From assembly GCA_947500545.1 (NCBI GenBank), contig CANMSO010000013.1, forward strand, positions 24,491 to 88,490: a stretch of 64,000 bases of DNA, read 5' to 3'. Positions 1 through 64,000 of this stretch are shown here, in pieces (the first letter of the stretch is position 1; every line of letters starts with the position of its first letter). This stretch comes from an uncultured Aquimarina sp. (GTDB lineage: Bacteria > Bacteroidota > Bacteroidia > Flavobacteriales > Flavobacteriaceae). The notes beneath the pieces are model-generated. The model saw nothing but the letters and a program-made list of their open reading frames with translations, had not been told where the DNA came from and searched no databases. The position numbers and the translations under genes were made by a program.

Positions 1-621
1 AATTGACTGACTTGCTGCTCTAGCTCGTCTTAAATCTCTATGTGGTTGATCGTGTAAACTCTGGTCAGTAGTGTAACTGTGTATGGTAGTAATGTATGCC
101 TGTTCAATTCCGCAGAGATCATTGATTACTTTGATCATTGGTGCTGCATTATTTGTAGTGCATGAAGCATTAGATATTATAGTTTCTGAACCATCTAGAA
201 TATGATCATTTACACCTAAAACAACCGTTTTTATACTATCTTCAGTTGGAGGAGCTGAAAGAATAACTTTTCTTGCCCCCGCTTTTAGATGTTTTTCTGC
301 TAAGGCCCTAGTCTTAAATCGACCCGTTGCTTCAACTACAATATCAATATCATGCATTGACCAATTGCAATTTTCTGGATCTTCTTGGTTAATTAGGGGG
401 ATAGAATCATCATTTATAATAATATGGTTTGGATCAAAAGAAACCGTATATGGTAAGACGCCATGAATACTATCGTATTTCAAAAGATGACTTAAGGTTT
501 TGGTATCCGCAAGGTCATTAATAGCAACAACTTGGATGTCGGGGTGATTTATTAATAATCTAAAGAGGTTACGACCAATTCTTCCAAATCCGTTAATAGC
601 TATTCTTATTGGTTTATTCAT
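1..621 (-). CDS. gap: Type I glyceraldehyde-3-phosphate dehydrogenase, N-terminal part (runs off the window edge)
   Basis: Not in the ORF track. Manual translation from ATG 621 gives MNKPIRIAINGFGRIGRNLFRLL...LLKYDSIHG... and ...TTIHSYTTDQSLHDQPHRDLRRARAA at the edge, both GAPDH signatures. Confidence 0.95.
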   Translation of the reverse strand, partial: MNKPIRIAINGFGRIGRNLFRLLINHPDIQVVAINDLADTKTLSHLLKYDSIHGVLPYTVSFDPNHIIINDDSIPLINQEDPENCNWSMHDIDIVVEATGRFKTRALAEKHLKAGARKVILSAPPTEDSIKTVVLGVNDHILDGSETIISNASCTTNNAAPMIKVINDLCGIEQAYITTIHSYTTDQSLHDQPHRDLRRARAASQSI

Positions 622-647
622 TAAATCCTAATTATTCAGTTTTTGTG

Positions 648-1520
648 TTACAGTAAATGCTTTTGAGCCTTATATGATGACCGCACTAATGCACCACTTT
701 CAACATGTCTGAATCCCATTTCTAAACCTATTGTTTCGTATTTTTTGAACTGATCTGGTGTTATGAATTCTTTTACAGGAAGATGTTTTTTGCTTGGTTG
801 TAAATATTGCCCAATAGTAACTATATCTAGGTTTACCCCCCTTAGGTCTTTAAGTGTTTGTATAACTTCTTCTTGTTTTTCCCCAAGTCCAAGCATAATC
901 CCACTTTTTGTTCGATTGATCCCACTCTCTTTAAGGTAATTTAGTACTTGTAGACTTTGTTCGTATTTAGCTTGAATACGAACTTCGCGGGTTAACCTTT
1001 TTACAGTCTCCATATTATGCGAAACTACTTCGGGTTTTACGGTAATAATTCGATCTATGTTTTTGGTTTTTCCTTGAAAATCCGGAATTAAGGTTTCTAA
1101 TGTAGTTTCAGGATTCATTCTGCGAATTGCCTGAATAGTTTCCGCCCATATTATCGAACCGCCATCTAGAAGATCATCTCTATCCACAGATGTTATAACG
1201 GCATGTTTAATATTCATTATTTTTATAGAACGTGCAACTTTTTCTGGTTCTTCCCAATCAACAGTTTCTGGCCTTCCTGTTTTCACGCCGCAGAAACCAC
1301 AGGAACGTGTACATATATTACCAAGTATCATAAAAGTAGCTGTTCCTTCACTCCAGCACTCTCCCATATTAGGACAACTTCCAGATGTACAAATTGTATG
1401 TAAGTTATATTTATCTACCAAACCTCGAAGTTCAGTATATTTTTTACCCGTTGGAAGTTTGACTCTTAGCCATTTCGGTTTTCCTTTAGGAGGATTCACC
1501 GTAGCAACATCATTGTTCAT
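648..1520 (-). CDS. lipA: Lipoyl synthase
   Basis: CTSGSCPNMGECW auxiliary-cluster motif, CTRSCGFC radical SAM motif, C-terminal RSSY. ATG 1520 preferred. Confidence 0.96.
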   Translation of the reverse strand: MNNDVATVNPPKGKPKWLRVKLPTGKKYTELRGLVDKYNLHTICTSGSCPNMGECWSEGTATFMILGNICTRSCGFCGVKTGRPETVDWEEPEKVARSIKIMNIKHAVITSVDRDDLLDGGSIIWAETIQAIRRMNPETTLETLIPDFQGKTKNIDRIITVKPEVVSHNMETVKRLTREVRIQAKYEQSLQVLNYLKESGINRTKSGIMLGLGEKQEEVIQTLKDLRGVNLDIVTIGQYLQPSKKHLPVKEFITPDQFKKYETIGLEMGFRHVESGALVRSSYKAQKHLL

Positions 1521-1537
1521 ACGCACAATATTTTTAG

Positions 1538-1545
1538 CAAAAATA
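1538..1545 (-). promoter_or_regulatory. Bacteroidota sigma70 -7 box upstream of lipA
   Basis: Minus strand TATTTTTG matches TAnnTTTG, 17 nt before the ATG. Confidence 0.55.
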
Positions 1546-1790
1546 CAAAGAAAGCTTAGATTACTATAGAGTTAAAGAAAAAGTTATGATTTGTTATGTA
1601 ACCTTGTTTTAAATATAAGATTTCATATAGAGGTAGTGCTTTTGGGAAATGAAATAACTAAAGCGAAAAATGATTAATAAAACCTTAATAAACTCTTTAA
1701 CACTAGGTTAAAATTAAGTTAATCTAAAATTTTCTTCTCTTTTTGAAGTTATACATTATGTTAAAATAATCAAGACTTATAAAATTAAGG

Positions 1791-2030
1791 GTGATGTCAC
1801 AAGAATTGGTATTGGTAACTCCAAAGAAAAGACAAAACAATAGAAAGCGAGTAGAAAAGTGGTTAGTAAATAATCATAGATACATTAATATTACAGCTAT
1901 AGAGAAGGAGATATCGGCTCCAAAGGGGTTGGTTCAAAAGTTTGTCAAATATGATAAGAAGATTAATGATAAATGGATAGAGCCCCTATTTATGGTGATC
2001 AAAAGTTTTACGTCTTTCAATCTAAGATAA
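1791..2030 (+). CDS. Small basic hypothetical protein, possibly HTH-like
   Basis: 79-aa ORF filling the lipA-sigma factor gap; GTG 1791 or ATG 1794 start. Confidence 0.65.
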   Translation: MMSQELVLVTPKKRQNNRKRVEKWLVNNHRYINITAIEKEISAPKGLVQKFVKYDKKINDKWIEPLFMVIKSFTSFNLR

Positions 2031-2060
2031 TCTAATTAGTCATCTTTAAGATAAGATGAA

Positions 2061-2627
2061 TTAATTGTTAGTTATTATTTCTGATAATAATTTTTTAGCC
2101 CTTAAAAGCTTAACTTTTACGTTGTTCATAGGCTCGTTCAGGTAATCCGAAATTTCTTTATAACTAAGTTCCTGAAAATAACGAAGATTAATTACCTCTT
2201 GATAGTTTGGTTTTAGTTGTTTTATATATAGAAGTAATTGTGCTAAATTTTGTTCTGTAATTAGTTTGTCTTCAGGTGTTGGGTTGTCATCGGCTATTTT
2301 GTATACAGAATCATCTACACTCGTAGTGGTTTTAGATTGTATTGAGGCGTTTTTTTTTCTTAATAAATCTATATGAATGTTTTTGGATATCTGTATTAAC
2401 CAAGTCTTAAAATTGTATTCTTCCTTAAAAGTATTGATCTTATCAAAGGCGCGTGAAAAACTTTGTATCGTAATGTCTTCGGCTTCGTACTCATCATTAG
2501 TTCTTTTTAATTGAAAATTATAAACATCGTTCCAAAAGGTATCTAGAAGGTAATTAAAAGACGTTTGTTTTCCATCTTTAGCCTTATTTATATGATCTTC
2601 TAATGTAATAGAGTGCTCTTTTTTCAA
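2061..2627 (-). CDS. ECF (sigma-70 family) RNA polymerase sigma factor
   Basis: Region 2 AEDITIQSFSRAF...FKTWLIQISKN and region 4 LSYKEISDYLNEPMNNVKVKLLRAK. Confidence 0.92.
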   Translation of the reverse strand: MKKEHSITLEDHINKAKDGKQTSFNYLLDTFWNDVYNFQLKRTNDEYEAEDITIQSFSRAFDKINTFKEEYNFKTWLIQISKNIHIDLLRKKNASIQSKTTTSVDDSVYKIADDNPTPEDKLITEQNLAQLLLYIKQLKPNYQEVINLRYFQELSYKEISDYLNEPMNNVKVKLLRAKKLLSEIITNN

Positions 2628-2660
2628 CGAATTATTTTTGAATAGAATATCTGAAGTGGT

Positions 2661-2867
2661 TTATTTAGAATGTTCTTTCTCATTACAGTTAGCATACTGA
2701 TCAGGAGTTTTACCACACATAGAACATGATTCTCCCTCTTTATTTAGAAAAGGACTTTGACTTGCACAAGTACCCGCAAACTTCCCGTCTTTTTTTGCCC
2801 ATAGTTTAATTGCAATTCCTCCAAAGGCTAAAAGTAAAAGACCAATAGTAAGTAATAAAAGTTTCAT
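2661..2867 (-). CDS. Small single-TM Cys-rich membrane protein
   Basis: Hydrophobic N-terminus from ATG 2867, then GTCAS, CSMC and ANC (four Cys). Confidence 0.75.
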   Translation of the reverse strand: MKLLLLTIGLLLLAFGGIAIKLWAKKDGKFAGTCASQSPFLNKEGESCSMCGKTPDQYANCNEKEHSK

Positions 2868-2956
2868 AATTATTGTTATTACCAAAATTTAGGGGCAAAG
2901 ATACGAAGAATGTATGTCTATAAAGGTGCTAAACAGAAAATTATGTGTAATTATTG

Positions 2957-3970
2957 TTATAAGATGTTAACTTCTGTTTCTAATTTAATCTCGAATTTTT
3001 CAAGAATTTTTTTTTGAATTTTCTCTGACAAATCAAGTATTTCTTTACCTGTTGCATTGTCATGATTCACCAAAACCAAAGCTTGTTTTTTATGAACTCC
3101 TGCGTCGCCCCATCGTTTTCCCTTGAAACCAGTTTGCTCTATAAGCCATCCTGCCGGTACTTTAATGTTGTTTTCATCAATTTTATAAAACGGAATGTCA
3201 GCATATGAATTTTGGAGTTTAGTAAACAAATCTTTAGATATAACAGGGTTTTTAAAAAAACTACCACTGTTGCCAATTTTTGAAGGATCAGGAAGTTTAC
3301 TTTTCCTGATTTGAATAACAGCCTCAGATATATCTTTAATAGTTGGAGAAGTAATGTCTTTGTCTGCTAAAGCACTTTCTATTGCTCCGTATTTTATATT
3401 GATCTGATGGTTTTTTTTACTTAGTTTGAATGTTACTTTTGTAATTATAAATTTGCCTTTGGCTTCATTCTTAAAAATTGAATTACGATATTCAAATTTG
3501 CAATCTTGATTTGAAAAAGTGTGTTTTTTTCCTGTATTTATTGCAATTGCTTCACACGATATTAAGGTGTCTTTAAGTTCTACTCCGTAAGCACCAATAT
3601 TTTGGATGGGTGCGCTTCCAACATAACCAGGTATAAGTGACAAGTTTTCTAATCCGCCATAATCATTAGTAATGCAATACTGTACAAAATCATGCCAATT
3701 CTCTCCTGCATTTGCAGATAGAACTACAAAATTTTCGGATTCTTCAATAACAGTAATTCCTTTTATAAGAATATGTATTACTAATGCATTAATGTCTTTT
3801 GTTAATAACATATTGCTACCGCCACTAAGAATAAACAACTCTTTGTTTGCGTATTTGAAAAGTGCATCTTTTAGCTCTGATTCTGAAGTAATTTTGATAT
3901 ACTCAGTTGCAGTAACATCTATTCCGAAGGTGTTGTGTTTTTTTAAAGACTTATTGTATTCAATTTTCAT
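2957..3970 (-). CDS. murB: UDP-N-acetylmuramate dehydrogenase
   Basis: HNTFG, GGSNML, APIQNIGAYG, GNSGSFFKNP, LETEV motifs. Confidence 0.97.
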   Translation of the reverse strand: MKIEYNKSLKKHNTFGIDVTATEYIKITSESELKDALFKYANKELFILSGGSNMLLTKDINALVIHILIKGITVIEESENFVVLSANAGENWHDFVQYCITNDYGGLENLSLIPGYVGSAPIQNIGAYGVELKDTLISCEAIAINTGKKHTFSNQDCKFEYRNSIFKNEAKGKFIITKVTFKLSKKNHQINIKYGAIESALADKDITSPTIKDISEAVIQIRKSKLPDPSKIGNSGSFFKNPVISKDLFTKLQNSYADIPFYKIDENNIKVPAGWLIEQTGFKGKRWGDAGVHKKQALVLVNHDNATGKEILDLSEKIQKKILEKFEIKLETEVNIL

Positions 3971-5160
3971 TAATCTTCATATTTTTCCAAAGCCAACCTT
4001 AATATATTTATCGCTTTTTTAAGATCTCTTCGATTTATAACATATGCTATTCTTACCTGATTTGTTCCCACATTTGGGCTAGAATAGAACCCCGAAGCGG
4101 GTGCTAACATAACTGTTTCTTTATTGAAATCAAATTTATCTAAAAGCCATTGTGCAAAATCTTCTGAATCTTTAACAGGTAATTCTGCAATGCAATAAAA
4201 AGCTCCTCTCGGCATAGAAACTTTTACCCCAGGTATTTCTTTAAGTCCTGCAACTAGTGTGTCTCTTCTAGCTTTGTATTTTGCAACGGTTTCTTTATAA
4301 TAAGATTCTGGAGCTTCTAAAGCTGCTTCACTTGCAATTTGGGCAAGAGTAGGAGGGCTTAATCTTGCTTGTGCAAATTTCATTGCTGTCTCGATAACAC
4401 TTTTGTTTTTGCTAACCATGCATCCTATCCTTGCACCACACATGCTATATCTTTTTGATACTGAATCTACAACAATGGCGTGGTCATCCAGACTCTTTTC
4501 TTGAAGAATTGAGTAATGCTCTGATCCATCGTAAACAAATTCGCGATAGACCTCATCAGATATTAAAAATAGATCATACTTGATAGCCAATTTAGCTAGT
4601 TGCTTAATTTCTTCCTTGCTATACAGGTATCCAGTAGGATTTCCAGGATTGCAAATCAAAATGGCTTTGGTTTTTTTCGTGATGAGTTTTTCGAATTCAT
4701 CGATTGAAGGTAGTGCAAATCCTGTATCTATACTAGAAATAACAGGAACAACCTTAACATTAGATTGGGTAGAAAAACTATAATAATTTGCATAAAATGG
4801 CTCTGGTACTATAATCTCATCTCCAGGATCCGTTATGCTGCCCATAGTAAAAATAAGCGCTTCACTACCACCTGTTGTTATCAGAATATCATCAGAAGAA
4901 ATTGTAATATCATGTTTAGCATAATAGCTAGCCAATTTCTTTCTAAAGCTTTCAAATCCAGCAGAATGACTGTATGCAAGAACATCTAGTTTATTATTTC
5001 GGACAGCTTCAATTGCCTCTATAGGTGTTTTTATATCGGGTTGACCTATATTAAGGCGATATATATGCTTGCCTTCTTTTTCTGCTTTTTCTGCAAAGGG
5101 AACCAATTTTCGAATTGGAGATTCTGGCATTGCTTTCCCTTTGCTTGATACTACTGGCAT
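3970..5160 (-). CDS. PLP-dependent class I/II aminotransferase (aspartate aminotransferase-like)
   Basis: LNIGQPD, CNPGNPTG, DEVY and SVSKRYSMCGARIG (PLP lysine). Confidence 0.92.
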   Translation of the reverse strand: MPVVSSKGKAMPESPIRKLVPFAEKAEKEGKHIYRLNIGQPDIKTPIEAIEAVRNNKLDVLAYSHSAGFESFRKKLASYYAKHDITISSDDILITTGGSEALIFTMGSITDPGDEIIVPEPFYANYYSFSTQSNVKVVPVISSIDTGFALPSIDEFEKLITKKTKAILICNPGNPTGYLYSKEEIKQLAKLAIKYDLFLISDEVYREFVYDGSEHYSILQEKSLDDHAIVVDSVSKRYSMCGARIGCMVSKNKSVIETAMKFAQARLSPPTLAQIASEAALEAPESYYKETVAKYKARRDTLVAGLKEIPGVKVSMPRGAFYCIAELPVKDSEDFAQWLLDKFDFNKETVMLAPASGFYSSPNVGTNQVRIAYVINRRDLKKAINILRLALEKYED

Positions 5161-5265
5161 CTGTTATATGGTTTAAAAAATAAATAGGGGTAAATTTCTT
5201 AAAATATTTAAGAAATAGATATATAATTAAGATGAATTTTCAACTATTTTCCTATATTTAGTGGA

Positions 5266-6654
5266 ATGAAGATTTTATTATTAGATTTTTGCCATTTTCT
5301 TAGAAATAAGGTTCTAGTATTGTTTTTGTGTTTCAGCTTTACTGTTTTTTCTCAAGGAGCCTTCAAATTACCTTCTGGGGCAAAAGATGGGAAAATTAAG
5401 TTTGAGCTTGCAAATAACCTAATTATTATTCCTGTATTTGTTAATGGTGTTGAGCTTTCTTTTATCCTGGATTCGGGTGTTGGATCAACAATTATTTTTA
5501 GTGTTGATAATAAAAGTTCTTTAGAACTTAAAAATGCTTCAAAAATTTACCTCAGGGGATTAGGAGATGATGAGCCTGTAGAGGCTATTAAGTCTGTTAA
5601 TAATGAATTTAAAATAGGGAATGCAACTAGTTCGGATCATACAGTTTATCTGGTCTTGGATGAATCTATTAATTTCTCTCCCAGAATGGGTTTCCCAATT
5701 CATGGTATTATAGGATATGATTTTTTCAAAAACTTTATATTAGATATTAATTATACAAAAAGGGTTATAAAAATGAATGAGCCCTCGTCGTATAAATATA
5801 AGAAATGTAAAAAATGTTATGAGACTAATATTAGTTTTGAAGAGCAAAATAAAAGACCATATGTTAAGGCAAAATATAAATCAAAGAATGGCTTTATAGA
5901 TATTATATTGTTACTAGATTCTGGGTCAGGATCCTCATTATGGTTGTTTGAAAACAAAGAAAAAGGTATTCAGGTTTCAGAAAATTCATTTAGAGATTTT
6001 TTGGGGAAGGGTTTTAATGGAGATATTTATGGGCAAAGAACCAAAATCGAAGAGCTTCATCTGGGTGATTTTGTAATGAAAGAAGTTACTACTGCTTTTC
6101 CTGATTCAATCTATATACAAGGTATACCTCTTGATAGGCGACAAGGCTCTCTTGGGGGTAATGTTTTGCGTAGGTTCAATATGATTGTAGATTACCCTAG
6201 TCAAAGAATATCTTTTAAAAAGAATAGTTTTTTCGAAAAACCTTTTCATTATAATATGAGCGGACTTACCATTCAGCATAGTGGTTTTACAACAGTAAAG
6301 AATACCGATGACACTAAAATTTATAGAAGAAGAAATAAAAAGGTAATTGAAAAAGATAGATTGTATCTTGGTTTTAATAGAATAGTAACGGAAAAAACTT
6401 TTGAGTTGTCTAATAATTTTGTGTTACTACCAAAATATGAGATTTCTGATGTTAGACCTGGTTCACCAGCTGATATAGTAGGTTTAAGAAAAGGTGATAT
6501 TATACTAGAAGTAAATAGCCGAAAAGCATATAATTACCAATTATCTGAGCTTAATGATCTTTTTTATTTTGAAGAAGGAAGAAAGATTAAAATGAAAATA
6601 GATAGGTTAGGAGTAGAAATCACCTATGAATTTTACTTGAAAAAAGTCATCTAA
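5266..6654 (+). CDS. Aspartyl protease with two retropepsin-like domains and a C-terminal PDZ domain
   Basis: FILDSG...GIIG and LLLDSG...GSLG motif pairs; VRPGSPADIVGLRKGDIILEVN PDZ signature. Confidence 0.85.
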   Translation: MKILLLDFCHFLRNKVLVLFLCFSFTVFSQGAFKLPSGAKDGKIKFELANNLIIIPVFVNGVELSFILDSGVGSTIIFSVDNKSSLELKNASKIYLRGLGDDEPVEAIKSVNNEFKIGNATSSDHTVYLVLDESINFSPRMGFPIHGIIGYDFFKNFILDINYTKRVIKMNEPSSYKYKKCKKCYETNISFEEQNKRPYVKAKYKSKNGFIDIILLLDSGSGSSLWLFENKEKGIQVSENSFRDFLGKGFNGDIYGQRTKIEELHLGDFVMKEVTTAFPDSIYIQGIPLDRRQGSLGGNVLRRFNMIVDYPSQRISFKKNSFFEKPFHYNMSGLTIQHSGFTTVKNTDDTKIYRRRNKKVIEKDRLYLGFNRIVTEKTFELSNNFVLLPKYEISDVRPGSPADIVGLRKGDIILEVNSRKAYNYQLSELNDLFYFEEGRKIKMKIDRLGVEITYEFYLKKVI

Positions 6655-6692
6655 TTAAAAAAGGGTTCTACGTTAGTAAAACCCTTTTTTAA
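6655..6692. terminator. Bidirectional intrinsic terminator
   Basis: TTAAAAAAGGGTT / AACCCTTTTTTAA inverted repeat between convergent genes. Confidence 0.8.
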
Positions 6693-6713
6693 TAGTAATT
6701 TATAGGATACTGA

Positions 6714-7109
6714 TTAATTCTTTTTTTCAAGAACACTCTGATCTAAAACAGTTCCTTTAATTTTTATTGCTTTTGTAGCTTCTCCAGCATTCGAATAAAC
6801 GGTAATCGTTTTTCGAATAGGGCCAACTCTCTTAGTGTCATATTTCACCTCTATTACTCCCGTTTCTCCCGGTGCAATTGGGTTTTCTGGCTTTTTAGGA
6901 ATTGTACATCCACAGCTAGAATACACTCTTGATATTATCAATGGTGCATTTCCAGTATTTGTAAATTCAAATTTACGAACGCCATCACTACCTTTGGCGA
7001 TCTCACCATAATCGATAACTTCAGTTTTAAATTTTATTTGTGCTTGGTCTTGGGCATTTAATGTAGCTCCAAGAAATCCAATAAATAAAATCATCATCAC
7101 TTTTTTCAT
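6714..7109 (-). CDS. DUF1573-type Ig-like secreted protein
   Basis: Signal peptide, then FEFTNTGNAPLII and SCGCT motifs. Confidence 0.88.
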   Translation of the reverse strand: MKKVMMILFIGFLGATLNAQDQAQIKFKTEVIDYGEIAKGSDGVRKFEFTNTGNAPLIISRVYSSCGCTIPKKPENPIAPGETGVIEVKYDTKRVGPIRKTITVYSNAGEATKAIKIKGTVLDQSVLEKKN

Positions 7110-7197
7110 AATGTAGGTTTTTATTGTGGGTAAAAGTAGTTACTTTTTATCCAACTTCAAAATTGCAAAAGACTTTCAAGTTGTCGGATATAATAAT

Positions 7198-7205
7198 TAC
7201 TTTTG
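7198..7205 (+). promoter_or_regulatory. -7 promoter box of valS
   Basis: TACTTTTG, 30 nt before ATG 7236. Confidence 0.6.
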
Positions 7206-7235
7206 CACTCTAAATTCCAAAAATCGGACCAAAGT

Positions 7236-9866
7236 ATGGCTTTAGCTACAAAATATGATGCAAAATCGGTAGAAGAAAAATGGTATAGCTACTGGATGGA
7301 TAATAATTATTTCCATTCTGAAGTAGATGAACGGGAGGCGTATACTATCGTTATTCCCCCTCCAAACGTTACTGGGGTTTTGCATATGGGGCATATGCTT
7401 AATAATACTATTCAGGATGTGTTAATACGTAGAGCCCGTCTTAAAGGCTTTAATGCTTGCTGGGTTCCGGGTACTGATCATGCCTCAATTGCCACAGAAG
7501 CAAAAGTGGTTGCCAAATTAAAGGAGGAGGGTATTAATAAAAATGATCTTACTCGTGAAGAGTTTCTTGAACATGCCTGGGAGTGGACTCATAAGCATGG
7601 TGGGATTATTTTAGAACAGTTGAAAAAGCTAGGAGCTTCTTGTGATTGGGAGCGAACTGCTTTTACTATGGATGACAATTTGTCGGCTTCTGTAATAAAG
7701 GTCTTTGTAGATTTGTACAATAAAGGACTTGTTTATAGAGGATATAGAATGGTAAATTGGGATCCGGAAGCCAAAACCACTTTATCTGATGAAGAGGTAA
7801 TTTATGAAGAGAAACAAGGGAATCTATATTACTTAAAATATAAAGTAGAAGGAAGTGAGGATACACTTACCATAGCTACCACACGTCCCGAGACAATTAT
7901 GGGGGATACCGCCATCTGTATTAACCCAAATGATTCACGATTTACACATTTAAAAGGGAAGAAAGCGATCATTCCTATTGCAAACCGAGCTATTCCTATA
8001 ATCGAGGATGAGTATGTAGATATGGAGTTTGGTACTGGATGTCTTAAAGTTACTCCAGCTCATGACCCTAACGATAAAGTTCTTGGAGATAAACATAATT
8101 TAGAAGTTATTGATATTTTTAACGATGATGCTACACTTAATTCTTTTGGATTGCATTACGAGGGCAAAGATCGTTTTGTAGTAAGGAAAGAAATCATAAA
8201 TGAATTAGAGTCTTTAGAGGTTTTAGAAAAAACAGAAACCCATCTTAACAAAGTTGGGACCAGTGAGCGTACAAAAGCGGTGATAGAACCAAAATTAAGT
8301 GACCAATGGTTTTTGAAAATGGAGGGGCTTGCTAAACCAGCGTTAGAAGCAGTTTTAGAAAAAGATGTAAATCTAGTTCCAGAAAAATTTATTAATACCT
8401 ACCGTCATTGGATGGAGAATGTGAGAGATTGGAATGTATCACGCCAATTGTGGTGGGGACATCAAATTCCAGCTTATTTCTATGGTGATGGGAAAGAAGA
8501 TTTTGTAGTTGCAGAGAGTAGAGAAGAAGCCCTGATTCTGGCAAAGAAAAAAACAGGAAATGATTCTTTAGTAGATTCAGATCTTAAACAAGATCCAGAT
8601 GCTTTGGATACTTGGTTTTCGTCGTGGTTATGGCCAATGAGTGTGTTTAACGGTATTTTAGAACCCGATAATAAAGAAATTAATTACTACTATCCTACTA
8701 ATGATCTTGTGACTGCACCCGAAATTTTATTTTTCTGGGTCGCTCGTATGATTATTGCAGGGTATGAGTATAGAAAAGAAAAGCCTTTTACGAATGTATA
8801 TCTAACGGGTATAGTAAGAGATAAACAGAGGCGCAAGATGTCTAAATCTTTAGGTAATTCACCAGATCCAATAGATTTAATAGCTCAATACGGTGCAGAT
8901 GGTATTAGAGTTGGAATGTTACTAAGTTCTCCTGCCGGCAATGATCTAATGTTTGACGAGGATTTGTGCAAACAAGGTAGTGCATTTGTAAATAAAATAT
9001 GGAATGCCTTTAGGCTTATCAAAGGTTGGGAAGTGGATTCAAGTATTGATCAACCCGAAGCTTCGGCTATTTCAATACAATGGTATAAATCCAGGTTTCA
9101 AAATGCATTAATCGATTTAGAAGACAATTATTCAAAATATCGAATTAGTGATGCATTAATGACCACCTATAAATTGATATGGGATGACTTCTGTAGCTGG
9201 TTGCTTGAAATGATTAAGCCAGCTTATCAGAGCCCGATTGATGCTAAAACATATCAAGAAGTAATTACAATTTTAGAAGAAAACCTTAAGATTTTACACC
9301 CTTTTGTTCCTTTTATTTCAGAAGAGATATGGCAACAAATTACTGAAAGAACACCTAATGAAGCTTTGATAATTGCTGATTGGCCAAAATCTGATGCAAT
9401 TAATGAGAGTTTGATAAAAGAATTTGAAACTGCCTCAGAGGTAATTTCAGGTATTAGAACAATAAGAAAAGAAAAGAACATTTCTTTTAAAGAAACTATA
9501 GAGTTGTGTGTTTTAAATAATGAAAAAGGCGGTACTACTTTTGACTCGGTTATCAGTAAACTTGGAAATCTAACTTCCTTGAATTATGTTGATGGAAAAG
9601 TTGAAGGAGCACTTTCTTTTAGAGTTAAGTCAAATGAATATTTTATTCCGATTTCCGGAGCAATCAATGTAGAAGATGAAATTAAAAAACTCTCAGAAGA
9701 ACTAAAATATACCGAAGGGTTTTTAAAATCTGTTCAGAAGAAATTACAAAATGAGCGTTTTGTTAATAATGCGCCAGATCAAGTTATTGCTAATGAAAGA
9801 AAGAAAGAAGCTGATGCAGAAGCAAAGATAGCTACTCTAAAATCCAGCTTAGAGAGTTTGCAGTAA
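7236..9866 (+). CDS. valS: Valine--tRNA ligase
   Basis: [13 protein letters not shown] (HIGH), KMSKS, C-terminal coiled-coil arm. ATG 7236 preferred over the TTG start in the track. Confidence 0.98.
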
Positions 9867-9890
9867 TGTGGATCCTAAGTGAATTAGAAT

Positions 9891-9926
9891 AAAAAAAGCT
9901 TTGGTAATTTTACCAAAGCTTTTTTT
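9891..9926. terminator. Bidirectional intrinsic terminator
   Basis: Perfect 16-bp stem AAAAAAAGCTTTGGTA-attt-TACCAAAGCTTTTTTT between convergent valS and the ACBP gene. Confidence 0.88.
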
Positions 9927-10191
9927 ATTCTGTAAGATATTTATTTACCAATTCTATATATCTTATTTTGGCTTCTTTTTGAGTAAGATCTTTTACCTGA
10001 AATAGAGCATTAAGTTTGAAGGCATTTCTAAGTTCACTGTTTCCTGAAGGTGTATAAAAACCTTCTGCATGTGTTGCTTGTTTATAATGTGCATAAAAAT
10101 GAAGCATAACATCGGGAGGCAACTGTATTTTTGTGTTGCAAGCGCGTTCATACGCCTTGTTGAAAGCAATATTTAATTCTTCCTCGGTCAT
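9925..10191 (-). CDS. Acyl-CoA-binding protein (ACBP family)
   Basis: F.KA...LHFYAHYKQAT.G and EAKIRYIELV resemble the ACBP consensus. Confidence 0.8.
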   Translation of the reverse strand: MTEEELNIAFNKAYERACNTKIQLPPDVMLHFYAHYKQATHAEGFYTPSGNSELRNAFKLNALFQVKDLTQKEAKIRYIELVNKYLTE

Positions 10192-10193
10192 GA

Positions 10194-10841
10194 TTAAAGA
10201 TTGGCAATAACACTTTCTCCTCCTTTGACTTTTTGATTTAAAGTAACATCCACTTTGGTTCCTACAGGTAAAAATACATCTACTCTTGAGCCAAATTTTA
10301 TAAATCCACTGTCTGAGCCCTGAATAACTTTTTCACCTTCTTTTGCATAGTTTACAATTCGCTTTGCTAATGCTCCCGCAATTTGTCTATACAAAACCTC
10401 TACGATGTTGTTTTTCACCACTACGGTAGTTCTTTCGTTTTCTTCGGAAGCTTTGGGGTGCCATGCTACTAAATATTTTCCAGGATGATATTTGCTAAAA
10501 ATCACATCTCCGTTAATAGGATGCCTTGTAACATGAACATTTATTGGAGACATAAAAATAGAAACCTGAAGACGATTGTCATTAAAATGTTCCTTTTCAA
10601 ATACTTCTTCAATTACAACAACTTTACCGTCAACGGGAGCCACAACAGTATTTTCATTAACAATAGTGTTCCGTTTAGGATTCCTAAAAAATTGCAATAT
10701 CAAAATTAGAAAAGCCAGCGTAACAACAAATATGGCTATCTGCCACTCATCATTCTGAATGGCAACATATGAAGCAACATTAACTCCTAAAAATAATACT
10801 AATGCTACTGATATTATTTTGTATCCTTCTTTATGAAACAT
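10194..10841 (-). CDS. psd: Phosphatidylserine decarboxylase proenzyme
   Basis: APVDG, SIFMSPINVHV and FGSRVD self-cleavage motif. Confidence 0.95.
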   Translation of the reverse strand: MFHKEGYKIISVALVLFLGVNVASYVAIQNDEWQIAIFVVTLAFLILILQFFRNPKRNTIVNENTVVAPVDGKVVVIEEVFEKEHFNDNRLQVSIFMSPINVHVTRHPINGDVIFSKYHPGKYLVAWHPKASEENERTTVVVKNNIVEVLYRQIAGALAKRIVNYAKEGEKVIQGSDSGFIKFGSRVDVFLPVGTKVDVTLNQKVKGGESVIANL

Positions 10842-11634
10842 ATTTTAAAATTTGTAAAAATCCATATAAAAACGGGCTGGCAAATATAACACTGTCTAAC
10901 CGATCATAAATCCCTCCATGTCCTGGCATTATTGCACCACTATCTTTTACACCGGCCTGTCTTTTAAACTTAGATTGTATCAAATCACCCAGTGTACCAA
11001 AAATACTCATAATTATGCTTATAATCAACCAAATAGTAATAGATAAAGTGTGCGATAAAATTGCAATCAAGTAGCCAGCTAAAATCGAGAATATAAAACC
11101 ACCAACAAATCCTTCAATAGTTTTCTTTGGAGATATTCGTTCAAGGAGCTTGTGCTTGCCAAAGTTTTTTCCAACTAAATAGGCAAAAGTATCATTGGTC
11201 CAAGTAATTAGAAATGCTCCGGCAATAATCAAAGGCTGATATTCTCCCGAATAATTAGGAATTAGAGTTAAGAAAACGATGGCCGAGATTAGATAAAAAA
11301 TACTAGTACGGTATTTTCGTTTTTCAAACATCGGAATTATTCTAATGGTAACCAGATCCTTCACCAAAAATAACTCTGTAATAACGGTTAAAATTAGTAT
11401 TGGCAGTATAAGATAAACTTGGTCTTGAAATATGTTTAATGATACTAAAAGAACAATAAATATAGCATATAGTCTTTTATTGTTGAGGTGAATTAATTTT
11501 TGAAATTCAAAAATAGAAATCATCCCAAAAACAAGAAATACTCCAACAAAAGTATATTTTGAAACAAATATTGATACTAGTAATATTGAGACGTATAAAA
11601 ACCCCGATAAAGACCTTGTGAGCAGTTCTTTCAT
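10831..11634 (-). CDS. cdsA: Phosphatidate cytidylyltransferase
   Basis: Multi-TM; DTFAYLVG, ISPKKTIEG, KRQAGVKDSGAIMPGHGGIYDRLDS. Confidence 0.96.
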   Translation of the reverse strand: MKELLTRSLSGFLYVSILLVSIFVSKYTFVGVFLVFGMISIFEFQKLIHLNNKRLYAIFIVLLVSLNIFQDQVYLILPILILTVITELFLVKDLVTIRIIPMFEKRKYRTSIFYLISAIVFLTLIPNYSGEYQPLIIAGAFLITWTNDTFAYLVGKNFGKHKLLERISPKKTIEGFVGGFIFSILAGYLIAILSHTLSITIWLIISIIMSIFGTLGDLIQSKFKRQAGVKDSGAIMPGHGGIYDRLDSVIFASPFLYGFLQILKYVS

Positions 11635-11635
11635 A

Positions 11636-12247
11636 TTATAAATCTTCCAAGAGGAGCAAATATAGATTTTTTGAACTACTTCCGTAGCTTAAGAAATCCT
11701 TTTCTTTTTGCGGTTCAAAGTCTTTTATAGTAGTGATGTTTGAAGGAATTGAATTTTTATTTTTATTTTTTATTCCCTTTAATCCTTCGCCAATACTCTT
11801 AACCAATTGACTAGTAGCTGCTAAAATCACAAAATTATCAGGTAACTCGGTCAGTTTTTTTCCTCTAAGTTGATTTGATGAAACTAATATTGCTCCGCTA
11901 TCAGCAATTAAATATTCACAGGTTGCAAAAAAGAAGGATGCAGAAGAATTTTTAACAAAATTAAGATTGAACCCTGAAAACTTGTGTTCTAATCCAATGT
12001 CAAAAGAACAAACGTCTTTTTCATACCAATCATTTTCCAATAGAATTTTGTCAAAAGAATCCAAAACTTCATTATCAGTGTCGCAATAAAGAAATTTACC
12101 TCCATTTCTTTTGAAATTCATCATAAAGCTTTCGTCAATCGGCAGATCGATTTCAGGCATATATTTACTACGATCATCTATAAGACGTTCCTTACTCTTT
12201 TGGTCTGATTTAGATTTTGAGGAAAATATTCTTCTAAATAGACTCAT
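11636..12247 (-). CDS. LUD-domain (LutC/YkgG-like) protein
   Basis: CEYLIADSGAILV and LTELPDNFVILA match the LUD pattern. Confidence 0.75.
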   Translation of the reverse strand: MSLFRRIFSSKSKSDQKSKERLIDDRSKYMPEIDLPIDESFMMNFKRNGGKFLYCDTDNEVLDSFDKILLENDWYEKDVCSFDIGLEHKFSGFNLNFVKNSSASFFFATCEYLIADSGAILVSSNQLRGKKLTELPDNFVILAATSQLVKSIGEGLKGIKNKNKNSIPSNITTIKDFEPQKEKDFLSYGSSSKNLYLLLLEDL

Positions 12248-12296
12248 TTTTTAGATTAAGATTGGGGGATTACGGTTTTACATTACCTCCAAAGAT

Positions 12297-12337
12297 AAAA
12301 AAAATCTTAACCTAATATTCTGTTAGGTTAAGATTTT
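12297..12337 (-). terminator. Intrinsic terminator after ftsH
   Basis: 15-bp inverted repeat AAAATCTTAACCTAA / TTAGGTTAAGATTTT with a U-run on the minus strand. Confidence 0.75.
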
Positions 12338-12363
12338 TCAATTTACAAGTAAAAATATATAAA

Positions 12364-14316
12364 TTAAGATGGTTCTTTAACGATCTCTTCTTCCTTTTTA
12401 CCAAATGGTCTTTCACCAAATATTTTTTCTAAGTTATCTTTGAAGATTACTTCTTTTTCTAATAATACTTCGGCAAGTTCAGTAAGCTTATCCTTGTGCT
12501 TTTCTAATAATTGGATTGCACGTTGGTATTGCTCTTCTATAATGTTAGAGATTTCTTTGTCAATAAGTTCGCTAGTTTGCTCACTGTAAGGTTTTGCAAA
12601 ATTATATTCACTTTGTCCTGAAGAATCGTAATATGTTAGGTTTCCAATCTTGTCGTTCAAACCATAAATGGTTACCATAGCTCTGGCTTGCTTAGTTACT
12701 TTTTCCAAGTCACTAAGTGCACCCGTAGAAATTTCATTAAATATTACTTTCTCTGCAGCTCTACCTCCTAATGCAGCACACATTTCATCAAGCATTTGGT
12801 TTGGTCTTACAATAAGTCTTTCTTCTGGAAGATACCATGCGGCTCCAAGAGATTGCCCTCTAGGTACAATAGTTACTTTTACTAGTGGTGCGGCGTGTTC
12901 CAACATCCAGCTTACAGTTGCATGACCAGCTTCATGAAAAGCAATTGCACGTTTTTCTGCAGGGGTAATGATTTTATTCTTTTTCTCTAATCCTCCTACA
13001 ATTCTGTCTACAGCATCAAGGAAATCTTGTTTGCCAACCGCTTTATTACCTTTTCTGGCGGCAATTAGAGCTGCTTCATTACATACATTGGCGATATCAG
13101 CACCAGAGAATCCCGGAGTTTGCTTTGCCATGAATTCAGTATCTAGTTCACCATCAACCTTTTTTAATGGTTTTAAATGAACATCAAAAATTTCTTTACG
13201 CTCACGAATATCAGGTAAATCTACATATATCTGTCGGTCAAAACGACCAGCACGTAATAATGCTTTATCAAGAACATCAGCTCGGTTGGTAGCTGCAATT
13301 ACAATTACATTGGTATTTGTGCCAAAACCATCCATTTCTGTAAGAAGCTGATTTAATGTATTTTCTCTTTCATCATTAGATCCAGAAAAATTACTTTTTC
13401 CTCTTGCTCTACCTACAGCATCTATTTCATCAATAAAAATAATGGCAGGAGATTTTTCTTTAGCTTGTTTGAACAGGTCTCTAACTCTGGAAGCTCCTAC
13501 ACCTACAAACATTTCTACGAAATCAGATCCTGATAGAGAGAAGAAAGGTACTTTGGCTTCACCTGCAACAGCTTTAGCTAATAACGTTTTACCTGTTCCC
13601 GGAGGTCCTACTAACAAGGCTCCTTTAGGTATTTTACCACCTAAAGAAGTGTATTTTTCGGGGTTCTTCAGGAAATCAACGATTTCTTGCACTTCTTCTT
13701 TTGCTCCTTCAAGACCAGCTACATTTTCAAAAGAAACTTTTACTTCTGTATTTTGATCAAAAAGTTTTGCTTTAGACTTACCAATATTAAAGATTTGTCC
13801 TCCAGCACCACCTCCTGAGCCACCACTCATTCTGCGCATAATGAATATCCAAACTCCAATGATCAAAGCAAAGGGTAGTAGTGTAACAAAAACTTCACCC
13901 CATAAATTACTTTCGGTATCGTAATTTACCTGTGTACTTAATCCATTCTCGCTTTTTATTTGAGCAATTTTGTTTTCAAAGTTTTGTAAATCTCCAAATT
14001 CAAATTGATAATCGGGGTCATTAGGACTAGCCGGTAAAATAGAATTAGGCTTGTTCTTTTGATGTTTATCCATGGACTTAGCCTCAGGAGTAAGAAAAAC
14101 CTTTGCTTGTCTGCGGTTAATAATTACTACTTTTTCTACTTCGCCACTACTTAGATAATCTTGAAACTCTGATGGAGATGTTGTTGGAGCAGATCCTAAA
14201 CTACTTCCTCCCATAAAGTTCAATGCTAAAAAACCAATAATGATTACTGCATAAATCCAATATGCACTAAATTTTGGTTTCTTATTAGGTTCAGGTTTTT
14301 TATTTTCTTTAGCCAT
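12364..14316 (-). CDS. ftsH: ATP-dependent zinc metalloprotease FtsH
   Basis: Two TM segments, [26 protein letters not shown]. Confidence 0.98.
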
Positions 14317-14329
14317 TTACGGTTTTCTT

Positions 14330-14701
14330 TTAATAATTTGTTTCGATAGCTGTTGTTTTTGCATCTCCCCAAAGTCCTTCGATATCATAGAATTCTCTTA
14401 TGTGCTTTTGAAAAACGTGTACTACCACATTTACATAATCAATTAATACCCACTCGGCATTCTCGCTACCTTCAACATGCCAAGGTTTGTCTTTAAGTTC
14501 TTTGCTTACAGTTTTTTGGATAGAATTAACTATTGCATTTACTTGAGTATTAGAAGTTCCGTTGCAGATTACAAAGTAATTACATACCGTATTTTCGATA
14601 TCTCTTAAATCAAGAATATTAATATCATTACCTTTTACTTCTTCAATACCTTTTATAATTTGAGTTATTAATTGATCAGTACTGATTTCTTTTTTAGTCA
14701 T
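14330..14701 (-). CDS. rsfS: Ribosome silencing factor
   Basis: KGNDINILDL, YFVICNG, WVLIDY.VVHVF, FYDIEGLW. Confidence 0.95.
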   Translation of the reverse strand: MTKKEISTDQLITQIIKGIEEVKGNDINILDLRDIENTVCNYFVICNGTSNTQVNAIVNSIQKTVSKELKDKPWHVEGSENAEWVLIDYVNVVVHVFQKHIREFYDIEGLWGDAKTTAIETNY

Positions 14702-14790
14702 GCATTTTTTTAATTTGTGTAAAGTTATTACTTTTTATCATTTTAATGTCCGTATTATTCGGACATTTATGAAACTTTTACACCTTTTGC

Positions 14791-15522
14791 ATGGATATAA
14801 TCAAAGTTGATGCCATTGACTCTACAAATACTTTTCTTCGAGACCTAAATCGGGAAAAACCTTTTATTGATTCTGTTTGCGTAATAGCAAGAGAACAACT
14901 TGCAGGTAAAGGACAAATGGGGACTGTTTGGCAAAGTAATCCGGGTGAAAACCTTACTTGTAGTGTGTTTATGAAGATTTGTGGTTTAGAACTAATGGAT
15001 CAATTCTATATTTCAATAGCTGTTTCTTTAGCTGTTTATGATGCCTTGAATGATATAATGATGCCAAAATTATCTATTAAATGGCCTAACGACATTCTGT
15101 CAGATAGAAAAAAAATATGTGGAGTTTTAATAGAAAATGTTGTCAAAAATGGCAGTTTGCTTGGTGCTATTATCGGAATAGGTATGAATATTAATCAAAC
15201 CAAATTCAAGGAGCTCCCTCAGGCAGGGTCGGTAAAACAAATTTTAGGTCAAAGTTTTGAGATTGAAGAAGTTTTATCTTTGCTGATTGCAAAATTAGAA
15301 AAGCGATTCTCTGAGTTGAAAACTTCTAATTTTCAGTACTTAAAAAGAGAATATGAATCCCGTCTTTTTAGAAAAAATAAACCCTCTACATTTTTAGATG
15401 TAAAGGGTGATTCTTTTATAGGATTCATTCAGTCTGTTACTGAAGAAGGTAGATTGCAAGTTTTACTAGAAGATGAAATTATTACGGATTTCGATCTAAA
15501 AGAAATCAAGCTATTGTACTAG
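14791..15522 (+). CDS. birA: Biotin--protein ligase without an N-terminal HTH
   Basis: DSTN, QLAGKGQ, IKWPNDI, KKICGVL. Confidence 0.93.
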   Translation: MDIIKVDAIDSTNTFLRDLNREKPFIDSVCVIAREQLAGKGQMGTVWQSNPGENLTCSVFMKICGLELMDQFYISIAVSLAVYDALNDIMMPKLSIKWPNDILSDRKKICGVLIENVVKNGSLLGAIIGIGMNINQTKFKELPQAGSVKQILGQSFEIEEVLSLLIAKLEKRFSELKTSNFQYLKREYESRLFRKNKPSTFLDVKGDSFIGFIQSVTEEGRLQVLLEDEIITDFDLKEIKLLY

Positions 15523-15523
15523 A

Positions 15524-15916
15524 TTATAGTTTTCCTATATTTTCACTAAGTGTGTTTATAAAATTTTGAATTGGATTTTTGATCATCATTGCCATCATTG
15601 CATTAAATTCACCATCAAAAGTAAGTTTTGCAGTGCTTTTTCCATCCTCGGTGCTTGTAATGTCGGCTTTTAGTGTAAAAGGAAGTTTGTCGCTTGCAGC
15701 TCCCAGTACTACTTGACTAGAAGGGGTATTTTCTTTTTGATCAAGTACTAGTTCTGGCATTCCCTTTAATTGAAAAAGAAATCTTGAGTCACTTATTTTT
15801 TCAAATTTTTGCTTGCTCTCTGGCATAAGTTGCTCAAAATTTTCAACTTTTGTTAAAAATTCAAACACTTCTTCTGCAGTTTTATTTACACTTACAGTAG
15901 GGCTTTCTAGATTCAT
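15524..15916 (-). CDS. SRPBCC/START-like protein
   Basis: EEVFEFL...NFEQLMPE; CoxG-like size and pattern. Confidence 0.7.
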   Translation of the reverse strand: MNLESPTVSVNKTAEEVFEFLTKVENFEQLMPESKQKFEKISDSRFLFQLKGMPELVLDQKENTPSSQVVLGAASDKLPFTLKADITSTEDGKSTAKLTFDGEFNAMMAMMIKNPIQNFINTLSENIGKL

Positions 15917-15931
15917 AATGTTATTTAATTG

Positions 15932-16573
15932 TTATATATTCCATTCTGCCGGATTTGTCCTCCAACTTTGTAATGTTTCTTGTTGTTCCTTTGTGATATA
16001 ACCAGTATCCATGGCTTGTTCTAGAAGGTTTTCATAATTGCTTAAAGTATGCAAAGATAATGCCGCATCTTTAAAGTTTTGATCAGCAATATCAAACCCG
16101 TAATTAAAGATGGCTACCATACCTTTTACATTGGCATTAGCTTCTTTTATGGCTTTGACAGCATTAAGGCTGCTTTTTCCTGTACTAATTAGATCTTCTA
16201 CAACAACTACATTTTTATTAGTTGGCACGATACCTTCAATTTGATTTTGTCTACCATGCTTTTTTGCTTCCGGTCGAACGTAGATGAATGGAAGATCAAG
16301 AGTTTCTGCAACCAACATACCAATACCAATGGCCCCAGTGGCTACACCAGCAATTACATCTGGTTTTCCATATTCAGTTACGATGAATTTTGCAAGATTT
16401 TCTTTTAGGTACTTTCTTATCTCTGGATATGACAGCGTAATACGATTGTCACAATAGATAGGAGATTTCCATCCTGATGCCCAGGTAAACGGTTCTTGTG
16501 GTTGTAATTTAATTGCATTAATTTGCAGTAGTAGTTCAGCAGTTTTTTTTGCTGTATCTTTATCAAAAATCAT
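15932..16573 (-). CDS. pyrE: Orotate phosphoribosyltransferase
   Basis: WASGWKSPIYCD and VVVEDLISTG (PRPP site). ATG 16573 preferred. Confidence 0.96.
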   Translation of the reverse strand: MIFDKDTAKKTAELLLQINAIKLQPQEPFTWASGWKSPIYCDNRITLSYPEIRKYLKENLAKFIVTEYGKPDVIAGVATGAIGIGMLVAETLDLPFIYVRPEAKKHGRQNQIEGIVPTNKNVVVVEDLISTGKSSLNAVKAIKEANANVKGMVAIFNYGFDIADQNFKDAALSLHTLSNYENLLEQAMDTGYITKEQQETLQSWRTNPAEWNI

Positions 16574-16578
16574 AGTTG

Positions 16579-16586
16579 CAAATGTA
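16579..16586 (-). promoter_or_regulatory. -7 box of pyrE overlapping the NUDIX start codon
   Basis: Minus strand TACATTTG ends 5 nt before the pyrE ATG. Confidence 0.6.
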
Positions 16587-17190
16587 TAAAGTTTTTGTGA
16601 ATAATACACCTATTATTCTGTCTACAAAAAAGGCTATTGATGGGTATGAAACAATTCATATCAAAGAGGCTGACTTTCCAACAATTATTAGAGATGTTCT
16701 TAGTAAAGAATCAAATGACGAGGAAGCAAAATATCATCTGTATCATAAAAAGGAAGATAAACTAATTGATCACTTGTACAGAAAATTACCAGTTGTAGTT
16801 GCTGGTGGTGGAAAGGCCTATAATGGAGAAAAAGAAATTCTTTTTATTAAACGTAATGGAAAATGGGATTTGCCTAAAGGGAAGATAGAAAAGAATGAGC
16901 ATATAGAAACAGCTGCGATTAGAGAAGTGGAAGAAGAAACTGGTGTTACGGGGCTTGAAATTACCAAGTTTTTATACAAAACTTTTCATGTGTTTAAGCG
17001 TAACGGAGAGTTTCGATTGAAAGTTACGTATTGGTTCGAAATGAAAACAGAGTTTGAAGGTGAGTTAGTGCCTCAAAAAGATGAAGGAATTACCAAGGTG
17101 AAATGGAAGAATAAGAAAAAATCTAAAAAAGCGCTGATCAATTCTTACGCAAATATCAAAAAGCTTTTTTCACACGATTACTTGTCGTAG
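16582..17190 (+). CDS. NUDIX hydrolase
   Basis: Nudix box GKIEKNEHIETAAIREVEEETGV. Confidence 0.92.
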   Translation: MYKVFVNNTPIILSTKKAIDGYETIHIKEADFPTIIRDVLSKESNDEEAKYHLYHKKEDKLIDHLYRKLPVVVAGGGKAYNGEKEILFIKRNGKWDLPKGKIEKNEHIETAAIREVEEETGVTGLEITKFLYKTFHVFKRNGEFRLKVTYWFEMKTEFEGELVPQKDEGITKVKWKNKKKSKKALINSYANIKKLFSHDYLS

Positions 17191-17216
17191 TCCAATTTTG
17201 TTTTCAAATCAGGATC

Positions 17217-17801
17217 ATGAAAAAAATGTTTAAAGTATTCTTATGTATTGCTTTTGTAATCATTTATTCTCAGCAATCAAATGGTCAAGGGGGAATTCAA
17301 ACCATTACTTTTAATTATGATGGACCAGGGCATTTAGTGCAGCCAAACTATCGTGAAATCAATATCACAATAGAAAGAGTGAGAAACTATTTTGAAATTA
17401 ATGTATATACTGATAGTAAAGGTTCTCTTGATTTGGTGATGATAGAAGCGCGACGAAGAGCTCTTGAAGCAGCTCGAAATCGAGAAGACTCAATTAAGTT
17501 CTTAGAAAAGATGCCAGACGAAAAGATCGCCAAGCGGACATTTGAGATATCCAAAGAAGAGTTTGAAAACATAGTCCTATCTATTAATGAAATAAAGCCT
17601 TCAGAAATTTCTAAGGATTTTGGAAAGAAATTTATTCACGGATACTCTTGTGAAATACAGTTTGGAGATGGATATAATTATATTACGTATCATGTCCATT
17701 CCCCTGGTGTTAAAGGTAAAAAACGAGGGAATCCTAATTTTTCAAAGGCTTGCAGGTTAATCCTCGAAGCAGCCGGGATAAAACCCAGAAAAGCATTATA
17801 A
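17217..17801 (+). CDS. Hypothetical secreted protein
   Basis: Signal-peptide-like N-terminus; no family recognised. Confidence 0.7.
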   Translation: MKKMFKVFLCIAFVIIYSQQSNGQGGIQTITFNYDGPGHLVQPNYREINITIERVRNYFEINVYTDSKGSLDLVMIEARRRALEAARNREDSIKFLEKMPDEKIAKRTFEISKEEFENIVLSINEIKPSEISKDFGKKFIHGYSCEIQFGDGYNYITYHVHSPGVKGKKRGNPNFSKACRLILEAAGIKPRKAL

Positions 17802-17818
17802 GACGGATTACTTTAGAA

Positions 17819-19564
17819 TTACCTCAAAACCCTATACACAGGGTAACGCATATGAGCATTTTCGTAGTTGTCAGACTGCTTGTGAATCCAATCTAATTGT
17901 GCGTACCAATTGTTAGCAAAAACGGTGTCTTTTTTCTTTTCTTCAAATTTTGCCTTTAATTCTTTATCCTGAGTTAATAATTCAAGTGCTTTATCTTCCC
18001 AAACATATGGCGAAAACCCTTCTTTTTGTTGTAAAATAGTATCAAAAAAGTTCCAGTTGAAAAACGAATCCGGTGCCTCAGGCTCTAAAGTTTCCATAAG
18101 ATATCTAAACCCTTTTTGATCTGTAGGTATAATAATGTCTCCTTTTTTGAAAGTGATTCGCTCTCTACTTTTCTTTACAGAAGTTTTATAATGCAAGTAA
18201 TGCCCTTCATAAGGCGTTTTTCGACTTTTATATTCAGCTATATGATAAGTTTCAACGATCATGGTCGAATCTTTTTCCAAAGTGTTAAACTCGATTTGAT
18301 TCAGTTTTAATAGCTCAATCACATTCCACCACCCTTGCGGAATGATATAAGCTTTAGGAATAGTAATATCTGTTGTTGAAGTAAAATAATTTTGATATTT
18401 AACTTCTTTAGAATATGGTTTATCCTGATCATATTTGAGTCGTTTTGCTCCAGTAATTTTGCTGTCGATAAACGCTCCATCATAACCTTTGAAATTAAAC
18501 TTAGTAACTCGTGAAGTGTCAATTTTCCAATTTACGGCATACGTTCCTCGTTTGGTAATATCAGAAAATGCTTTTTCACGAAGGGATTTTATTTTCTCTC
18601 CATCTTTTTCAGTGATTTCAATCATAGATTTCATTAGTTCGTAGGTGCTTATAACTCTATCTTGATAAGGTTTTAACATGTGAGTTTCGACCATCATTCC
18701 CAGTGTATTCCAAAGGGTAGTATAGCCTGTTGAATATCTCGGTGAATCCATAAATTGTACCCAGCCTTTATCGGGTGTTGTACCCCAAACATTAACATAA
18801 GGAGTGATATCCCATTTTTTTGAGGCCAGTGAAGCTTCCAGTTGCGGATGCATTTCATTGTGTAAATAATTGCCTAAATCACTTCCCAGTTTATTATGTT
18901 GAGTAAATAAATGTGTTAAAGTGTATTGATAATCGGCACCATTGCTTACATGATTATCGATAAAAACATCTGGTTGCACCAGATGAAATACTTTGGCAAA
19001 AGCTTTGGCATTTTTGGTATCATTCTTTATAAAATCTCTATTAAGATCATAATTACGTGAATTTCCTCTAAAACCATATTCCTTTGGACCATTTTGATTA
19101 GTTCTCGTGCCAGAATTTCGGTTTAGAGCTCCGCCAATATTATATACAGGAATAGCAACAAGAACAGTGTTTTTAGGCATTTTTATTTCACCCTGAACAA
19201 GACCTCTAAACATCAACATTGTAGCATCAATACCATCGCTTTCTCCCGGATGTATACCATTATTGATAAGCAGAATTCTTTTGCTTTGTCTGATTTTGTC
19301 AAAATCAAATTCCCGATCAGGATTAAGTGTTACAATGTGTAAAGGATTTCCACTATCGGTCATTCCAATTTCCTTGATGCTTATTTCAGGATAAGCTTCT
19401 GCCAAGTTTTTATAATAAGTAATAACTTCAGGATAGGTTGGAGTTTCTGTTCCTTTGCTTTTTTCGAATGTAGTGGTGAAATCTATTTTGTTGGTGTTTT
19501 TCTTTTCAGTAGTGGTACAAGAAAAAACAGCTAGAAGGCTAAAAATGAATATAATTCTTTTCAT
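17819..19564 (-). CDS. M14-family zinc carboxypeptidase lipoprotein
   Basis: Lipobox LAVFSC; GIHPGE (HxxE), NYDLNRD, IDNH zinc ligands. Confidence 0.88.
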   Translation of the reverse strand: MKRIIFIFSLLAVFSCTTTEKKNTNKIDFTTTFEKSKGTETPTYPEVITYYKNLAEAYPEISIKEIGMTDSGNPLHIVTLNPDREFDFDKIRQSKRILLINNGIHPGESDGIDATMLMFRGLVQGEIKMPKNTVLVAIPVYNIGGALNRNSGTRTNQNGPKEYGFRGNSRNYDLNRDFIKNDTKNAKAFAKVFHLVQPDVFIDNHVSNGADYQYTLTHLFTQHNKLGSDLGNYLHNEMHPQLEASLASKKWDITPYVNVWGTTPDKGWVQFMDSPRYSTGYTTLWNTLGMMVETHMLKPYQDRVISTYELMKSMIEITEKDGEKIKSLREKAFSDITKRGTYAVNWKIDTSRVTKFNFKGYDGAFIDSKITGAKRLKYDQDKPYSKEVKYQNYFTSTTDITIPKAYIIPQGWWNVIELLKLNQIEFNTLEKDSTMIVETYHIAEYKSRKTPYEGHYLHYKTSVKKSRERITFKKGDIIIPTDQKGFRYLMETLEPEAPDSFFNWNFFDTILQQKEGFSPYVWEDKALELLTQDKELKAKFEEKKKDTVFANNWYAQLDWIHKQSDNYENAHMRYPVYRVLR

Positions 19565-19685
19565 GCATGTGCGAATAAGGTTTAAATATACTAAGTTTTA
19601 GAATTTATCGATCTTCTATAACGTTTTAGTTTGTGACTTGATTTAGATAGATATTCATTTTACTTGTCTTACTACAAAATAAACG

Positions 19686-19693
19686 TATTTTTG
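19686..19693 (+). promoter_or_regulatory. -7 box of the SulP gene
   Basis: TATTTTTG, 21 nt before ATG 19715. Confidence 0.6.
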
Positions 19694-19714
19694 CAGCCTC
19701 AAATACCATTGACT

Positions 19715-21313
19715 ATGACTGAGTTTGTAAGAAAAAGAGTGGCAAACGCCAAAAATGATATTTTATCGGGGCTAACGGTAGCGCTAGCTTTGGTGCCAGA
19801 AGCAGTTGCTTTTGCCTTTGTCGCGGGTGTTGATCCTTTGGTAGGGCTATACGCTGCATTTATGATTGGATTGATTACTTCAGTTTTTGGAGGCCGTCCA
19901 GGGATGATTTCTGGTGCTACAGGAGCATTAGCAGTGGTAATGGTAAGCTTGGTAGCCGAAGGAAATGCAATGGGAGCTCCTGGAGAAGAACTTGGCTTGT
20001 ATTATCTATTTGCAACGGTTATTCTTATGGGGATAATTCAAATGCTAGCAGGTGTTTTTAAACTTGGTAAGTTTGTTCGTTTAATTCCGCACCCGGTGAT
20101 GATGGGATTCGTAAATGGACTAGCGATTGTTATTTTTCTATCTCAATTGGGAATGTTCAAAGAATATGTGAACGGAGAAAAAGTATGGATGCAAGGAATG
20201 GGTCTATGGCTAACACTTGGATTAGTATTGCTAACAATGGCAATTATGTGGGGATTACCTAAACTAAAGGCAACTGCAAAACTCCCTGAAGCATTAATTG
20301 GGATTGCAGTAGTTTCGGCCATTGTGATTTTGGGCAAGTTAGATGTTGCCACCGTAGGTAGTTTTATTAAAGATGGAGGAGGGGAAGGTCTTAAAGGCGG
20401 ATTACCACAGTTTCAGTTTGATATTTTTAACAAAGTGCCTATGAGCTGGGAAACTTTCAAGTTTATTGGACCTTATGCTTTGATTCTGGCTGCAATTGGT
20501 TTAATTGAATCACTAATGACACTAAATCTGATTGATGAACTTACTGAAACTCGAGGGAACTCAAATAGAGAATGTTTAGCACAAGGTGGAGCTAATATTG
20601 TTACCGGTCTTTTTGGAGGAATGGGTGGTTGTGCAATGATTGGTCAATCTATAATCAATATAAAAGGAGGAGGTCGTACAAGACTTTCAGGTATTGTTGC
20701 CGCTGTAACACTACTGTTATTTATCTTATTTGCATCTGGACTGATCGAGCAAGTGCCTATTGCGGCCTTAGTTGGAGTAATGTTCATGGTAGTAATCGGA
20801 ACCTTTGCCTGGTCAAGTTTTAGAATCTTAAATAAAATACCTCTTACAGATGCTATTGTGTTAATAGCTGTATCTTCATTAACGGTGTTCTTTGATCTTG
20901 CGGTGGCGGTAATTGCAGGGGTGATTATGTCTGCATTGGCGTTTGCTTGGGAAAACGCCAAAAAAATTAGAGCAAGAAAACATATAAAAGAAGATGGAAC
21001 CAAAGTATACGAAATCTGGGGTCCATTGTTCTTTGGGAGTATACAAGCTTTTAATAGCAAGTTTGATGTTGCTAATGATCCAGAGAATGTAGAGATCGAT
21101 TTTATCGAATCTAGAGTGAGTGATCATTCTGCACTAGAAGCAATCTTTACCCTGGTTGGAAAGTATGAAGAAGCTGATAAAAAAGTTAGAATCAAGCATC
21201 TTAGCGAAGAATGCCAAGCATTAATGATAAAAGCTTCTCCTAGATTAGCGAACGTAATAGAACATGATGTAGATGATCCAAGATATCATGTAATGGCAAA
21301 AGCAATGCAATAA
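19715..21313 (+). CDS. SulP-family anion transporter with STAS domain
   Basis: LSGLTVALALVPEAVAFA, GRPGMISGATG, NRECLAQG, C-terminal GPLFFG STAS. Confidence 0.93.
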   Translation: MTEFVRKRVANAKNDILSGLTVALALVPEAVAFAFVAGVDPLVGLYAAFMIGLITSVFGGRPGMISGATGALAVVMVSLVAEGNAMGAPGEELGLYYLFATVILMGIIQMLAGVFKLGKFVRLIPHPVMMGFVNGLAIVIFLSQLGMFKEYVNGEKVWMQGMGLWLTLGLVLLTMAIMWGLPKLKATAKLPEALIGIAVVSAIVILGKLDVATVGSFIKDGGGEGLKGGLPQFQFDIFNKVPMSWETFKFIGPYALILAAIGLIESLMTLNLIDELTETRGNSNRECLAQGGANIVTGLFGGMGGCAMIGQSIINIKGGGRTRLSGIVAAVTLLLFILFASGLIEQVPIAALVGVMFMVVIGTFAWSSFRILNKIPLTDAIVLIAVSSLTVFFDLAVAVIAGVIMSALAFAWENAKKIRARKHIKEDGTKVYEIWGPLFFGSIQAFNSKFDVANDPENVEIDFIESRVSDHSALEAIFTLVGKYEEADKKVRIKHLSEECQALMIKASPRLANVIEHDVDDPRYHVMAKAMQ

Positions 21314-21354
21314 ATAAAACGTATATTTCGATTATAAATCGAATTAAATTATAA

Positions 21355-22113
21355 ATGGATATTCCTTTTGAGCCTATTGTTTTTGGTGTTAAAGTGAATA
21401 TCCATTTGGTTTTAGAGTATGCCGCTTTTTTTATCGGTTTTCGGTATTATATCTACTTAAAGAAGAATTCACAGGATGTAATATCATCATCTAATAGATT
21501 ATCAATAATTATAGGTGCAGTTTTCGGAGCCTTTTTTGGTTCTAGAATTGTTGGCTTTTTAGAGAACCCTATACTCTCATTCGGACCAGAATACCTTCTT
21601 TCTATACTTAACTCAAAAACTATTATGGGTGGACTTTTTGGTGGTTTACTTGGAGTAGAGTTGGCAAAAAAAATAATTAAAGAAAAACATTCTTCTGGGG
21701 ATTTGTTTACGTTTCCGATCATTTTGGGAATTATAGTGGGTAGATTAGGCTGCTTTTTATCAGGAATCAATGAGTTCACCTACGGAAAAGAAACTGGCTC
21801 TTTTCTTGGAATGGATTTGGGAGATGGTATAACAAGACATCCTATTGCACTTTATGAAATTATTTTCTTAATCACTTTATGGCTTTTTTTAAAACACATT
21901 CAGAAAAAGTCTATTTATAAAAGCGGGCTACTTTTTCAGTATTTTATGATTTTGTATTTTGTGTTTAGGCTTTTTATAGAATTCTTGAAACCTAATATAT
22001 TTTTGGTCTTAGGGTTAAGTAGTATTCAGTATTTATGTATCTTATGCTTGATTTATTATTGGAAAACAATTCGAGATACATTTTATGCCAACAAGAAACT
22101 ACACGTATTATGA
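21355..22113 (+). CDS. Divergent Lgt-family (prolipoprotein diacylglyceryl transferase-like) membrane protein
   Basis: About 7 TM; GRLGCFLSG, RHPIALYE and FRLFIEF correspond to Lgt motifs; KTIMGG stands where canonical Lgt has SFHGG. Confidence 0.85.
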   Translation: MDIPFEPIVFGVKVNIHLVLEYAAFFIGFRYYIYLKKNSQDVISSSNRLSIIIGAVFGAFFGSRIVGFLENPILSFGPEYLLSILNSKTIMGGLFGGLLGVELAKKIIKEKHSSGDLFTFPIILGIIVGRLGCFLSGINEFTYGKETGSFLGMDLGDGITRHPIALYEIIFLITLWLFLKHIQKKSIYKSGLLFQYFMILYFVFRLFIEFLKPNIFLVLGLSSIQYLCILCLIYYWKTIRDTFYANKKLHVL

Positions 22114-23479
22114 TTTTACATTAAGCTTATGTCCTACCTGTCTTAAAAGAATAGATGCTAAGATAGTTTTTGAAGAAGATAAAGTGTTTATGCTGAAACG
22201 TTGTCCAGAGCATGGTAGATCAAAAGTTTTGATTGCGGATGATATAGAATACTATAAGAGCATTAGAAATTATAATAAGCCTTCAGAATTTCCATATAAA
22301 TTTAATACGACTACAGATTATGGATGCCCTTATGATTGCGGACTGTGTCCAGATCATGAACAACACTCTTGTTTAACTATTATTGAAGTAACTGATCGCT
22401 GTAACTTAACTTGTCCTACTTGCTATGCTTCTTCATCTCCTCACTATGGGAGACATCGTTCTTTTGACGAGATTAAAAAGATGCTTGATACGATTGTTGA
22501 AAATGAAAAAGAACCGGATGTAGTACAAATTAGCGGAGGGGAACCAACTATACACCCCCAGTTTTTTGAAATTCTGGATTACGCCAAACAACTACCGATT
22601 CGACATCTTATGGTAAATACCAACGGAGTTCGTATTGCTAAGGATGTTAAATTCACAGAGCGATTGGCCGGATATATGCCAGATTTTGAAATTTATCTGC
22701 AATTTGATTCTTTACAAGAAGAAGTTCTAAAAAAATTAAGAGGAGAGAATTTAACACATATAAGAAAACAAGCTATACATAATCTTAATCAGTTTAACTT
22801 ATCTACAACTTTGGTGGTTACCTTGGAAAAAGGTTTGAATGATGATCAAATAGGAGAGGTTATTTCGTTTGCTACTAAACAAAAAAGTGTAAGAGGGGTT
22901 ACATTTCAACCTACACAAATTGCAGGTCGATTAGAAGATTTTGATGTGCAAACTAATAGAATAACATTAACCGAAGTAAGAAGAAAGATATTAGAGCAGT
23001 TTCCTATATTTGAATCTGATGATCTTATTCCTGTGCCCTGTAATCCAGATGCATTAGTGATGGGGTATGCGCTAAAAAATGAAGAAGGGATTTTGCCGCT
23101 TACAAGATATATCAATCCTACAGATTTATTGGATAATGGAAAAAATACTATTGTTTATGAGCAGGATGAAGAATTACACGGTAAAGTACTTGAACTTTTT
23201 AGTACGGGTAATTCTGTTGAAAGTGCCTCGGAAAACCTGAAATCCATTATGTGTTGCTTGCCAGAAATTGATGCACCCGATTTGGGTTATGATAACCTAT
23301 TTAGGATTATTATTATGCAATTTGTTGATGCCTATAACTTTGATGTTAGAGCGATCAAAAAATCTTGTGTTCATATTGTAAATAAAGATTACAAGATTAT
23401 TCCTTTTGAAACTATGAATTTGTTTTATAGAGATGATAAACAAGAATATCTAGAAAAACTAAGAAACGAAGTGATATGA
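22085..23479 (+). CDS. Radical SAM protein, tetraether synthase (Tes/MJ0619)-like architecture
   Basis: C16-x2-C19...C40-P-E-H43 N-terminal metal site, C81xxxC85xxC88xxH91 auxiliary motif, C106xxxC110xxC113 SAM cluster, SGGEPT, C-terminal SCVH...IIPF. Confidence 0.85.
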   Translation: MPTRNYTYYDFTLSLCPTCLKRIDAKIVFEEDKVFMLKRCPEHGRSKVLIADDIEYYKSIRNYNKPSEFPYKFNTTTDYGCPYDCGLCPDHEQHSCLTIIEVTDRCNLTCPTCYASSSPHYGRHRSFDEIKKMLDTIVENEKEPDVVQISGGEPTIHPQFFEILDYAKQLPIRHLMVNTNGVRIAKDVKFTERLAGYMPDFEIYLQFDSLQEEVLKKLRGENLTHIRKQAIHNLNQFNLSTTLVVTLEKGLNDDQIGEVISFATKQKSVRGVTFQPTQIAGRLEDFDVQTNRITLTEVRRKILEQFPIFESDDLIPVPCNPDALVMGYALKNEEGILPLTRYINPTDLLDNGKNTIVYEQDEELHGKVLELFSTGNSVESASENLKSIMCCLPEIDAPDLGYDNLFRIIIMQFVDAYNFDVRAIKKSCVHIVNKDYKIIPFETMNLFYRDDKQEYLEKLRNEVI

Positions 23480-23694
23480 TACTAAACACTATCTCTTTAG
23501 AAGGTGGAAATTACGATGCAATAATTTACTTAATTCTATTAATTCTTTTAGGACCACCAATATTCCTTGCTCTTATTGGAGTAATCCTATTCAAAACGCA
23601 ACATCGAAAGGCGGGTAAAGTATTTTTTATTCTCGCCGGAATATATCTTGTTGTAGGGTTAGGAATTTGCGGAGCTCTGATGGTTGGGTTTTAG
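23476..23694 (+). CDS. 72-aa two-TM membrane protein with a single C-terminal Cys
   Basis: ATGA overlap with the radical SAM stop; two hydrophobic helices separated by KTQHRKAGK. Confidence 0.75.
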   Translation: MILNTISLEGGNYDAIIYLILLILLGPPIFLALIGVILFKTQHRKAGKVFFILAGIYLVVGLGICGALMVGF

Positions 23695-24512
23695 ATTCTT
23701 TCTAAAAGGTACATAGTCTCGTTCAGGATTTCATTTTTGGTACTGATTTCAATATTTGGGGCATAAATTTTTGATAGCTCAAATTCATCTGTTTTTTCTT
23801 TTATTGTATATCCATCTATTGAAGAAAAATAAGAATGGGGTATGGTTTGATGTGAAAAAGAGTCATTAGTGTCATTATTACTGTCAAAATAATGTAATAA
23901 ACGGTGGTATACTTCTGTGTTTTCTACTTCTGGCAAGTAGGTTACACTACCCGTAATATCTCCAGGATTTTGTAATCCTTTAAAAATTTGAAATAATTTA
24001 TTCGTCGTTGAGCGGTCTAAAAAGAAGAATACACCTTCGATTAGAATAAACGTAGGTTCCTTTTTGATTAGTGGTTTCAGTGTTTTTATAATTTGATCTG
24101 CAGTATTTTGATTAAAATCCACAGCTACGTACTGAACATCTCGATAGGGTAATTCTCCTTCTTTAGTCCAATTGTCGATTTTCTCTTTTTTATAATCAAT
24201 GATATCTTTTTTATCAATCTCGATTGTAGAAACAGAATCGTTAAACGAAAATTGATACATACTAAAACCTGACCCAAAATTAATCAATGTACCACCCCCA
24301 TTAGTATCAAAAAATGATTTCATATGCTCATAGAAAAAACGATTTCTTATGCTGTGTAAAATGGCTTCATGCTTAGAGATGGTATCCAGAATAGATGGAA
24401 TTATAGCATCTGTTTGTTGATTGTTCCATAATTTTGCAAAATTATCTTTACTTATTTCTTGGTAATGAGACCTGTAAGTTGATACTACGAAGGCGGTTTC
24501 ATGAACTTTCAT
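23691..24512 (-). CDS. Class I SAM-dependent methyltransferase (LCM/TcmP-like)
   Basis: ETAFVVSTYRS, RNRFF, LINFGSGF, VAVDF, ILIEGVFFFL. Confidence 0.78.
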   Translation of the reverse strand: MKVHETAFVVSTYRSHYQEISKDNFAKLWNNQQTDAIIPSILDTISKHEAILHSIRNRFFYEHMKSFFDTNGGGTLINFGSGFSMYQFSFNDSVSTIEIDKKDIIDYKKEKIDNWTKEGELPYRDVQYVAVDFNQNTADQIIKTLKPLIKKEPTFILIEGVFFFLDRSTTNKLFQIFKGLQNPGDITGSVTYLPEVENTEVYHRLLHYFDSNNDTNDSFSHQTIPHSYFSSIDGYTIKEKTDEFELSKIYAPNIEISTKNEILNETMYLLERI

Positions 24513-24642
24513 AAATTGGTTATAGATTAATTTCTAATCTAAAGTATTAAAATAGTAGATTTTATACGCCTTATTTTTGAATCTATAAAGTAAGTTTTAA
24601 GTTAACTTTATGAGTCATTGATATTGATTAAAGACATTCTGT

Positions 24643-25101
24643 TTATGCTATAGCTACAAAAATATCTACTTCGGCATCCTTAGGGTTTAGAGCATCTTCA
24701 CCGTATACTTCGAAATCTGTAGTATAGGTTCTTTTTAAATCGGTTTCCCATATAGTTACCCATTTATCATAAATTACCCCTTTGGTGATATCCCCTTTGG
24801 CGGTAAATCGAGAATAGGTGTTTTTTTCGATATGGATGCCAGTCATACCAGTTGGTATTGTGTCTAAGTTTTTAACTTTGCAACCCAATATTGTAGTATA
24901 TCCTTCGGTATGATCACTTTCGTAATCCGTATACAAGGCATAGATAGTGTCTTCAAGCCTGTTTGGGATTTGGTCAATCATATTTTCAGACATAAAAGTA
25001 TTCCATAGAGCAGGAATATCCTTTTCAAATTGATCATTTTTTTTAGTGGTTCGTACAGAAATCCCTATTACATGAAAAGGGTGAAGCTTTATTTTTGCCA
25101 T
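24643..25101 (-). CDS. GyrI-like effector-binding protein
   Basis: VIGISVRT, YALYTDYESD, RTYTTDFEVY; no HTH. Confidence 0.85.
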   Translation of the reverse strand: MAKIKLHPFHVIGISVRTTKKNDQFEKDIPALWNTFMSENMIDQIPNRLEDTIYALYTDYESDHTEGYTTILGCKVKNLDTIPTGMTGIHIEKNTYSRFTAKGDITKGVIYDKWVTIWETDLKRTYTTDFEVYGEDALNPKDAEVDIFVAIA

Positions 25102-25200
25102 GATTATGATTGTTTGAAGATTAATATATAGACAAAAATATAAGGCTAGTGTGACAAGCGTATGTCAGGAGGGTGTCACAATATTTTTTTTCTTATTAAT

Positions 25201-26394
25201 TTATATAAACCCTAGTTTTTCAAAGTCTTTATTTAAAATCGTTTGATCATTTACATTTAACCAATTGTTTAATACCGATGCATAAACACTCCTGAAATCT
25301 ACAGAATATTTGATATCTCCGTTATTGTCTAAATCAGAAAGATTTGGTAATTCGTTATACACACCTGCTTTTTTCAAAGAACCACCTATGACAATTACGT
25401 TATTTGCTGCTCCATGATCGGTACCCCTGCTACCATTTTGTTTCACACGACGTCCAAATTCTGAAAAAGTAAGAATCAAGGTGTCCTTAAATCGATCATT
25501 CGCTTTTAAGTCTTTAACCAAGGCGCCAACAGAATCTGAGTATATTTTGAGCAATCGATCCTGGCTGTTTAATTGATTTACATGACTATCAAAACCTCCT
25601 AGTGAACTGTAAAACACTCTTGTTTTTAAGCCAGAGATTATAAAATCAGCAATTGTTTTTAGGTGCTTGGAAAATGGGTTTTGAGGGTATTCAGTATTGG
25701 TTTGATGAATCTTTGACGTTTCATAAATGTATGAAGCAGAGGAATAGGTTTCTAACATCGTTTTGTATAGATATCCCTGATTGTCTTCATCTAACATTTC
25801 TTTTTGAGTGTTCTTAATTATGTTCTTGAAAAAAGGTTCTCTTGTTGTTCGGTAGAGTTGGTTGGGATCGGAAGCAGCAATACCATTCATGGTGTTGCCT
25901 TTTAAGGCTAATGACAATGAATTATCTATTTCTATTGCTTGGTACGGGTGCTGGCAATTGGCATCCAGGTATCTGCCTACCCAACCTGTTGATAGATACT
26001 GATTGGTATCACTTGCCGTTTGCCAGATATCCGTACTTCTAAAATGTGATCTATTAGGATTAGGATACCCTACATTATTAATGATAGATACTTCTCCCAA
26101 GTCATATAGTTTTTTGATTTCTTTTAGGTTGTCATTAAAAGCTAAATCATCGGTAATTTTTAGTGTTCGAGATTCTTTTTTAGCAATAAATGGCCTTGCG
26201 CTATGATAGATATCGTTACTAATAGGGATAATACTATTTAATCCGTCATTTCCGCCAGAAAGTTGAATAATGATCACATTTCTATATCCCGATAATTGTT
26301 CTGGTGTTAGAAATTCCATTCCTTTTAAGAAAGAAGGAATCATCGTCATTCCTGATGCAAATACTGATTGTTTTAAAAAATCTCTCCGTTTCAT
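25201..26394 (-). CDS. DUF1501-family protein with Tat-like signal
   Basis: MKRRDFLK; QLSGGNDGLN, SHFRS, GGFDSH, FSEFGRR, GTDHG. Confidence 0.88.
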   Translation of the reverse strand: MKRRDFLKQSVFASGMTMIPSFLKGMEFLTPEQLSGYRNVIIIQLSGGNDGLNSIIPISNDIYHSARPFIAKKESRTLKITDDLAFNDNLKEIKKLYDLGEVSIINNVGYPNPNRSHFRSTDIWQTASDTNQYLSTGWVGRYLDANCQHPYQAIEIDNSLSLALKGNTMNGIAASDPNQLYRTTREPFFKNIIKNTQKEMLDEDNQGYLYKTMLETYSSASYIYETSKIHQTNTEYPQNPFSKHLKTIADFIISGLKTRVFYSSLGGFDSHVNQLNSQDRLLKIYSDSVGALVKDLKANDRFKDTLILTFSEFGRRVKQNGSRGTDHGAANNVIVIGGSLKKAGVYNELPNLSDLDNNGDIKYSVDFRSVYASVLNNWLNVNDQTILNKDFEKLGFI

Positions 26395-26406
26395 GGTCTT
26401 ATGGTT

Positions 26407-27810
26407 TTAGCAAAGTTGATATTCTGGTAGGCTCAATAGTTCGATAACAAAATTCTTGGTATCCTTTGCTTCTAATTTAGATACGATGACTTTGGCAGTT
26501 TCAGAAAGACTTGGTTGCAACATGAAATTTGTAAGTTCAGATTTGTTTTTTTGTTCCAAATCATCTAAAAATACTTGCCAATTGGGTATGGCTTTTACCT
26601 TCCTTTGAAGTTTTGACTTTATCTTTTTATAGACTTGTTGTCTGATAATCGTATTCTCTGGCATATCTCCTTTTTCATGCCATTCTATTACTCCGCTATT
26701 CAGCGTTAATGAAACTAATTTTAAACGAAGCATCAGTGTAGAGTTGTCTATCCATGCCCTTCCTCCTGTCCAGCCTGCTACATTTGGAGGAAAGAACAAC
26801 ATTTGATTTAGCTTTTTTTGAAGATAGAGCAATACCTTGGGGTCTTCATACTGTACTTGAAAAGACTTGCTAAGTCCTACTATTAGTTCGATAGGGGATT
26901 TAATCTTGGTTCCAATATTATTAGAAGAATAAAACCAATCACTCTTAAGAATCGCTCTTACTAGAGCTTGAAGATCGTAATTAGCATCATAAAAAATCGT
27001 TGTAAGATATTCAATGTGATTTTTATTAATGGTTTCATTCACAAAATAAGAATATATTTTCTCGGTGAGATATCGCGCAGTTTGTTTTTTTTCAAGAAGT
27101 ATTTTGATGACATCTTCCCCGGTGAAACTCCCTGTTTTATCAAAGATCGTTTTGGTACCATAATCATGATGGTTTTTTCTAAAAACAAATGTTCCATTCT
27201 TATTAAAATTCCAACCGGTAAATGCTCTGGCAGCCTCTTTGATATCATTTTCCGTATACCCATTATCTCTTCCCAGAGTAAATAACTCCATTACCTCACG
27301 GGCGAAATTTTCGTTAGGGTGGTCTTTTCTATTTTGCTTGTTGTTTAAAAATAGTAGCATTGCAGGAGATTTGGATACTTCCATAAGCATATCTCCAAAG
27401 TTCTCTAAAGCATGTTCACGAATGATGTTGTTAAGATGAATACATGCACGTGGGGTTCTAAGTCGTACGGCAAAATGATCATGAAAAAACAATGTCATTT
27501 TCTCACGTAACACTTGATCAGTGTCTATTAATTGTTTTAACCAAAGCGTATTTAACTCGGACATTTTTTTATTCCGGAGTTGTCGTAATTGTTTTCGTTC
27601 TTCTCTGGATAGCTCTTTAGAATTTTTTTCTAATGCCCCAAAACTCATAGATAATGGGGCGCTCTCCTTACTTTCTTCAAATAGTCGATCAATGATTTGA
27701 GTTTTTGAGAGGACTCTAACCGTTTCAAGTTCTGAGGCAGAAATTCCAAACCCGATTCTCCAATAGAGATGTTGAATTTGTTTGTCTGATAAAGAGGTAA
27801 TCATAATCAC
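26407..27810 (-). CDS. DUF1800-family protein
   Basis: LREKMTLFFHDHF, PAMLLFLN, PNENFAREVMELFTLG, PPNVAGW. Confidence 0.9.
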   Translation of the reverse strand: MIMITSLSDKQIQHLYWRIGFGISASELETVRVLSKTQIIDRLFEESKESAPLSMSFGALEKNSKELSREERKQLRQLRNKKMSELNTLWLKQLIDTDQVLREKMTLFFHDHFAVRLRTPRACIHLNNIIREHALENFGDMLMEVSKSPAMLLFLNNKQNRKDHPNENFAREVMELFTLGRDNGYTENDIKEAARAFTGWNFNKNGTFVFRKNHHDYGTKTIFDKTGSFTGEDVIKILLEKKQTARYLTEKIYSYFVNETINKNHIEYLTTIFYDANYDLQALVRAILKSDWFYSSNNIGTKIKSPIELIVGLSKSFQVQYEDPKVLLYLQKKLNQMLFFPPNVAGWTGGRAWIDNSTLMLRLKLVSLTLNSGVIEWHEKGDMPENTIIRQQVYKKIKSKLQRKVKAIPNWQVFLDDLEQKNKSELTNFMLQPSLSETAKVIVSKLEAKDTKNFVIELLSLPEYQLC

Positions 27811-27869
27811 AGTGTTTGTTGCTTAGACTGTGATAATTGGGAAAGGTTTAACGATAAATGATTTTAACC

Positions 27870-28196
27870 TTATTTCTTGGTTCTTACCGCGGCTTCATAA
27901 GATTTTGTGACCCAATCTTTTAGTTTGTTTTTGTCTTCAAGAATATCAGCTGGTACCTCCCAATAGGGCATTCCTTTCTTTTTCTTTTCAGAATAAAAAG
28001 GTTTCATGCCTTTGTCTTCATATTCTTTTTTGTTAAACTCATCTACCTTTAGTCTTAAGACATCACTACCGATTTTGCCAAACATAAGCCCCTGATGAAA
28101 TAAACCAATACCTCCAAACATTTTTTTGACGTCTACTTGGCCAAATTCGGACAATTGATCTGTTACATAATTTAGATATTCTTCGCTTACCGCCAT
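27870..28196 (-). CDS. TfoX N-terminal domain protein
   Basis: KKMFGGIGLF...LRLKVD...MPYWEVP. Confidence 0.85.
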   Translation of the reverse strand: MAVSEEYLNYVTDQLSEFGQVDVKKMFGGIGLFHQGLMFGKIGSDVLRLKVDEFNKKEYEDKGMKPFYSEKKKKGMPYWEVPADILEDKNKLKDWVTKSYEAAVRTKK

Positions 28197-28208
28197 AATA
28201 AAATGGTT

Positions 28209-28601
28209 TTAGTTTTTGTGTTGAATTAAATCCCACTTGTTGCCATACAGATCTTTGAAAACAACAACGGTTCCGTATACTTCCTCTCTAGGTTCTTCAA
28301 GAAAGATGACTCCTTTTGATTTCATACTGTTATAATCTCTCCAAAAATCATCTGTGTTTAGGAATAAAAAAACGCGCCCACCAGTTTGATAACCAATTGC
28401 TTTTTCTTGTTCTGGATTTGTTGCCTGAGCCAATAGGATATTAGTTTCGGTGTTGTTAGAAGGCGAGATTATGACCCATCTTTTTTCTTCGTCAAGTTTA
28501 GTGTCTTCAATAAGTTTAAAATTGAGCTTTTTGACATAAAATTGAATAGCCTCATCATAATCTTTAACTACTAAAGATATAGCTCCGATTTTGCGTTTCA
28601 T
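28209..28601 (-). CDS. VOC/glyoxalase family protein
   Basis: LVVKDYDEAIQFY and FKDLYGNKWDL. Confidence 0.88.
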   Translation of the reverse strand: MKRKIGAISLVVKDYDEAIQFYVKKLNFKLIEDTKLDEEKRWVIISPSNNTETNILLAQATNPEQEKAIGYQTGGRVFLFLNTDDFWRDYNSMKSKGVIFLEEPREEVYGTVVVFKDLYGNKWDLIQHKN

Positions 28602-29062
28602 TCGTTTTGTTTTACCTTAACAGTATCTGGTACAAGTCCAGAAACATCTCCGCCATTACGAATGACATCTCGCACAATTGAAGAAGAAATGTAGCTTTTT
28701 CCGGAAGAGGTTAATAGAAAAACAGTCTCAATTTCAGACATTTTTCGATTGGTATGAGCGATTGCTTTTTCAAATTCAAAATCTCCAGGATTACGCAACC
28801 CTCTTAAGATAAATTGAGCATTTTGTTTCTTGCAAAAATCAACAGTAAGTCCTTTATAAGTCATTACTTTGATTCTTGGTTCGCCTTTAAAAGCTTCTTC
28901 GATAAACTGTTTGCGTTCTTCTAGAGAAAACATGTATTTTTTATCGGCATTAACACCAATAGCAAGTATGACTTCATCAAAGAGTGTGAGTCCTCTTTCT
29001 ATAATATCATAGTGTCCTAAAGTAATGGGGTCAAATGATCCGGGAAAAACAGCTCTTCTCAT
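28598..29062 (-). CDS. coaD: Phosphopantetheine adenylyltransferase
   Basis: FPGSFDPITLGH, ILRGLR, ISSSIVR. Confidence 0.97.
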   Translation of the reverse strand: MRRAVFPGSFDPITLGHYDIIERGLTLFDEVILAIGVNADKKYMFSLEERKQFIEEAFKGEPRIKVMTYKGLTVDFCKKQNAQFILRGLRNPGDFEFEKAIAHTNRKMSEIETVFLLTSSGKSYISSSIVRDVIRNGGDVSGLVPDTVKVKQNE

Positions 29063-29133
29063 GTTTGATTATTGATTGGTGTGATTACAAAGATAATCGA
29101 AATTACAAATTATGTTTTTTTGATTCTGCTTCT

Positions 29134-30111
29134 TTAGGCTTTCATTGATTCTTCTACCGTATTTGTTAATAGATCTTTCAAACTAATTCCTGCCGCCAAT
29201 GCTTGTTGAGGTAAAATGCTTGCTTCACTAAAACCTGGATTAGTATTCATTTCAACAAAATGAGGTTCTCCATTGTGAAATATAAATTCACTACGTGAAA
29301 AGCCTTTCATCTTTAGTGTCTGATATATTTTTAATGCTAAATCCTGGACTTTCTTTGTATCCTTTTCTGATAATCTTGCCGGAGTAATTTCTTGCGATTT
29401 ACCTAAGTATTTAGCTTCGTAATCAAAAAACTCGTTTTCAGATACAATTTCAGTAATAGGTAAAACGGTATCTTCTCCTTTGTATGTAATAACACCAACA
29501 GATACTTCAGTACCACTTAAGAAAGATTCTATGATTATCTCATCATCTTCTTTATAGGCTACATCTATGGCCGGAGTCAATTCTGATTCCGTTTTAACCT
29601 TAGAAACACCATAGCTGCTACCTGCTTTGTTTGCTTTCACAAAACAAGGCAAGCCAACGATATCCAAAATCTCTTTAGTGTCTATTTTATCTCCTTTATT
29701 TAGGAAATAGTTGGTAGCAGTCGCTATTCCGTATGGTTTTAACGCACTAATACAATCACGTTTGTTAAATGTGAGTGCCGCTTGGTAAAAATCGCAGGCA
29801 GTTTGTGGGATTTCAATTAATTCAAAATACGCTTGTAGCAAACCATCTTCACCCGGAGTTCCATGAACAATATTAAAAGCTGCATCAAAAATAATTTTAG
29901 AATCATTTAAGGTAAGCGAAAAATCATTCTTATCAATCTGAAATTTCTGATCATTGTCATCTACATAAAACCACCCATTTTTAGTGATATGAACACGATA
30001 GGGGTTGTATAGATCCTTATCCAGGTGCTTATACACTACATTTCCGCTTTGGATAGATATGTCAAACTCGCTAGAATATCCACCCATCAAAATGGCAATG
30101 TTTTTCTTCAT
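29134..30111 (-). CDS. ddl: D-alanine--D-alanine ligase
   Basis: GGYSSE, HGTPGEDG, GSSYGV, FDYEAKY, EMNTNPG. ATG 30111 preferred. Confidence 0.95.
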   Translation of the reverse strand: MKKNIAILMGGYSSEFDISIQSGNVVYKHLDKDLYNPYRVHITKNGWFYVDDNDQKFQIDKNDFSLTLNDSKIIFDAAFNIVHGTPGEDGLLQAYFELIEIPQTACDFYQAALTFNKRDCISALKPYGIATATNYFLNKGDKIDTKEILDIVGLPCFVKANKAGSSYGVSKVKTESELTPAIDVAYKEDDEIIIESFLSGTEVSVGVITYKGEDTVLPITEIVSENEFFDYEAKYLGKSQEITPARLSEKDTKKVQDLALKIYQTLKMKGFSRSEFIFHNGEPHFVEMNTNPGFSEASILPQQALAAGISLKDLLTNTVEESMKA

Positions 30112-30178
30112 TGAAGTCACTTTTGAAAACAAAAATATCATTTATCTAATAAGAAAAGCTTAAAACTTTCCGTTTTTA

Positions 30179-30186
30179 TATATTTG
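30179..30186 (+). promoter_or_regulatory. -7 box of the PASTA gene
   Basis: TATATTTG just upstream of ATG 30195/30207. Confidence 0.55.
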
Positions 30187-30194
30187 TCCAAATT

Positions 30195-30803
30195 ATGCAT
30201 GTATTTATGAATGAAGTTGTAAAATTCTTTAAAGACCTATTTAAATTTGTTTATAGCAAGATATTCCTGATTCAGGTAGTGATTGCGATTGCAATGCTTG
30301 TGATACTTTCATATGTCTCATTGCAGTGGTTAGAAAGTACTACAAATCATCATCAACGAATTGTTGTACCTAGTTTAAGTAAAAAGACCCTTGATGAGAT
30401 TCAGAAAATCCTTGAAGAAAAGGATTTACGATATGAAGTTCAGGATTCTGCTAATTTTAATCCCGAATATCCTAGGTATTCTGTTATAGAACAAAATCCC
30501 GTTGCAGGAAGCGAAGTAAAGGAAAATCGTAAGATATATGTAACGTTAAACCCTTCTGGGTATCGAAAAATAGAAGTTCCTGATGTTGTACAGAGAACAA
30601 GAAGACAGGCTGAACCTAAATTGATTGCTTTAGGTTTTAAAATTGGTTCTGTTACTTATAAACCTAATATAGCTAGAGATATGGTTCTTGAACTTCGACA
30701 TAAAGGAAAACAATTAGATGCAGGAACCAAACTCATGAAAACTTCTGTTATTGATCTCGTTCTTGGAGACGGAAAGGGTGGAAGTATTAACCTTTCCAAT
30801 TAA
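30195..30803 (+). CDS. Membrane-anchored PASTA-domain protein
   Basis: TM helix, then VVPSL...VIEQNPVAGSEVK and VPDVV repeats. Confidence 0.88.
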   Translation: MHVFMNEVVKFFKDLFKFVYSKIFLIQVVIAIAMLVILSYVSLQWLESTTNHHQRIVVPSLSKKTLDEIQKILEEKDLRYEVQDSANFNPEYPRYSVIEQNPVAGSEVKENRKIYVTLNPSGYRKIEVPDVVQRTRRQAEPKLIALGFKIGSVTYKPNIARDMVLELRHKGKQLDAGTKLMKTSVIDLVLGDGKGGSINLSN

Positions 30804-30815
30804 TAATAATATACC

Positions 30816-31862
30816 TTGGAAGAAAACTTAGATACAGGAGATTTTGATGCCAACGAAGATGATCTTTACGAACATCATCGTTTTGTTGCAGGTGCAGGCC
30901 AAGTGCCATTGCGCGTCGATAAATTTTTAATGAATTTTGTTGAGAATGCAACTCGAAATAAAATACAGCAAGCTGCAAAGGATGGTAGTGTATTTGTTAA
31001 TGATGTTGCAGTAAAATCAAACCATAAGGTTAAACCTAATGATGTTGTACGAGTCCTATTCTCTCATCCACCATATGAGAACCTCTTAACTCCAGAGGAT
31101 ATTCCATTAGATATAGTATATGAAGATGACGCACTTCTTGTGGTTAACAAACCTGCCGGAATGGTAGTACACCCGGGACATGGTAATTACTCAGGAACTT
31201 TGATTAATGCATTAATTTATCATTTTGATAACTTACCCAATAACAGTAGTGATCGTCCTGGATTAGTGCATCGCATTGATAAAGATACTAGCGGGCTTTT
31301 AGTAATTGCTAAGACAGAAGAAGCAATGACACATCTGGCGAAACAGTTTTTTGATAAAACCAGTAAACGTGAATATGTGGCAATTGCTTGGGGTAATATT
31401 AATGAAGATGAGGGTACAATTGAAGGAAATATAGGACGACACCCAAGAAATAGATTACAGAATACCGTTTTTGAAGGTGATGAAGCAGAAAAAGGAAAAC
31501 CTGCAATTACACATTATGAAGTTATTGAACGATTGGGGTATGTGACTTTGGTGTCTTGTAAACTAGAAACAGGAAGAACTCATCAGATCAGAGTGCACAT
31601 GAAACATATAGGGCATACATTATTTAATGATGAACGTTATGGAGGAGAAAAAATATTAAAAGGAACAACTTTCACTAAATACAAACAGTTTGTAGAAAAC
31701 TGTTTCAAAATATTACCAAGACAAGCATTACATGCTAAAACTTTAGGTTTTGTCCACCCAGTAACGGGTAAAGAAATGCATTTTGAAACTCCCATCCCAG
31801 AAGATATGGAGCTATGTGTTGAACGCTGGAGGAAATATGCTAAGAATCAATTGGCTGATTAA
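30816..31862 (+). CDS. RluA-family pseudouridine synthase (RluD-like)
   Basis: S4 domain RVDKFL, VNKPAGMVVHP, HRIDKDTSG, GRTHQIRVH. Confidence 0.93.
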   Translation: MEENLDTGDFDANEDDLYEHHRFVAGAGQVPLRVDKFLMNFVENATRNKIQQAAKDGSVFVNDVAVKSNHKVKPNDVVRVLFSHPPYENLLTPEDIPLDIVYEDDALLVVNKPAGMVVHPGHGNYSGTLINALIYHFDNLPNNSSDRPGLVHRIDKDTSGLLVIAKTEEAMTHLAKQFFDKTSKREYVAIAWGNINEDEGTIEGNIGRHPRNRLQNTVFEGDEAEKGKPAITHYEVIERLGYVTLVSCKLETGRTHQIRVHMKHIGHTLFNDERYGGEKILKGTTFTKYKQFVENCFKILPRQALHAKTLGFVHPVTGKEMHFETPIPEDMELCVERWRKYAKNQLAD

Positions 31863-31978
31863 GAAATGGTTAAAGAAACTGCATGCTTTTTGCATTATTA
31901 AACCGTTTTTATAATATTAAATAAAAGTTACCAAAAACTTTATTTTGAAATTAATTGTAATTCTTTATCAAATAATAG

Positions 31979-31986
31979 TACATTTG
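31979..31986 (+). promoter_or_regulatory. -7 box of the cold-shock gene
   Basis: TACATTTG, 17 nt before the ATG. Confidence 0.6.
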
Positions 31987-32003
31987 CGTTTTAATATTTT
32001 ATA

Positions 32004-32195
32004 ATGAATAAAGGAACAGTAAAATTTTTCAATGATTCCAAAGGATTTGGTTTCATTACAGAAGAAGGATCAAACAAAGATCACTTTGTACACATCTCAG
32101 GATTAATCGACGAAGTTCGTGAAGGAGATGAAGTTGAGTTTGACCTTAAAGAAGGTAAAAAAGGATTAAACGCAGTAAATGTTAAAGTGATTTAA
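32004..32195 (+). CDS. Cold-shock protein
   Basis: RNP1 KGFGFIT and RNP2 FVHIS. Confidence 0.96.
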   Translation: MNKGTVKFFNDSKGFGFITEEGSNKDHFVHISGLIDEVREGDEVEFDLKEGKKGLNAVNVKVI

Positions 32196-32223
32196 TATAT
32201 ACGAATTAATTTTTTTAAAGCAC

Positions 32224-32252
32224 AAGCCTGTCGATTTAGATAGGCTTTTTTT
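32224..32252 (+). terminator. Intrinsic terminator after csp
   Basis: AAGCCTGTC / GATAGGCTT stem followed by a T-run. Confidence 0.75.
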
Positions 32253-32377
32253 ATACTACAAACTTGGTTTTCGAGTATAATATAACTTTTACAAATACCC
32301 GAATAGATAAGAAATACACTCATAGATTTTAAATATCGATACACAATTGTATTTTTGAAGAACAAAAAATAATCTAA

Positions 32378-33139
32378 ATGAAAATTGTAGTATCTCCTGC
32401 CAAATCTTTGGATTTTGAAACAACAATCCCAACTAAGCAATATACAGAGCCTGTTTTTCTTGAACAAGCTGAAAAGTTAAACGTGGCACTTAGGAAAAAG
32501 TCGCCAAAAAAATTGTCAGAGCTAATGAGTATTAGTGATAAGCTAGGGCAGCTAAATTGGCAACGTAATCAAGAATTTCACCTTCCTTTTACCATAGAAA
32601 ATGCAAGACAAGCTGTATATGTGTTTAATGGGGACGTGTATATTGGATTGGATGCCTATACAATTCCGGAAGAAAAATTAGATGTTTTGCAGGATAAATT
32701 AAGAATACTTTCTGGACTCTACGGAATTCTGAAACCACTTGATCTTATGCAGCCCTATCGATTAGAAATGGGTACCAAACTTAAAGTGGGCCGAAAAAAT
32801 AACCTGTATGAGTTTTGGAAAAAAGAGGTGGTTCAAAAACTCAATGAGGAGTTGCAGGACGATGAGTTGTTTGTGAACCTGGCTAGTAATGAGTATTTTA
32901 AAGTTATTGATACCAAAGTGTTAAAAGTACCTGTAATCACTCCGCAGTTTAAAGATTGGAAAGGTGATAAGCTAAAAATGATTAGTTTCTTTGCTAAAAA
33001 AGCAAGAGGTATGATGGCACGCTATATTATAGATACCGGAGCAGAGACTATAGAAGACCTCAAAGGTTTTAATTATGAAGGTTATGGCTTTAGTCAAGAG
33101 CATACAACAAAACCTAATGAACTTGTTTTTGTACGCTAA
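32378..33139 (+). CDS. yaaA: Peroxide stress protein YaaA
   Basis: [41 protein letters not shown]. Confidence 0.95.
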
Positions 33140-33294
33140 TCATCATTTTTTGATTTCCATCTATGCCGAAACGAAAATAAGAAAGTGCTTTTTCATCGTA
33201 GTGTAAGTTAGGATCTATATTTCAAGTTTCCATTCCCCAATGCATCTAATTTTAGTATCTTCAACCCAGATATTCACAGTACACAAATCATTAG

Positions 33295-33798
33295 ATGCAA
33301 AGAATTATCAATTTTCTAGACTGGATTGGTGAAAAGATAGGATCAATTGTGAGTTGGATTGCGGCTTTATTGGCTGTTGCTATTGGTCTGGATGTTATCA
33401 TTCGTTATATCTTTAAGTTTACCTATGTTTGGATGATAGAAATAGAAATTTATCTTTTCGGAATGATATTTTTATTAGCTTCGGGATATACATTTAAATA
33501 TGAAAAACATGTTCGGGTAGACATATTCTATAGTAAACTTTCTAAAAAAGGAAAAGCATGGGTTGATCTTTTAGGAGGTGCTTTTTTACTAGTACCATGG
33601 TGTTATGTGGTTATTGTTTCTTCTTGGTATTATGGTTTATCATCTTTTATAATTGGTGAAAGTTCGCCACAACCTGGCGGATTACCTGCATTATATGTGC
33701 TAAAATTTTGCATAACAATAGGGTTTGTCTTTCTTTTAATTCAGGCAATATCTCATATGCTAAAATCAATTCAAGTTATTTTTAATAGGGAGCAATAA
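33295..33798 (+). CDS. TRAP transporter small permease (DctQ)
   Basis: Four TM; HVRVDIFY motif. Confidence 0.9.
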   Translation: MQRIINFLDWIGEKIGSIVSWIAALLAVAIGLDVIIRYIFKFTYVWMIEIEIYLFGMIFLLASGYTFKYEKHVRVDIFYSKLSKKGKAWVDLLGGAFLLVPWCYVVIVSSWYYGLSSFIIGESSPQPGGLPALYVLKFCITIGFVFLLIQAISHMLKSIQVIFNREQ

Positions 33799-35144
33799 TG
33801 GAGTATTTAGCAATTATACTATTTGTGGTTATCTTCATTCTTATCCTTCGAGGATACCCCGTTGCTTTTACATTAGGAGGTATTTCGGTAGCTTTTGCCT
33901 TTGGAGTATCTATTTTCGCACCAGAGTTATTTCAAATGTCTACATTTTATTTACTACCATCTCGTATAATGGGGGTTGTAAATAATTATGTATTGATGGC
34001 TGTTCCTCTTTTCATTTTTATGGGGATAATGTTAGAAAAATCAGGTTTAGCCCAAAGTTTATTAGAAACCATGGCTATGATGTTTGGTCGCGTACGAGGG
34101 GGCTTGGCAATATCGGTTGTAATTGTTGGAGCACTACTTGCTGCATCTACAGGTATAGTAGGTGCCACCGTGGTAACTATGGGGCTAATAAGCTTACCTA
34201 CAATGCTAAAGCGTGGATATAAAACTGAATTGGCCACTGGGGTAATCGCTTCATCGGGAACCTTGGGACAGATTATTCCTCCCTCAATTGTGTTAGTTTT
34301 ACTGGCAGATACTATAAATAGTTCATCTAGAGGAGCGGCTTCAGTAGATGTAGGAGCTTTGTTTTCGGCAGCTTTGCTACCTGGGATAGTCCTTGTTGGA
34401 TTATATATACTCTATATTTTAATAAAATCGTTTGTTCATAAAGAAGATGCTCCTAGTATACCTGCAGAAGAAATCAAGGAGTTTAGAGGCACTAATTTTG
34501 CTTCTAAAATCTTGAAAGTACTGTTTTTACCTATATTATTAATTGTGCTCGTTTTGGGATCAATTTTTACAGGAGTAGCTTCACCAACAGAGGCTTCGGC
34601 TATCGGAGCGATCGGAGCAACCATATTAACAGTAGTTCAGAAGAAATTTTCGTTCAAAATCTTAAAAGAAGTGGCACAAGAGACAACTAAGCTTACCTCA
34701 ATGGTGTTTTTTATTCTTTTAGGGGCTACTACATTTACTTTGGTATTTAGAACATTAGGAGGAGATTCCTATCTTCAAGAGTTGATCATGTCTTCTGATT
34801 TAACACCCTTGATGTTTTTACTATTGGTCATGGTAGTAATTTTTATTGCAGGGTTTTTTATAGATTTTATAGAGATTGTATTTATTATAGTTCCTGTGGT
34901 AACTCCTATTTTTAATGCTTTTGGTATGGATATGCTATGGGTAGGAATATTAATAGCGTTAAATTTACAAACATCATTTTTGACGCCGCCTTTTGGATTC
35001 GCCTTATTTTATCTTAAAGGAGTAGCACCAGAAAGCGTAAAAACTAGCCATATTTATAGAGGAATTATACCTTTTATTATCATTCAATTGATTATTGTGG
35101 CAGTTGTAGTATTTTTTCCTGAAATTATTTTTATTTCAAAATAA
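33798..35144 (+). CDS. TRAP transporter large permease (DctM)
   Basis: LMAVPLFIFMG, GTLGQIIPPS, TPPFGFALF. Confidence 0.93.
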   Translation: MEYLAIILFVVIFILILRGYPVAFTLGGISVAFAFGVSIFAPELFQMSTFYLLPSRIMGVVNNYVLMAVPLFIFMGIMLEKSGLAQSLLETMAMMFGRVRGGLAISVVIVGALLAASTGIVGATVVTMGLISLPTMLKRGYKTELATGVIASSGTLGQIIPPSIVLVLLADTINSSSRGAASVDVGALFSAALLPGIVLVGLYILYILIKSFVHKEDAPSIPAEEIKEFRGTNFASKILKVLFLPILLIVLVLGSIFTGVASPTEASAIGAIGATILTVVQKKFSFKILKEVAQETTKLTSMVFFILLGATTFTLVFRTLGGDSYLQELIMSSDLTPLMFLLLVMVVIFIAGFFIDFIEIVFIIVPVVTPIFNAFGMDMLWVGILIALNLQTSFLTPPFGFALFYLKGVAPESVKTSHIYRGIIPFIIIQLIIVAVVVFFPEIIFISK

Positions 35145-35153
35145 CATATCAAT

Positions 35154-36284
35154 ATGAAGCTCTCCAGAACTCAAACATATAAGGTTAGTAAGTTTTTCAC
35201 ACTAGTCATAACAACAGTATTATTTTTTTCCTGTTTAGGAGACCCCCCTGCAAGTATGAGTACTTCTTCTTATGATGTTGCTAAGCCAAACAAAGTATTT
35301 TATTGGAAAATGACAACCACCTGGCCACCTAATTTCCCTGTTGTAGGTGAAGTGGCAGAGAAATATGCCAAATGGGTTGACGAGATGTCTAACGGGCAGA
35401 TTAAGATAAAAGTATATGGAGGTGGTGAGTTGGTACCACCGCTAGAAGCATTTGATGCGGTATCTCAAGGAAGTATCGAGATGGGATGTGGCGCAGCGTA
35501 CTATTGGGCAGGGAAAACTCCTGCAGCTCAGTTTTTTGCTGCGGTACCTTTTGGAATGAATAGTCAGCAGATTACATCTTGGTTAGAAACAGGAGGGGGA
35601 TATGAGCTATGGAAGAAGACCTATGCTAAATTCAATCTGGTACCCTTTATGGGTGGAAATACCGGAGTTCAGATGGGAGGGTGGTTTAATCGTGAAATCA
35701 ATTCTGTCGAAGACTTCAATGGGCTAAAAATGCGGTTACCGGGAATCGGCGGAAAGGTATTAGAAAAAGCTGGAGGTGCAGCGGTTTTGGTTGCGGGTAG
35801 TGAAGTCTATACAAGTTTAGAACGAGGTGTTATTGATGCTACAGAGTGGATTGGGCCTTATCACGATTATAAAATGGGATTTCATAAAATTGCAAAGTAT
35901 TATTATACTCCAGGATGGCATGAAACAGGTTCTCAATTAGAGTTCTTTATAAATAAAAACTTATTTGATGGATTACCACTACATCTTCAGGCTATACTAG
36001 AAGCAGCATCAAAGCGTGCACAAGTATGGGTACTGGCAGAGTTTGATAAACAGAATGGAATCTATTTGGATAAATTGGTGAATGAAGAAGGAGTAGAGAT
36101 TCGGGAATTTTCCAAAGAAACTTTAGATGCTTTACGTGGATATACCGATGAAGCTTTGCTAGAAATGATTGGAGATGACCCTTTATCTAAAGAGGTGTAC
36201 GAAAGCTATTCTAATTTTCAAAAGCAAATTTCTAAATGGTCCGAGGTTACCGAAAAAGCATATTATAATAAAATACAGAAGTAG
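35154..36284 (+). CDS. TRAP substrate-binding lipoprotein (DctP, TakP-like)
   Basis: Lipobox-like LFFSC; YYWAGK, QMGGWF, LKMRLPG, EWIGPYHD, YYTPGWHE. Confidence 0.9.
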   Translation: MKLSRTQTYKVSKFFTLVITTVLFFSCLGDPPASMSTSSYDVAKPNKVFYWKMTTTWPPNFPVVGEVAEKYAKWVDEMSNGQIKIKVYGGGELVPPLEAFDAVSQGSIEMGCGAAYYWAGKTPAAQFFAAVPFGMNSQQITSWLETGGGYELWKKTYAKFNLVPFMGGNTGVQMGGWFNREINSVEDFNGLKMRLPGIGGKVLEKAGGAAVLVAGSEVYTSLERGVIDATEWIGPYHDYKMGFHKIAKYYYTPGWHETGSQLEFFINKNLFDGLPLHLQAILEAASKRAQVWVLAEFDKQNGIYLDKLVNEEGVEIREFSKETLDALRGYTDEALLEMIGDDPLSKEVYESYSNFQKQISKWSEVTEKAYYNKIQK

Positions 36285-36292
36285 GAATAATA

Positions 36293-36327
36293 AAAAACCG
36301 CTCCAGCAAATATTCTGAAGCGGTTTT
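36293..36327. terminator. Bidirectional intrinsic terminator
   Basis: AAAACCGCTCCAG / CTGAAGCGGTTTT between convergent genes. Confidence 0.75.
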
Positions 36328-36358
36328 GCAAATTTTAACGTGTTTACTTGCTCGTTTG

Positions 36359-37192
36359 TTATAGTTCTAAGGTAGTCTGGTTGCCATCGCTATCAGTTTG
36401 AGTAGCTATGTTGTCACATTCTCCATTACCGTAATCAATGGTTGTAGATGCACTATTTTCTGTAGTTGTTATAACTCCGCTTACAATATAACTGCACCCT
36501 CTTTCATTACGTAAAGGAGTAGTGATTTCTACTGCATATCTGTCACCATTACTAAACTCTGTAATACTACTTCCTGAGTTTAATGTATAATACTCAAAAT
36601 CTCCTGGGGTGTCAGGATTATTTTCAAAGAAAGTTTCATTAACAAAATTTGTCTCGCTGGTTGCAGTAAGTCCATCGGCCCATGCAAAAGAAAAATTAGA
36701 GTTTGTAGTGAATGTAGTATTTCCGGTTTCACTTCTAAAGGTAAATGTGGTGGTAGCACTTCCGCTAACAGTGACATCCTTGTACGTAAAGTTCTCTAGA
36801 CTATAACTAATCTCTACTTTATTTTCTGCATCTAGCTGAACGCTAAAACTCATGCGAATAACACCCGAGATCATTTCTCCATTTACTTCACAACCATCAC
36901 CAAAATCAACCATGATAGTTCTGGTAGTATCTGTTACTTCTGAAGTTAAGGTGAAGCAGTCTGGCATTTTAGTACTAAAACTGCGAATTGGTATAAGTCC
37001 GGATTCAGTACTGAATATGTTTTCTACCAATGTATTAATTTCCTTACTAGCAGCCTCTAAATCTTTGTACTGTTTTGATGTTGTGACTTCACTAGTTGGG
37101 ATTGGGTTTTCATTATCATCATCACTACAGCTTATTAAAAAGGCACTTGATATAAATAGTATGCTTAAAAAAGCAATGACTCTGTTTTTCAT
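36359..37192 (-). CDS. Hypothetical Thr-rich lipoprotein
   Basis: Lipobox FLISC followed by acidic SDDD; four further Cys. Confidence 0.8.
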   Translation of the reverse strand: MKNRVIAFLSILFISSAFLISCSDDDNENPIPTSEVTTSKQYKDLEAASKEINTLVENIFSTESGLIPIRSFSTKMPDCFTLTSEVTDTTRTIMVDFGDGCEVNGEMISGVIRMSFSVQLDAENKVEISYSLENFTYKDVTVSGSATTTFTFRSETGNTTFTTNSNFSFAWADGLTATSETNFVNETFFENNPDTPGDFEYYTLNSGSSITEFSNGDRYAVEITTPLRNERGCSYIVSGVITTTENSASTTIDYGNGECDNIATQTDSDGNQTTLEL

Positions 37193-37460
37193 ATTAAAAG
37201 GTTTTAGATTGTGAATTAAATATTGTTTTAACTAATTGGTTGTAGTATAACAACGATAAAGTCTTTACATAGATTATGAGGGGATTCGTTAATTTATGTT
37301 AAGATTATGTTAGAATTATTTTATGATACGTAAGATTATTTTGTAAATTCTTGATGCTGTTTTGAAATGAATTTTGCTTATACTATTGCATAGCATTATT
37401 CTTATCAATATCTTCGCAGCGAATGTTCGCTAAAAGTGTTCTTAACTCAAAATATATAAT

Positions 37461-40400
37461 ATGCAAATAAAAAAGGTTTTAGTTGCCAATCGTGGTGAAA
37501 TTGCAATCAGAATTTTTCGTGCCTGTACAGAAATTGGATTAAATACAGTTGGGGTTTATACCTATGAAGATCGATATTCTTTACACAGATATAAGGCAGA
37601 TGAAGCATATCAGATTGGAGAAAATCACGAACCTCTAAAACCGTATTTGAATATAGATGCAATTATAAAGGTTGCAAAAAAGAATAATGTAGATGCCATT
37701 CATCCAGGTTACGGTTTCCTTTCAGAAAATGCAGAATTTGCTAAACAGTGCGAGGAAAACGATATTATTTTTATTGGGCCAAAAGTTTCTGTACTTCGTT
37801 CATTAGGAGATAAGATAACAGCCAAAAAGGTGGCTATTGATAATGATATTCCTATTATTCAGAGTAATAAAGAAGATCTTTTAGATGTTAAAGTAGCGAT
37901 TAAAGAAGCCAAGCGTATTGGTTTTCCTGTAATGCTTAAAGCGGCTTCTGGTGGAGGTGGAAGAGGGATGCGTGTGATTAGAAATCAGGAAGAATTAGAA
38001 AAAGCATTTCCAGAATCTCGTAGAGAGGCACTTAATGCTTTTGGTGATGATACGGTATTCCTTGAAAAATTTGTAGAAAACCCAAAGCATATCGAAATAC
38101 AGATCGTTGCCGATCATCATGGCAATATGGTTCACTTATTTGAACGTGACTGTTCTGTACAAAGACGATATCAAAAAGTAATCGAATATGCTCCCTCTTT
38201 TGGAGTTCCAGAAGAAACGAAACAAAGTTTATATAAATATGCCTTAGATATATGTAAGGCAGTAGATTATAATAATATTGGTACTGTAGAATTTTTGGTT
38301 GATGATGATGGTAGTATTTATTTTATTGAAGTTAACCCAAGGGTACAGGTTGAACATACAGTAACCGAAATTGTAACCGGTATTGATTTGATTAAAGCAC
38401 AGATTTTTATTGCCGGCGGATATAAATTATCAGATCAACAAATCAAAATCGAGAGCCAGGAAAGCTTAACTATTAATGGTTTTGCACTGCAATGTAGAAT
38501 TACAACTGAAGATCCTGAAAATGATTTTAAACCTGATTATGGAACCATAACCACATATAGAAGTGCATCTGGGTTTGGAATACGTTTAGATGCAGGTAGT
38601 GTATATCAAGGTGTTACTATTTCACCATTCTTTGATTCTATGTTAGTTAAGGTTTCTGCAAATAGTAGAACATTAGACGGAGCATGTAGAAAGATGCGTA
38701 GAGCACTGTCAGAATTTAGAATCCGTGGTGTAAAGACCAATATGCCGTTTTTGGATAATATCCTTAATCATGAGACTTTTAGAAAAGGTGAGGCTACCGT
38801 TAATTTTATACAAAACACAAAATCATTATTTGCGATAAGAGAATCTCGTAATCGAGCTACTAAATTGGTTAACTTTTTAGGAGATGTAATTATCAATGGG
38901 AATCCTGATGTAAAGAAAATCGATCCAACAAAAACACTCATTGAAGCAGGAATACCAAAGTTTGATGAGAGTATGTCATACCCCAAGGGCACCAAAGACC
39001 TTTTAACGGAACTTGGACCTGAAAAATTCGCAACTTGGCTCAAGAATGAAAAAAAGGTTCATTTTACAGATACTACAATGCGTGATGCGCATCAAAGTCT
39101 GCTTGCGACCAGAATGCGATCATATGATATGCTTAAAGTAGCCGAAGGATTTGCCAAAAACCATCCCGAAGTTTTTAGTATGGAAGTTTGGGGGGGAGCA
39201 ACTTTTGATGTTTGCCTGCGATTTTTAAGAGAAAACCCGTGGGAACGACTCCGAGAGTTACGAAAAGCAATGCCTAACCTTTTATTACAAATGCTAATTC
39301 GCGGATCAAACGGAGTAGGATATACTGCCTACCCGGATAATTTGATTGGAAAATTTGTAGAGCAATCCTGGGAGAATGGAGTAGATGTATTTCGAATCTT
39401 TGATTCACTTAATTGGATGAAATCCATTGCTCCTTGTATAGAGCATGTAAGAACAAGAACAAATGGATTAGCAGAAGGTTCTTTATGTTATACTGGGGAT
39501 ATTTTAGATCCAAAACGAACAAAATATACTCTTGAGTATTACATTCAATTAGCTAAAGATATTGAAAATGCCGGAGCACATATTTTAGGAATTAAAGATA
39601 TGGCAGGTCTACTGAAGCCATATGCAGCATATGAGCTGGTTTCAGCATTAAAATCAGAAATTAGTATTCCAATTCATTTACATACCCATGATACTTCATC
39701 GGTGCAATCTGCTACCTATCTTAAAGCTATAGAAGCGGGAGTAGATGTTGTAGATGTAGCACTAGGAGGGCTTTCGGGATTAACCGCACAGCCTAATTTT
39801 AATGCGATTGTAGAAATGCTAAGATTTCATGAACGTGAAAATGTATTAGATATTCCAAAATTGAATGAATATTCCAACTATTGGGAATCGGTTCGTGAAC
39901 ATTATTATGTCTTTGAATCTGGATTAAAAGCAGGAACAGGAGAAGTCTATCAACATGAAATTCCAGGAGGACAATATTCTAACCTAAAACCTCAAGCGGA
40001 GGCCTTAGGTTTATCAGATCGCTTTCATGAAATAACAAAAATGTATGGAGAGGTAAATGAATTATTTGGAGACGTCGTAAAGGTAACACCTAGTTCTAAA
40101 GTAGTAGGTGATATGGCACAATATCTTGTAAGTAATAATTTAACTATTGAAGATGTAAAAGAACAAGGCGAAACCATTTCTTTTCCACAATCGGTAATGA
40201 GTTTTTTTAAAGGAGAGTTAGGACAGCCAGTAGGTGGATTCCCAAAAGCGCTACAAAAATCAGTGCTTAAAGATCAAAAACCATTTACAGATAGACCCAA
40301 TGCACATCTTGAACCTGTTGATTTTGAAACAGAATTCAAAGATTTTGAGAAAGTATTCAAAAAAGGAATGGGACGCGAATTAGATATCACCGATTTTCTG

Positions 40401-40913
40401 TCCTATAAATTGTATCCAAAAGTGTTTACCGGTGCCTATAATCATCACCTGAAATATGGGAATGTAATGAATATTCCTACCAAAAACTTTTTCTACGGGA
40501 TGGATCCTGAAGAAGAAATTATTGTAAAGTTGGATCAAGGGAAAACGTTATTGGTTCAATTGATTTCTGTGGGTGATCCTAATGAAGAAGGTAAAGTTAC
40601 TGTATTCTTTAAGGTAAATGGCCAAACACGTAATGTAGAAATACAGGATAACTCAATAAAAGTAGATAAGGTTGTTCATGCAAAAGTAGATAAAGCTGAT
40701 GAAAAGCAAATTGGAGCACCATTGCAAGGTTCACTATCTTCTGTTTTAGTAAAAACTGGTCAGGAGGTGAAGAAAAATGACCCTTTATTTATTATTGAAG
40801 CCATGAAAATGGAAACGACAATTACTGCAAATGAGAGTGCTGTGATAAAGAAAATAGTTCTTAAGCCTGGTACAATGGTAGAGGCAGATGATTTGATAAT
40901 AACACTGAAATAA
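37461..40913 (+). CDS. pyc: Pyruvate carboxylase
   Basis: Biotin carboxylase (ANRGEIA, GGGGRG), carboxyltransferase (RDAHQS) and biotinyl EAMKM domains in 1150 aa. Confidence 0.98.
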   Translation: MQIKKVLVANRGEIAIRIFRACTEIGLNTVGVYTYEDRYSLHRYKADEAYQIGENHEPLKPYLNIDAIIKVAKKNNVDAIHPGYGFLSENAEFAKQCEENDIIFIGPKVSVLRSLGDKITAKKVAIDNDIPIIQSNKEDLLDVKVAIKEAKRIGFPVMLKAASGGGGRGMRVIRNQEELEKAFPESRREALNAFGDDTVFLEKFVENPKHIEIQIVADHHGNMVHLFERDCSVQRRYQKVIEYAPSFGVPEETKQSLYKYALDICKAVDYNNIGTVEFLVDDDGSIYFIEVNPRVQVEHTVTEIVTGIDLIKAQIFIAGGYKLSDQQIKIESQESLTINGFALQCRITTEDPENDFKPDYGTITTYRSASGFGIRLDAGSVYQGVTISPFFDSMLVKVSANSRTLDGACRKMRRALSEFRIRGVKTNMPFLDNILNHETFRKGEATVNFIQNTKSLFAIRESRNRATKLVNFLGDVIINGNPDVKKIDPTKTLIEAGIPKFDESMSYPKGTKDLLTELGPEKFATWLKNEKKVHFTDTTMRDAHQSLLATRMRSYDMLKVAEGFAKNHPEVFSMEVWGGATFDVCLRFLRENPWERLRELRKAMPNLLLQMLIRGSNGVGYTAYPDNLIGKFVEQSWENGVDVFRIFDSLNWMKSIAPCIEHVRTRTNGLAEGSLCYTGDILDPKRTKYTLEYYIQLAKDIENAGAHILGIKDMAGLLKPYAAYELVSALKSEISIPIHLHTHDTSSVQSATYLKAIEAGVDVVDVALGGLSGLTAQPNFNAIVEMLRFHERENVLDIPKLNEYSNYWESVREHYYVFESGLKAGTGEVYQHEIPGGQYSNLKPQAEALGLSDRFHEITKMYGEVNELFGDVVKVTPSSKVVGDMAQYLVSNNLTIEDVKEQGETISFPQSVMSFFKGELGQPVGGFPKALQKSVLKDQKPFTDRPNAHLEPVDFETEFKDFEKVFKKGMGRELDITDFLSYKLYPKVFTGAYNHHLKYGNVMNIPTKNFFYGMDPEEEIIVKLDQGKTLLVQLISVGDPNEEGKVTVFFKVNGQTRNVEIQDNSIKVDKVVHAKVDKADEKQIGAPLQGSLSSVLVKTGQEVKKNDPLFIIEAMKMETTITANESAVIKKIVLKPGTMVEADDLIITLK

Positions 40914-40927
40914 TTTTAATAGCAAAG

Positions 40928-40952
40928 AAAAGGGCTTTATGCCCCTTTTTTT
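40928..40952. terminator. Probable bidirectional terminator
   Basis: AAAAGGGC / GCCCCTTTTTTT between pyc and the convergent small ORF. Confidence 0.6.
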
Positions 40953-40968
40953 AATAGGAATTCAGATT

Positions 40969-41136
40969 CTAGCCAAAAGGACAATCAGCCGGATAAGCAT
41001 CTAAACTTTCTGGTGGACCGCAAGTACCAAGATGCGAATGGCACCCGCCAATAGTACCTCCTTTAATTGTTCTCTGTTCAAGATCTGAAATTACATTTTT
41101 GTTCAATTTCAATTTTTTTAAATTTAGCTTTTTCAT
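40969..41136 (-). CDS. Double-glycine leader peptide precursor (RiPP-like), 55 aa
   Basis: Manual translation: MKKLNLKKLKLNKNVISDLEQRTIKGG-TIGGCHSHLGTCGPPESLDAYPADCPFG*. Below the ORF-track cutoff. Confidence 0.8.
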   Translation of the reverse strand: MKKLNLKKLKLNKNVISDLEQRTIKGGTIGGCHSHLGTCGPPESLDAYPADCPFG

Positions 41137-41355
41137 GATATATATTTAAATTGATTAATACTTAAATTTATTGAATAATAGAAGTTCATTTATATAGGTA
41201 TTGTTAATTAACTTAGGGTTAACTGTCTTTATAGAAAGGTTAAAAATGATTAATCTTGAACTTGTCATAACCTAAATTCACTCCTAAACTTTATAAACTG
41301 TTAGAAACTGATGGTTTTGTGATTCTCCTTAAATAGTTTTATTACTTTTACAACT

Positions 41356-42078
41356 ATGCAATATTTTTTAATCTTAGCCTTACAAGGTTTTTGTGCTTAT
41401 CATGCATATAAAAATAAAAACCAGTACTATTGGTATCTTGTGATCATATTTTTACCAGTATTAGGAAGTATTATATACCTGCTTACGCAAGTTTTTAATA
41501 AAAGAGATATTGATGTAGTACAGAATGAGATTGTTAATGTGATTAATCCAACTAAGAAGGTTAAGGATTTGCAAAAACAATTGGATTTTGCAGATACATT
41601 TCAAAATCGGGTTAATTTGGCGGATGCTTTGTCTGAAATTGGCGATTATACTAATGCTATAGCAGAGTATGAGATTACACTTAAGAATAATTATGATAAA
41701 GATGAGGGAGTTGTTAAAAAATTAATTGAAGTATACTACCAAATCAAAGATTTTGAAAGAGTCATTTTTTGTGCTGAAGAGATCACTATGTCTACAAGCT
41801 TTATAGGATCTAGAAGTCAATTTCTGTATGGTTTAGCACTAGAGGAGATAGGGCAATCCGATAGAGCAGAAGAAAACCTGAGACCAATAGATCAAAGGTA
41901 TTCTAACTACCAGGAGAGATACGAGCTTGCTGAGTTTCTAGTAGAAAAAGGAAAAATAGGTGATGCAAAAGAAATACTATCTGAAGTTTTGACAGAATCG
42001 CAACATATGTCAAAACCCAATCAAAGTAAATATCGAGCAGTTATAAATGATGTTCAAAAGTTAGTTTCTTCTCTCTAA
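41356..42078 (+). CDS. Membrane-anchored TPR-like protein
   Basis: Two N-terminal TM (WYLVIIFLPVLGSIIY), DTFQNRVNLAD, helical repeats. Confidence 0.75.
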   Translation: MQYFLILALQGFCAYHAYKNKNQYYWYLVIIFLPVLGSIIYLLTQVFNKRDIDVVQNEIVNVINPTKKVKDLQKQLDFADTFQNRVNLADALSEIGDYTNAIAEYEITLKNNYDKDEGVVKKLIEVYYQIKDFERVIFCAEEITMSTSFIGSRSQFLYGLALEEIGQSDRAEENLRPIDQRYSNYQERYELAEFLVEKGKIGDAKEILSEVLTESQHMSKPNQSKYRAVINDVQKLVSSL

Positions 42079-42229
42079 TCATAATACAGGTTAGAATAGT
42101 TTTATCGATTTTAAAGTCCATAAAAGAACAAAACTACCGTCTAATTACGAATAACTAGAGGTTAAACCTCTTTGTAGTTTCTAAAATCTTTCTATTTTTA
42201 CTAAAAAGTAAAATTATCCCCGGGAAACC

Positions 42230-43744
42230 TTGAGAATCAGACCTATTCAAATATCATTATTTATCCTATTCGTTTTAGGAGGATTGTTTGGGCTTATGTT
42301 TTTAAGTCAAAAAGGAGAGATGCAAGAGGCTCAGCTTCAAGATGATGGGTTTTCTTATGAAGGAATTTCGGTAAAATACCCAACATATACCACTTTTTTA
42401 GGGCTAAAACAAGATGAAGATTCTACTCTTACAAGACAAGATATTCTAGAGGTTACAGAGATTGTAAAACCTTTAGAAATTGAAAGTAGCGAAATTGAGA
42501 ACGATGCTGTATTAACAGAGAAAATAAAGGAATTACCCGATTTTTCTAAAATAGATACAACTCGACTTGTTAGGATTAAATATCCTGAGAATAATCCCGA
42601 TTTCACTAAGGATTTAAGAAATAAGCTTTCTTCAAGATCTTGTAGAATAATCCATTATGGGGATTCTCAAATTGAAGGAGATAGAATAACTGCGTACCTG
42701 CGTAACAGGCTCCAGCATATGTATGGCGGTGGAGGTCCAGGGTTTATACCATTAATGCCAGTATATAGACAAATAAGTGCTATTGTTGAGCCTAGTGAAA
42801 ATTGGCAGCGTTATGCATTTTTTGACCCCACAAAAAAGAAATTTTCTCATAAAAAATATGGAGCATACCTATCCGTATCACGTTTTACAGATTATCAAAA
42901 GACATTACCGGATAGTACACTAGTTGATTCGTTACCCATAATTAAAGCAACTGTAAAAATCGGGAAATCCAAGAAAACCTACGCCAAATTTAGAAGGTTT
43001 ACTAATATTGGGTTACACTATGGTAATAGTAATTTTCCGATTAAAATATCTGTTTATAACGATGGTGTATTAATTCAACAAGACAGTTTGATTTCAGATG
43101 GGAGATACCATCAATATAAAATTAAAACGACTACTACCCCCTCTGATCTTACGATCGAATTAGAAGGTAAAATAAGTGCAGATTTTTATGGATTAACACT
43201 TGATAGTGGTTCTAGAGTGCAAATTGATAACGTGGCCATGCGTGGTGCATCAGGTACTATCTTTTCTAATTCTAACGGAGCGACTTATGGTCGGATGATG
43301 CGGCAGCTAAAACCAAAAATTGTAATAATGCAATATGGTGGTAATACCATGCCATACCTTAAAGATTCTACTGATATAGAAAAATATACAAAGCGTGTGG
43401 CTCGACAAGTAAACTGGATTAGAAAACGAGCAAAGAATACTAGCTTTATATTTATTGGTCCTACAGATATGTGTCTTCCGGTAAATGGTAAAATGGAAAC
43501 CTATCCCATGTTACCATATCTAAATGCCAAACTAATGGAAACCTGTCTTGAAAATAATGTTGCTTATTGGAGCATGTATGATGCAATGGGCGGAAAAGGA
43601 TCCATGGAGTTATGGGTAGATGAAAAACTTACTGCCAAAGATTATATGCATTTTACCTGGAAAGGAACCAAAATAATTTCAGAACTATTTTTTACAGCCC
43701 TATACCTTGACCTTAAAGACCCTGATACTAATGATGAGACGTAG
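42230..43744 (+). CDS. SGNH/GDSL hydrolase-family protein (PatB/AlgJ-like)
   Basis: TM anchor, HYGDSQ block I, YGGN block III, DYMH catalytic DxxH. Confidence 0.8.
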   Translation: MRIRPIQISLFILFVLGGLFGLMFLSQKGEMQEAQLQDDGFSYEGISVKYPTYTTFLGLKQDEDSTLTRQDILEVTEIVKPLEIESSEIENDAVLTEKIKELPDFSKIDTTRLVRIKYPENNPDFTKDLRNKLSSRSCRIIHYGDSQIEGDRITAYLRNRLQHMYGGGGPGFIPLMPVYRQISAIVEPSENWQRYAFFDPTKKKFSHKKYGAYLSVSRFTDYQKTLPDSTLVDSLPIIKATVKIGKSKKTYAKFRRFTNIGLHYGNSNFPIKISVYNDGVLIQQDSLISDGRYHQYKIKTTTTPSDLTIELEGKISADFYGLTLDSGSRVQIDNVAMRGASGTIFSNSNGATYGRMMRQLKPKIVIMQYGGNTMPYLKDSTDIEKYTKRVARQVNWIRKRAKNTSFIFIGPTDMCLPVNGKMETYPMLPYLNAKLMETCLENNVAYWSMYDAMGGKGSMELWVDEKLTAKDYMHFTWKGTKIISELFFTALYLDLKDPDTNDET

Positions 43745-45014
43745 AATATTATTTTTTAATTTATGGTTTTTGTTGACATTACCTATGATGTCACAGACCT
43801 ATGTTTTAGATACTATACAGGATAAGTATCCTTTTGTGAATTGGAAAGCCAATGCGATTAAAATGGCCGAAGATTCCCCTGCTTTTAAGAAGCTTTATTG
43901 TAAACTTGATACAATCGCAAAAGGAGGAAAAGAAGATTTACATGTTTTTCATATAGGAGGATCGCACATTCAAGCAGATATTTATTCTAATAGATTAAGA
44001 TCTTATCTTCAGACCATGAGTCCTACTGCAAAAGGGCAGCGAGGATTTATTTATCCGTTTAGTATTGCTAAAACTAACAATCCTGGTAATTATAGAGTAG
44101 AATACGATGGTGAATGGTCTGGTTATCGATGTTCTGTACGAAAAGATAGTGTTGCCTGGGGGTTGGCAGGTGTAACTGCTGTGTTTAAAGACACAATGGC
44201 AAATGTGAAAATAAAGGTAAACGGTAATAATTATCATGAAAAGATGTATGATTTTAATAAAATCAGAATCTTTTATGATGATTGGAGTAAAGACTATGAG
44301 ATATCTTTTAAAGAAGATTCTCTGGTATCAGGTATAAAAGAAAACAAGGAAGCTCATTTTATCGAGTATGCGTTTAATAAAACTGTTGAAGAAATAGAAT
44401 TTTGTATTCAAAGAACTGAAGATACTGAGGGAGCAGAATTTTTAATGATGGGTATAGAGTTAATGAATGACAATAAAGGAATTCAGTATACCTCTATAGG
44501 TGTTAATGGAGGTAGTTTCTCTTATTACGATAGATGTCGTTATTTTGAGGATCAACTATTACTTTATAAGCCTGACCTGTTTATTGTATCTGTTGGAACC
44601 AACGATGCTTATCATCCCGATTTTAACCCTCAGAGTTATAAGGAGTACTATACAGATTTAATCAAACTGATTCAAAAAGCGAACCCTGATTGTGCTGTGC
44701 TACTAACGGTGCCTAATGATTCGTATTATCAAAAGAAAATCCCTAACCCAAGAACCAGAATTGCCAGAAAAGTTATTTATGAAGTAGCAAAGGAACAAAA
44801 GATGGCAGTCTGGGATTTTTATGAAATAATGGGAGGATTCAATTCCTCTAGAGATTGGTATAATAACAAATTAATGCCGCGTGATCGAATTCATTTTACC
44901 GTAATGGGATATCGCATTAAGGCAGATCTTTTATTGCAGGCATTGGCGCATTCATGGGAGAATGAATTACAGCTACAACCTAATTCTATTTTGAATCAGA
45001 TTATTAATGAATAG
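43731..45014 (+). CDS. SGNH/GDSL hydrolase-family protein
   Basis: HIGGSH block I, GVNG, VGTND, DRIH. Confidence 0.8.
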   Translation: MMRRRILFFNLWFLLTLPMMSQTYVLDTIQDKYPFVNWKANAIKMAEDSPAFKKLYCKLDTIAKGGKEDLHVFHIGGSHIQADIYSNRLRSYLQTMSPTAKGQRGFIYPFSIAKTNNPGNYRVEYDGEWSGYRCSVRKDSVAWGLAGVTAVFKDTMANVKIKVNGNNYHEKMYDFNKIRIFYDDWSKDYEISFKEDSLVSGIKENKEAHFIEYAFNKTVEEIEFCIQRTEDTEGAEFLMMGIELMNDNKGIQYTSIGVNGGSFSYYDRCRYFEDQLLLYKPDLFIVSVGTNDAYHPDFNPQSYKEYYTDLIKLIQKANPDCAVLLTVPNDSYYQKKIPNPRTRIARKVIYEVAKEQKMAVWDFYEIMGGFNSSRDWYNNKLMPRDRIHFTVMGYRIKADLLLQALAHSWENELQLQPNSILNQIINE

Positions 45015-46665
45015 ACTCATTGACATATTTTCTTTTTCAGAGGATTTTCCTTTAATCTTTACACAAGCAAATTTCTGGATATTCTTTGCAGTTGTATATT
45101 TTATCTATTCAATTGTTTATAGGAAAAAGAGCTTACGCAGTGCGTACCTTTTTGCAATCAGCCTTCTTTTTTATTATAAAACCAGTGGACTTTTTATAGG
45201 GATTTTACTGTTTAGTACTGTTAATGATTTTTTTCTTGGTAGAGCTATTTATAACAGCAAATCTGATATAGTTAAAAAAACATTAGTAGCAGTTAGTGTG
45301 ATTATTAATTTGGGTACACTTTGCTATTTTAAGTACGCTTATTTTTTTACAGAATCCTATAATTATCTTTTTCAAAGTAACTATGAGGTTATAAATTACC
45401 TGGCACAATGGGCTAATACCTGGAGCGAAGTAGACTATTTTACAGTGGATAAAATTATTCTTCCGGTAGGGATTTCGTTTTATACATTTCAGACGATTAG
45501 TTATAGTGTAGATATTTATCGAAAACAAATCAAACCACTAGATTCAATAATAGATTTTGGGTTCTTTGTTAGTTTCTTTCCGCAGTTAGTAGCAGGTCCT
45601 ATTGTACGAGCTGCCGATTTTGTGCCACAGATTAGAAAAGACATTAATATTACCAAAGATGATTTTGGGAGAGCTTCTTTTATGATATTAAAAGGGTTGA
45701 TTAAGAAAATGTTGTTTGCAGATTATATTGCGGCTAATTTTATGGACCGCGTGTTTGATGTACCAGAGATGTTTTCTGGTTTCACCAATATCATGGCAAT
45801 GTTTGGGTACTCGTTACAGATATATGGTGATTTTTCGGGATATACGGATATCGCAATTGGATTAGCGTTACTTATGGGGTATAAACTGCCGGTAAACTTC
45901 AACTCACCCTATAAGGCAATTCATTGCGGAGATTTCTGGAGACGTTGGCATATTTCATTATCAAGTTGGTTAAAAGATTATTTGTATATACCAATCGGGG
46001 GTAACCGAAACGGAAGCATATTCTCTTATGCCTTTATATTAATTTTCACCTTTTTAGGAGTCTTTGCAATATCGGATTATTCTATAGCATTAGTAGCAGC
46101 TTCAGGTGTTGGAACTATGCTAATTATTACACTATTCTCTTCAAAACTAGCATGGCATTTTAATAGAAATGTCAATATTATGATTACGATGTTGGTAGGA
46201 GGGTTGTGGCATGGTGCATCGTGGAAATTTGTCATCTGGGGTGGACTTAATGGTATTGGTATTGTAACTTATAAATATTGGCGTTTGATTAGCCCGTATG
46301 AGAACTCTAAGGCATGGTACACGATATTATGGCGTATTGCCTTGACATTTGTATTTATCACTTTTACCAGAATATATTTTAGAGGGAACAGTATGGATCA
46401 TATTGATCGTTTCTACCAACAGGTGATGACCAATATGGATTGGCAAAATGCACTCATTGTACTTTGGGAATATCGCTTGGTTTTTATAGTTATGCTTTTA
46501 GGATATATAACACACTGGTTACCATATAAAACCAAAGATTGGGCTTTGGACTTGTTTATAAAGAGTCATATCATCATAAAAGGTATTGTTGTTATGATTG
46601 TTGCAATTATTTGTTATCAAACCTATGCGGCAGATTTTCAACCTTTTATTTATTTCCAGTTTTAG
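45007..46665 (+). CDS. MBOAT O-acyltransferase (AlgI/PatA/DltB-like)
   Basis: PVGISFYTFQ, FFPQLVAGPI, DFSGYTD, DFWRRWHISLS, GLWHGA. Confidence 0.93.
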   Translation: MNRLIDIFSFSEDFPLIFTQANFWIFFAVVYFIYSIVYRKKSLRSAYLFAISLLFYYKTSGLFIGILLFSTVNDFFLGRAIYNSKSDIVKKTLVAVSVIINLGTLCYFKYAYFFTESYNYLFQSNYEVINYLAQWANTWSEVDYFTVDKIILPVGISFYTFQTISYSVDIYRKQIKPLDSIIDFGFFVSFFPQLVAGPIVRAADFVPQIRKDINITKDDFGRASFMILKGLIKKMLFADYIAANFMDRVFDVPEMFSGFTNIMAMFGYSLQIYGDFSGYTDIAIGLALLMGYKLPVNFNSPYKAIHCGDFWRRWHISLSSWLKDYLYIPIGGNRNGSIFSYAFILIFTFLGVFAISDYSIALVAASGVGTMLIITLFSSKLAWHFNRNVNIMITMLVGGLWHGASWKFVIWGGLNGIGIVTYKYWRLISPYENSKAWYTILWRIALTFVFITFTRIYFRGNSMDHIDRFYQQVMTNMDWQNALIVLWEYRLVFIVMLLGYITHWLPYKTKDWALDLFIKSHIIIKGIVVMIVAIICYQTYAADFQPFIYFQF

Positions 46666-46677
46666 GATATAATCGTT

Positions 46678-47331
46678 ATGTTTTTACACACCCATCCATA
46701 CAAACCCTTTTTCCCCAAAGGAGCTACAAAGCTTATTGTGGGGACATTGCCACCACCGCGTTTTACATCGGGAGAGTTAAAACAAGGAGATGTTGATTTT
46801 TGTTACGGTAGTATTAGTGGATTGTTATGGCCCGTTTTGGATCGTATTTTTGACTTAAATTTAAAATTTGAAACGACACAAGAAGCTTTGAATCAACGAA
46901 AGGATTTTTTGTCTTCGCGAGGAATAGGGGTTTGTGATATTGTACACAGTTGTGAACGCGAAAAGATTGATGCATCAGATTTAGGAATGCAAAACATTAA
47001 ATTAAGAGATGTAGTATCTTACTTAAAGCAATATCCAAAAATTGAAACATTACTTTTTACTGGTGGGAATAGTAAAAATGGACCTGAATATTTCTTTAGA
47101 AAGCATTTGAAAGAATATGATAAAAAATTAGAAGTATTGTCAAACGATATTCCAAGAATACATCAATTTAATATAGGAGAAAGGGTGGTTAAGACGGTGT
47201 CTTTGATAGCTCCGTCTGGAGCGGCCAATCGATCTATAGGTAGTTTATCAGAGTATAAAACGTTAAAAAATGAAAACCCTAAATTCAACACAATTGATTT
47301 TAGGGTAATGCAGTATCGTGAGTTTTTCTGA
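46678..47331 (+). CDS. Uracil-DNA glycosylase superfamily protein (MUG-like)
   Basis: LIVGTLPP, FCYG, GIGVCD, LLFTG, APSG. Confidence 0.8.
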   Translation: MFLHTHPYKPFFPKGATKLIVGTLPPPRFTSGELKQGDVDFCYGSISGLLWPVLDRIFDLNLKFETTQEALNQRKDFLSSRGIGVCDIVHSCEREKIDASDLGMQNIKLRDVVSYLKQYPKIETLLFTGGNSKNGPEYFFRKHLKEYDKKLEVLSNDIPRIHQFNIGERVVKTVSLIAPSGAANRSIGSLSEYKTLKNENPKFNTIDFRVMQYREFF

Positions 47332-47337
47332 AATAAA

Positions 47338-47544
47338 CTATTCTTCCTCTTCTTCAGTTTTCTTTTTTGCTGGTTTCTTTGCTGCTGGCTTAGCTTTTGG
47401 AGCAGCTTTGGTTTTTGCTGCTGCTTTTGCTTTAGGCTTTGCAGTTGTACTAGTAGTTACTTTGGATTTCTTACGACGTCGCAATCGCCCAAAAGTTCCT
47501 ATGTTAATTTTACCTCGGCGAGTTTTTTTATCTCCTTTACCCAT
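47338..47544 (-). CDS. 30S ribosomal protein THX-like protein with an Ala/Lys/Pro-rich tail
   Basis: MGKGDKKTRRGKI..GTFG N-terminus; ATG 47544. Confidence 0.8.
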   Translation of the reverse strand: MGKGDKKTRRGKINIGTFGRLRRRKKSKVTTSTTAKPKAKAAAKTKAAPKAKPAAKKPAKKKTEEEEE

Positions 47545-47621
47545 ACATTGAGTGTTTTTTGTGTTAAACAATTGACTAGTTGTTGATTACTAATGTAAGG
47601 AATTGTGGAGAGAAAAGGAAA

Positions 47622-48383
47622 TTATCGTATTCCCTTTATAAAATCACCAATTCTATCTACACCATTATTTTTAATGTGCTTAATAAAAGCAGAACCAATA
47701 ATAGCGCCTTTTGCAGTTTTGGTAGCTTGGGTGAATGTTTCATTATTACTAATACCAAACCCTACAATCTGCGGGTTTTTAAGGTTTAATGATTCAATAC
47801 GTTCAAAATAAAGTTGTTGTGCATTACCAAAAGTATTTTTGGCACCAGTAGTGCTGGCAGAACTTACCATGTAGATAAACCCATTAGACACACTGTCGAT
47901 AAACTTAATTCGATCATCAGAGGTTTGTGGAGTAATTAGAAATACGTTGATCAATCCATATTTTTCAAATGTTTCTTGATACTGCTCATGATATTCTGCT
48001 ACCGGTAGATCGGGTATGATTAATCCATCAATACCTATTTCTTGGCATTTTGCGCAAAAGGCTTCTACACCATATTGCATCATTGGATTAAAATATCCCA
48101 TAATGATCAGAGGGATGCTTACAGATTGACGGATATCTTTTAATTGATCAAACAAAATGTTGGTTGTCATTCCATTCTTAAGAGCGGCAGTCGAACTTTC
48201 TTGTATAGTTGGTCCATCTGCCAAAGGGTCACTAAAGGGTAGTCCAATCTCAATCATATCAACACCGCTATTCTCTAGATCCTGTATTACTTTTACAGTA
48301 TCATTTAGCGAAGGATACCCTGCTGTAAAATATATGGATAATAGTTTTTTGTCTTCTGCTAATTTTTGATTTATTCTGTTCAT
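47622..48383 (-). CDS. trpA: Tryptophan synthase alpha chain
   Basis: YFTAGYP, IEIGLPFSDPLADGPTIQ, VGFGIS. ATG 48383 preferred. Confidence 0.97.
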   Translation of the reverse strand: MNRINQKLAEDKKLLSIYFTAGYPSLNDTVKVIQDLENSGVDMIEIGLPFSDPLADGPTIQESSTAALKNGMTTNILFDQLKDIRQSVSIPLIIMGYFNPMMQYGVEAFCAKCQEIGIDGLIIPDLPVAEYHEQYQETFEKYGLINVFLITPQTSDDRIKFIDSVSNGFIYMVSSASTTGAKNTFGNAQQLYFERIESLNLKNPQIVGFGISNNETFTQATKTAKGAIIGSAFIKHIKNNGVDRIGDFIKGIR

Positions 48384-48402
48384 TATAATAATTATAAGTT
48401 TC

Positions 48403-48531
48403 GTCATTCCTCTAAAGCGGAAATCTTTTCATTTTCTTGTTTTACTTGTCATCCCAGCGTAGGCTGGGATCCACAATCTGGTTTAAGCATTTGGTTAATA
48501 TTTTGGATTCCAGCCTACGCTGGAATGACAA
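48403..48531. repeat. REP/REPIN-like palindromic element
   Basis: Inverted 28-nt arms at 48446-48473 and 48504-48531, each a hairpin, plus a degenerate copy at 48403-48426. Confidence 0.8.
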
Positions 48532-48546
48532 AATCTTTTAGGTTGG

Positions 48547-49728
48547 TTATAATTTAAAATAATCTATGTACGTGTTCAAATCCTTATCCCCACGGCCAGA
48601 AAGGCTAATTACTACAATATCATTAGGGTTGAATTTCTTATCATTAAAAATAGCCAAGGCGTGTGAGGATTCTATGGCAGGTATAATACCTTCTAGTTGC
48701 GATAATTCTAATCCTGCAGTCATAGCATCATCATCTGTAACAGAATAAAATTCTCCACGACCAGTTTTATAAAGATGAGAATGTAGCGGTCCCACTCCTG
48801 GGTAATCAAGTCCAGCTGAAATTGAATATGGCTCAGTAATCTGACCATCTGCAGTTTGCATTAATAAAGTTTTACACCCATGAATTATTCCTTCTTTTCC
48901 TAATTGAGAAGTAGCAGCGCTCTCACCACTATGCACACCTTTTCCTGCTGCCTCAACCGCTATAATACCCACACTTGGTTCATCTAGAAAGTGATAGTAT
49001 GTTCCTGCTGCATTACTACCACCACCAATACACGCCACAACATAATCAGGATTTTCTCTTCCTTCTTTCTCTTTTAGTTGCCATTTAATTTCTTCAGAAA
49101 TAATCGACTGAAAACGCGTTACCATATCCGGGTAAGGATGAGGTCCGATGGCAGAACCAATAATGTAGTGTGTATCTACTGGGTTATTAATCCAATCACG
49201 AATCGCTTCGTTGGTTGCATCTTTTAGGGTTTTACTTCCGGATTTAGCGGGTCTAACTTCTGCGCCAAGCATTTTCATACGAGCTACATTAGGTGCCTGA
49301 CGTTTGATGTCAATTTCGCCCATATAAACGATACATTGTATCCCCATTAAAGCACATACTGTAGCAGTTGCAACACCATGCTGTCCGGCGCCAGTTTCTG
49401 CAATAATTCTGTTTTTACCTAGTTTTTTTGCAACAAGGATCTGACCAATTGTATTATTTACTTTATGCGCACCGGTATGGTTAAGGTCCTCACGTTTCAG
49501 ATATACTTTTGTGTTGTGTTTTTCTGAAAGACGTTTAGCATAATAAAGAGGAGAAGGGCGACCAACATAATCTTTTAGCAACTGATCAAACTCTTCCTTA
49601 AAAGAAGGTTCGTTCATGATATCTAAATATGTTGTGCGTAATTCTTCTACATTTGGATACAGCATTTCAGGAATATAAGCTCCACCAAAATCTCCGTAAT
49701 ATCCCTTCTCATTAACTTGATAGGTCAT
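48547..49728 (-). CDS. trpB: Tryptophan synthase beta chain
   Basis: [40 protein letters not shown]. Confidence 0.98.
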
Positions 49729-50387
49729 AATGTAATTTTTTTGTTCCCTTTTTGTGTTGGGAATAGTTGGTTTTTAAATTTTTCTAAGTCTTTTATATCT
49801 TTTAATCCAGGTTTGATCTCGAATTTACTATTTACATCAATAGCATAAATTGGCAGATCGGTTTTTAGGATTGCTTTTATTTTTTCAATTTCACCAAGTC
49901 CGATACCTCCACTTAAAATAAATGGAGTAGAGGAAGGATAATCTTTTAAAACGCTCCAATCAAAAGTATATCCATTACCGCCTTTTTCTTTTCCTTTGGT
50001 GTCAAATAAGAAATAGTCTACTATACCTTCATAGGATTTAAGTGTATCAAAGTCGAATTCGTCTTTGATAGAGAATACTTTCCACACTTCGACAAGCTCA
50101 GTATGATGTTTTAATTGCAATTTCAAATCCTGACAATATGCAGGGACCTCATTGCCATGCAATTGCACGGTTTTAAAACTATATTGTTTTACTTTTTCAA
50201 TTATAAAATCAATAGAAGCATCTACAAATACTCCCGTCTTTTTGATAGCTGGAGGAAGATCTGGAATTTCACCTTCAAAGTTTCGAGGAGATTTCTCATA
50301 GAAAATAAAGCCCAAATAGTCGGGTTGTAGGGCAGCAACTGCTTCCATATTTTCTTGATATTTCATTCCGCAAACCTTAAGCTTCAT
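49725..50387 (-). CDS. trpF: Phosphoribosylanthranilate isomerase
   Basis: [30 protein letters not shown]. Confidence 0.95.
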
Positions 50388-51169
50388 GATTCTAATTTTT
50401 TTATAAATTCTATCGCGCTATTGCCAGGGTGTTCGGTTTTCATAAAGTTTTCACCAATAAGGAAACCTTTATATCCGTATTGTTTTAGGTCTTTGATAGC
50501 TTCAATACTACTAATCCCACTTTCTGAAACTTTTACAAAATCATCTGGGATTTGTATGCTTAGTGATTTACTAATAGCTGTACTTACCTCAAAAGTCTTA
50601 AGATTTCGGTTGTTTACACCTAACATATCAAGCGATGGCATAATCGATTTTTCTAATTCCTCTTGATTATGAACTTCTAGCAATACATCTAATGACAAAC
50701 TTTTTGCAAATTGTGATAATGACTTGATTTGATCTCTAGACAATACTGCGGCAATTAATAATATCACATCTGCTCCATGAGCTTTAGCTTCTAATAATTG
50801 ATATTCATCTATAATAAATTCTTTACGAAGCAATGGTAGTTGAACAGAAGATCTAGCTAGTAAAAGATCGTCTAATGATCCTCCAAAATATTTTCCGTCA
50901 GTCAATACGGACATTCCACAAACCCCAGCTTCTTCATATCCTGTGGCTACATCTTGTACACTTACTTTCTGGTTTATGACGGCTTTAGAAGGAGATCTAC
51001 GTTTATGCTCTGCAATGATACCGGTATTGCTATTTCGTAAAGCAGTAGCTAGTGAATTTACTTCACGATCAAATAACACCGAACTCTCTAATTGGGTAAC
51101 GGGAATTAAACTTTTTTTGAGTTCAACTTCTTTGTATTTATCTGCTACTATTTTATCTAAGATATTCAT
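50384..51169 (-). CDS. trpC: Indole-3-glycerol phosphate synthase
   Basis: IAEHKRRSPSK, LLRKEFI, GVNNRNL, SESGI. Confidence 0.96.
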   Translation of the reverse strand: MNILDKIVADKYKEVELKKSLIPVTQLESSVLFDREVNSLATALRNSNTGIIAEHKRRSPSKAVINQKVSVQDVATGYEEAGVCGMSVLTDGKYFGGSLDDLLLARSSVQLPLLRKEFIIDEYQLLEAKAHGADVILLIAAVLSRDQIKSLSQFAKSLSLDVLLEVHNQEELEKSIMPSLDMLGVNNRNLKTFEVSTAISKSLSIQIPDDFVKVSESGISSIEAIKDLKQYGYKGFLIGENFMKTEHPGNSAIEFIKKLES

Positions 51170-51175
51170 TTTTAG

Positions 51176-51568
51176 TTATTTGTTAATGGTTTTTGGTTGG
51201 TTGTTTTCATTTTTATTTAATGTCTGATAATAATTTATGAACCCATTTAATAACTTTTTGCAGCTTATTATTTGATCTAATAATGCTCTATGTTCATTTG
51301 TTTGAATATAATCTTGATCTAAAGCTAGGTAAGATTGAGTTTCTAATTCATACAAAGAACCTCTAGAAATATAAAAAAAATGTATGCTCTCTTTAGAAGT
51401 TTTTCTTCCACAACCTTCGGCTATATTTGAAGGGATAGAAACAGCACATCTTCTCATTTGACTAGTTAATCCATACATTTCATCTTTTGGGAATTTCTTA
51501 GTTACATCATAAAGATTATTAACCAAAAGTCTTGTTTCTTTCCATACTTTTAATTCGGTGTATTCCAT
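51176..51568 (-). CDS. Four-helix-bundle protein (23S rRNA-IVS protein family)
   Basis: LKVWKE, FPKDEMYGLTSQMRRCAVSIPSNIAEG, SRGSLYELETQ. Confidence 0.92.
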   Translation of the reverse strand: MEYTELKVWKETRLLVNNLYDVTKKFPKDEMYGLTSQMRRCAVSIPSNIAEGCGRKTSKESIHFFYISRGSLYELETQSYLALDQDYIQTNEHRALLDQIISCKKLLNGFINYYQTLNKNENNQPKTINK

Positions 51569-51597
51569 TTTATCAATAATCAACTAACAACGATTAA

Positions 51598-52593
51598 CTA
51601 ATTTTTACTTAATTCTTGTATTTTATTTAATGCGATCAATCCTTTTCCTGAAAGTAAAGATTCTTTGGCACGTTCAAATCCTTGTTTTGGTTGTAACCCA
51701 TCTACAGTTGCAATTGCCATTCCGGCATTGGCGCAGACCACATTGTTCTGTGCTTCTGTGCCTTTTCCGCTTAGGATATTCATAAATATATTAGCTGATT
51801 CTTCTACAGAGTCTCCACCTACAATTTCTTCCTGTTTTAAAACAGATACTCCAAAGTCATTAGGTGTTAACATCCCTTCAGTATTGTTTGAAATAGTTTT
51901 GGTATTTCCGGTAAGCGAAATTTCATCATAACCATCTAATGCATGAACAATGGTAAAATTTTTATCGGTGTTTTGATATAAGTAACCATACATCCTTGCC
52001 AATTCAAGGTTGAAAACACCTACTATTTGATTTTTTGGAAATGCTGGATTTACCATTGGCCCAAGCATATTAAAAAACGTTTTTACACCTAGCTCCCTGC
52101 GAATGGGGGCTACATTTTTCATTGCGGGATGAAATAATGGAGCGTGCAATACACAAATCCCTGCTTCATCTATACTACGCTTTAGGAAATCTTTATCATT
52201 ACTGAATTTAATGCCTAGATGTTCCATCACATTAGAGCTTCCGCATTTTGAGGATACCCCGTAATTACCATGTTTCGTAACTTTTATTCCGGCTCCCGCT
52301 GAAACAAAGGATGAAAGTGTAGAGATATTAAAAGTATCTTTTCCATCGCCTCCCGTACCACAAAGATCTATAGGATTGTACTCACTAAGATCTACTGCTA
52401 CACATAATTCTAATAATGCATCTCTAAAACCTTCAAGTTCTTCAACAGTAATACTGCGCATCATGTATACAGTTAAGAATGATGCTATCTGACTTTGGTT
52501 ATATTCTCCTTTAGAAATATTGACCAAAACACCTTTGGCCTCTTCTTTAGAGATAGTTTCGTGATTGATTAATCGGTTGAGTAGATTTTTCAT
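51598..52593 (-). CDS. trpD: Anthranilate phosphoribosyltransferase
   Basis: DLCGTGGDG, TFNIST, KHGN, GYDE. Confidence 0.97.
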   Translation of the reverse strand: MKNLLNRLINHETISKEEAKGVLVNISKGEYNQSQIASFLTVYMMRSITVEELEGFRDALLELCVAVDLSEYNPIDLCGTGGDGKDTFNISTLSSFVSAGAGIKVTKHGNYGVSSKCGSSNVMEHLGIKFSNDKDFLKRSIDEAGICVLHAPLFHPAMKNVAPIRRELGVKTFFNMLGPMVNPAFPKNQIVGVFNLELARMYGYLYQNTDKNFTIVHALDGYDEISLTGNTKTISNNTEGMLTPNDFGVSVLKQEEIVGGDSVEESANIFMNILSGKGTEAQNNVVCANAGMAIATVDGLQPKQGFERAKESLLSGKGLIALNKIQELSKN

Positions 52594-52601
52594 GTTAACT
52601 T

Positions 52602-53174
52602 TTAATTATTGATCCAGTTTTCTAACATTTTTTTTCCATCAGGAGTTAACACCGATTCAGGATGAAATTGTACTCCACGAACATCTAATTCCTTATGGCG
52701 TAAGGACATGATTTGCCCGTTTTCGTCATACGATGTAACCTCTAGACAATTTGGTAAATCATTATCTGCCACTACCCATGAGTGATATCTACCTACATCA
52801 AAAGCACTATCCAATCCTTTAAACAAAAGTTCGTCAGTAACAGATAATGTTACTTTGGTAGCAACGCCGTGATATACTTCATCAAGATTGATTATGTTTC
52901 CGCCAAAAACCTCTCCTATTGCTTGCTGTCCCAGACAAACACCAAATATACTTTTGGTACTTGCGTAGGTGCTAATAATATCTTTTAGTAACCCAGCTTC
53001 GTCCGGTACTCCGGGTCCTGGTGAGAGTAATATTTTGTGGTACTGTTCTACATCTTTTAATTGTAATTGGTCATTACGCTTTACGATGACTTCGCATCCC
53101 AAGTCCTCTAGATAATGGACCAGATTATATACGAATGAATCGTAGTTGTCTATTACTAATACTTTTTTATTCAT
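52602..53174 (-). CDS. trpG: Anthranilate synthase component II
   Basis: IDNYDSF, SPGPG, GVCLG, QFHPES. Confidence 0.96.
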   Translation of the reverse strand: MNKKVLVIDNYDSFVYNLVHYLEDLGCEVIVKRNDQLQLKDVEQYHKILLSPGPGVPDEAGLLKDIISTYASTKSIFGVCLGQQAIGEVFGGNIINLDEVYHGVATKVTLSVTDELLFKGLDSAFDVGRYHSWVVADNDLPNCLEVTSYDENGQIMSLRHKELDVRGVQFHPESVLTPDGKKMLENWINN

Positions 53175-53200
53175 TACTTTGTTTCAGAGTTTCTAAGCTC

Positions 53201-54598
53201 TTATATTTCTTCAGCAAGTTTTAATGCTTTTGTTAATGCTCCTAGTTTATTATACACTTCTTGTAGTTCATTTTCTTCGTTAGATTCATTTACTAATCCT
53301 GCTCCGGCCTGCCAATGTAGAGAATGGTTTTTGCTTAGGAATGTGCGAATCATAATGGCATGATTAAAATTTCCAGAGAAATCCATAAAACCTATGGCTC
53401 CTCCATAAAAATCTCTATTTACGGTTTCGTATTTTTCAATAAGTTGCATGGCCATGTGTTTTGGAGCACCACTTAATGTCCCGGCCGGAAAAGTGTCAGC
53501 CACAACTTGCATAGTCGTAGTTTCTGGATGTTTTTTGCCAGTTACTTTACTTACCAAGTGAATTACATGAGAATAAAATTGAACTTCTCTATAGGTATCT
53601 ACGGTTACATTACTTCCGTTACGACTAAGATCATTACGAGCTAAATCTACCAACATTACGTGTTCTGCATTTTCTTTTTCGTCTACAGATAATTTTTTAG
53701 CCAATTCAGCATCTTGCTCATCGTTGCCGGTACGTTTAAAGGTTCCTGCAATAGGATGGATCTCGGCAATATCATCTTTTACCACCAATTGTGCTTCTGG
53801 AGAACTACCAAAAATTTTAAAATCACCATAATCAAAATAGAATAGATAGGGTGATGGGTTTATACTTCTTAAGGCGCGATATACATTAAATTCATCACCT
53901 TTGAATTTTTGTGAAAAACGTTTTGATAGCACAAGCTGAAAAACATCACCGCGTTGACAATGTTTTTTGGCTAGTGCTACATGTGCCTTATATTGCTCAT
54001 CATCCAGGTTAGAAGTAGTTTCACCAGTAGTTGTGAAATTATATGAAGCAAAGTTCTTTACGTTTAATAAGGATTCTATTTCGGCTACATTACTTTCAGA
54101 ATTATAGCAATGTGCAAAAATGTATGCTTCGTTATTAAAATGATTGATGGCAATTATGTTTTGATATACAGTGTATTGCATATCAGGAATATTAAGCCCT
54201 CCTTCTTTTTTAGAAATAGAAATATCCTCAAAATAACGAACTGCGTCATAAGAAATATAACCAAAAAGGCCGTTGTTTATAAATTTGAAATCACTTTTCG
54301 AAGTTTCGAATTGTTGACCAAATTGTTGGATTATTTCGGGAATATTGGTGTTACTGGTTACCTCTATTTTGGTACTGCTTTTATCAGGAAACGATTGATA
54401 AATGACTTCGTTTTCGATCTTGATATTGGCTATAGGGTTACAACAGATATACGAGAAACTGTTTTCGTTTCCTCTATAATCACTACTTTCTAGTAATAGG
54501 CTATTAGGGAAACGATCTCTAATCTTAAGATAAACACTTACCGGAGTAATAGTATCAGCAAGTATTTGTTTGTAATGTGTGGTTAATTGATAGCTCAT
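53201..54598 (-). CDS. trpE: Anthranilate synthase component I
   Basis: LLES, NPSPY, PIAGT, EHVMLVDLARND, GTLSGAPK. Confidence 0.97.
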   Translation of the reverse strand: MSYQLTTHYKQILADTITPVSVYLKIRDRFPNSLLLESSDYRGNENSFSYICCNPIANIKIENEVIYQSFPDKSSTKIEVTSNTNIPEIIQQFGQQFETSKSDFKFINNGLFGYISYDAVRYFEDISISKKEGGLNIPDMQYTVYQNIIAINHFNNEAYIFAHCYNSESNVAEIESLLNVKNFASYNFTTTGETTSNLDDEQYKAHVALAKKHCQRGDVFQLVLSKRFSQKFKGDEFNVYRALRSINPSPYLFYFDYGDFKIFGSSPEAQLVVKDDIAEIHPIAGTFKRTGNDEQDAELAKKLSVDEKENAEHVMLVDLARNDLSRNGSNVTVDTYREVQFYSHVIHLVSKVTGKKHPETTTMQVVADTFPAGTLSGAPKHMAMQLIEKYETVNRDFYGGAIGFMDFSGNFNHAIMIRTFLSKNHSLHWQAGAGLVNESNEENELQEVYNKLGALTKALKLAEEI

Positions 54599-54644
54599 TT
54601 TTTACACTATAAAATTTTAATTTTTGGCCCCGAGAGTATGTAAC

Positions 54645-54677
54645 AAAAAAAAGGCTTGTCGTGATTTGACAAGCCTT
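54645..54677 (-). terminator. trp attenuator terminator hairpin
   Basis: Minus strand AAGGCTTGTC-aaatcac-GACAAGCCTT followed by a U-run, upstream of trpE. Confidence 0.88.
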
Positions 54678-54707
54678 TGATATGTTTACTTAACACAATA
54701 ACAGGAT

Positions 54708-54770
54708 CTATCTCACGACGTTTTCGTTTTGAGAAGACCACCACCAATTATTTGTTAAGATTACTTTCAT
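54708..54770 (-). CDS. trpL: trp operon leader peptide
   Basis: Manual translation MKVILTNNWWWSSQNENVVR*, three tandem TGG codons. Confidence 0.9.
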   Translation of the reverse strand: MKVILTNNWWWSSQNENVVR

Positions 54771-54786
54771 TTTTTATTTATTGAGT

Positions 54787-54794
54787 CAAATATA
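54787..54794 (-). promoter_or_regulatory. -7 box of the trp leader
   Basis: Minus strand TATATTTG, 16 nt before the trpL ATG. Confidence 0.65.
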
Positions 54795-54825
54795 TAAATT
54801 AATTATAATTTGAGATAATAAAAAA

Positions 54826-55392
54826 TTACATTTTTAATTCTACGGCTAATTCAAATTCATCACTGATTGCTTTATCTCCTAAATTATCGAAGAAACTTCC
54901 TGATCCGTATTTGATATCGTATTTAGTTCTATCTACTTTAAGCGTAGTAGAAGCTGCATCACCATTTAATGCTAAAACGAATTCAATTGGGTTTGTTTTG
55001 CCTTTAATTGTAAGGTCACCAGCAATTTTATAACCTTCACTTGTTTTTTTAGCCTTGGTAACTACTAATTTCGCAGTTTTGTGATTTTTGATGCCAAAGA
55101 AATCATCAGAGCTAAGGTGTCCTTCTAGTTTTTCTTTTCCTTTTCCAGCTTCAAGATCAGTTACAGCAAGAGTTGTCATATCAACAGTGAATTCTCCTTT
55201 TGTGATATTTTCACCATCAAATACAAGGAAACCTTCAGAAAGATTTAATGTTCCTGTATGTGACCCTGTTACTTTGGTACCAGTCCAGTTAATTTTACTC
55301 TCTGAAGCCTTAATTTCTTTTTTCTGAGCAAAAGTAGACGCTGTTGTAATAATGGCAATGGCAACGATTAATGATTTAAGTGTTGTTTTCAT
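54826..55392 (-). CDS. YceI-family lipid/polyisoprenoid-binding protein
   Basis: Signal peptide; SKINWTG, HLSSDDFF, GDLTIKG, VDRTKY. Confidence 0.92.
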   Translation of the reverse strand: MKTTLKSLIVAIAIITTASTFAQKKEIKASESKINWTGTKVTGSHTGTLNLSEGFLVFDGENITKGEFTVDMTTLAVTDLEAGKGKEKLEGHLSSDDFFGIKNHKTAKLVVTKAKKTSEGYKIAGDLTIKGKTNPIEFVLALNGDAASTTLKVDRTKYDIKYGSGSFFDNLGDKAISDEFELAVELKM

Positions 55393-55431
55393 GATTTTTA
55401 AAAATTTAGGTATTTATGTTTATGTTAATGA

Positions 55432-55890
55432 TTAATTCGGATTTCTTAATTTATTCAAGAGGTCATTTAAGTGTATCAAATCTTCTGAGGAAAGCCCAGA
55501 CGTTAATCTGTTTTCGAAATCTGTCATCAAAGGACTTACTTTATCAAGAAAATTTAGACCTTCTTTGGTAATAGTGATTTCAACTTTTCTTCGATTGGAT
55601 TTACATGTCACTCGTTTTGCATATCTTTTATTAATAAGTTTATCTACCAATCTGGTGGTGTTGCTCATTTTGCTAACCATTCTTTCTTGAATAGTGCATA
55701 GATTAGCGGGTTTTTCTTTTTGTCCTTTTAGAATTCGTAATACATTAAATTGTTGAATAGAAATGTCGTGTGTTTTTAATTCAAGATTAATTTTTTCCAT
55801 TACCCAATTTTCTGTGTATAAAAGATTTACAATTACTTTTTTGGGTAAAGGAAGTTCAGTTTCTGTTTTTATGATCTTTTCTATATTCAA
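55432..55890 (-). CDS. MarR-family transcriptional regulator
   Basis: SIQQFNVLRIL, TRLVDKL, NRRKVEITIT.G; TTG start. Confidence 0.92.
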   Translation of the reverse strand: MNIEKIIKTETELPLPKKVIVNLLYTENWVMEKINLELKTHDISIQQFNVLRILKGQKEKPANLCTIQERMVSKMSNTTRLVDKLINKRYAKRVTCKSNRRKVEITITKEGLNFLDKVSPLMTDFENRLTSGLSSEDLIHLNDLLNKLRNPN

Positions 55891-56130
55891 TTGTATCTAC
55901 AATATTTGTATATACAAATGTATGTTGATTAATGTTTCAAAAATTATAAAATGATATTAATTCTTTGTTAAAGTTAAAATTTAGGTGGTGTTTAATAGTA
56001 TTATTGCCACAGAAAATAGAGTTCCTATGAGATTAAACATTTGTAAAGATATTCTGAAAATATTTAGATAAAACATAGAAATCTTGTTAATTTTCTTTTG
56101 GTTAGTTAACGGTTTTAATAAATTAGTAGT

Positions 56131-56652
56131 ATGTCGAGATCGATTTTATATATTATGTTAGTAATTTTTTTTACTAATTGTAAAGGGGAGCAACAAGTGG
56201 CATTAGACGCTACTGATGTTTTTAAAAGTAAAGGTGTTGAGATTCCCATGTATGATTTTGAAAATTTTGAACCATTACTAAAGGTAAATGATGGAAAAAC
56301 TCGTGTAATCAATTTTTGGGCTACCTGGTGTAAACCTTGTGTAGCAGAATTGCCTTATTTTGAATTAATTAATAGTAGGTATCCTGATAATGAGGTTGAA
56401 GTGATACTTGTTAGTTTAGATTTGCCAAAACATGTAGAATCTAAGTTAATTCCATTTGTTAAAAGGCAAAATATACAGAGTAAAGTTGTTTTATTGGATG
56501 ATCCAGATGCAAATACTTGGATCCCTAAAGTGAATAAGAATTGGTCAGGTTCTATACCGGCCACCATTATATATAAAGGAAATACTGTCAATTTTTATGA
56601 AAGATCATTTACCTATAATGAGTTGGAAAAAGAATTGAAAAAAATGCTATAA
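56131..56652 (+). CDS. TlpA-type thioredoxin-like lipoprotein
   Basis: Lipobox-like FFTNC; NFWATWCKPC. Confidence 0.9.
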   Translation: MSRSILYIMLVIFFTNCKGEQQVALDATDVFKSKGVEIPMYDFENFEPLLKVNDGKTRVINFWATWCKPCVAELPYFELINSRYPDNEVEVILVSLDLPKHVESKLIPFVKRQNIQSKVVLLDDPDANTWIPKVNKNWSGSIPATIIYKGNTVNFYERSFTYNELEKELKKML

Positions 56653-56690
56653 GGAAGAATTAATACGAATACAATACAAAATTAATACCT

Positions 56691-57317
56691 ATGAAAACTT
56701 TAAAGATTCTTGTTGGAGTGGCTTTTATAATTGCAATTAGTGCTTTTGCAATTGATAAAGTTTCTGTTTCTAAAGCAGATGATGGATATGTAATAGGGGA
56801 TACGGCTACAGATTTTAAACTAAAAAATATAGACGACTCTTTTATTTCTTTGGCGGATTATAAAGAAGCTAAAGGATTTATTGTGATTTTCACCTGTAAT
56901 CATTGTCCCTATTCTGTAGCCTATGAGGACAGAATCATAGAACTAGACAAAATGTTTAAAGTAAAAGGGTATCCTGTTATTGCTATAAACCCAAATAACC
57001 CAAAGGCCTATCCAGATGATAGCTTTGACAATATGAAGGTGCGAGCTAAGGAGAAGGGGTTCACTTTTCCGTATTTATTTGATGATGGACAAAAAATATA
57101 CCCTCAATATGGTGCAACCAAAACCCCTCATGTTTATGTTTTAGAAAAAACTTCAGAAGGTAATATGGTTAGATATATTGGGGCGATAGATAATAATTAC
57201 AAAGATGCTTCTTCTGCAAATGATAAATACGTAGAGGATGCTGTTAATGCACTTCTGAAAGGAGAAAAAGTTCCTGTCGAAATCACAAAAGCCATAGGTT
57301 GTAGTATAAAAGCCTAA
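56691..57317 (+). CDS. Secreted AhpC/TSA-like thioredoxin-fold protein
   Basis: FTCNHCPY, YGATKTPH, YIGAIDN, AIGCSIK. Confidence 0.88.
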   Translation: MKTLKILVGVAFIIAISAFAIDKVSVSKADDGYVIGDTATDFKLKNIDDSFISLADYKEAKGFIVIFTCNHCPYSVAYEDRIIELDKMFKVKGYPVIAINPNNPKAYPDDSFDNMKVRAKEKGFTFPYLFDDGQKIYPQYGATKTPHVYVLEKTSEGNMVRYIGAIDNNYKDASSANDKYVEDAVNALLKGEKVPVEITKAIGCSIKA

Positions 57318-57437
57318 TCTTTTCTCTGTTTTTTATATAAATGATATGTATAATTTATACATTTCATAAAGGACTCTTATATTTGTAAGGAATACAAATA
57401 AAGATAGTCCAAAAATTTAATAACACACGTTTTATAA

Positions 57438-57752
57438 ATGGCAGAAGATATCACACAAGAAGAATGGCAAGAACTTATCACAAAAGATGATAATGCAGTA
57501 ATTTTAGATGTTAGAACAGAAGAAGAAGTAGAAGATGGTTTTATTCCCAATATGCTTAACATAGATATTCGTTTAGGACAAGGTTTCCTAGACGAAGTAG
57601 AAAAACTGGATAAATCCAAAAATTATTATATCTATTGTCGTTCCGGAGCACGTAGCGCTCAAGCTTGTACGTTAATGAGTCAAATGGGATTCGAAACTAC
57701 CTATAATTTAATAGGTGGTTTTATGAATTGGAATGGCGAAACTGCAGAATAA
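57438..57752 (+). CDS. Rhodanese-like protein
   Basis: ILDVRT and YCRSGARS; -7 box TATATTTG at 57378-57385. Confidence 0.92.
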   Translation: MAEDITQEEWQELITKDDNAVILDVRTEEEVEDGFIPNMLNIDIRLGQGFLDEVEKLDKSKNYYIYCRSGARSAQACTLMSQMGFETTYNLIGGFMNWNGETAE

Positions 57753-57762
57753 TCATAATTAT

Positions 57763-58161
57763 ATGAAATTAAAACCACTTTTATTAATTGCTATTTTCTC
57801 CTTGGCATTGTTCAGCTGTAAGAAAGCAGAGGATTCTTCTTCTGTTATAGAACTTATTACAGTTGAAGATATGGATTCACTATTAGAAATGGGCAAAGTA
57901 CAGCTTGTTGATGTTCGTACTCCAGATGAGTATGCAGAGGGTCATATTGAAGGGGCGTTGAATATTAATTTTAACGACGATAACTTTAAAGATCTTATCT
58001 CTAAGGTGGATAAATCTAAACCGGTGGCTGTATATTGTGGTCGTGGTGGTAGAAGTGGTAAGTGTTCTGCATATATGAAAAAAGCAGGATTCACCAAAGT
58101 TTATGACCTTGATGGTGGTATTACCGAATGGAAATTTAAAGGGAAAAAATTGGTTAGATAA
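57763..58161 (+). CDS. Rhodanese-like lipoprotein
   Basis: Lipobox LFSC; LVDVRTPDEY.GHI and YCGRGGRS. Confidence 0.9.
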   Translation: MKLKPLLLIAIFSLALFSCKKAEDSSSVIELITVEDMDSLLEMGKVQLVDVRTPDEYAEGHIEGALNINFNDDNFKDLISKVDKSKPVAVYCGRGGRSGKCSAYMKKAGFTKVYDLDGGITEWKFKGKKLVR

Positions 58162-58179
58162 ATAATCAGATATAGACAA

Positions 58180-58217
58180 AAACAAAAAAGCTCCTCATTT
58201 GAGGGGCTTTTTTGTTT
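58180..58217 (+). terminator. Intrinsic terminator
   Basis: AAACAAAAAAGCTCCTC-attt-GAGGGGCTTTTTTGTTT. Confidence 0.82.
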
Positions 58218-58463
58218 TAATGATATAGTATGATTCCATTTTTATAAGTGTATAAATTTTGCACACTCAATTATCAATAGATTTACCTTAATAAGTAGAA
58301 AACGAATACCAGAGTTTATCCCAATTAAGAATATATATACCGATTCGTAGGGTAAACCTCCTAATACAAAGTCTAGCCCGCTGTATGTAAATTCTAACTA
58401 GTGCGTTGTTGATGTTTCAAGTATTTTGAATTTCAAATATTAACAATTAAAACCTAGTAAACA

Positions 58464-59219
58464 ATGAAAAACGTAATTAACCTTTTAGTAATCGCCATGC
58501 TATTATTGATGAGCTGTGAAACAGAGCCTACATCTCCAGATGAACAATTGTTTGAGAAAGAATTGAATGAGGCAGCTGTTTTTAAAGCCTTATTTTTCTA
58601 TTTGGGAGATGAGGTCAAAGCGATTTCTTCTTATGAACAACAAGTAATGTTTTTAGAAAAAAATAAGTTAGAAAACGATGGCTTCATAGAAGATTATGAA
58701 GCATATGCTAACGCATATTTAGAAAAAGTGAAAGAAAGAAACCCTGTGTTTCTGAACCAGCTAAAAAATGCGGTACAAAGTAGAGATTTTGAGCAAATCA
58801 GAGCCTCAATGGTTTATGGAGGTAATCTCATGAGGGCAATAACTAGCATTGATGCCTTAAAAACGATCAAAGATGAAGGCGTTACGAGTAAATTTGCTAA
58901 GCTTAATTTGGAGGCTTATGATTTTACAAATTCTAAAGAATTAGAATTGCTAGTTAATGACTTAAAAGTTATTATCAAAAGAGCAGATCCGACTCCTCAT
59001 CCTGATATTGCGTTTATCTATGCATATCAATGGAACAATATTTATATCTACAATAATATATTAAGTTGGACGTATGCCAATGTTTTGGTTAATGATTTTT
59101 TAGACCTGGGACTTAAGGAAATAGGTGATTATAATCCTATTGGACAGTACGGAGCTAATTCAAATTACGAAAACTACTCTGGTGAAAGACTGATTGAAGA
59201 GATTGCATTTGCTTTTTAA
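58464..59219 (+). CDS. SdpC-like antimicrobial peptide precursor with a lipoprotein signal
   Basis: LLLMSC lipobox-like site; VFKALFFYLG and KVKERNPVFLNQLKNAVQSRD resemble the B. subtilis SdpC pro-domain as recalled; lies upstream of SdpA/B-like genes. Confidence 0.7.
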   Translation: MKNVINLLVIAMLLLMSCETEPTSPDEQLFEKELNEAAVFKALFFYLGDEVKAISSYEQQVMFLEKNKLENDGFIEDYEAYANAYLEKVKERNPVFLNQLKNAVQSRDFEQIRASMVYGGNLMRAITSIDALKTIKDEGVTSKFAKLNLEAYDFTNSKELELLVNDLKVIIKRADPTPHPDIAFIYAYQWNNIYIYNNILSWTYANVLVNDFLDLGLKEIGDYNPIGQYGANSNYENYSGERLIEEIAFAF

Positions 59220-59359
59220 TCACTAATTCTTCTTGGTTTTTGAATTAAGTACAAAAAATAAGAAGAGCTTCACAGTAAATAATAGAAATAAACCTTCCAA
59301 CTTATAAAAGCTGGAAGGTTTACAGATTTCTCAATTTCTATAATCTAAATAATAGTAAC

Positions 59360-59893
59360 ATGAAACATACACTCTTATTCTTTGGGTTTGTGGTGCTAGT
59401 TGGTTTTTTACATCTTAATTTTATTACCACAGTGGGAAATAATGTTATGGATGTGTCAACAAAAGAGAAAAACGTGATTAGGTTTCTCTTTCCACAAGGT
59501 TGGGGGTTCTTCACCAGAAATCCAAGAGAACCAAAATATAAATTGTACCAAATTAAAGAAGGACAATTGCAATTGGTTACTTTTCAAATCACTTCCTCAA
59601 AGAATTATTATGGCCTTTCTAGAAAAGGAAGTCGTATGGGGATGGAAATGCATCGAATAAAAGATAATTTACCACCAACCGACAGTTGGAAATCTTCGAA
59701 GATTCAATTAAGAAACATAGATTTAGATGCGATTTCTTATTCTTGTGTAGACGTGGTATCTAGCTTGTTGTACATAGAAGAAGGAAACTATATACTCAAA
59801 GAATATCACATTACTCCTTGGTCTTGGGCCAAACATCAAAGCCGTTATTCGAAAACGTTTAAATACATTCCATTTCAATTAATAAAATCATGA
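59360..59893 (+). CDS. SdpA-family protein
   Basis: TM helix, then FPQGWGFFTRNPRE and YYGLSRKGSR; PWSWA near the end. Confidence 0.82.
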   Translation: MKHTLLFFGFVVLVGFLHLNFITTVGNNVMDVSTKEKNVIRFLFPQGWGFFTRNPREPKYKLYQIKEGQLQLVTFQITSSKNYYGLSRKGSRMGMEMHRIKDNLPPTDSWKSSKIQLRNIDLDAISYSCVDVVSSLLYIEEGNYILKEYHITPWSWAKHQSRYSKTFKYIPFQLIKS

Positions 59894-60855
59894 TAGCGCA
59901 GTACCAAAATGCTTATACAGAAATGAGCAAACAATTGTTTTCAAACAACCCATTTACCTGGGTGTATGGATTATCCAGAACTACTCTCGCTATATGTTCT
60001 TTGATAACACTCACTTTTAGTGAGACTACTGTATTATTTGATGAAGCTATTTATAATAACCGTCTAAAGGAGGAAATATTCAACCAATACAACTTATTTT
60101 ACCTATTTGGATGGGAGTATTTGAGATATGCCAAAGCTTTGGCAATTTTGTTGTTGTTATTAGTTGCTTCTGGATGGCGCCCACGATTTACAGGGGTGTT
60201 TCAATGGTGGGTCACGGCTAGTTTTTATTATTCATCGAGTATTCTTGAAGGAGGAGATCAGATTGCGATGATTCTTACTTTATTATTAATTCCAGTTACT
60301 TTGTTGGATAATAGGAAATGGCATTGGCAAACTTGTGATCGATTTTCTGAATACAAAAAATTTGTTGGCAATTTGATGTTTGTATCGGTGGCTCTTCAGA
60401 TGTCCTTACTGTATTTAAATGCTGCGATGGATAAAATCTATACTTCTGACGAGTGGAAGGTGGGTAGCGCATTTTATTACTATGTTAATGATGCATTTTT
60501 TAGTTATCCCGATTGGATGGATCCACTAATGATAAATCTGCTTAACAATTCTTTCTTTGTCTCTGCAGTTACCTGGGGTACCATTTTATTAGAACTGATG
60601 CTATTTGGTATTCTTTTTTCTAGTACTAAGAATAAGCGTTTGTTGTTTCCGTTTGCTGTAATGTTTCACTTCGCAATTGTACTGTTCTTAGGATTGTTTA
60701 GTTTCTTTTTTGCAATGTTAGGAGGATTGATATTGTATTTAGTTCCGAAAGAAACTCCAGTACCAAGATTTAAGTTTCAGAAGCCAAGTTTTATTTCGTG
60801 GATTAAGATTTCAGAATTTCTACCAATCCCTTTCCTAAAAAAGAATAGTTTATAA
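59890..60855 (+). CDS. SdpB-family HTTM-like membrane protein
   Basis: ATGA overlap with the upstream gene; NPFTWVYGLSRT, SGWRPR, EGGDQI, QMSLLYLNAA, FHFAI. Confidence 0.82.
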   Translation: MIAQYQNAYTEMSKQLFSNNPFTWVYGLSRTTLAICSLITLTFSETTVLFDEAIYNNRLKEEIFNQYNLFYLFGWEYLRYAKALAILLLLLVASGWRPRFTGVFQWWVTASFYYSSSILEGGDQIAMILTLLLIPVTLLDNRKWHWQTCDRFSEYKKFVGNLMFVSVALQMSLLYLNAAMDKIYTSDEWKVGSAFYYYVNDAFFSYPDWMDPLMINLLNNSFFVSAVTWGTILLELMLFGILFSSTKNKRLLFPFAVMFHFAIVLFLGLFSFFFAMLGGLILYLVPKETPVPRFKFQKPSFISWIKISEFLPIPFLKKNSL

Positions 60856-60911
60856 AAATTTCTAAGAGAAAAATCCTGAAGTACTACTAAATCTATATTG
60901 ACTTCGAAAAC

Positions 60912-60940
60912 AAAAAGCTCCTTATTAGAGAAGCTTTTTT
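60912..60940 (+). terminator. Probable intrinsic terminator after the sdp-like cassette
   Basis: AAAAAGCT ... AGCTTTTTT inverted repeat. Confidence 0.6.
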
Positions 60941-61221
60941 CTTTTTATTTCCAGGGTGGGTAGGAGCGTTTATTAAAGTCCGGTTAATTTTTGTATCTTT
61001 ATTAATAATCTGACCCTCAAATATTTATATAGAATCTAGGTGAATTACCTGTTTTTAAATAAAACCATCGAAAACCCCTTCACAACGAACTAAAAAAGGT
61101 GAGTATTTATTAAAAGTTATGCATAACAAGCCATAATTAGTTCTGTAAATGGAATAAAACCATCGTACTTGACCATTAAATGTGAACTATTTTTAAAGAT
61201 CTTTCTTAATGTTAATAAACC

Positions 61222-63960
61222 ATGGGGGTAAATGACGAAATAAATATTTTTATTGCATATTCTAGAAAGGATGAAAATTACCTTATAGAATTAAAAAAAT
61301 ATGTAATCCCATTAGAACGTAGAAAATCTATTAATTTCTGGTATGATGGTGAAATAAAGCCAGGAGAAGTATGGGAGGAGGAAATAAAAAAACAATTACA
61401 TAAAGCCGATATAGTAATCCTTCTTGTTAGTGCAAATTCTATTGCTTCTGAATATTTTTATGAAAAGGAAGTGGCTGACGCACTAGAGCGGCATAATAAT
61501 AATGAAACCATAGTAATTCCTATTATTTTAAAAAACTGTGCCTGGAACTTAACTCCTCTATTTGATTTACAAGCGCTTCCCAAGAATGGAAAACCCATTA
61601 GCAACTGGAAAGATGATTCAGATGCATATACCTATATAGTTCATAAATTGAATGAAAGGATTGAAACCATTCTCGATAAGAGATTAGAAGTCAAAGATAA
61701 GCAGAAACAAAAAGAGAAAGCTGAAGCAAAAAGAAAGGCTGAAGAAAAACGGAAACAAAAACAGGAAGAGGAGGCTGAAGTAAGAAGACAGGTAGAAGAA
61801 AAGCGGAAACAAAAAGAGGAGGCTGAGTCTAAAAGACAGACGGAAGAAAAACGGAAACAGGAAGAGGAAGCTGAGACGAAAAGACAAACAGAGGAAAAGC
61901 AGAAACAAAAAGAAGAAGCTGAGGTAAAAAGTTCGATTGAGCAGAAACAGTATGAAGTGTCTTGGAGAAGGGTTGAAAAATCCTTTTGGTTATATAAAGA
62001 AGGAAATTTAATTAGTGGTATCGGTAAAACCGCAAGTGCTTGGTTTGATAATGATCTTCTCGTTTTTCATAAGGAAAGTAAAATAACTTATGTTCTTGAA
62101 AATTATAAAAACTTAGCAGATAATAAATTAAGACCGGCAAAAATACTGGGACAACATGAAGTATACTGGAGAGGGCATGATAATTTATATTGGTTATATA
62201 AACAAGGAAATTTAATTAGCTCAGGTGGCAAAACGACCAGTACCTGGTCTGGAAATGATCTTATTGTTTACCATAAAGCTAGCAAAACGAAATATGTACT
62301 TAAGAATTATAGGAATTTGCAGGATAATGCTTTGAGGCCTGCAAAAATATATAATGAGACAACAAGAAATAAAGAGGTATTTGGGATTAAAAAGAAACGA
62401 TACAGAACCTCAATAATAATTGCGGCTATAATCGGAGTTATTATAGGTGTAATATGGATATCTAAAGGTATACGGGATGATTTTGCATGGAAAGACGCAA
62501 CTCGTTTTAATACAATTTATGGATATAAAGTATACCAGAAAAATTATCCAAGAGGATCACACTTTTATGAAGCTCAAAGAAGGATTACTAAAATCGAAAG
62601 TGAAAAAAATGACTGGGATAGATTGTCTTTGCTGAACACCAAAGAAGCTTATGAAGAATATTTGAAAAACCATCCTTATGGGGCTAATGCTTATAATGCT
62701 AAAAAACAAATTGAGGAGATACAAAAAAATGATTGGGAAAGAGCTCTTGCATTAAATACTGCAGATGCCTATAATGATTATTTAAAAAATTACCCAAGAG
62801 GGTCATGGGTATCTGTCGCCAAAGAGAAACTGAAAGCCCAGGTAGAAAAAGAAGCAGACGGAAATCAGGAATTAAAAAAGAAAATCAAGGCTCTACCGGT
62901 CAAGAAAAAAGTGAAAATAACAGGAAATAAGACCGTGAGTGAACAGTATGAAGTGTCTTGGAAGAAATCGGGAAATAAATATTGGTTATATAAAAGGGGA
63001 GTTTTAATTACCGGAGATGGAACTAGTACTTGGTCGGATAATGATCTTCTGGCTTATGACAAAAATAGCAAAATGACTTATCTTCTTGAAGATTATAAAA
63101 ATCTGAAAGAAAATGAGTTAAGGCCTGCAAAAATATTAGGAGACAATGAAGTATACTATAGAGGGACCAAAGATATATATTGGTTGTATAAACAAGGAAG
63201 TTTAATTAATGGAGACGGGAAAACAACATCTTCTTGGTCTGTTAATGATGAACTTGTTTATCACAAGAATAGCAAAATGACCTATCTTCTTGAAAATGCC
63301 GCTAATTTGCTAGATAATAAATTAAGACCTGCTAAAATATTAGGGAAGCATGAGGTATATTGGAGAGGAAACAAAGATACATATTGGTTATATATACAAG
63401 GAAGTCTAATTAGTGGGAAAGGAATAACAACATCTGTCTGGTCTGGTAATGATGCTCTTGTTTACAATAAGAATAGCAAAATGACATATCTTCTTGAGAA
63501 TTGTAAAATACGGAAGGGTAATAAGTTAAGGTCTGCAGAAATATTAGGAAATCATGAAGTGTATTGGAGAGGAGATAAGAATGTATATTGGTTGTATAAA
63601 CAAGGAAGTTTAATTAATGGCGGGAGTGGAAAAACAACAAATTCTTGGTTTGACAAAAACCTTGTTGTTTATCATAAGAATAGTAAAATAACCTATCTTT
63701 TTAAGAACTATACAAATTCGAAGGATAATATGTTAAGACCTGCAAAAATACTAGGCCAAAATGAAGTATACTGGAGGAATGATAAAGGTCAGTATTGTTT
63801 GTACAAGCAAGGAAATATAATTAGTGGAGTAGGGAAAACAAAAACAACTTGGTCCGGTAGTGATTTACATGTTCTTCACCAAGCTAGTGGAATAACTTAT
63901 ATTTTGGAGAACTACAAAAATTTAGCCGATAATACACTAAGGCCCACAAAGAGGCTGTAA
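61222..63960 (+). CDS. TIR-domain membrane protein with a coiled coil and seven ~68-aa repeats
   Basis: TIR motifs IFIAYSRKD, FWYD, SEYFYEKEV and VIPII; E/K-rich linker; TM IIIAAIIGVIIGVIWI; internal repeats. Confidence 0.88.
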   Translation: MGVNDEINIFIAYSRKDENYLIELKKYVIPLERRKSINFWYDGEIKPGEVWEEEIKKQLHKADIVILLVSANSIASEYFYEKEVADALERHNNNETIVIPIILKNCAWNLTPLFDLQALPKNGKPISNWKDDSDAYTYIVHKLNERIETILDKRLEVKDKQKQKEKAEAKRKAEEKRKQKQEEEAEVRRQVEEKRKQKEEAESKRQTEEKRKQEEEAETKRQTEEKQKQKEEAEVKSSIEQKQYEVSWRRVEKSFWLYKEGNLISGIGKTASAWFDNDLLVFHKESKITYVLENYKNLADNKLRPAKILGQHEVYWRGHDNLYWLYKQGNLISSGGKTTSTWSGNDLIVYHKASKTKYVLKNYRNLQDNALRPAKIYNETTRNKEVFGIKKKRYRTSIIIAAIIGVIIGVIWISKGIRDDFAWKDATRFNTIYGYKVYQKNYPRGSHFYEAQRRITKIESEKNDWDRLSLLNTKEAYEEYLKNHPYGANAYNAKKQIEEIQKNDWERALALNTADAYNDYLKNYPRGSWVSVAKEKLKAQVEKEADGNQELKKKIKALPVKKKVKITGNKTVSEQYEVSWKKSGNKYWLYKRGVLITGDGTSTWSDNDLLAYDKNSKMTYLLEDYKNLKENELRPAKILGDNEVYYRGTKDIYWLYKQGSLINGDGKTTSSWSVNDELVYHKNSKMTYLLENAANLLDNKLRPAKILGKHEVYWRGNKDTYWLYIQGSLISGKGITTSVWSGNDALVYNKNSKMTYLLENCKIRKGNKLRSAEILGNHEVYWRGDKNVYWLYKQGSLINGGSGKTTNSWFDKNLVVYHKNSKITYLFKNYTNSKDNMLRPAKILGQNEVYWRNDKGQYCLYKQGNIISGVGKTKTTWSGSDLHVLHQASGITYILENYKNLADNTLRPTKRL
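61720..61929 (+). repeat. ~48-nt imperfect tandem repeat encoding (E/K)EEAExKRQxEEKRKQ
   Basis: About four 16-aa units visible in both DNA and protein. Confidence 0.8.
61951..62352 (+). repeat. Two copies of the ~204-nt coding repeat before the TM helix
   Basis: Unit starts at 61951 and 62155. Confidence 0.85.
62947..63957 (+). repeat. Five copies of the ~204-nt coding repeat after the TM helix
   Basis: Unit starts at 62947, 63145, 63349, 63553 and 63760. Confidence 0.85.
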
Positions 63961-64000
63961 GAAAAATATAACATCTGTTAAAAATATGTTCTGTAGATAT

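Follow-up and report, generated by a model that had tools for sequence, protein, structure and literature searches.

To our knowledge, work on the SDP system has been confined to Bacillus, and the occurrence of sdpC-, sdpA- and sdpB-like genes side by side in a Gram-negative flavobacterium raises the question of what such a cassette makes there and which of its features are its own. In B. subtilis, SDP is an internal 42-aa fragment of its precursor (C141-S182 of 203 aa), and its production needs both SdpA and SdpB (PMC6818787). The naming of SdpA and SdpB proteins in Bacteroidota is already known, as is an SdpABC-like system in one flavobacterium: the PGAP/JGI name 'SdpA/SdpB family antimicrobial peptide system protein' is found in Hymenobacter, Flavobacterium, Tenacibaculum, Lacinutrix and others, and an 'SdpABC-like toxin system' on a mobile element is mentioned for Candidatus Ornithobacterium hominis (Flavobacteriaceae) (PMC6421346). 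Our search of the literature returned no experimental study of Bacteroidota sdpC-sdpA-sdpB(-sdpI) cassettes. New here is the build of the precursor, whose helical pro-domain is conserved, whose next ~60 aa are hypervariable and whose C-terminal helix is near-invariant, together with the Asn- and aromatic-rich, non-hydrophobic character of the variable segment in the Aquimarina/Lacinutrix clade.

Composition and boundaries of the cassette

Within the window, by which we mean the whole 64-kb stretch of DNA analyzed, three co-directional ORFs occupy positions 58464-60855 of the forward strand in the order sdpC-sdpA-sdpB (Table 1). ORF2 scores 62.1 bits against Pfam SdpA (PF17418; cut-off 25) and 66.6 bits against NCBIfam TIGR04034 (cut-off 53.1), and ORF3 scores 207.7 bits against TIGR04033 SdpB (cut-off 178.4), whereas ORF1 reaches 33.5 bits (E 3.5e-8) against TIGR04032 toxin_SdpC, below the cut-off of 99.2, with a match that spans only profile positions 12-116 of 172 and corresponds to the pro-domain. 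Alignment by hhalign of an ORF1 profile with three Bacillus SdpC paralogues gives a probability of 94.9% (E 4.8e-8) over 88 columns, and ORF1 and its homologues have precomputed matches to Pfam PF26137, on which the Toxin_SdpC label of ORF1 is based. Judged by these comparisons the ORF1 pro-domain is homologous to SdpC, though under the curated TIGR04032 threshold. The preliminary description had named this an SdpC-SdpA-SdpB-like cassette in a Gram-negative bacterium and proposed profile searches as a check; these bear it out for SdpA and SdpB, and for the precursor as far as homology of the pro-domain but not as a full SdpC match. Three adjacent genes matching different models of one system are not a product of chance, and sdpA and sdpB are translationally coupled through a 4-bp overlap of the sdpB start with the sdpA end. 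The locus is thus read from its sequence as a self-contained three-gene SDP-family cassette in an Aquimarina-like marine flavobacterium; the closest relatives are uncultured Aquimarina, and none of the public sequencing runs searched for the stretch contains it.

Table 1. Features of the cassette and its flanks; nucleotide positions are those of the window, and residue numbers those of the precursor.
Feature	Positions (nt)	Strand	Residues or length	Remarks
Terminator-like hairpin and T-run	58184-58214	+		ends upstream rhodanese gene; AAAAAAGCTCCTCATTTGAGGGGCTTTTTTG
17-nt block	58438-58454	+		10-26 nt 5' of precursor start codon; TATTAACAATTAAAACC
ORF1, SdpC-like lipoprotein pre-pro-peptide	58464-59219	+	251 aa	
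Signal and lipobox, precursor	58464-58517	+	aa 1-18	MKNVINLLVIAMLLLMS then C18
Helical pro-domain, precursor	58518-58979	+	aa 19-172	
Hypervariable Asn/aromatic-rich segment, precursor	58980-59165	+	aa 173-234	starts DPTPHPD
Conserved C-terminal helix, precursor	59166-59216	+	aa 235-251	YENYSGERLIEEIAFAF
Hairpin between precursor gene and sdpA	59288-59323	+		16-bp stem
ORF2, SdpA family protein	59360-59893	+	177 aa	
ORF3, SdpB family polytopic membrane protein	59890-60855	+	321 aa	
Terminator-like hairpin and T-run	60912-60941	+		3' of sdpB; AAAAAGCTCCTTATTAGAGAAGCTTTTTTC

The two terminator-like hairpins mark the left and right boundaries of the cassette. Rfam, searched at a permissive threshold, gave sub-threshold matches only, all on these two hairpins, and those on the left one are to terminator-containing families. 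Comparison with related loci places the limits close by: nucleotide similarity to locus L001, whose cassette has other genomic surroundings, begins at 58437, and synteny with locus L003 stops at 60857. The blastn alignment to syntenic L003 is interrupted at 58930-59162, being lost only across the precursor core. In the close clade the cassette is found in four different genomic contexts, and the same order recurs in ~30 Bacteroidota loci and one Myxococcota locus; the cassette is thus a conserved, mobile functional unit. The wider families are large, with hundreds of SdpB relatives and ~100 precursor clusters at 50% identity in the Bacteroidota branch.

Two non-coding elements accompany the genes. 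The 17-nt block ahead of the precursor gene is almost invariant in an alignment of five cassette upstream regions and is a candidate 5' UTR or regulatory element; a scan for sigma-70 promoters, with a tool that omits Bacteroidota promoters, did no better than shuffled sequence (16 hits against 15.4 expected). Between the precursor gene and sdpA lies a strong hairpin that occurs at the same position, with different stem sequences, in L001, L002 and L003, and hence in four loci with the window. It may act as a partial terminator or attenuator and so keep precursor output high relative to that of the machinery.

The precursor and its SdpA and SdpB partners

The B. subtilis sdpABC-sdpRI locus comprises the same three protein families, and its SdpC is laid out like the window precursor: the secretion signal is followed by a conserved N-terminal part and then by the variable toxin segment, and a short extension closes the C-terminus. 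The differences are several: the gene order is C-A-B in the window and A-B-C in B. subtilis, the signal is of the lipoprotein type (signal peptidase II) and not the ordinary type of B. subtilis SdpC, the precursor has no cysteine pair or disulfide, the core is not hydrophobic, sdpI and sdpR are missing, and the host envelope is diderm. The preliminary description had treated the leading position of the precursor gene and its lipoprotein signal as peculiarities of this locus. ORF1 does precede sdpA and sdpB and does carry the signal, but neither trait is special, since the other Bacteroidota cassettes share the order, a lipoprotein precursor followed by SdpA and SdpB, and 89 of 107 related precursor representatives have a lipobox. 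In the window precursor, Lys2 and an uncharged hydrophobic stretch precede the lipobox LLMS-C18; the signal is real by sequence, and lipidation is predicted at Cys18, the sole cysteine in the protein.

The regions of the precursor differ sharply in conservation. Identity to homologues is 45-69% in the pro-domain and 76-88% in the tail, and 8-30% in the core, and an AF2 model has pLDDT above 90 in pro-domain and tail and below 50 in the core; a Foldseek search of this model against the PDB gave no significant match (best E 2.6). The tail is recognizable throughout the family, with a motif L-x-x-E-x-[LF]-[IV]-x-[ED]-[IL]-A that 93 of 100 family representatives have among their final 25 residues, as against 23% of control windows, and that two of the three Bacillus SdpC paralogues have too. 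We considered whether the thioredoxin-like and rhodanese genes upstream might be helpers of disulfide formation and rejected the idea, because the only cysteine of the precursor is that of the lipobox and both genes are absent beside the cassette in L001 and L002. The parallel was with the Bacillus locus L004, which has DsbB and thioredoxin.

Lipoproteins of Bacteroidetes are exported to the surface by a signal of the K-(D/E)2, Q-A-(D/E)2 or S-D-D type just after the cysteine (PMC5080379). The family consensus after the lipid-modified cysteine is S-K-D/E-D/E, with C-x-K-[DE] in 21 members, so that C-S-K-[DE]-[DE] fits the K-(D/E)2 signal; the window precursor itself begins CETEPT, with two acidic residues and neither K nor Q. 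The earlier suggestion of a surface-tethered or vesicle-delivered product is plausible, although a peptide excised at both ends in the manner of SDP would lose its lipid anchor.

SdpA is modeled by AF2 (pLDDT 73) as a helix at residues 2-27 followed by a mixed alpha/beta domain, a layout of one transmembrane helix and a domain of ~140 aa, for which Foldseek found no significant match in the PDB (best E 0.44). SdpB has ~6 hydrophobic segments and shares 37% identity with an SdpB family protein of Bacillus. Its profile aligns with residues 172-311 of GGCX chains (E 5.7e-5), such that Q170, Y175, K182, W189, G192 and Y197 of SdpB stand opposite Q206, Y211, K218, W223, G226 and Y231; Lys182 (nt 60433-60435) thereby falls on the catalytic Lys218 of the human vitamin K-dependent carboxylase, and it is at least 90% conserved among 60 homologues. 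The window SdpB has no Pfam match down to E 10, HTTM (PF05090) included, and some of its homologues have precomputed PF05090 matches. The profile alignment relates SdpB to the HTTM / vitamin K-dependent carboxylase superfamily, to which bacterial MloH also belongs. We know of no report of carboxylation or any other modification of SDP, nor of a biochemical activity demonstrated for SdpA or SdpB in any organism. So far as is known, taxa with SdpB make menaquinone, and it is from this that the idea of SdpB as a menaquinone-using enzyme comes. For another bacterial family the prediction is that an HTTM protein and the single-pass partner encoded beside it together reconstitute the GGCX architecture (bioRxiv 10.64898/2026.08.19.745780). 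The likeness of such HTTM and DUF5819 pairs to SdpB and SdpA is architectural only, as SdpA members have no sequence match to DUF5819.

The variable core and the question of immunity

The preliminary description overlooked that the presumed toxin segment is not hydrophobic as SDP is. It lacks the hydrophobic stretch by which SDP and YIT are defined: over 19 residues its Kyte-Doolittle value peaks at 0.97, where the family has a median of 2.42 and 69 of 87 other representatives attain at least 2.0. Cores of the Aquimarina/Lacinutrix clade are instead period-2 Asn/aromatic repeats, for example NWNWNWSWNWNWNWNY and YNYNLNYDLNYNYNYN, an alternation that is typical of beta-strand stacking. SDP inserts into the membrane and collapses the proton motive force; a released peptide that is rich in Asn and aromatic residues, and not hydrophobic, would probably lack this mode of action. 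The combination of a conserved pro-domain and a variable core otherwise resembles that of the Bacillus yitPOM and sdpABC groups, whose SdpC homologues have the N-terminal three quarters in common, the C-terminal toxin segment being group-specific (PMC6818787), but all described Bacillus cores are hydrophobic. In most other Bacteroidota cassettes, too, the core is hydrophobic and SDP-like, and SdpI or another small membrane protein is coupled to some of them, whereas the Aquimarina/Lacinutrix clade has neither. The extreme divergence of the core between orthologous loci that are otherwise ~80% identical fits a role in antagonism or strain discrimination.

The absence of sdpI and sdpR was correctly described. 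A six-frame search of the window with an HMM built from SdpI proteins adjoining Bacteroidota cassettes gave nothing better than E 0.17, no same-strand ORF of at least 60 aa starts within 250 nt after sdpB, and no gene for an ArsR-type SdpR adjoins the cassette; the regulator gene closest to it, at 55432-55890, is of the MarR type, as recognized by way of its homologue in syntenic L003. There is no immunity candidate adjoining the cassette here or in any close relative. To regard this as a peculiarity of the locus, as had been done, is not warranted: ~2/3 of Bacteroidota cassettes have no membrane gene coupled to sdpB, and immunity proteins of the paralogous Bacillus systems differ (SdpI vs YitQ), those of yitPOM/yitQ (the YIT toxin) and other sdpABC groups being system-specific and not always SdpI (PMC6818787), so that the lack of sdpI says little about whether a locus is unusual. 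Among the remaining Bacteroidota cassettes, SdpI follows sdpB directly in five loci, which ties the cassettes of the phylum to toxin/immunity biology, and some have a coupled small membrane protein other than SdpI. A coupled membrane gene is present in 7 of 21 loci with hydrophobic cores and in none of eight others (Fisher one-sided p 0.075), a link that is suggestive only.

The likely product and its alternatives

By analogy with B. subtilis sdpABC and with yitPOM, we favor, with modest confidence, an SdpAB-dependent system that makes a secreted peptide from the internal segment of the precursor, probably for competition. The precursor would leave the cytoplasm through Sec, acquire its lipid at Cys18 and be cleaved by signal peptidase II. 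Single-pass SdpA and polytopic SdpB would form a membrane complex at the periplasmic face of the inner membrane, which would recognize the pro-domain together with the C-terminal helix and bring about excision of the variable segment, approximately residues 173-234, a step that is borrowed from Bacillus genetics. The hairpin after the precursor gene would ensure that precursor is made in excess of the machinery, and immunity, if needed, would be encoded away from the cassette.

Much of the same evidence can be read in terms of a matured surface lipoprotein that is not a toxin, in which SdpA and SdpB modify or fold a precursor that stays lipid-anchored and is flipped to the surface, with the Asn/aromatic segment acting as an adhesive or amyloid-like, self-associating element in biofilm formation, aggregation or kin recognition. 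The conserved lipobox, the fit of the family consensus to a surface export signal, the period-2 repeats of the clade cores, the lack of an immunity gene at every clade locus and the retention by SdpB of the catalytic-lysine position of an enzyme family all agree with this. We nevertheless think it rather unlikely, because the only known output of homologous systems is an excised toxin (PMC6818787), because segments that are hypervariable in length as well as in sequence are met more typically in antagonistic peptides than in structural elements, and because the conserved helix that directly follows the core points to a role in processing or recognition; the CETEPT of the window precursor is, moreover, not a canonical export signal.

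An excised peptide could also serve as a strain-specific signal, a pheromone sensed by two-component systems such as LytTR/histidine-kinase pairs. Genes for a LytTR response regulator and a histidine kinase do flank the cassette in L002, L003 and L012, the core has the hypervariability known from peptide pheromone systems, and a signal would agree with the absence of an immunity gene. Yet LytTR response regulators and histidine kinases are typical regulators of peptide bacteriocins too, which counts toward the favored reading as well and makes their adjacency non-discriminating; the pair in L003 is on the opposite strand, the window cassette is adjoined by a TIR protein and has no neighboring two-component system, and a core of ~60 aa is long for a pheromone, all of which leave signaling an improbable function. 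That genes of this kind decay is evident from L012, of Lacinutrix neustonica, with its split sdpB and a precursor that has no C-terminal tail, but it is very improbable indeed that the window cassette is such an inactive remnant: its three ORFs are intact, its proteins have the residues that are invariant in SdpA and SdpB alignments in which they are included, and the precursor tail and the hairpin are in place.

A further proposal concerns the Aquimarina/Lacinutrix clade, in which amphipathic beta-strands of period-2 Asn/aromatic repeats might have replaced the hydrophobic, helix-type core and, once released or displayed, might act on the outer membrane of diderm competitors, possibly by beta-strand pairing with proteins of that membrane or with the machinery that assembles them, or by self-assembly into beta-rich pores or fibers. 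We consider this a long shot. If true, this would give the SDP family a mode of action that none of its products is known to have, and it would account for the absence of an inner-membrane immunity protein at the cassette.

Comparison across phyla exposes parts of the SDP system that are easily missed when only Bacillus is considered, namely the C-terminal helix, the hairpin after the precursor gene, the SdpB lysine and a lipid-anchored precursor. These are testable handles on how the peptide is recognized and cut, and they also make it possible to test the idea of a menaquinone-using SdpB. With their non-hydrophobic Asn/aromatic cores, the peptides may represent a class of flavobacterial competition peptide that is new; if the cores prove ordinary, the locus is one more bacteriocin-like cassette.

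The SDP-family cassette and its relatives

The three co-directional ORFs at 58464-60855 (251, 177 and 321 aa; window G+C content 33.6%) constitute a genuine SDP-family cassette. The preliminary description had placed a precursor with SdpA-like and SdpB-like genes, and this is borne out by matches of ORF2 to the SdpA models PF17418 (62.1 bits; cut-off 25) and TIGR04034 (66.6 bits; cut-off 53.1), and of ORF3 to the SdpB model TIGR04033 (207.7 bits; cut-off 178.4). It had also proposed a search with an SdpC model; here ORF1 proves homologous to TIGR04032 (toxin_SdpC; E 3.5e-8) but stays below the cut-off, with 33.5 bits against 99.2 and a match limited to profile positions 12-116 of 172. No Pfam match to ORF1 was found in a local scan with a copy that has no PF26137 (Toxin_SdpC) model; a precomputed PF26137 match is present on ORF1 and on all five homologues recovered by word search. 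Three Bacillus SdpC paralogues align over 88 columns with a profile built from six precursors of flavobacteria (probability 94.9%, E 4.8e-8), and the motifs (S)GEE-hFK-hFF-G and NP-x-(Y/F) are common to both groups within the aligned region. These family matches and the profile alignment exclude chance.

Scanning genomes with an alignment of SdpB yielded 37 loci from Flavobacteriia, Cytophagia, Saprospiria, Chitinophagia and Sphingobacteriia, together with one Myxococcota and one Longimicrobium contig. Gene order, read with HMMs built in this analysis, is precursor-SdpA-SdpB in essentially all complete loci, in contrast to the A-B-C order of Bacillus, and a lipobox-type Cys is present in 89 of 107 family sequences. 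The precursor-first order and the lipoprotein signal, both singled out in the preliminary description, are thus present here as clade-wide traits rather than oddities of this locus. Across 1.84 billion cluster representatives, a full HMMER scan with the precursor profile recovered 103 relatives at E <= 1e-3. Many Bacteroidota proteins are publicly annotated as 'SdpA/SdpB family antimicrobial peptide system protein', and Salter et al. mention, for the Flavobacteriaceae member Candidatus Ornithobacterium hominis, a mobile element with an 'SdpABC-like toxin system' (PMC6421346); an SDP-type system in Gram-negative bacteria is therefore already annotated and not new.

Some loci have tandem precursors or duplicated cassettes: L009 (4707-9588) has two C-A-B units in tandem, whose cores are similar, L022 (2878-8068) a C-A-B unit followed by A-B-C, and L013 and L014 each two differing precursor genes ahead of a single sdpA-sdpB pair. 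The cassette of Lacinutrix neustonica L012 (4564-6998) is in decay, with an sdpB divided between two ORFs (5992-6633, 6618-6998) and a precursor that stops early (...DYDNYSEKN) and has therefore lost the conserved C-terminal helix. In Bacillus L004 (5474-10914), SdpA and SdpB precede three Toxin_SdpC paralogues, with DsbB and thioredoxin placed among them and a DCC1-like thiol-disulfide oxidoreductase after them; upstream there are genes for a DUF1648 membrane protein and for an HTH protein of ArsR type, so that the locus is more elaborate than the textbook sdpABC-sdpRI. Near the cassette, seven loci encode a secreted protein of ~460 aa, an alpha/beta-hydrolase or S33/S9-type peptidase, which lies downstream of sdpB in L014, L017, L022, L031, L033 and L034 (representative Hydrolase_4, E 1e-14); it is absent from the window, and may be an accessory processing enzyme.

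Boundaries, regulation and immunity

Features of the window in and around the cassette
Feature	Positions	Strand	Location or content
130-aa ORF	51176-51568	-	between two trp genes
YceI	54826-55392	-	upstream cluster
MarR-type regulator	55432-55890	-	upstream cluster
AhpC/TSA-redoxin, lipobox-like N-terminus	56131-56652		upstream cluster
AhpC/TSA-redoxin, second	56691-57317		upstream cluster
Rhodaneses, two	57438-57752, 57733-58161		upstream cluster
Terminator-like hairpin	58184-58214		left edge of cassette
Precursor gene (ORF1)	58464-59219	+	cassette
16-bp-stem hairpin	59288-59323		between precursor gene and sdpA
sdpA (ORF2)	59360-59893	+	cassette
sdpB (ORF3)	59890-60855	+	cassette
Terminator-like hairpin	60912-60941		right edge of cassette
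TIR-domain protein, 912 aa	61222-63960	+	directly downstream of cassette
DNA repeats	61693-61931		Lys/Glu-rich region of 912-aa protein
Four tandem 204-bp (68-aa) repeats	63029-63841		within 912-aa protein

The nearest SdpB relatives are from uncultured Aquimarina (81-84% identity). The left flank, with its trp, YceI, MarR, two AhpC/redoxin and two rhodanese genes, shares its gene order with L003 of Aquimarina (~80-85% nucleotide identity), and this synteny ends immediately 3' of sdpB. The three-gene cassette also lies in unrelated neighbourhoods in three other loci, L001 from Aquimarina and L002 and L012 from Lacinutrix, where DNA similarity to the window is confined to it; it therefore behaves as a portable unit of ~2.4 kb. 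At both boundary hairpins Rfam gave only sub-threshold, terminator-type matches.

The redox/sulfur-stress-like cluster upstream (54826-58161) is shared with L003 but does not adjoin the cassette in L001 or L002, and is thus probably unrelated to it. The 130-aa ORF fills the sole gap (51171-51598) in an otherwise unbroken alignment with L003 and so has the appearance of an insert in the trp operon; its sequence may resemble the '23S rRNA intervening sequence protein' type, a four-helix bundle. Between rhodanese gene and cassette, where the window has only ~300 bp, L003 carries an extra 1.8 kb that includes a 262-aa ORF (L003 8572-9360) in which neither a Pfam match nor a transmembrane segment was found.

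A strong hairpin occupies the equivalent place between precursor gene and sdpA in L001, L002 and L003 with differing stem sequences, which argues for selection on its structure. We infer a leaky terminator that would leave the precursor in excess, as is common in bacteriocin operons. Five loci share a 17-nt block, nearly unchanged, just 5' of the precursor start codon. In L002, L003 and L012 the cassette has LytTR response regulators and histidine kinases at its side; in the window it has none, and the TIR gene stands in place of the LytTR/kinase pair of L003. The N-terminal TIR domain of its product strongly matches the Thoeris ThsB model (PADLOC ThsB1, E 3.9e-38) and Pfam TIR_2 (E 4.2e-15); beyond it lie a Lys/Glu-rich repeat region, one transmembrane segment and three Y-x-x-Y-L-K-N-(Y/H)-P-x-G motifs. 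No ThsA was seen up to the window end.

The reported lack of sdpI holds, in that an HMM of cassette-linked SdpI found no SdpI-like sequence when all frames of the window were searched (best E 0.17). As an oddity it does not, because about two thirds of 36 non-redundant loci, including the window and all close relatives, have no coupled membrane ORF, and immunity proteins differ between paralogous Bacillus systems (SdpI versus YitQ; PMC6818787). Elsewhere, five loci (L026, L032, L033, L037 and L038) have a gene of 103-119 aa that overlaps sdpB at its end or directly adjoins it, the two representatives scanned being bona fide SdpI (PF13630; 59.7 and 63.4 bits against a cut-off of 28.2), and at this position another six loci carry small ORFs for multi-pass membrane proteins of other kinds. 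The core is hydrophobic in all seven loci that combine a coupled membrane ORF with a full-length precursor, whereas such an ORF is present in none of the eight non-hydrophobic-core loci, a trend that is not significant (p 0.075).

Precursor anatomy and the putative product

Alignment of six close homologues divides the precursor into a lipobox signal, a conserved domain to about residue 172, a segment variable in length and sequence, and an almost invariant tail, Y-E-N-Y-S-G-E-(K/R)-L-I-E-(D/E)-I-A-F-A-F. The window protein and the other homologues are 45-69% identical over the pro-domain, 8-30% over the core and 76-88% over the tail; nucleotide similarity to L003 is lost across 58930-59162 only and returns at the tail. 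Of 100 family representatives, 93 carry the motif L-x-x-E-x-[LF]-[IV]-x-[ED]-[IL]-A within their last 25 residues, versus 23% of control windows; it also occurs in two of three Bacillus paralogues. This architecture mirrors that of B. subtilis SdpC, in which active SDP is the internal fragment C141-S182 of 203 aa and whose homologues share the N-terminal three quarters and differ in the toxin segment (PMC6818787). An AlphaFold2 model (90-sequence alignment, pTM 0.75) has an all-helical pro-domain (pLDDT >90), an unmodelled core (<50) and a confident terminal helix (~95), suggesting that the tail would pack on the pro-domain and present the core as an excursion between them; no similar fold was found among PDB structures.

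From their 4-bp overlap, sdpA and sdpB would seem to be translated in a coupled manner. In SdpA, an N-terminal transmembrane helix accompanies a mixed alpha/beta domain that bears the invariant motif PQGWGFFT, and no matching PDB fold was found. SdpB has about six hydrophobic segments, and a 60-homologue profile matches human vitamin K-dependent gamma-carboxylase (GGCX; E 5.7e-5), such that K182, kept in at least 90% of homologues, aligns with GGCX K218, the catalytic base. Taxa carrying SdpB make menaquinone. SdpB is possibly an enzyme, perhaps menaquinone-using, or else a mere scaffold for a protease. In a 2026 preprint, the GGCX architecture is predicted to be rebuilt by a different bacterial HTTM protein together with an adjacent single-pass DUF5819 protein, and MloH is cited as a bacterial vitamin K-dependent carboxylase of malonomycin biosynthesis (bioRxiv 10.64898/2026.08.19.745780); SdpA resembles DUF5819 in layout, with no sequence match between them.

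The variable segment of the family mostly includes a membrane-helix-like stretch (Kyte-Doolittle 19-residue maximum with median 2.42, and >=2.0 in 69 of 87 representatives). In the window clade this maximum is 0.15-1.37 (0.97 in the window), and the cores are composed of 10-28% Asn and 11-31% aromatic residues, with striking period-2 repeats in relatives such as P0008 (NNWNWNWSWNWNWNWNY) and P0011 (YNYNLNYDLNYNYNYNLSYNY); the window core contains IAFIYAYQWNNIYIYNNILSWTYANVLVNDF. The lipobox Cys is the precursor's sole Cys, so that an SDP-type disulfide is impossible. It is unlikely that the product is a matured lipoprotein at the cell surface whose Asn/aromatic segment self-associates, a signalling peptide is less likely still, and it is very improbable that the cassette is an inactive remnant.

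The family consensus after the Cys, S-K-[DE]-[DE], agrees with K-(D/E)2, the lipoprotein export signal that Lauber et al. defined for Bacteroidetes (PMC5080379); the window sequence, C-E-T-E-P-T, is acidic and not canonical. The surface or vesicle delivery envisaged earlier would be compatible with the lipobox and this export-signal-like consensus, but is not specifically supported for the window protein. No prior description of non-hydrophobic cores, a lipid-anchored four-part precursor, the conserved tail or the conserved hairpin was found in the literature searched. The non-SDP-like core is the main departure of the locus from known systems, and on balance we favor the reading that the cassette makes a secreted, SdpAB-dependent peptide.

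Follow-up and report, generated by a model that had tools for sequence, protein, structure and literature searches.

A 912-amino-acid protein encoded by the marine flavobacterium Aquimarina looks, from its sequence, like a single-pass membrane protein that holds an enzyme-type TIR domain inside the cell and carries copies of an undescribed beta repeat on either side of the membrane; in this it resembles a bacterial counterpart of the Toll-like receptors. The window, which here means the whole 64-kb stretch of DNA analysed, contains its gene as an open reading frame running from an ATG start to a TAA stop (Table 1). The reading frame, the domain scans and a dissection of the translation confirm the domain anatomy proposed in a first-pass annotation of the DNA (TIR, two repeats, TM helix, three helical repeats, five repeats), and from N to C terminus the protein consists of a TIR domain, a charged helix, two beta repeats, a TM helix, three helical motifs and five beta repeats. 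The reading favoured here, held at about even chances, is that of a stand-alone, single-polypeptide sensor-effector of the conflict or programmed-death type, with sensing by the repeat arrays and clustering of the TIR. The protein is a singleton in 90% clustering, scans of genome contigs and metagenome contigs gave no relative, and the gene was present in none of the sequencing runs searched.

Table 1. Features of the TIR gene and its locus (positions in the window, residues of the 912-aa protein)
Feature	Position	Strand	Basis
Whole gene	61222..63960	+	ORF list, domain scans, own dissection
TIR domain, residues 1-145, predicted cytoplasmic	61222..61656	+	Pfam TIR_2, PADLOC ThsB1, PDB profile matches
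Codon GAA, Glu83, predicted catalytic glutamate	61468..61470	+	Codon checked; homologue and structure alignments
Putative E/K/R/Q-rich helical spacer, residues 146-242, with 48/96-nt tandem DNA repeats	61657..61947	+	Composition count, TRF
Two 68-aa beta repeats, TIR side (predicted cytoplasmic), residues 243-378	61948..62355	+	HMM E=8e-41 each
Basic juxtamembrane KKKRYR and predicted single TM helix, residues 396-416	62356..62469	+	Kyte-Doolittle 2.55; flank charges
Three 40-aa helical motifs, residues 418-539, predicted periplasmic	62473..62838	+	Motif HMM
Lys-rich linker, residues 540-572	62839..62937	+	Read from translation
Five 68-aa beta repeats, residues 573-912, predicted periplasmic	62938..63957	+	HMM, AF2
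Strain-specific cargo, SdpCAB-like operon and TIR gene; right end beyond the window	58214..64000	.	Identity break

The N-terminal domain scores above the curated Pfam thresholds for membership of the TIR superfamily with both TIR_2 (E=4.2e-15, residues 9-111; 56.7 bits, cutoff 28) and TIR (E=2.1e-5; 24.9 bits, cutoff 21.3). The PADLOC model ThsB1 matches residues 8-172 (E=3.9e-38), the match being confined to the TIR core, and Pfam ThsB_TIR gives a weak match (E=0.038). The glutamate in the motif SEYFYEKEV, which the first-pass annotation had placed at the expected catalytic position, is E83, and that placement stands: the residue is invariant in 24 aligned homologues, and HMMER aligns it with the Glu of 'WCLEEL' in Roq1 (chain residue 86), of 'nyEL' in AbTir and of 'wdEL' in Cat1. 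By alignment, E83 is the conserved Glu at the start of helix alphaC that marks enzymatic TIRs. Among PDB structures, the NADase TIRs Cat1 (8.6e-9) and AbTir (1.5e-6) are the best matches of the TIR profile, and the clade profile also picks up the TIR structures of TLR1/2/6/10 (E 4e-5 to 6e-3). Homologues number at least 2408 at E<=1e-20; TIR-NB-ARC/TPR proteins are found among the homologues, and the best profile matches of the clade include TIR-EAD9, EAD2-TIR and EAD1-TIR proteins. These matches assign the TIR to a large effector clade from which the TIR-EAD proteins of cyanobacterial conflict systems are drawn as well. The protein is taken neither for a toxin of the polymorphic or secreted kind nor for a TcpB-like virulence TIR aimed at a host, since its TIR is N-terminal, lacks a signal peptide and lies on the predicted cytoplasmic side of the TM helix.

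Residues 396-416 form the only strongly hydrophobic stretch of the protein (Kyte-Doolittle 19-mer maximum 2.55). The net charge of the flanks is +6 on the N-side and +1 on the C-side, which predicts an N-in orientation by the positive-inside rule, and 15 of the 16 TIR-TM relatives likewise carry more positive charge on the N-side than on the C-side. We infer a type-II single-pass inner-membrane protein, N-in, in which one TM helix would stand between a predicted cytoplasmic TIR and the repeat ectodomain, as in a Toll-like layout. The nine best TIR matches (P0002, P0005-P0012) all begin with a TIR and a charged linker, followed by one hydrophobic helix and a C-terminal module that varies, and the same plan is followed by P0015, P0016, P0024 and P0026. 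The module behind the TM helix is FGE-sulfatase, WG_beta_rep (WG repeats), Lcl_C or unassigned, and the exchange of this module alone is what a sensor-effector receptor design would predict. The family is a very small one, with one relative of the same layout (P0002, 41% identity), so that purifying selection on the whole layout rests on two sequences.

The first-pass annotation had seen no Thoeris or other effector partner in the window, and the searches bear this out. PADLOC finds no ThsA, SIR2, SLOG or Macro partner among the 53 other ORFs (61 kb upstream), only generic AAA, radical-SAM and kinase-type matches with nothing convincing nearby, and in this ORF set NCBIfam recognises housekeeping genes, FtsH and lipoyl synthase among them. 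The neighbourhoods of P0007, P0008, P0012 and P0024, viewed on both sides of the gene, and the short P0002 contig contain neither a conserved neighbour nor a ThsA-type gene, and the neighbourhoods of six relatives have no genes in common. Because these five relatives have no conserved neighbour and the window holds no defence partner, the evidence points to a self-contained system. It also makes improbable a Thoeris-like arrangement, in which the TIR would be a ThsB-type sensor making a messenger of the cyclic-ADPR or His-ADPR type and a separate effector, beyond the 64 kb or elsewhere, would execute the response. ThsB1 is indeed the strongest family match, the catalytic Glu is conserved, and the window ends just 3' of the TIR gene, where a partner might lie; however, the effector is missing from the window ORFs and from around the five relatives, and ThsB-like HMM matches are generic to TIR_2-type domains (EAD2-TIR also matches ThsB_TIR).

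In the favoured sensor-effector reading, the TIR is followed by a spacer that the first-pass annotation had called a long charged coiled coil. The charged segment is real, but the coiled coil is not upheld. Of its 97 residues (146-242), 74% are E/K/R/Q and 10% hydrophobic, and in the best heptad register strong hydrophobics occupy only 10-14% of the a/d positions, by a simple count rather than a COILS-type program. The segment has 30 i/i+4 opposite-charge pairs and no obvious dimerisation interface, and TRF reports periods of 48 and 96 in its DNA. Because of this composition and the poor a/d occupancy, it looks like a single alpha-helix (SAH-like) spacer or a disordered one, and the canonical coiled coil is rejected on both counts.

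The 68-aa beta repeat is present in seven copies (243-310, 311-378, 575-640, 641-708, 709-776, 777-845 and 846-912), with HMM E-values of 1e-37 to 1e-41 per copy, pairwise identities of 43-69% and a TRF period of 204 nt in the DNA. P0002 also has two repeats before the TM helix. The AF2 model of the five-repeat array is all-beta (pLDDT 91.5, pTM 0.82), and a Foldseek search with this confident model yields no global PDB match, only local blade-like similarity to YWTD, kelch and AztD propellers (E ~1e-5, TM 0.13-0.18, rmsd >20 A); Pfam 10_blade is below threshold (18.3 bits, cutoff 27). The repeat runs to 2-7 units elsewhere, which argues for an open array. A closed beta-propeller, including a ring of the five repeats, is rejected on these run lengths and on the global TM values of 0.13-0.18, and a phage origin of the repeat is likewise rejected, the BFVD search giving only the same weak blade-like matches. 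The 40-aa helical motif (copies 418-457, 460-499 and 500-539; consensus W..A...NT..Y..YL..YP.G) is recognised by its HMM with per-copy E-values of about 4e-21 to 4e-22 and has no Pfam match; three copies occur in P0002 and three weaker ones in P0010. Searches taken as far as E<=10 place neither module in a Pfam or NCBIfam family, and the repeat has no Pfam match above threshold.

The repeat is rare, with 192 clusters among 1.84 billion representatives. Its partner domains in 91 representatives are Peptidase_C14 (17), TIR_2 (7), EAD11 (3), Peptidase_M48 (3), CHAT (1), Pkinase (1) and DUF4145 (1), and this company marks it as a probable sensor or adaptor in conflict proteins. Both the repeat and the helical motif travel with caspase, TIR, CHAT and EAD domains, and they are candidates for new sensor/adaptor domains of prokaryotic conflict systems. 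The receptor layout recurs as TIR-TM-2 repeats (P0101, P0104) and as kinase-TM-SH3-2 repeats (P0090), and there are also soluble proteins that combine a TIR with the repeat (P0062, P0116, P0136). Since two repeats lie on the TIR side and such soluble proteins occur, sensing a ligand in the periplasm cannot be the sole role of the repeat. The Toll-receptor-like reading of the first-pass annotation, in which a periplasmic ligand clusters a cytoplasmic TIR, is therefore kept in part: the single pass, the TIR on the side of the positive flank (+6/+1) and the swappable post-TM module agree with it, whereas the TIR-side position of two of the seven repeats, the soluble proteins, the inverted domain order and the lack of LRRs do not. 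With the repeat on both membrane sides and in soluble proteins, periplasmic ligand sensing may be a partial account or an incorrect one.

The same distribution raises another possibility, that the repeat is a homotypic adaptor which self-associates (the 'EAD principle') and co-assembles with repeat-bearing secreted caspases, M48 peptidases and five-repeat-only proteins, linking periplasm and cytoplasm, with the TIR serving as enzyme or as scaffold. This would fit the fusion of the repeat to many different effectors, some of which also have EAD11, and the existence of proteins that consist of 68-aa repeats alone, in exactly five units. It would also fit the occurrence of the repeat in both compartments, which by crude hydrophobicity classes amounts to 66 proteins with a signal-like N-terminus, 8 with the repeat behind a TM helix and up to 67 without export signal, and the likeness of inner to outer copies (~62%), which is the same as that of the outer copies among themselves. 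The small likelihood we give it reflects that the 64-kb window has no second repeat-bearing gene, that no neighbourhood was found to join repeat proteins to each other, and that a scaffold-only TIR fits badly with an invariant catalytic Glu.

The genomic position of the gene bears on its role. Nucleotide identity of ~97% to the closest Aquimarina genome ends at 58213, and the TIR gene is absent from that genome, the flanks of which are ~97% identical. At the cargo position, sister genomes have different cargo, of the TPR-CHAT or DUF6443 type. The TIR gene is, as far as these comparisons indicate, recently acquired cargo of a variable chromosomal locus, which is not a classical defence island. 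Its upstream neighbour is an SdpCAB-like toxin operon. A functional operon with SdpCAB is unsupported, given a 366-bp gap with a weak hairpin and T-run (seen by eye, uncalled by the terminator scan), and the sole same-layout relative, P0002, has no SdpCAB-like neighbour on its 3.3-kb contig. That the protein might simply be a normal component of the envelope or surface (for example, an adhesin or a repeat protein associated with the cell wall) with an N-terminal TIR of non-immune housekeeping or regulatory function is very improbable: the TIR-TM family does lie among housekeeping genes in several genomes, and the blade-like beta structure of the repeat arrays is typical of binding domains, but absence from the closest genome and singleton status at 90% clustering argue that the gene is not housekeeping, the fusion partners of the repeat are overwhelmingly death or conflict effectors, and the TIR clade is an effector clade.

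For the stand-alone sensor-effector, the following mechanism is envisaged. The N-terminal TIR, with its predicted catalytic Glu83, would reside in the cytoplasm and be kept off the membrane by the spacer of ~97 residues, taken as an E/K-rich single helix. The 68-aa beta-repeat array, two copies inside and five outside, would be the sensing part, its outer portion being joined to the TM helix by a short stalk of helical repeats. Several molecules would be gathered when the repeat arrays bind a cue or when they multimerise. Activation by oligomerisation is an established rule for enzymatic TIRs, and the gathered TIR domains may form a composite active site, as other TIRs of this kind are known to do. 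The assembled TIRs would then cleave NAD+, leading to its depletion or to ADPR-type products, and cleavage would in turn cause growth arrest or cell death.

A bolder proposal, advanced tentatively and in our judgement rather unlikely as a whole, is that of a Bacteroidota family of true functional analogues of TLRs. In such a family, a swappable extracytoplasmic module (68-aa repeat, FGE-sulfatase/C-type-lectin-like, WG, Lcl_C) would pass its signal through the inner membrane to a TIR enzyme, and the 68-aa repeat would be an unnamed sensor/adaptor of prokaryotic death machinery, used in both compartments and shared with exported caspases. If true, a cell could detect an envelope threat (an adsorbing phage, a predator, the toxin of a competitor or a kin signal) when its cytoplasm has not yet been invaded or is not invaded at all, 'outside-in' TIR signalling would have arisen independently in bacteria, and the protein would offer a one-gene model for control of TIR activation across a membrane. 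The analysis also defines two unannotated modules, namely the 68-aa beta repeat, whose structure is predicted with confidence and finds no global match in the PDB, and the 40-aa helical motif.

Several known systems share parts of this architecture. Thoeris ThsB is likewise a TIR with a catalytic Glu, and of the defence models PADLOC ThsB1 matches the Aquimarina protein best. ThsB proteins are mostly short and soluble, whereas the Aquimarina protein has 912 aa with a TM helix and repeat arrays, and no ThsA is found in the 61 kb upstream or by the relatives. NADases of the AbTir, Cat1 and SARM1 type have the conserved Glu at the aligned catalytic position, and AbTir and Cat1 are the best PDB profile matches; however, the sequence similarity does not reach beyond the core (E 1e-6 to 1e-9), and the regulatory context is wholly different. 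Signal-peptide Peptidase_C14 proteins (for example, P0003, P0004, P0019, P0030-P0036) have the same 68-aa repeat in 4-8 copies, and some also have the 40-aa helical motif (P0034/P0035, by eye), but they have a caspase as effector and are predicted to be exported in their entirety, with no TM-coupled cytoplasmic domain.

TIR-EAD and TIR-STAND proteins supply the TIR effectors of NTP-dependent conflict systems in bacteria (Kaur et al., eLife 2020/2021; PMC7159879, PMC8195603). The Aquimarina TIR belongs to the same clade, with 36-45% identity to TIR-EAD9, EAD1-TIR and EAD2-TIR proteins, and there is a common vocabulary of partner domains (caspase, CHAT, EAD11, FGE-sulfatase). In contrast to these systems, sensor and effector would here be joined via a membrane span; no STAND or MoxR-vWA NTPase core and no EAD adaptors were found in the protein, in the window ORFs (generic AAA matches only, for which NCBIfam gives housekeeping genes such as FtsH) or beside the relatives, so that the TIR clade and the partner-domain vocabulary are all that is shared. 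FGS is discussed as an intracellular sensor (PMC7159879, PMC8195603), whereas in the TIR-TM family it follows the TM helix. Single-gene TIR antiphage systems of E. coli are stand-alone, one of them has a TM segment, and phage defence needs the TIR active site (PMC11350192); they are likened to the Aquimarina protein by description, not by sequence. The same recent survey remarks that bacterial TIR systems seem to lack the TM and repeat features of TLRs (PMC11350192), and the literature searched describes no bacterial TIR system as sensing an extracytoplasmic cue via a TM-coupled ectodomain.

Toll, Toll-like and IL-1 receptors share with the predicted layout of the Aquimarina protein a repeat-built ectodomain, one TM helix and a cytoplasmic TIR, and signalling is expected by TIR proximity. 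The order is inverted, however, the TIR being N-terminal (type-II), and the ectodomain is built of an unrelated 68-aa beta repeat and helical motifs, with two repeat copies on the cytoplasmic side. Pfam-type domain scans give no match to an LRR or Ig domain in the 912-aa protein, which is thus no member of the TLR family and has an analogous layout only. The likeness to Toll receptors is convergent, and, unlike them, the Aquimarina protein keeps the catalytic Glu and is predicted to be an enzyme, not an adaptor scaffold.

The ORF at 61222-63960 (+ strand, 912 codons) encodes a protein best read as a one-protein sensor-effector, in which repeat-driven TIR clustering would lead to NAD+ cleavage; this model is the best supported, and has about an even chance of being right. 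Detection of a cue (the putative trigger) or multimerisation by the repeat arrays, perhaps together with the outer helical stalk, would bring the cytoplasmic TIR domains together, and the clustered domains would cleave NAD+. ORF listing, domain scans and direct dissection agree with the order of parts in the first-pass annotation, including two repeats before the transmembrane (TM) helix and five after it, and three helical repeats, here resolved as 40-aa motifs. Each of the seven 68-aa copies matches the repeat HMM at E=1e-37 to 1e-41, and their 204-nt period is detectable at the DNA level.

Features of the TIR protein (residue numbers) and of its genomic surroundings (window positions; L007, L008 and L009 are stretches of other Aquimarina genomes)
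Feature	Position	Strand	Basis or remark
Glu E83, codon GAA	61468-61470	+	Glu indicated by the first-pass annotation
Highly charged segment	residues 146-242	+	direct dissection
68-aa units ending LRPAKILG, two copies	residues 243-310, 311-378	+	direct dissection
Single strongly hydrophobic stretch	residues 396-416	+	Kyte-Doolittle 2.55
40-aa helical motifs W..A...NT..Y..YL..YP.G, three copies	residues 418-539	+	direct dissection
Lys-rich linker	between helical motifs and outer five 68-aa units	+	direct dissection
68-aa units, five further copies	residues 573-912	+	direct dissection
trp operon	47622-54598	-	gene content
Bacteroid-trp leader RNA RF01692	54668-54790	-	61.6 bits; upstream of trp operon; sole Rfam match in the window
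Synteny break after second rhodanese gene	window 58214 onward; L007 10452 onward; L008, L009 10400-20399		different cargo in each inspected Aquimarina genome
SdpC-like, SdpA, SdpB operon	58464-60855	+	directly upstream of TIR gene

The charged segment had been described as a long coiled coil, a description that did not hold. Its composition (74% E/K/R/Q, 10% hydrophobic) and the scarcity of strong hydrophobics at heptad a/d positions (<=10-14% in any register) argue against a dimerising coiled coil. This composition is the signature of a putative E/K-rich single alpha-helix or flexible spacer, and 30 opposite-charge i/i+4 pairs are present. The corresponding DNA consists of tandem repeats of 48/96 nt. 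It is faced by an antisense ORF (61684-61908, - strand, 74 aa, F/L/S-rich); this ORF is almost certainly artefactual, a product of the purine-rich tandem repeat in the coding strand. GC skew and AT skew reach their window maxima (+0.27 and +0.20) at 62001-64000, over the part of the gene that codes for the repeats, because its coding strand is purine-rich.

The TIR domain is matched by Pfam TIR_2 (residues 9-111, E=4.2e-15) and, as a second match, by Pfam TIR (E=2.1e-5); an NCBIfam scan of the protein gave no match above noise. The first whole-protein homology search returned 29 homologues. E83, the Glu proposed earlier for the catalytic position, is among ten positions invariant in 24 of their TIR domains. 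In the HMMER alignment it falls on the Glu of Roq1 at chain residue 86, the catalytic glutamate of that protein. By TIR family profile, Cat1 (E=8.6e-9) and AbTir (E=1.5e-6), both NAD+-cleaving TIRs, are the best solved relatives, and E83 aligns with their "...EL" glutamate. By profile search the clade takes in no fewer than 2408 proteins at E<=1e-20; its top-scoring members are TIR proteins of short length, and Nostoc-type cyanobacteria supply many of them. Some of these top members contain EAD9, EAD2 or EAD1, effector-associated domains of conflict systems (Kaur et al.; PMC7159879, PMC8195603). The invariant E83, its alignment with Cat1 and AbTir and a clade with EAD proteins point to a TIR of the effector type whose catalytic residue is intact and whose activity is predicted.

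The nine best TIR matches (relatives P0002 and P0005-P0012), together with P0015, P0016, P0024 and P0026, share one plan: N-terminal TIR, charged linker, one hydrophobic helix and a protein-specific C-terminal module (FGE-sulfatase, WG_beta_rep, Lcl_C/DUF1566 or unknown). All named members are Bacteroidota, from Chitinophagales, Saprospiraceae and Maribacter. In 15 of 16 TIR-TM proteins the flank of the helix on the TIR side carries more positive charge than the opposite one (+6 and +1 in the window protein), and by the positive-inside rule the TIR is predicted to be cytoplasmic and the variable module outside. A receptor-like reading draws its strongest support from the fact that only the outer module is exchanged while the TIR-linker-TM chassis stays constant. 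No shared neighbour gene was found among the inspected neighbourhoods, and the family therefore looks self-contained. The PADLOC ThsB1 model matches residues 8-172 of the window protein (E=3.9e-38), which might accordingly be a signal generator of the ThsB kind whose effector is unlinked; such a role is unlikely, and on present evidence the protein is not a Thoeris system.

For the 68-aa repeat neither Pfam nor NCBIfam has a family matching above threshold; the sole sub-threshold Pfam match is "10_blade" (E=0.0015). The repeat is rare: a profile built from 24 units and run without word index over 1.84 billion representatives retrieved only 192 proteins at E<=1e-3, 132 of them at E<=1e-10, and consecutive runs in known proteins number 2 to 7 units. 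AlphaFold2 models of a double unit (pLDDT 92.1, pTM 0.84) and a five-unit array (pLDDT 91.5, pTM 0.82) are all-beta, each unit having five to six strands. Foldseek gave no PDB match at E<0.1 for the double unit; the five-unit model hit beta-propellers (LRP6 YWTD, AztD, kelch/NHL) at E ~1e-5, with TM-scores of 0.13-0.18 and rmsd >20 Å in PDB and BFVD alike. The models suggest blade-like beta-meanders in an open array, apparently without a global structural relative in these two libraries.

Pfam partners of the repeat in 91 representatives include Peptidase_C14 (17), TIR_2 (7), MORN (7), EAD11 (3) and Peptidase_M48 (3), with CHAT, Pkinase, DUF4145 and Dynamin_N once each. A homotypic "adaptor" role of the repeat, which would connect the window protein with exported caspases and with further repeat proteins, is rather improbable. 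The receptor layout recurs with this repeat: P0101 and P0104 are also TIR-TM-2 repeats, and P0090 (993 aa; Ser/Thr protein kinase, TM helix, bacterial SH3, two repeats) has a receptor-kinase layout parallel to the TIR version. P0002 (41% identity; two repeats, TM, three helical motifs, two repeats) is the sole relative with the layout of the window protein. P0062, P0116 and P0136 combine a TIR with 2-3 repeats and have no TM. By a crude hydrophobicity classification the repeat is extracytoplasmic in ~74 proteins, and up to 67 have no export signal; it appears to work in both compartments, in keeping with its copies before and after the TM helix in the window protein. Inner and outer copies there are 54-63% similar, about equal to outer copies among themselves (43-69%). 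That the window protein is an ordinary envelope protein is very unlikely.

Seven proteins of 338-342 aa (P0043, P0044, P0064, P0072, P0080, P0083, P0085) consist of exactly five 68-aa repeats, the copy number of the window protein's outer array, have no signal peptide and form a recurrent subfamily. P0040 and P0042 (~495 aa; signal peptide, HExxH peptidase-like domain, four repeats) represent a further exported enzyme class with the repeat; the set has three members with Peptidase_M48.

The 40-aa helical motif has no Pfam match. In P0010, a TIR-TM protein, three weaker matches lie on the cytoplasmic side before the TM (residues 180-328), so this motif, like the 68-aa repeat, is not confined to one compartment. 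Single copies occur in P0118 and P0124, and, by eye, beside caspases in P0034/P0035.

The window DNA is chromosomal and from an Aquimarina species: its pyruvate carboxylase falls into one cluster with A. mytili and A. callyspongiae at >=90%, and homologues of its rhodanese are all from Aquimarina. It holds housekeeping genes (lipA, valS, ftsH, pyc, trp operon). No tRNA genes were found in the 64 kb. Gene order matches other Aquimarina genomes across trp, YceI, MarR, thioredoxin/peroxiredoxin and two rhodaneses, after which it breaks; ~97% nucleotide identity to the closest genome stops at 58213. Beyond the break that genome has a hybrid two-component regulator (HTCS), SusC/SusD and GH43, a second has ECF sigma, TPR-CHAT and Recep_L_domain proteins, and a third Laminin_G and a DUF6443-type giant protein. 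The site is a possible hotspot of accessory genes and conflict genes.

The upstream operon, with SdpA (TIGR04034), SdpB (TIGR04033, above cutoff) and a weak SdpC-like match (TIGR04032, E=3.5e-8, below cutoff; lipoprotein-type N-terminus, LLMSC), represents a flavobacterial antimicrobial peptide system of the cannibalism-toxin type. An immunity gene of the SdpI/SdpR type was looked for in vain. The operon ends 366 bp before the TIR gene; an A-rich/T-rich hairpin after the SdpB-like gene (60911-60940; AAAAAGCT...AGCTTTTTT) could be a weak terminator and was not called by a consensus terminator scan. All four proteins (SdpC-like, SdpA, SdpB, TIR) are singletons at 90% clustering. Given the synteny break, the differing cargo and these singletons, the TIR gene is strain-specific cargo of a variable locus attracting conflict-type genes. 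No second gene with a TIR, 68-aa repeat or helical motif occurs within the 64-kb window.

A survey of E. coli TIR systems indicates that TLR-like TM and repeat features seem absent in bacteria (PMC11350192). A limited literature search yielded no account of a bacterial TIR coupled through a TM to an extracytoplasmic sensor, which is not proof of novelty. The conflict systems of Kaur et al. have the TIR clade and domain vocabulary in common with the window protein, but are built on an NTPase core and EADs, both of which it lacks. The receptor-like architecture proposed in the first-pass annotation stands as regards the constant chassis with swapped outer module and the flank charges. The likeness to Toll-like receptors is in layout only, since the order is inverted, LRRs are lacking and the enzymatic Glu is kept. 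The observation of the first-pass annotation is thus confirmed and its interpretation partly supported. The protein reads as an effector TIR fused across the membrane to a predicted sensor with a new repeat, and it is a clearly defined candidate, open to experiment, for bacterial TIR signalling from the outside in, accompanied by two unannotated domain families, the 68-aa repeat and the 40-aa helical motif.
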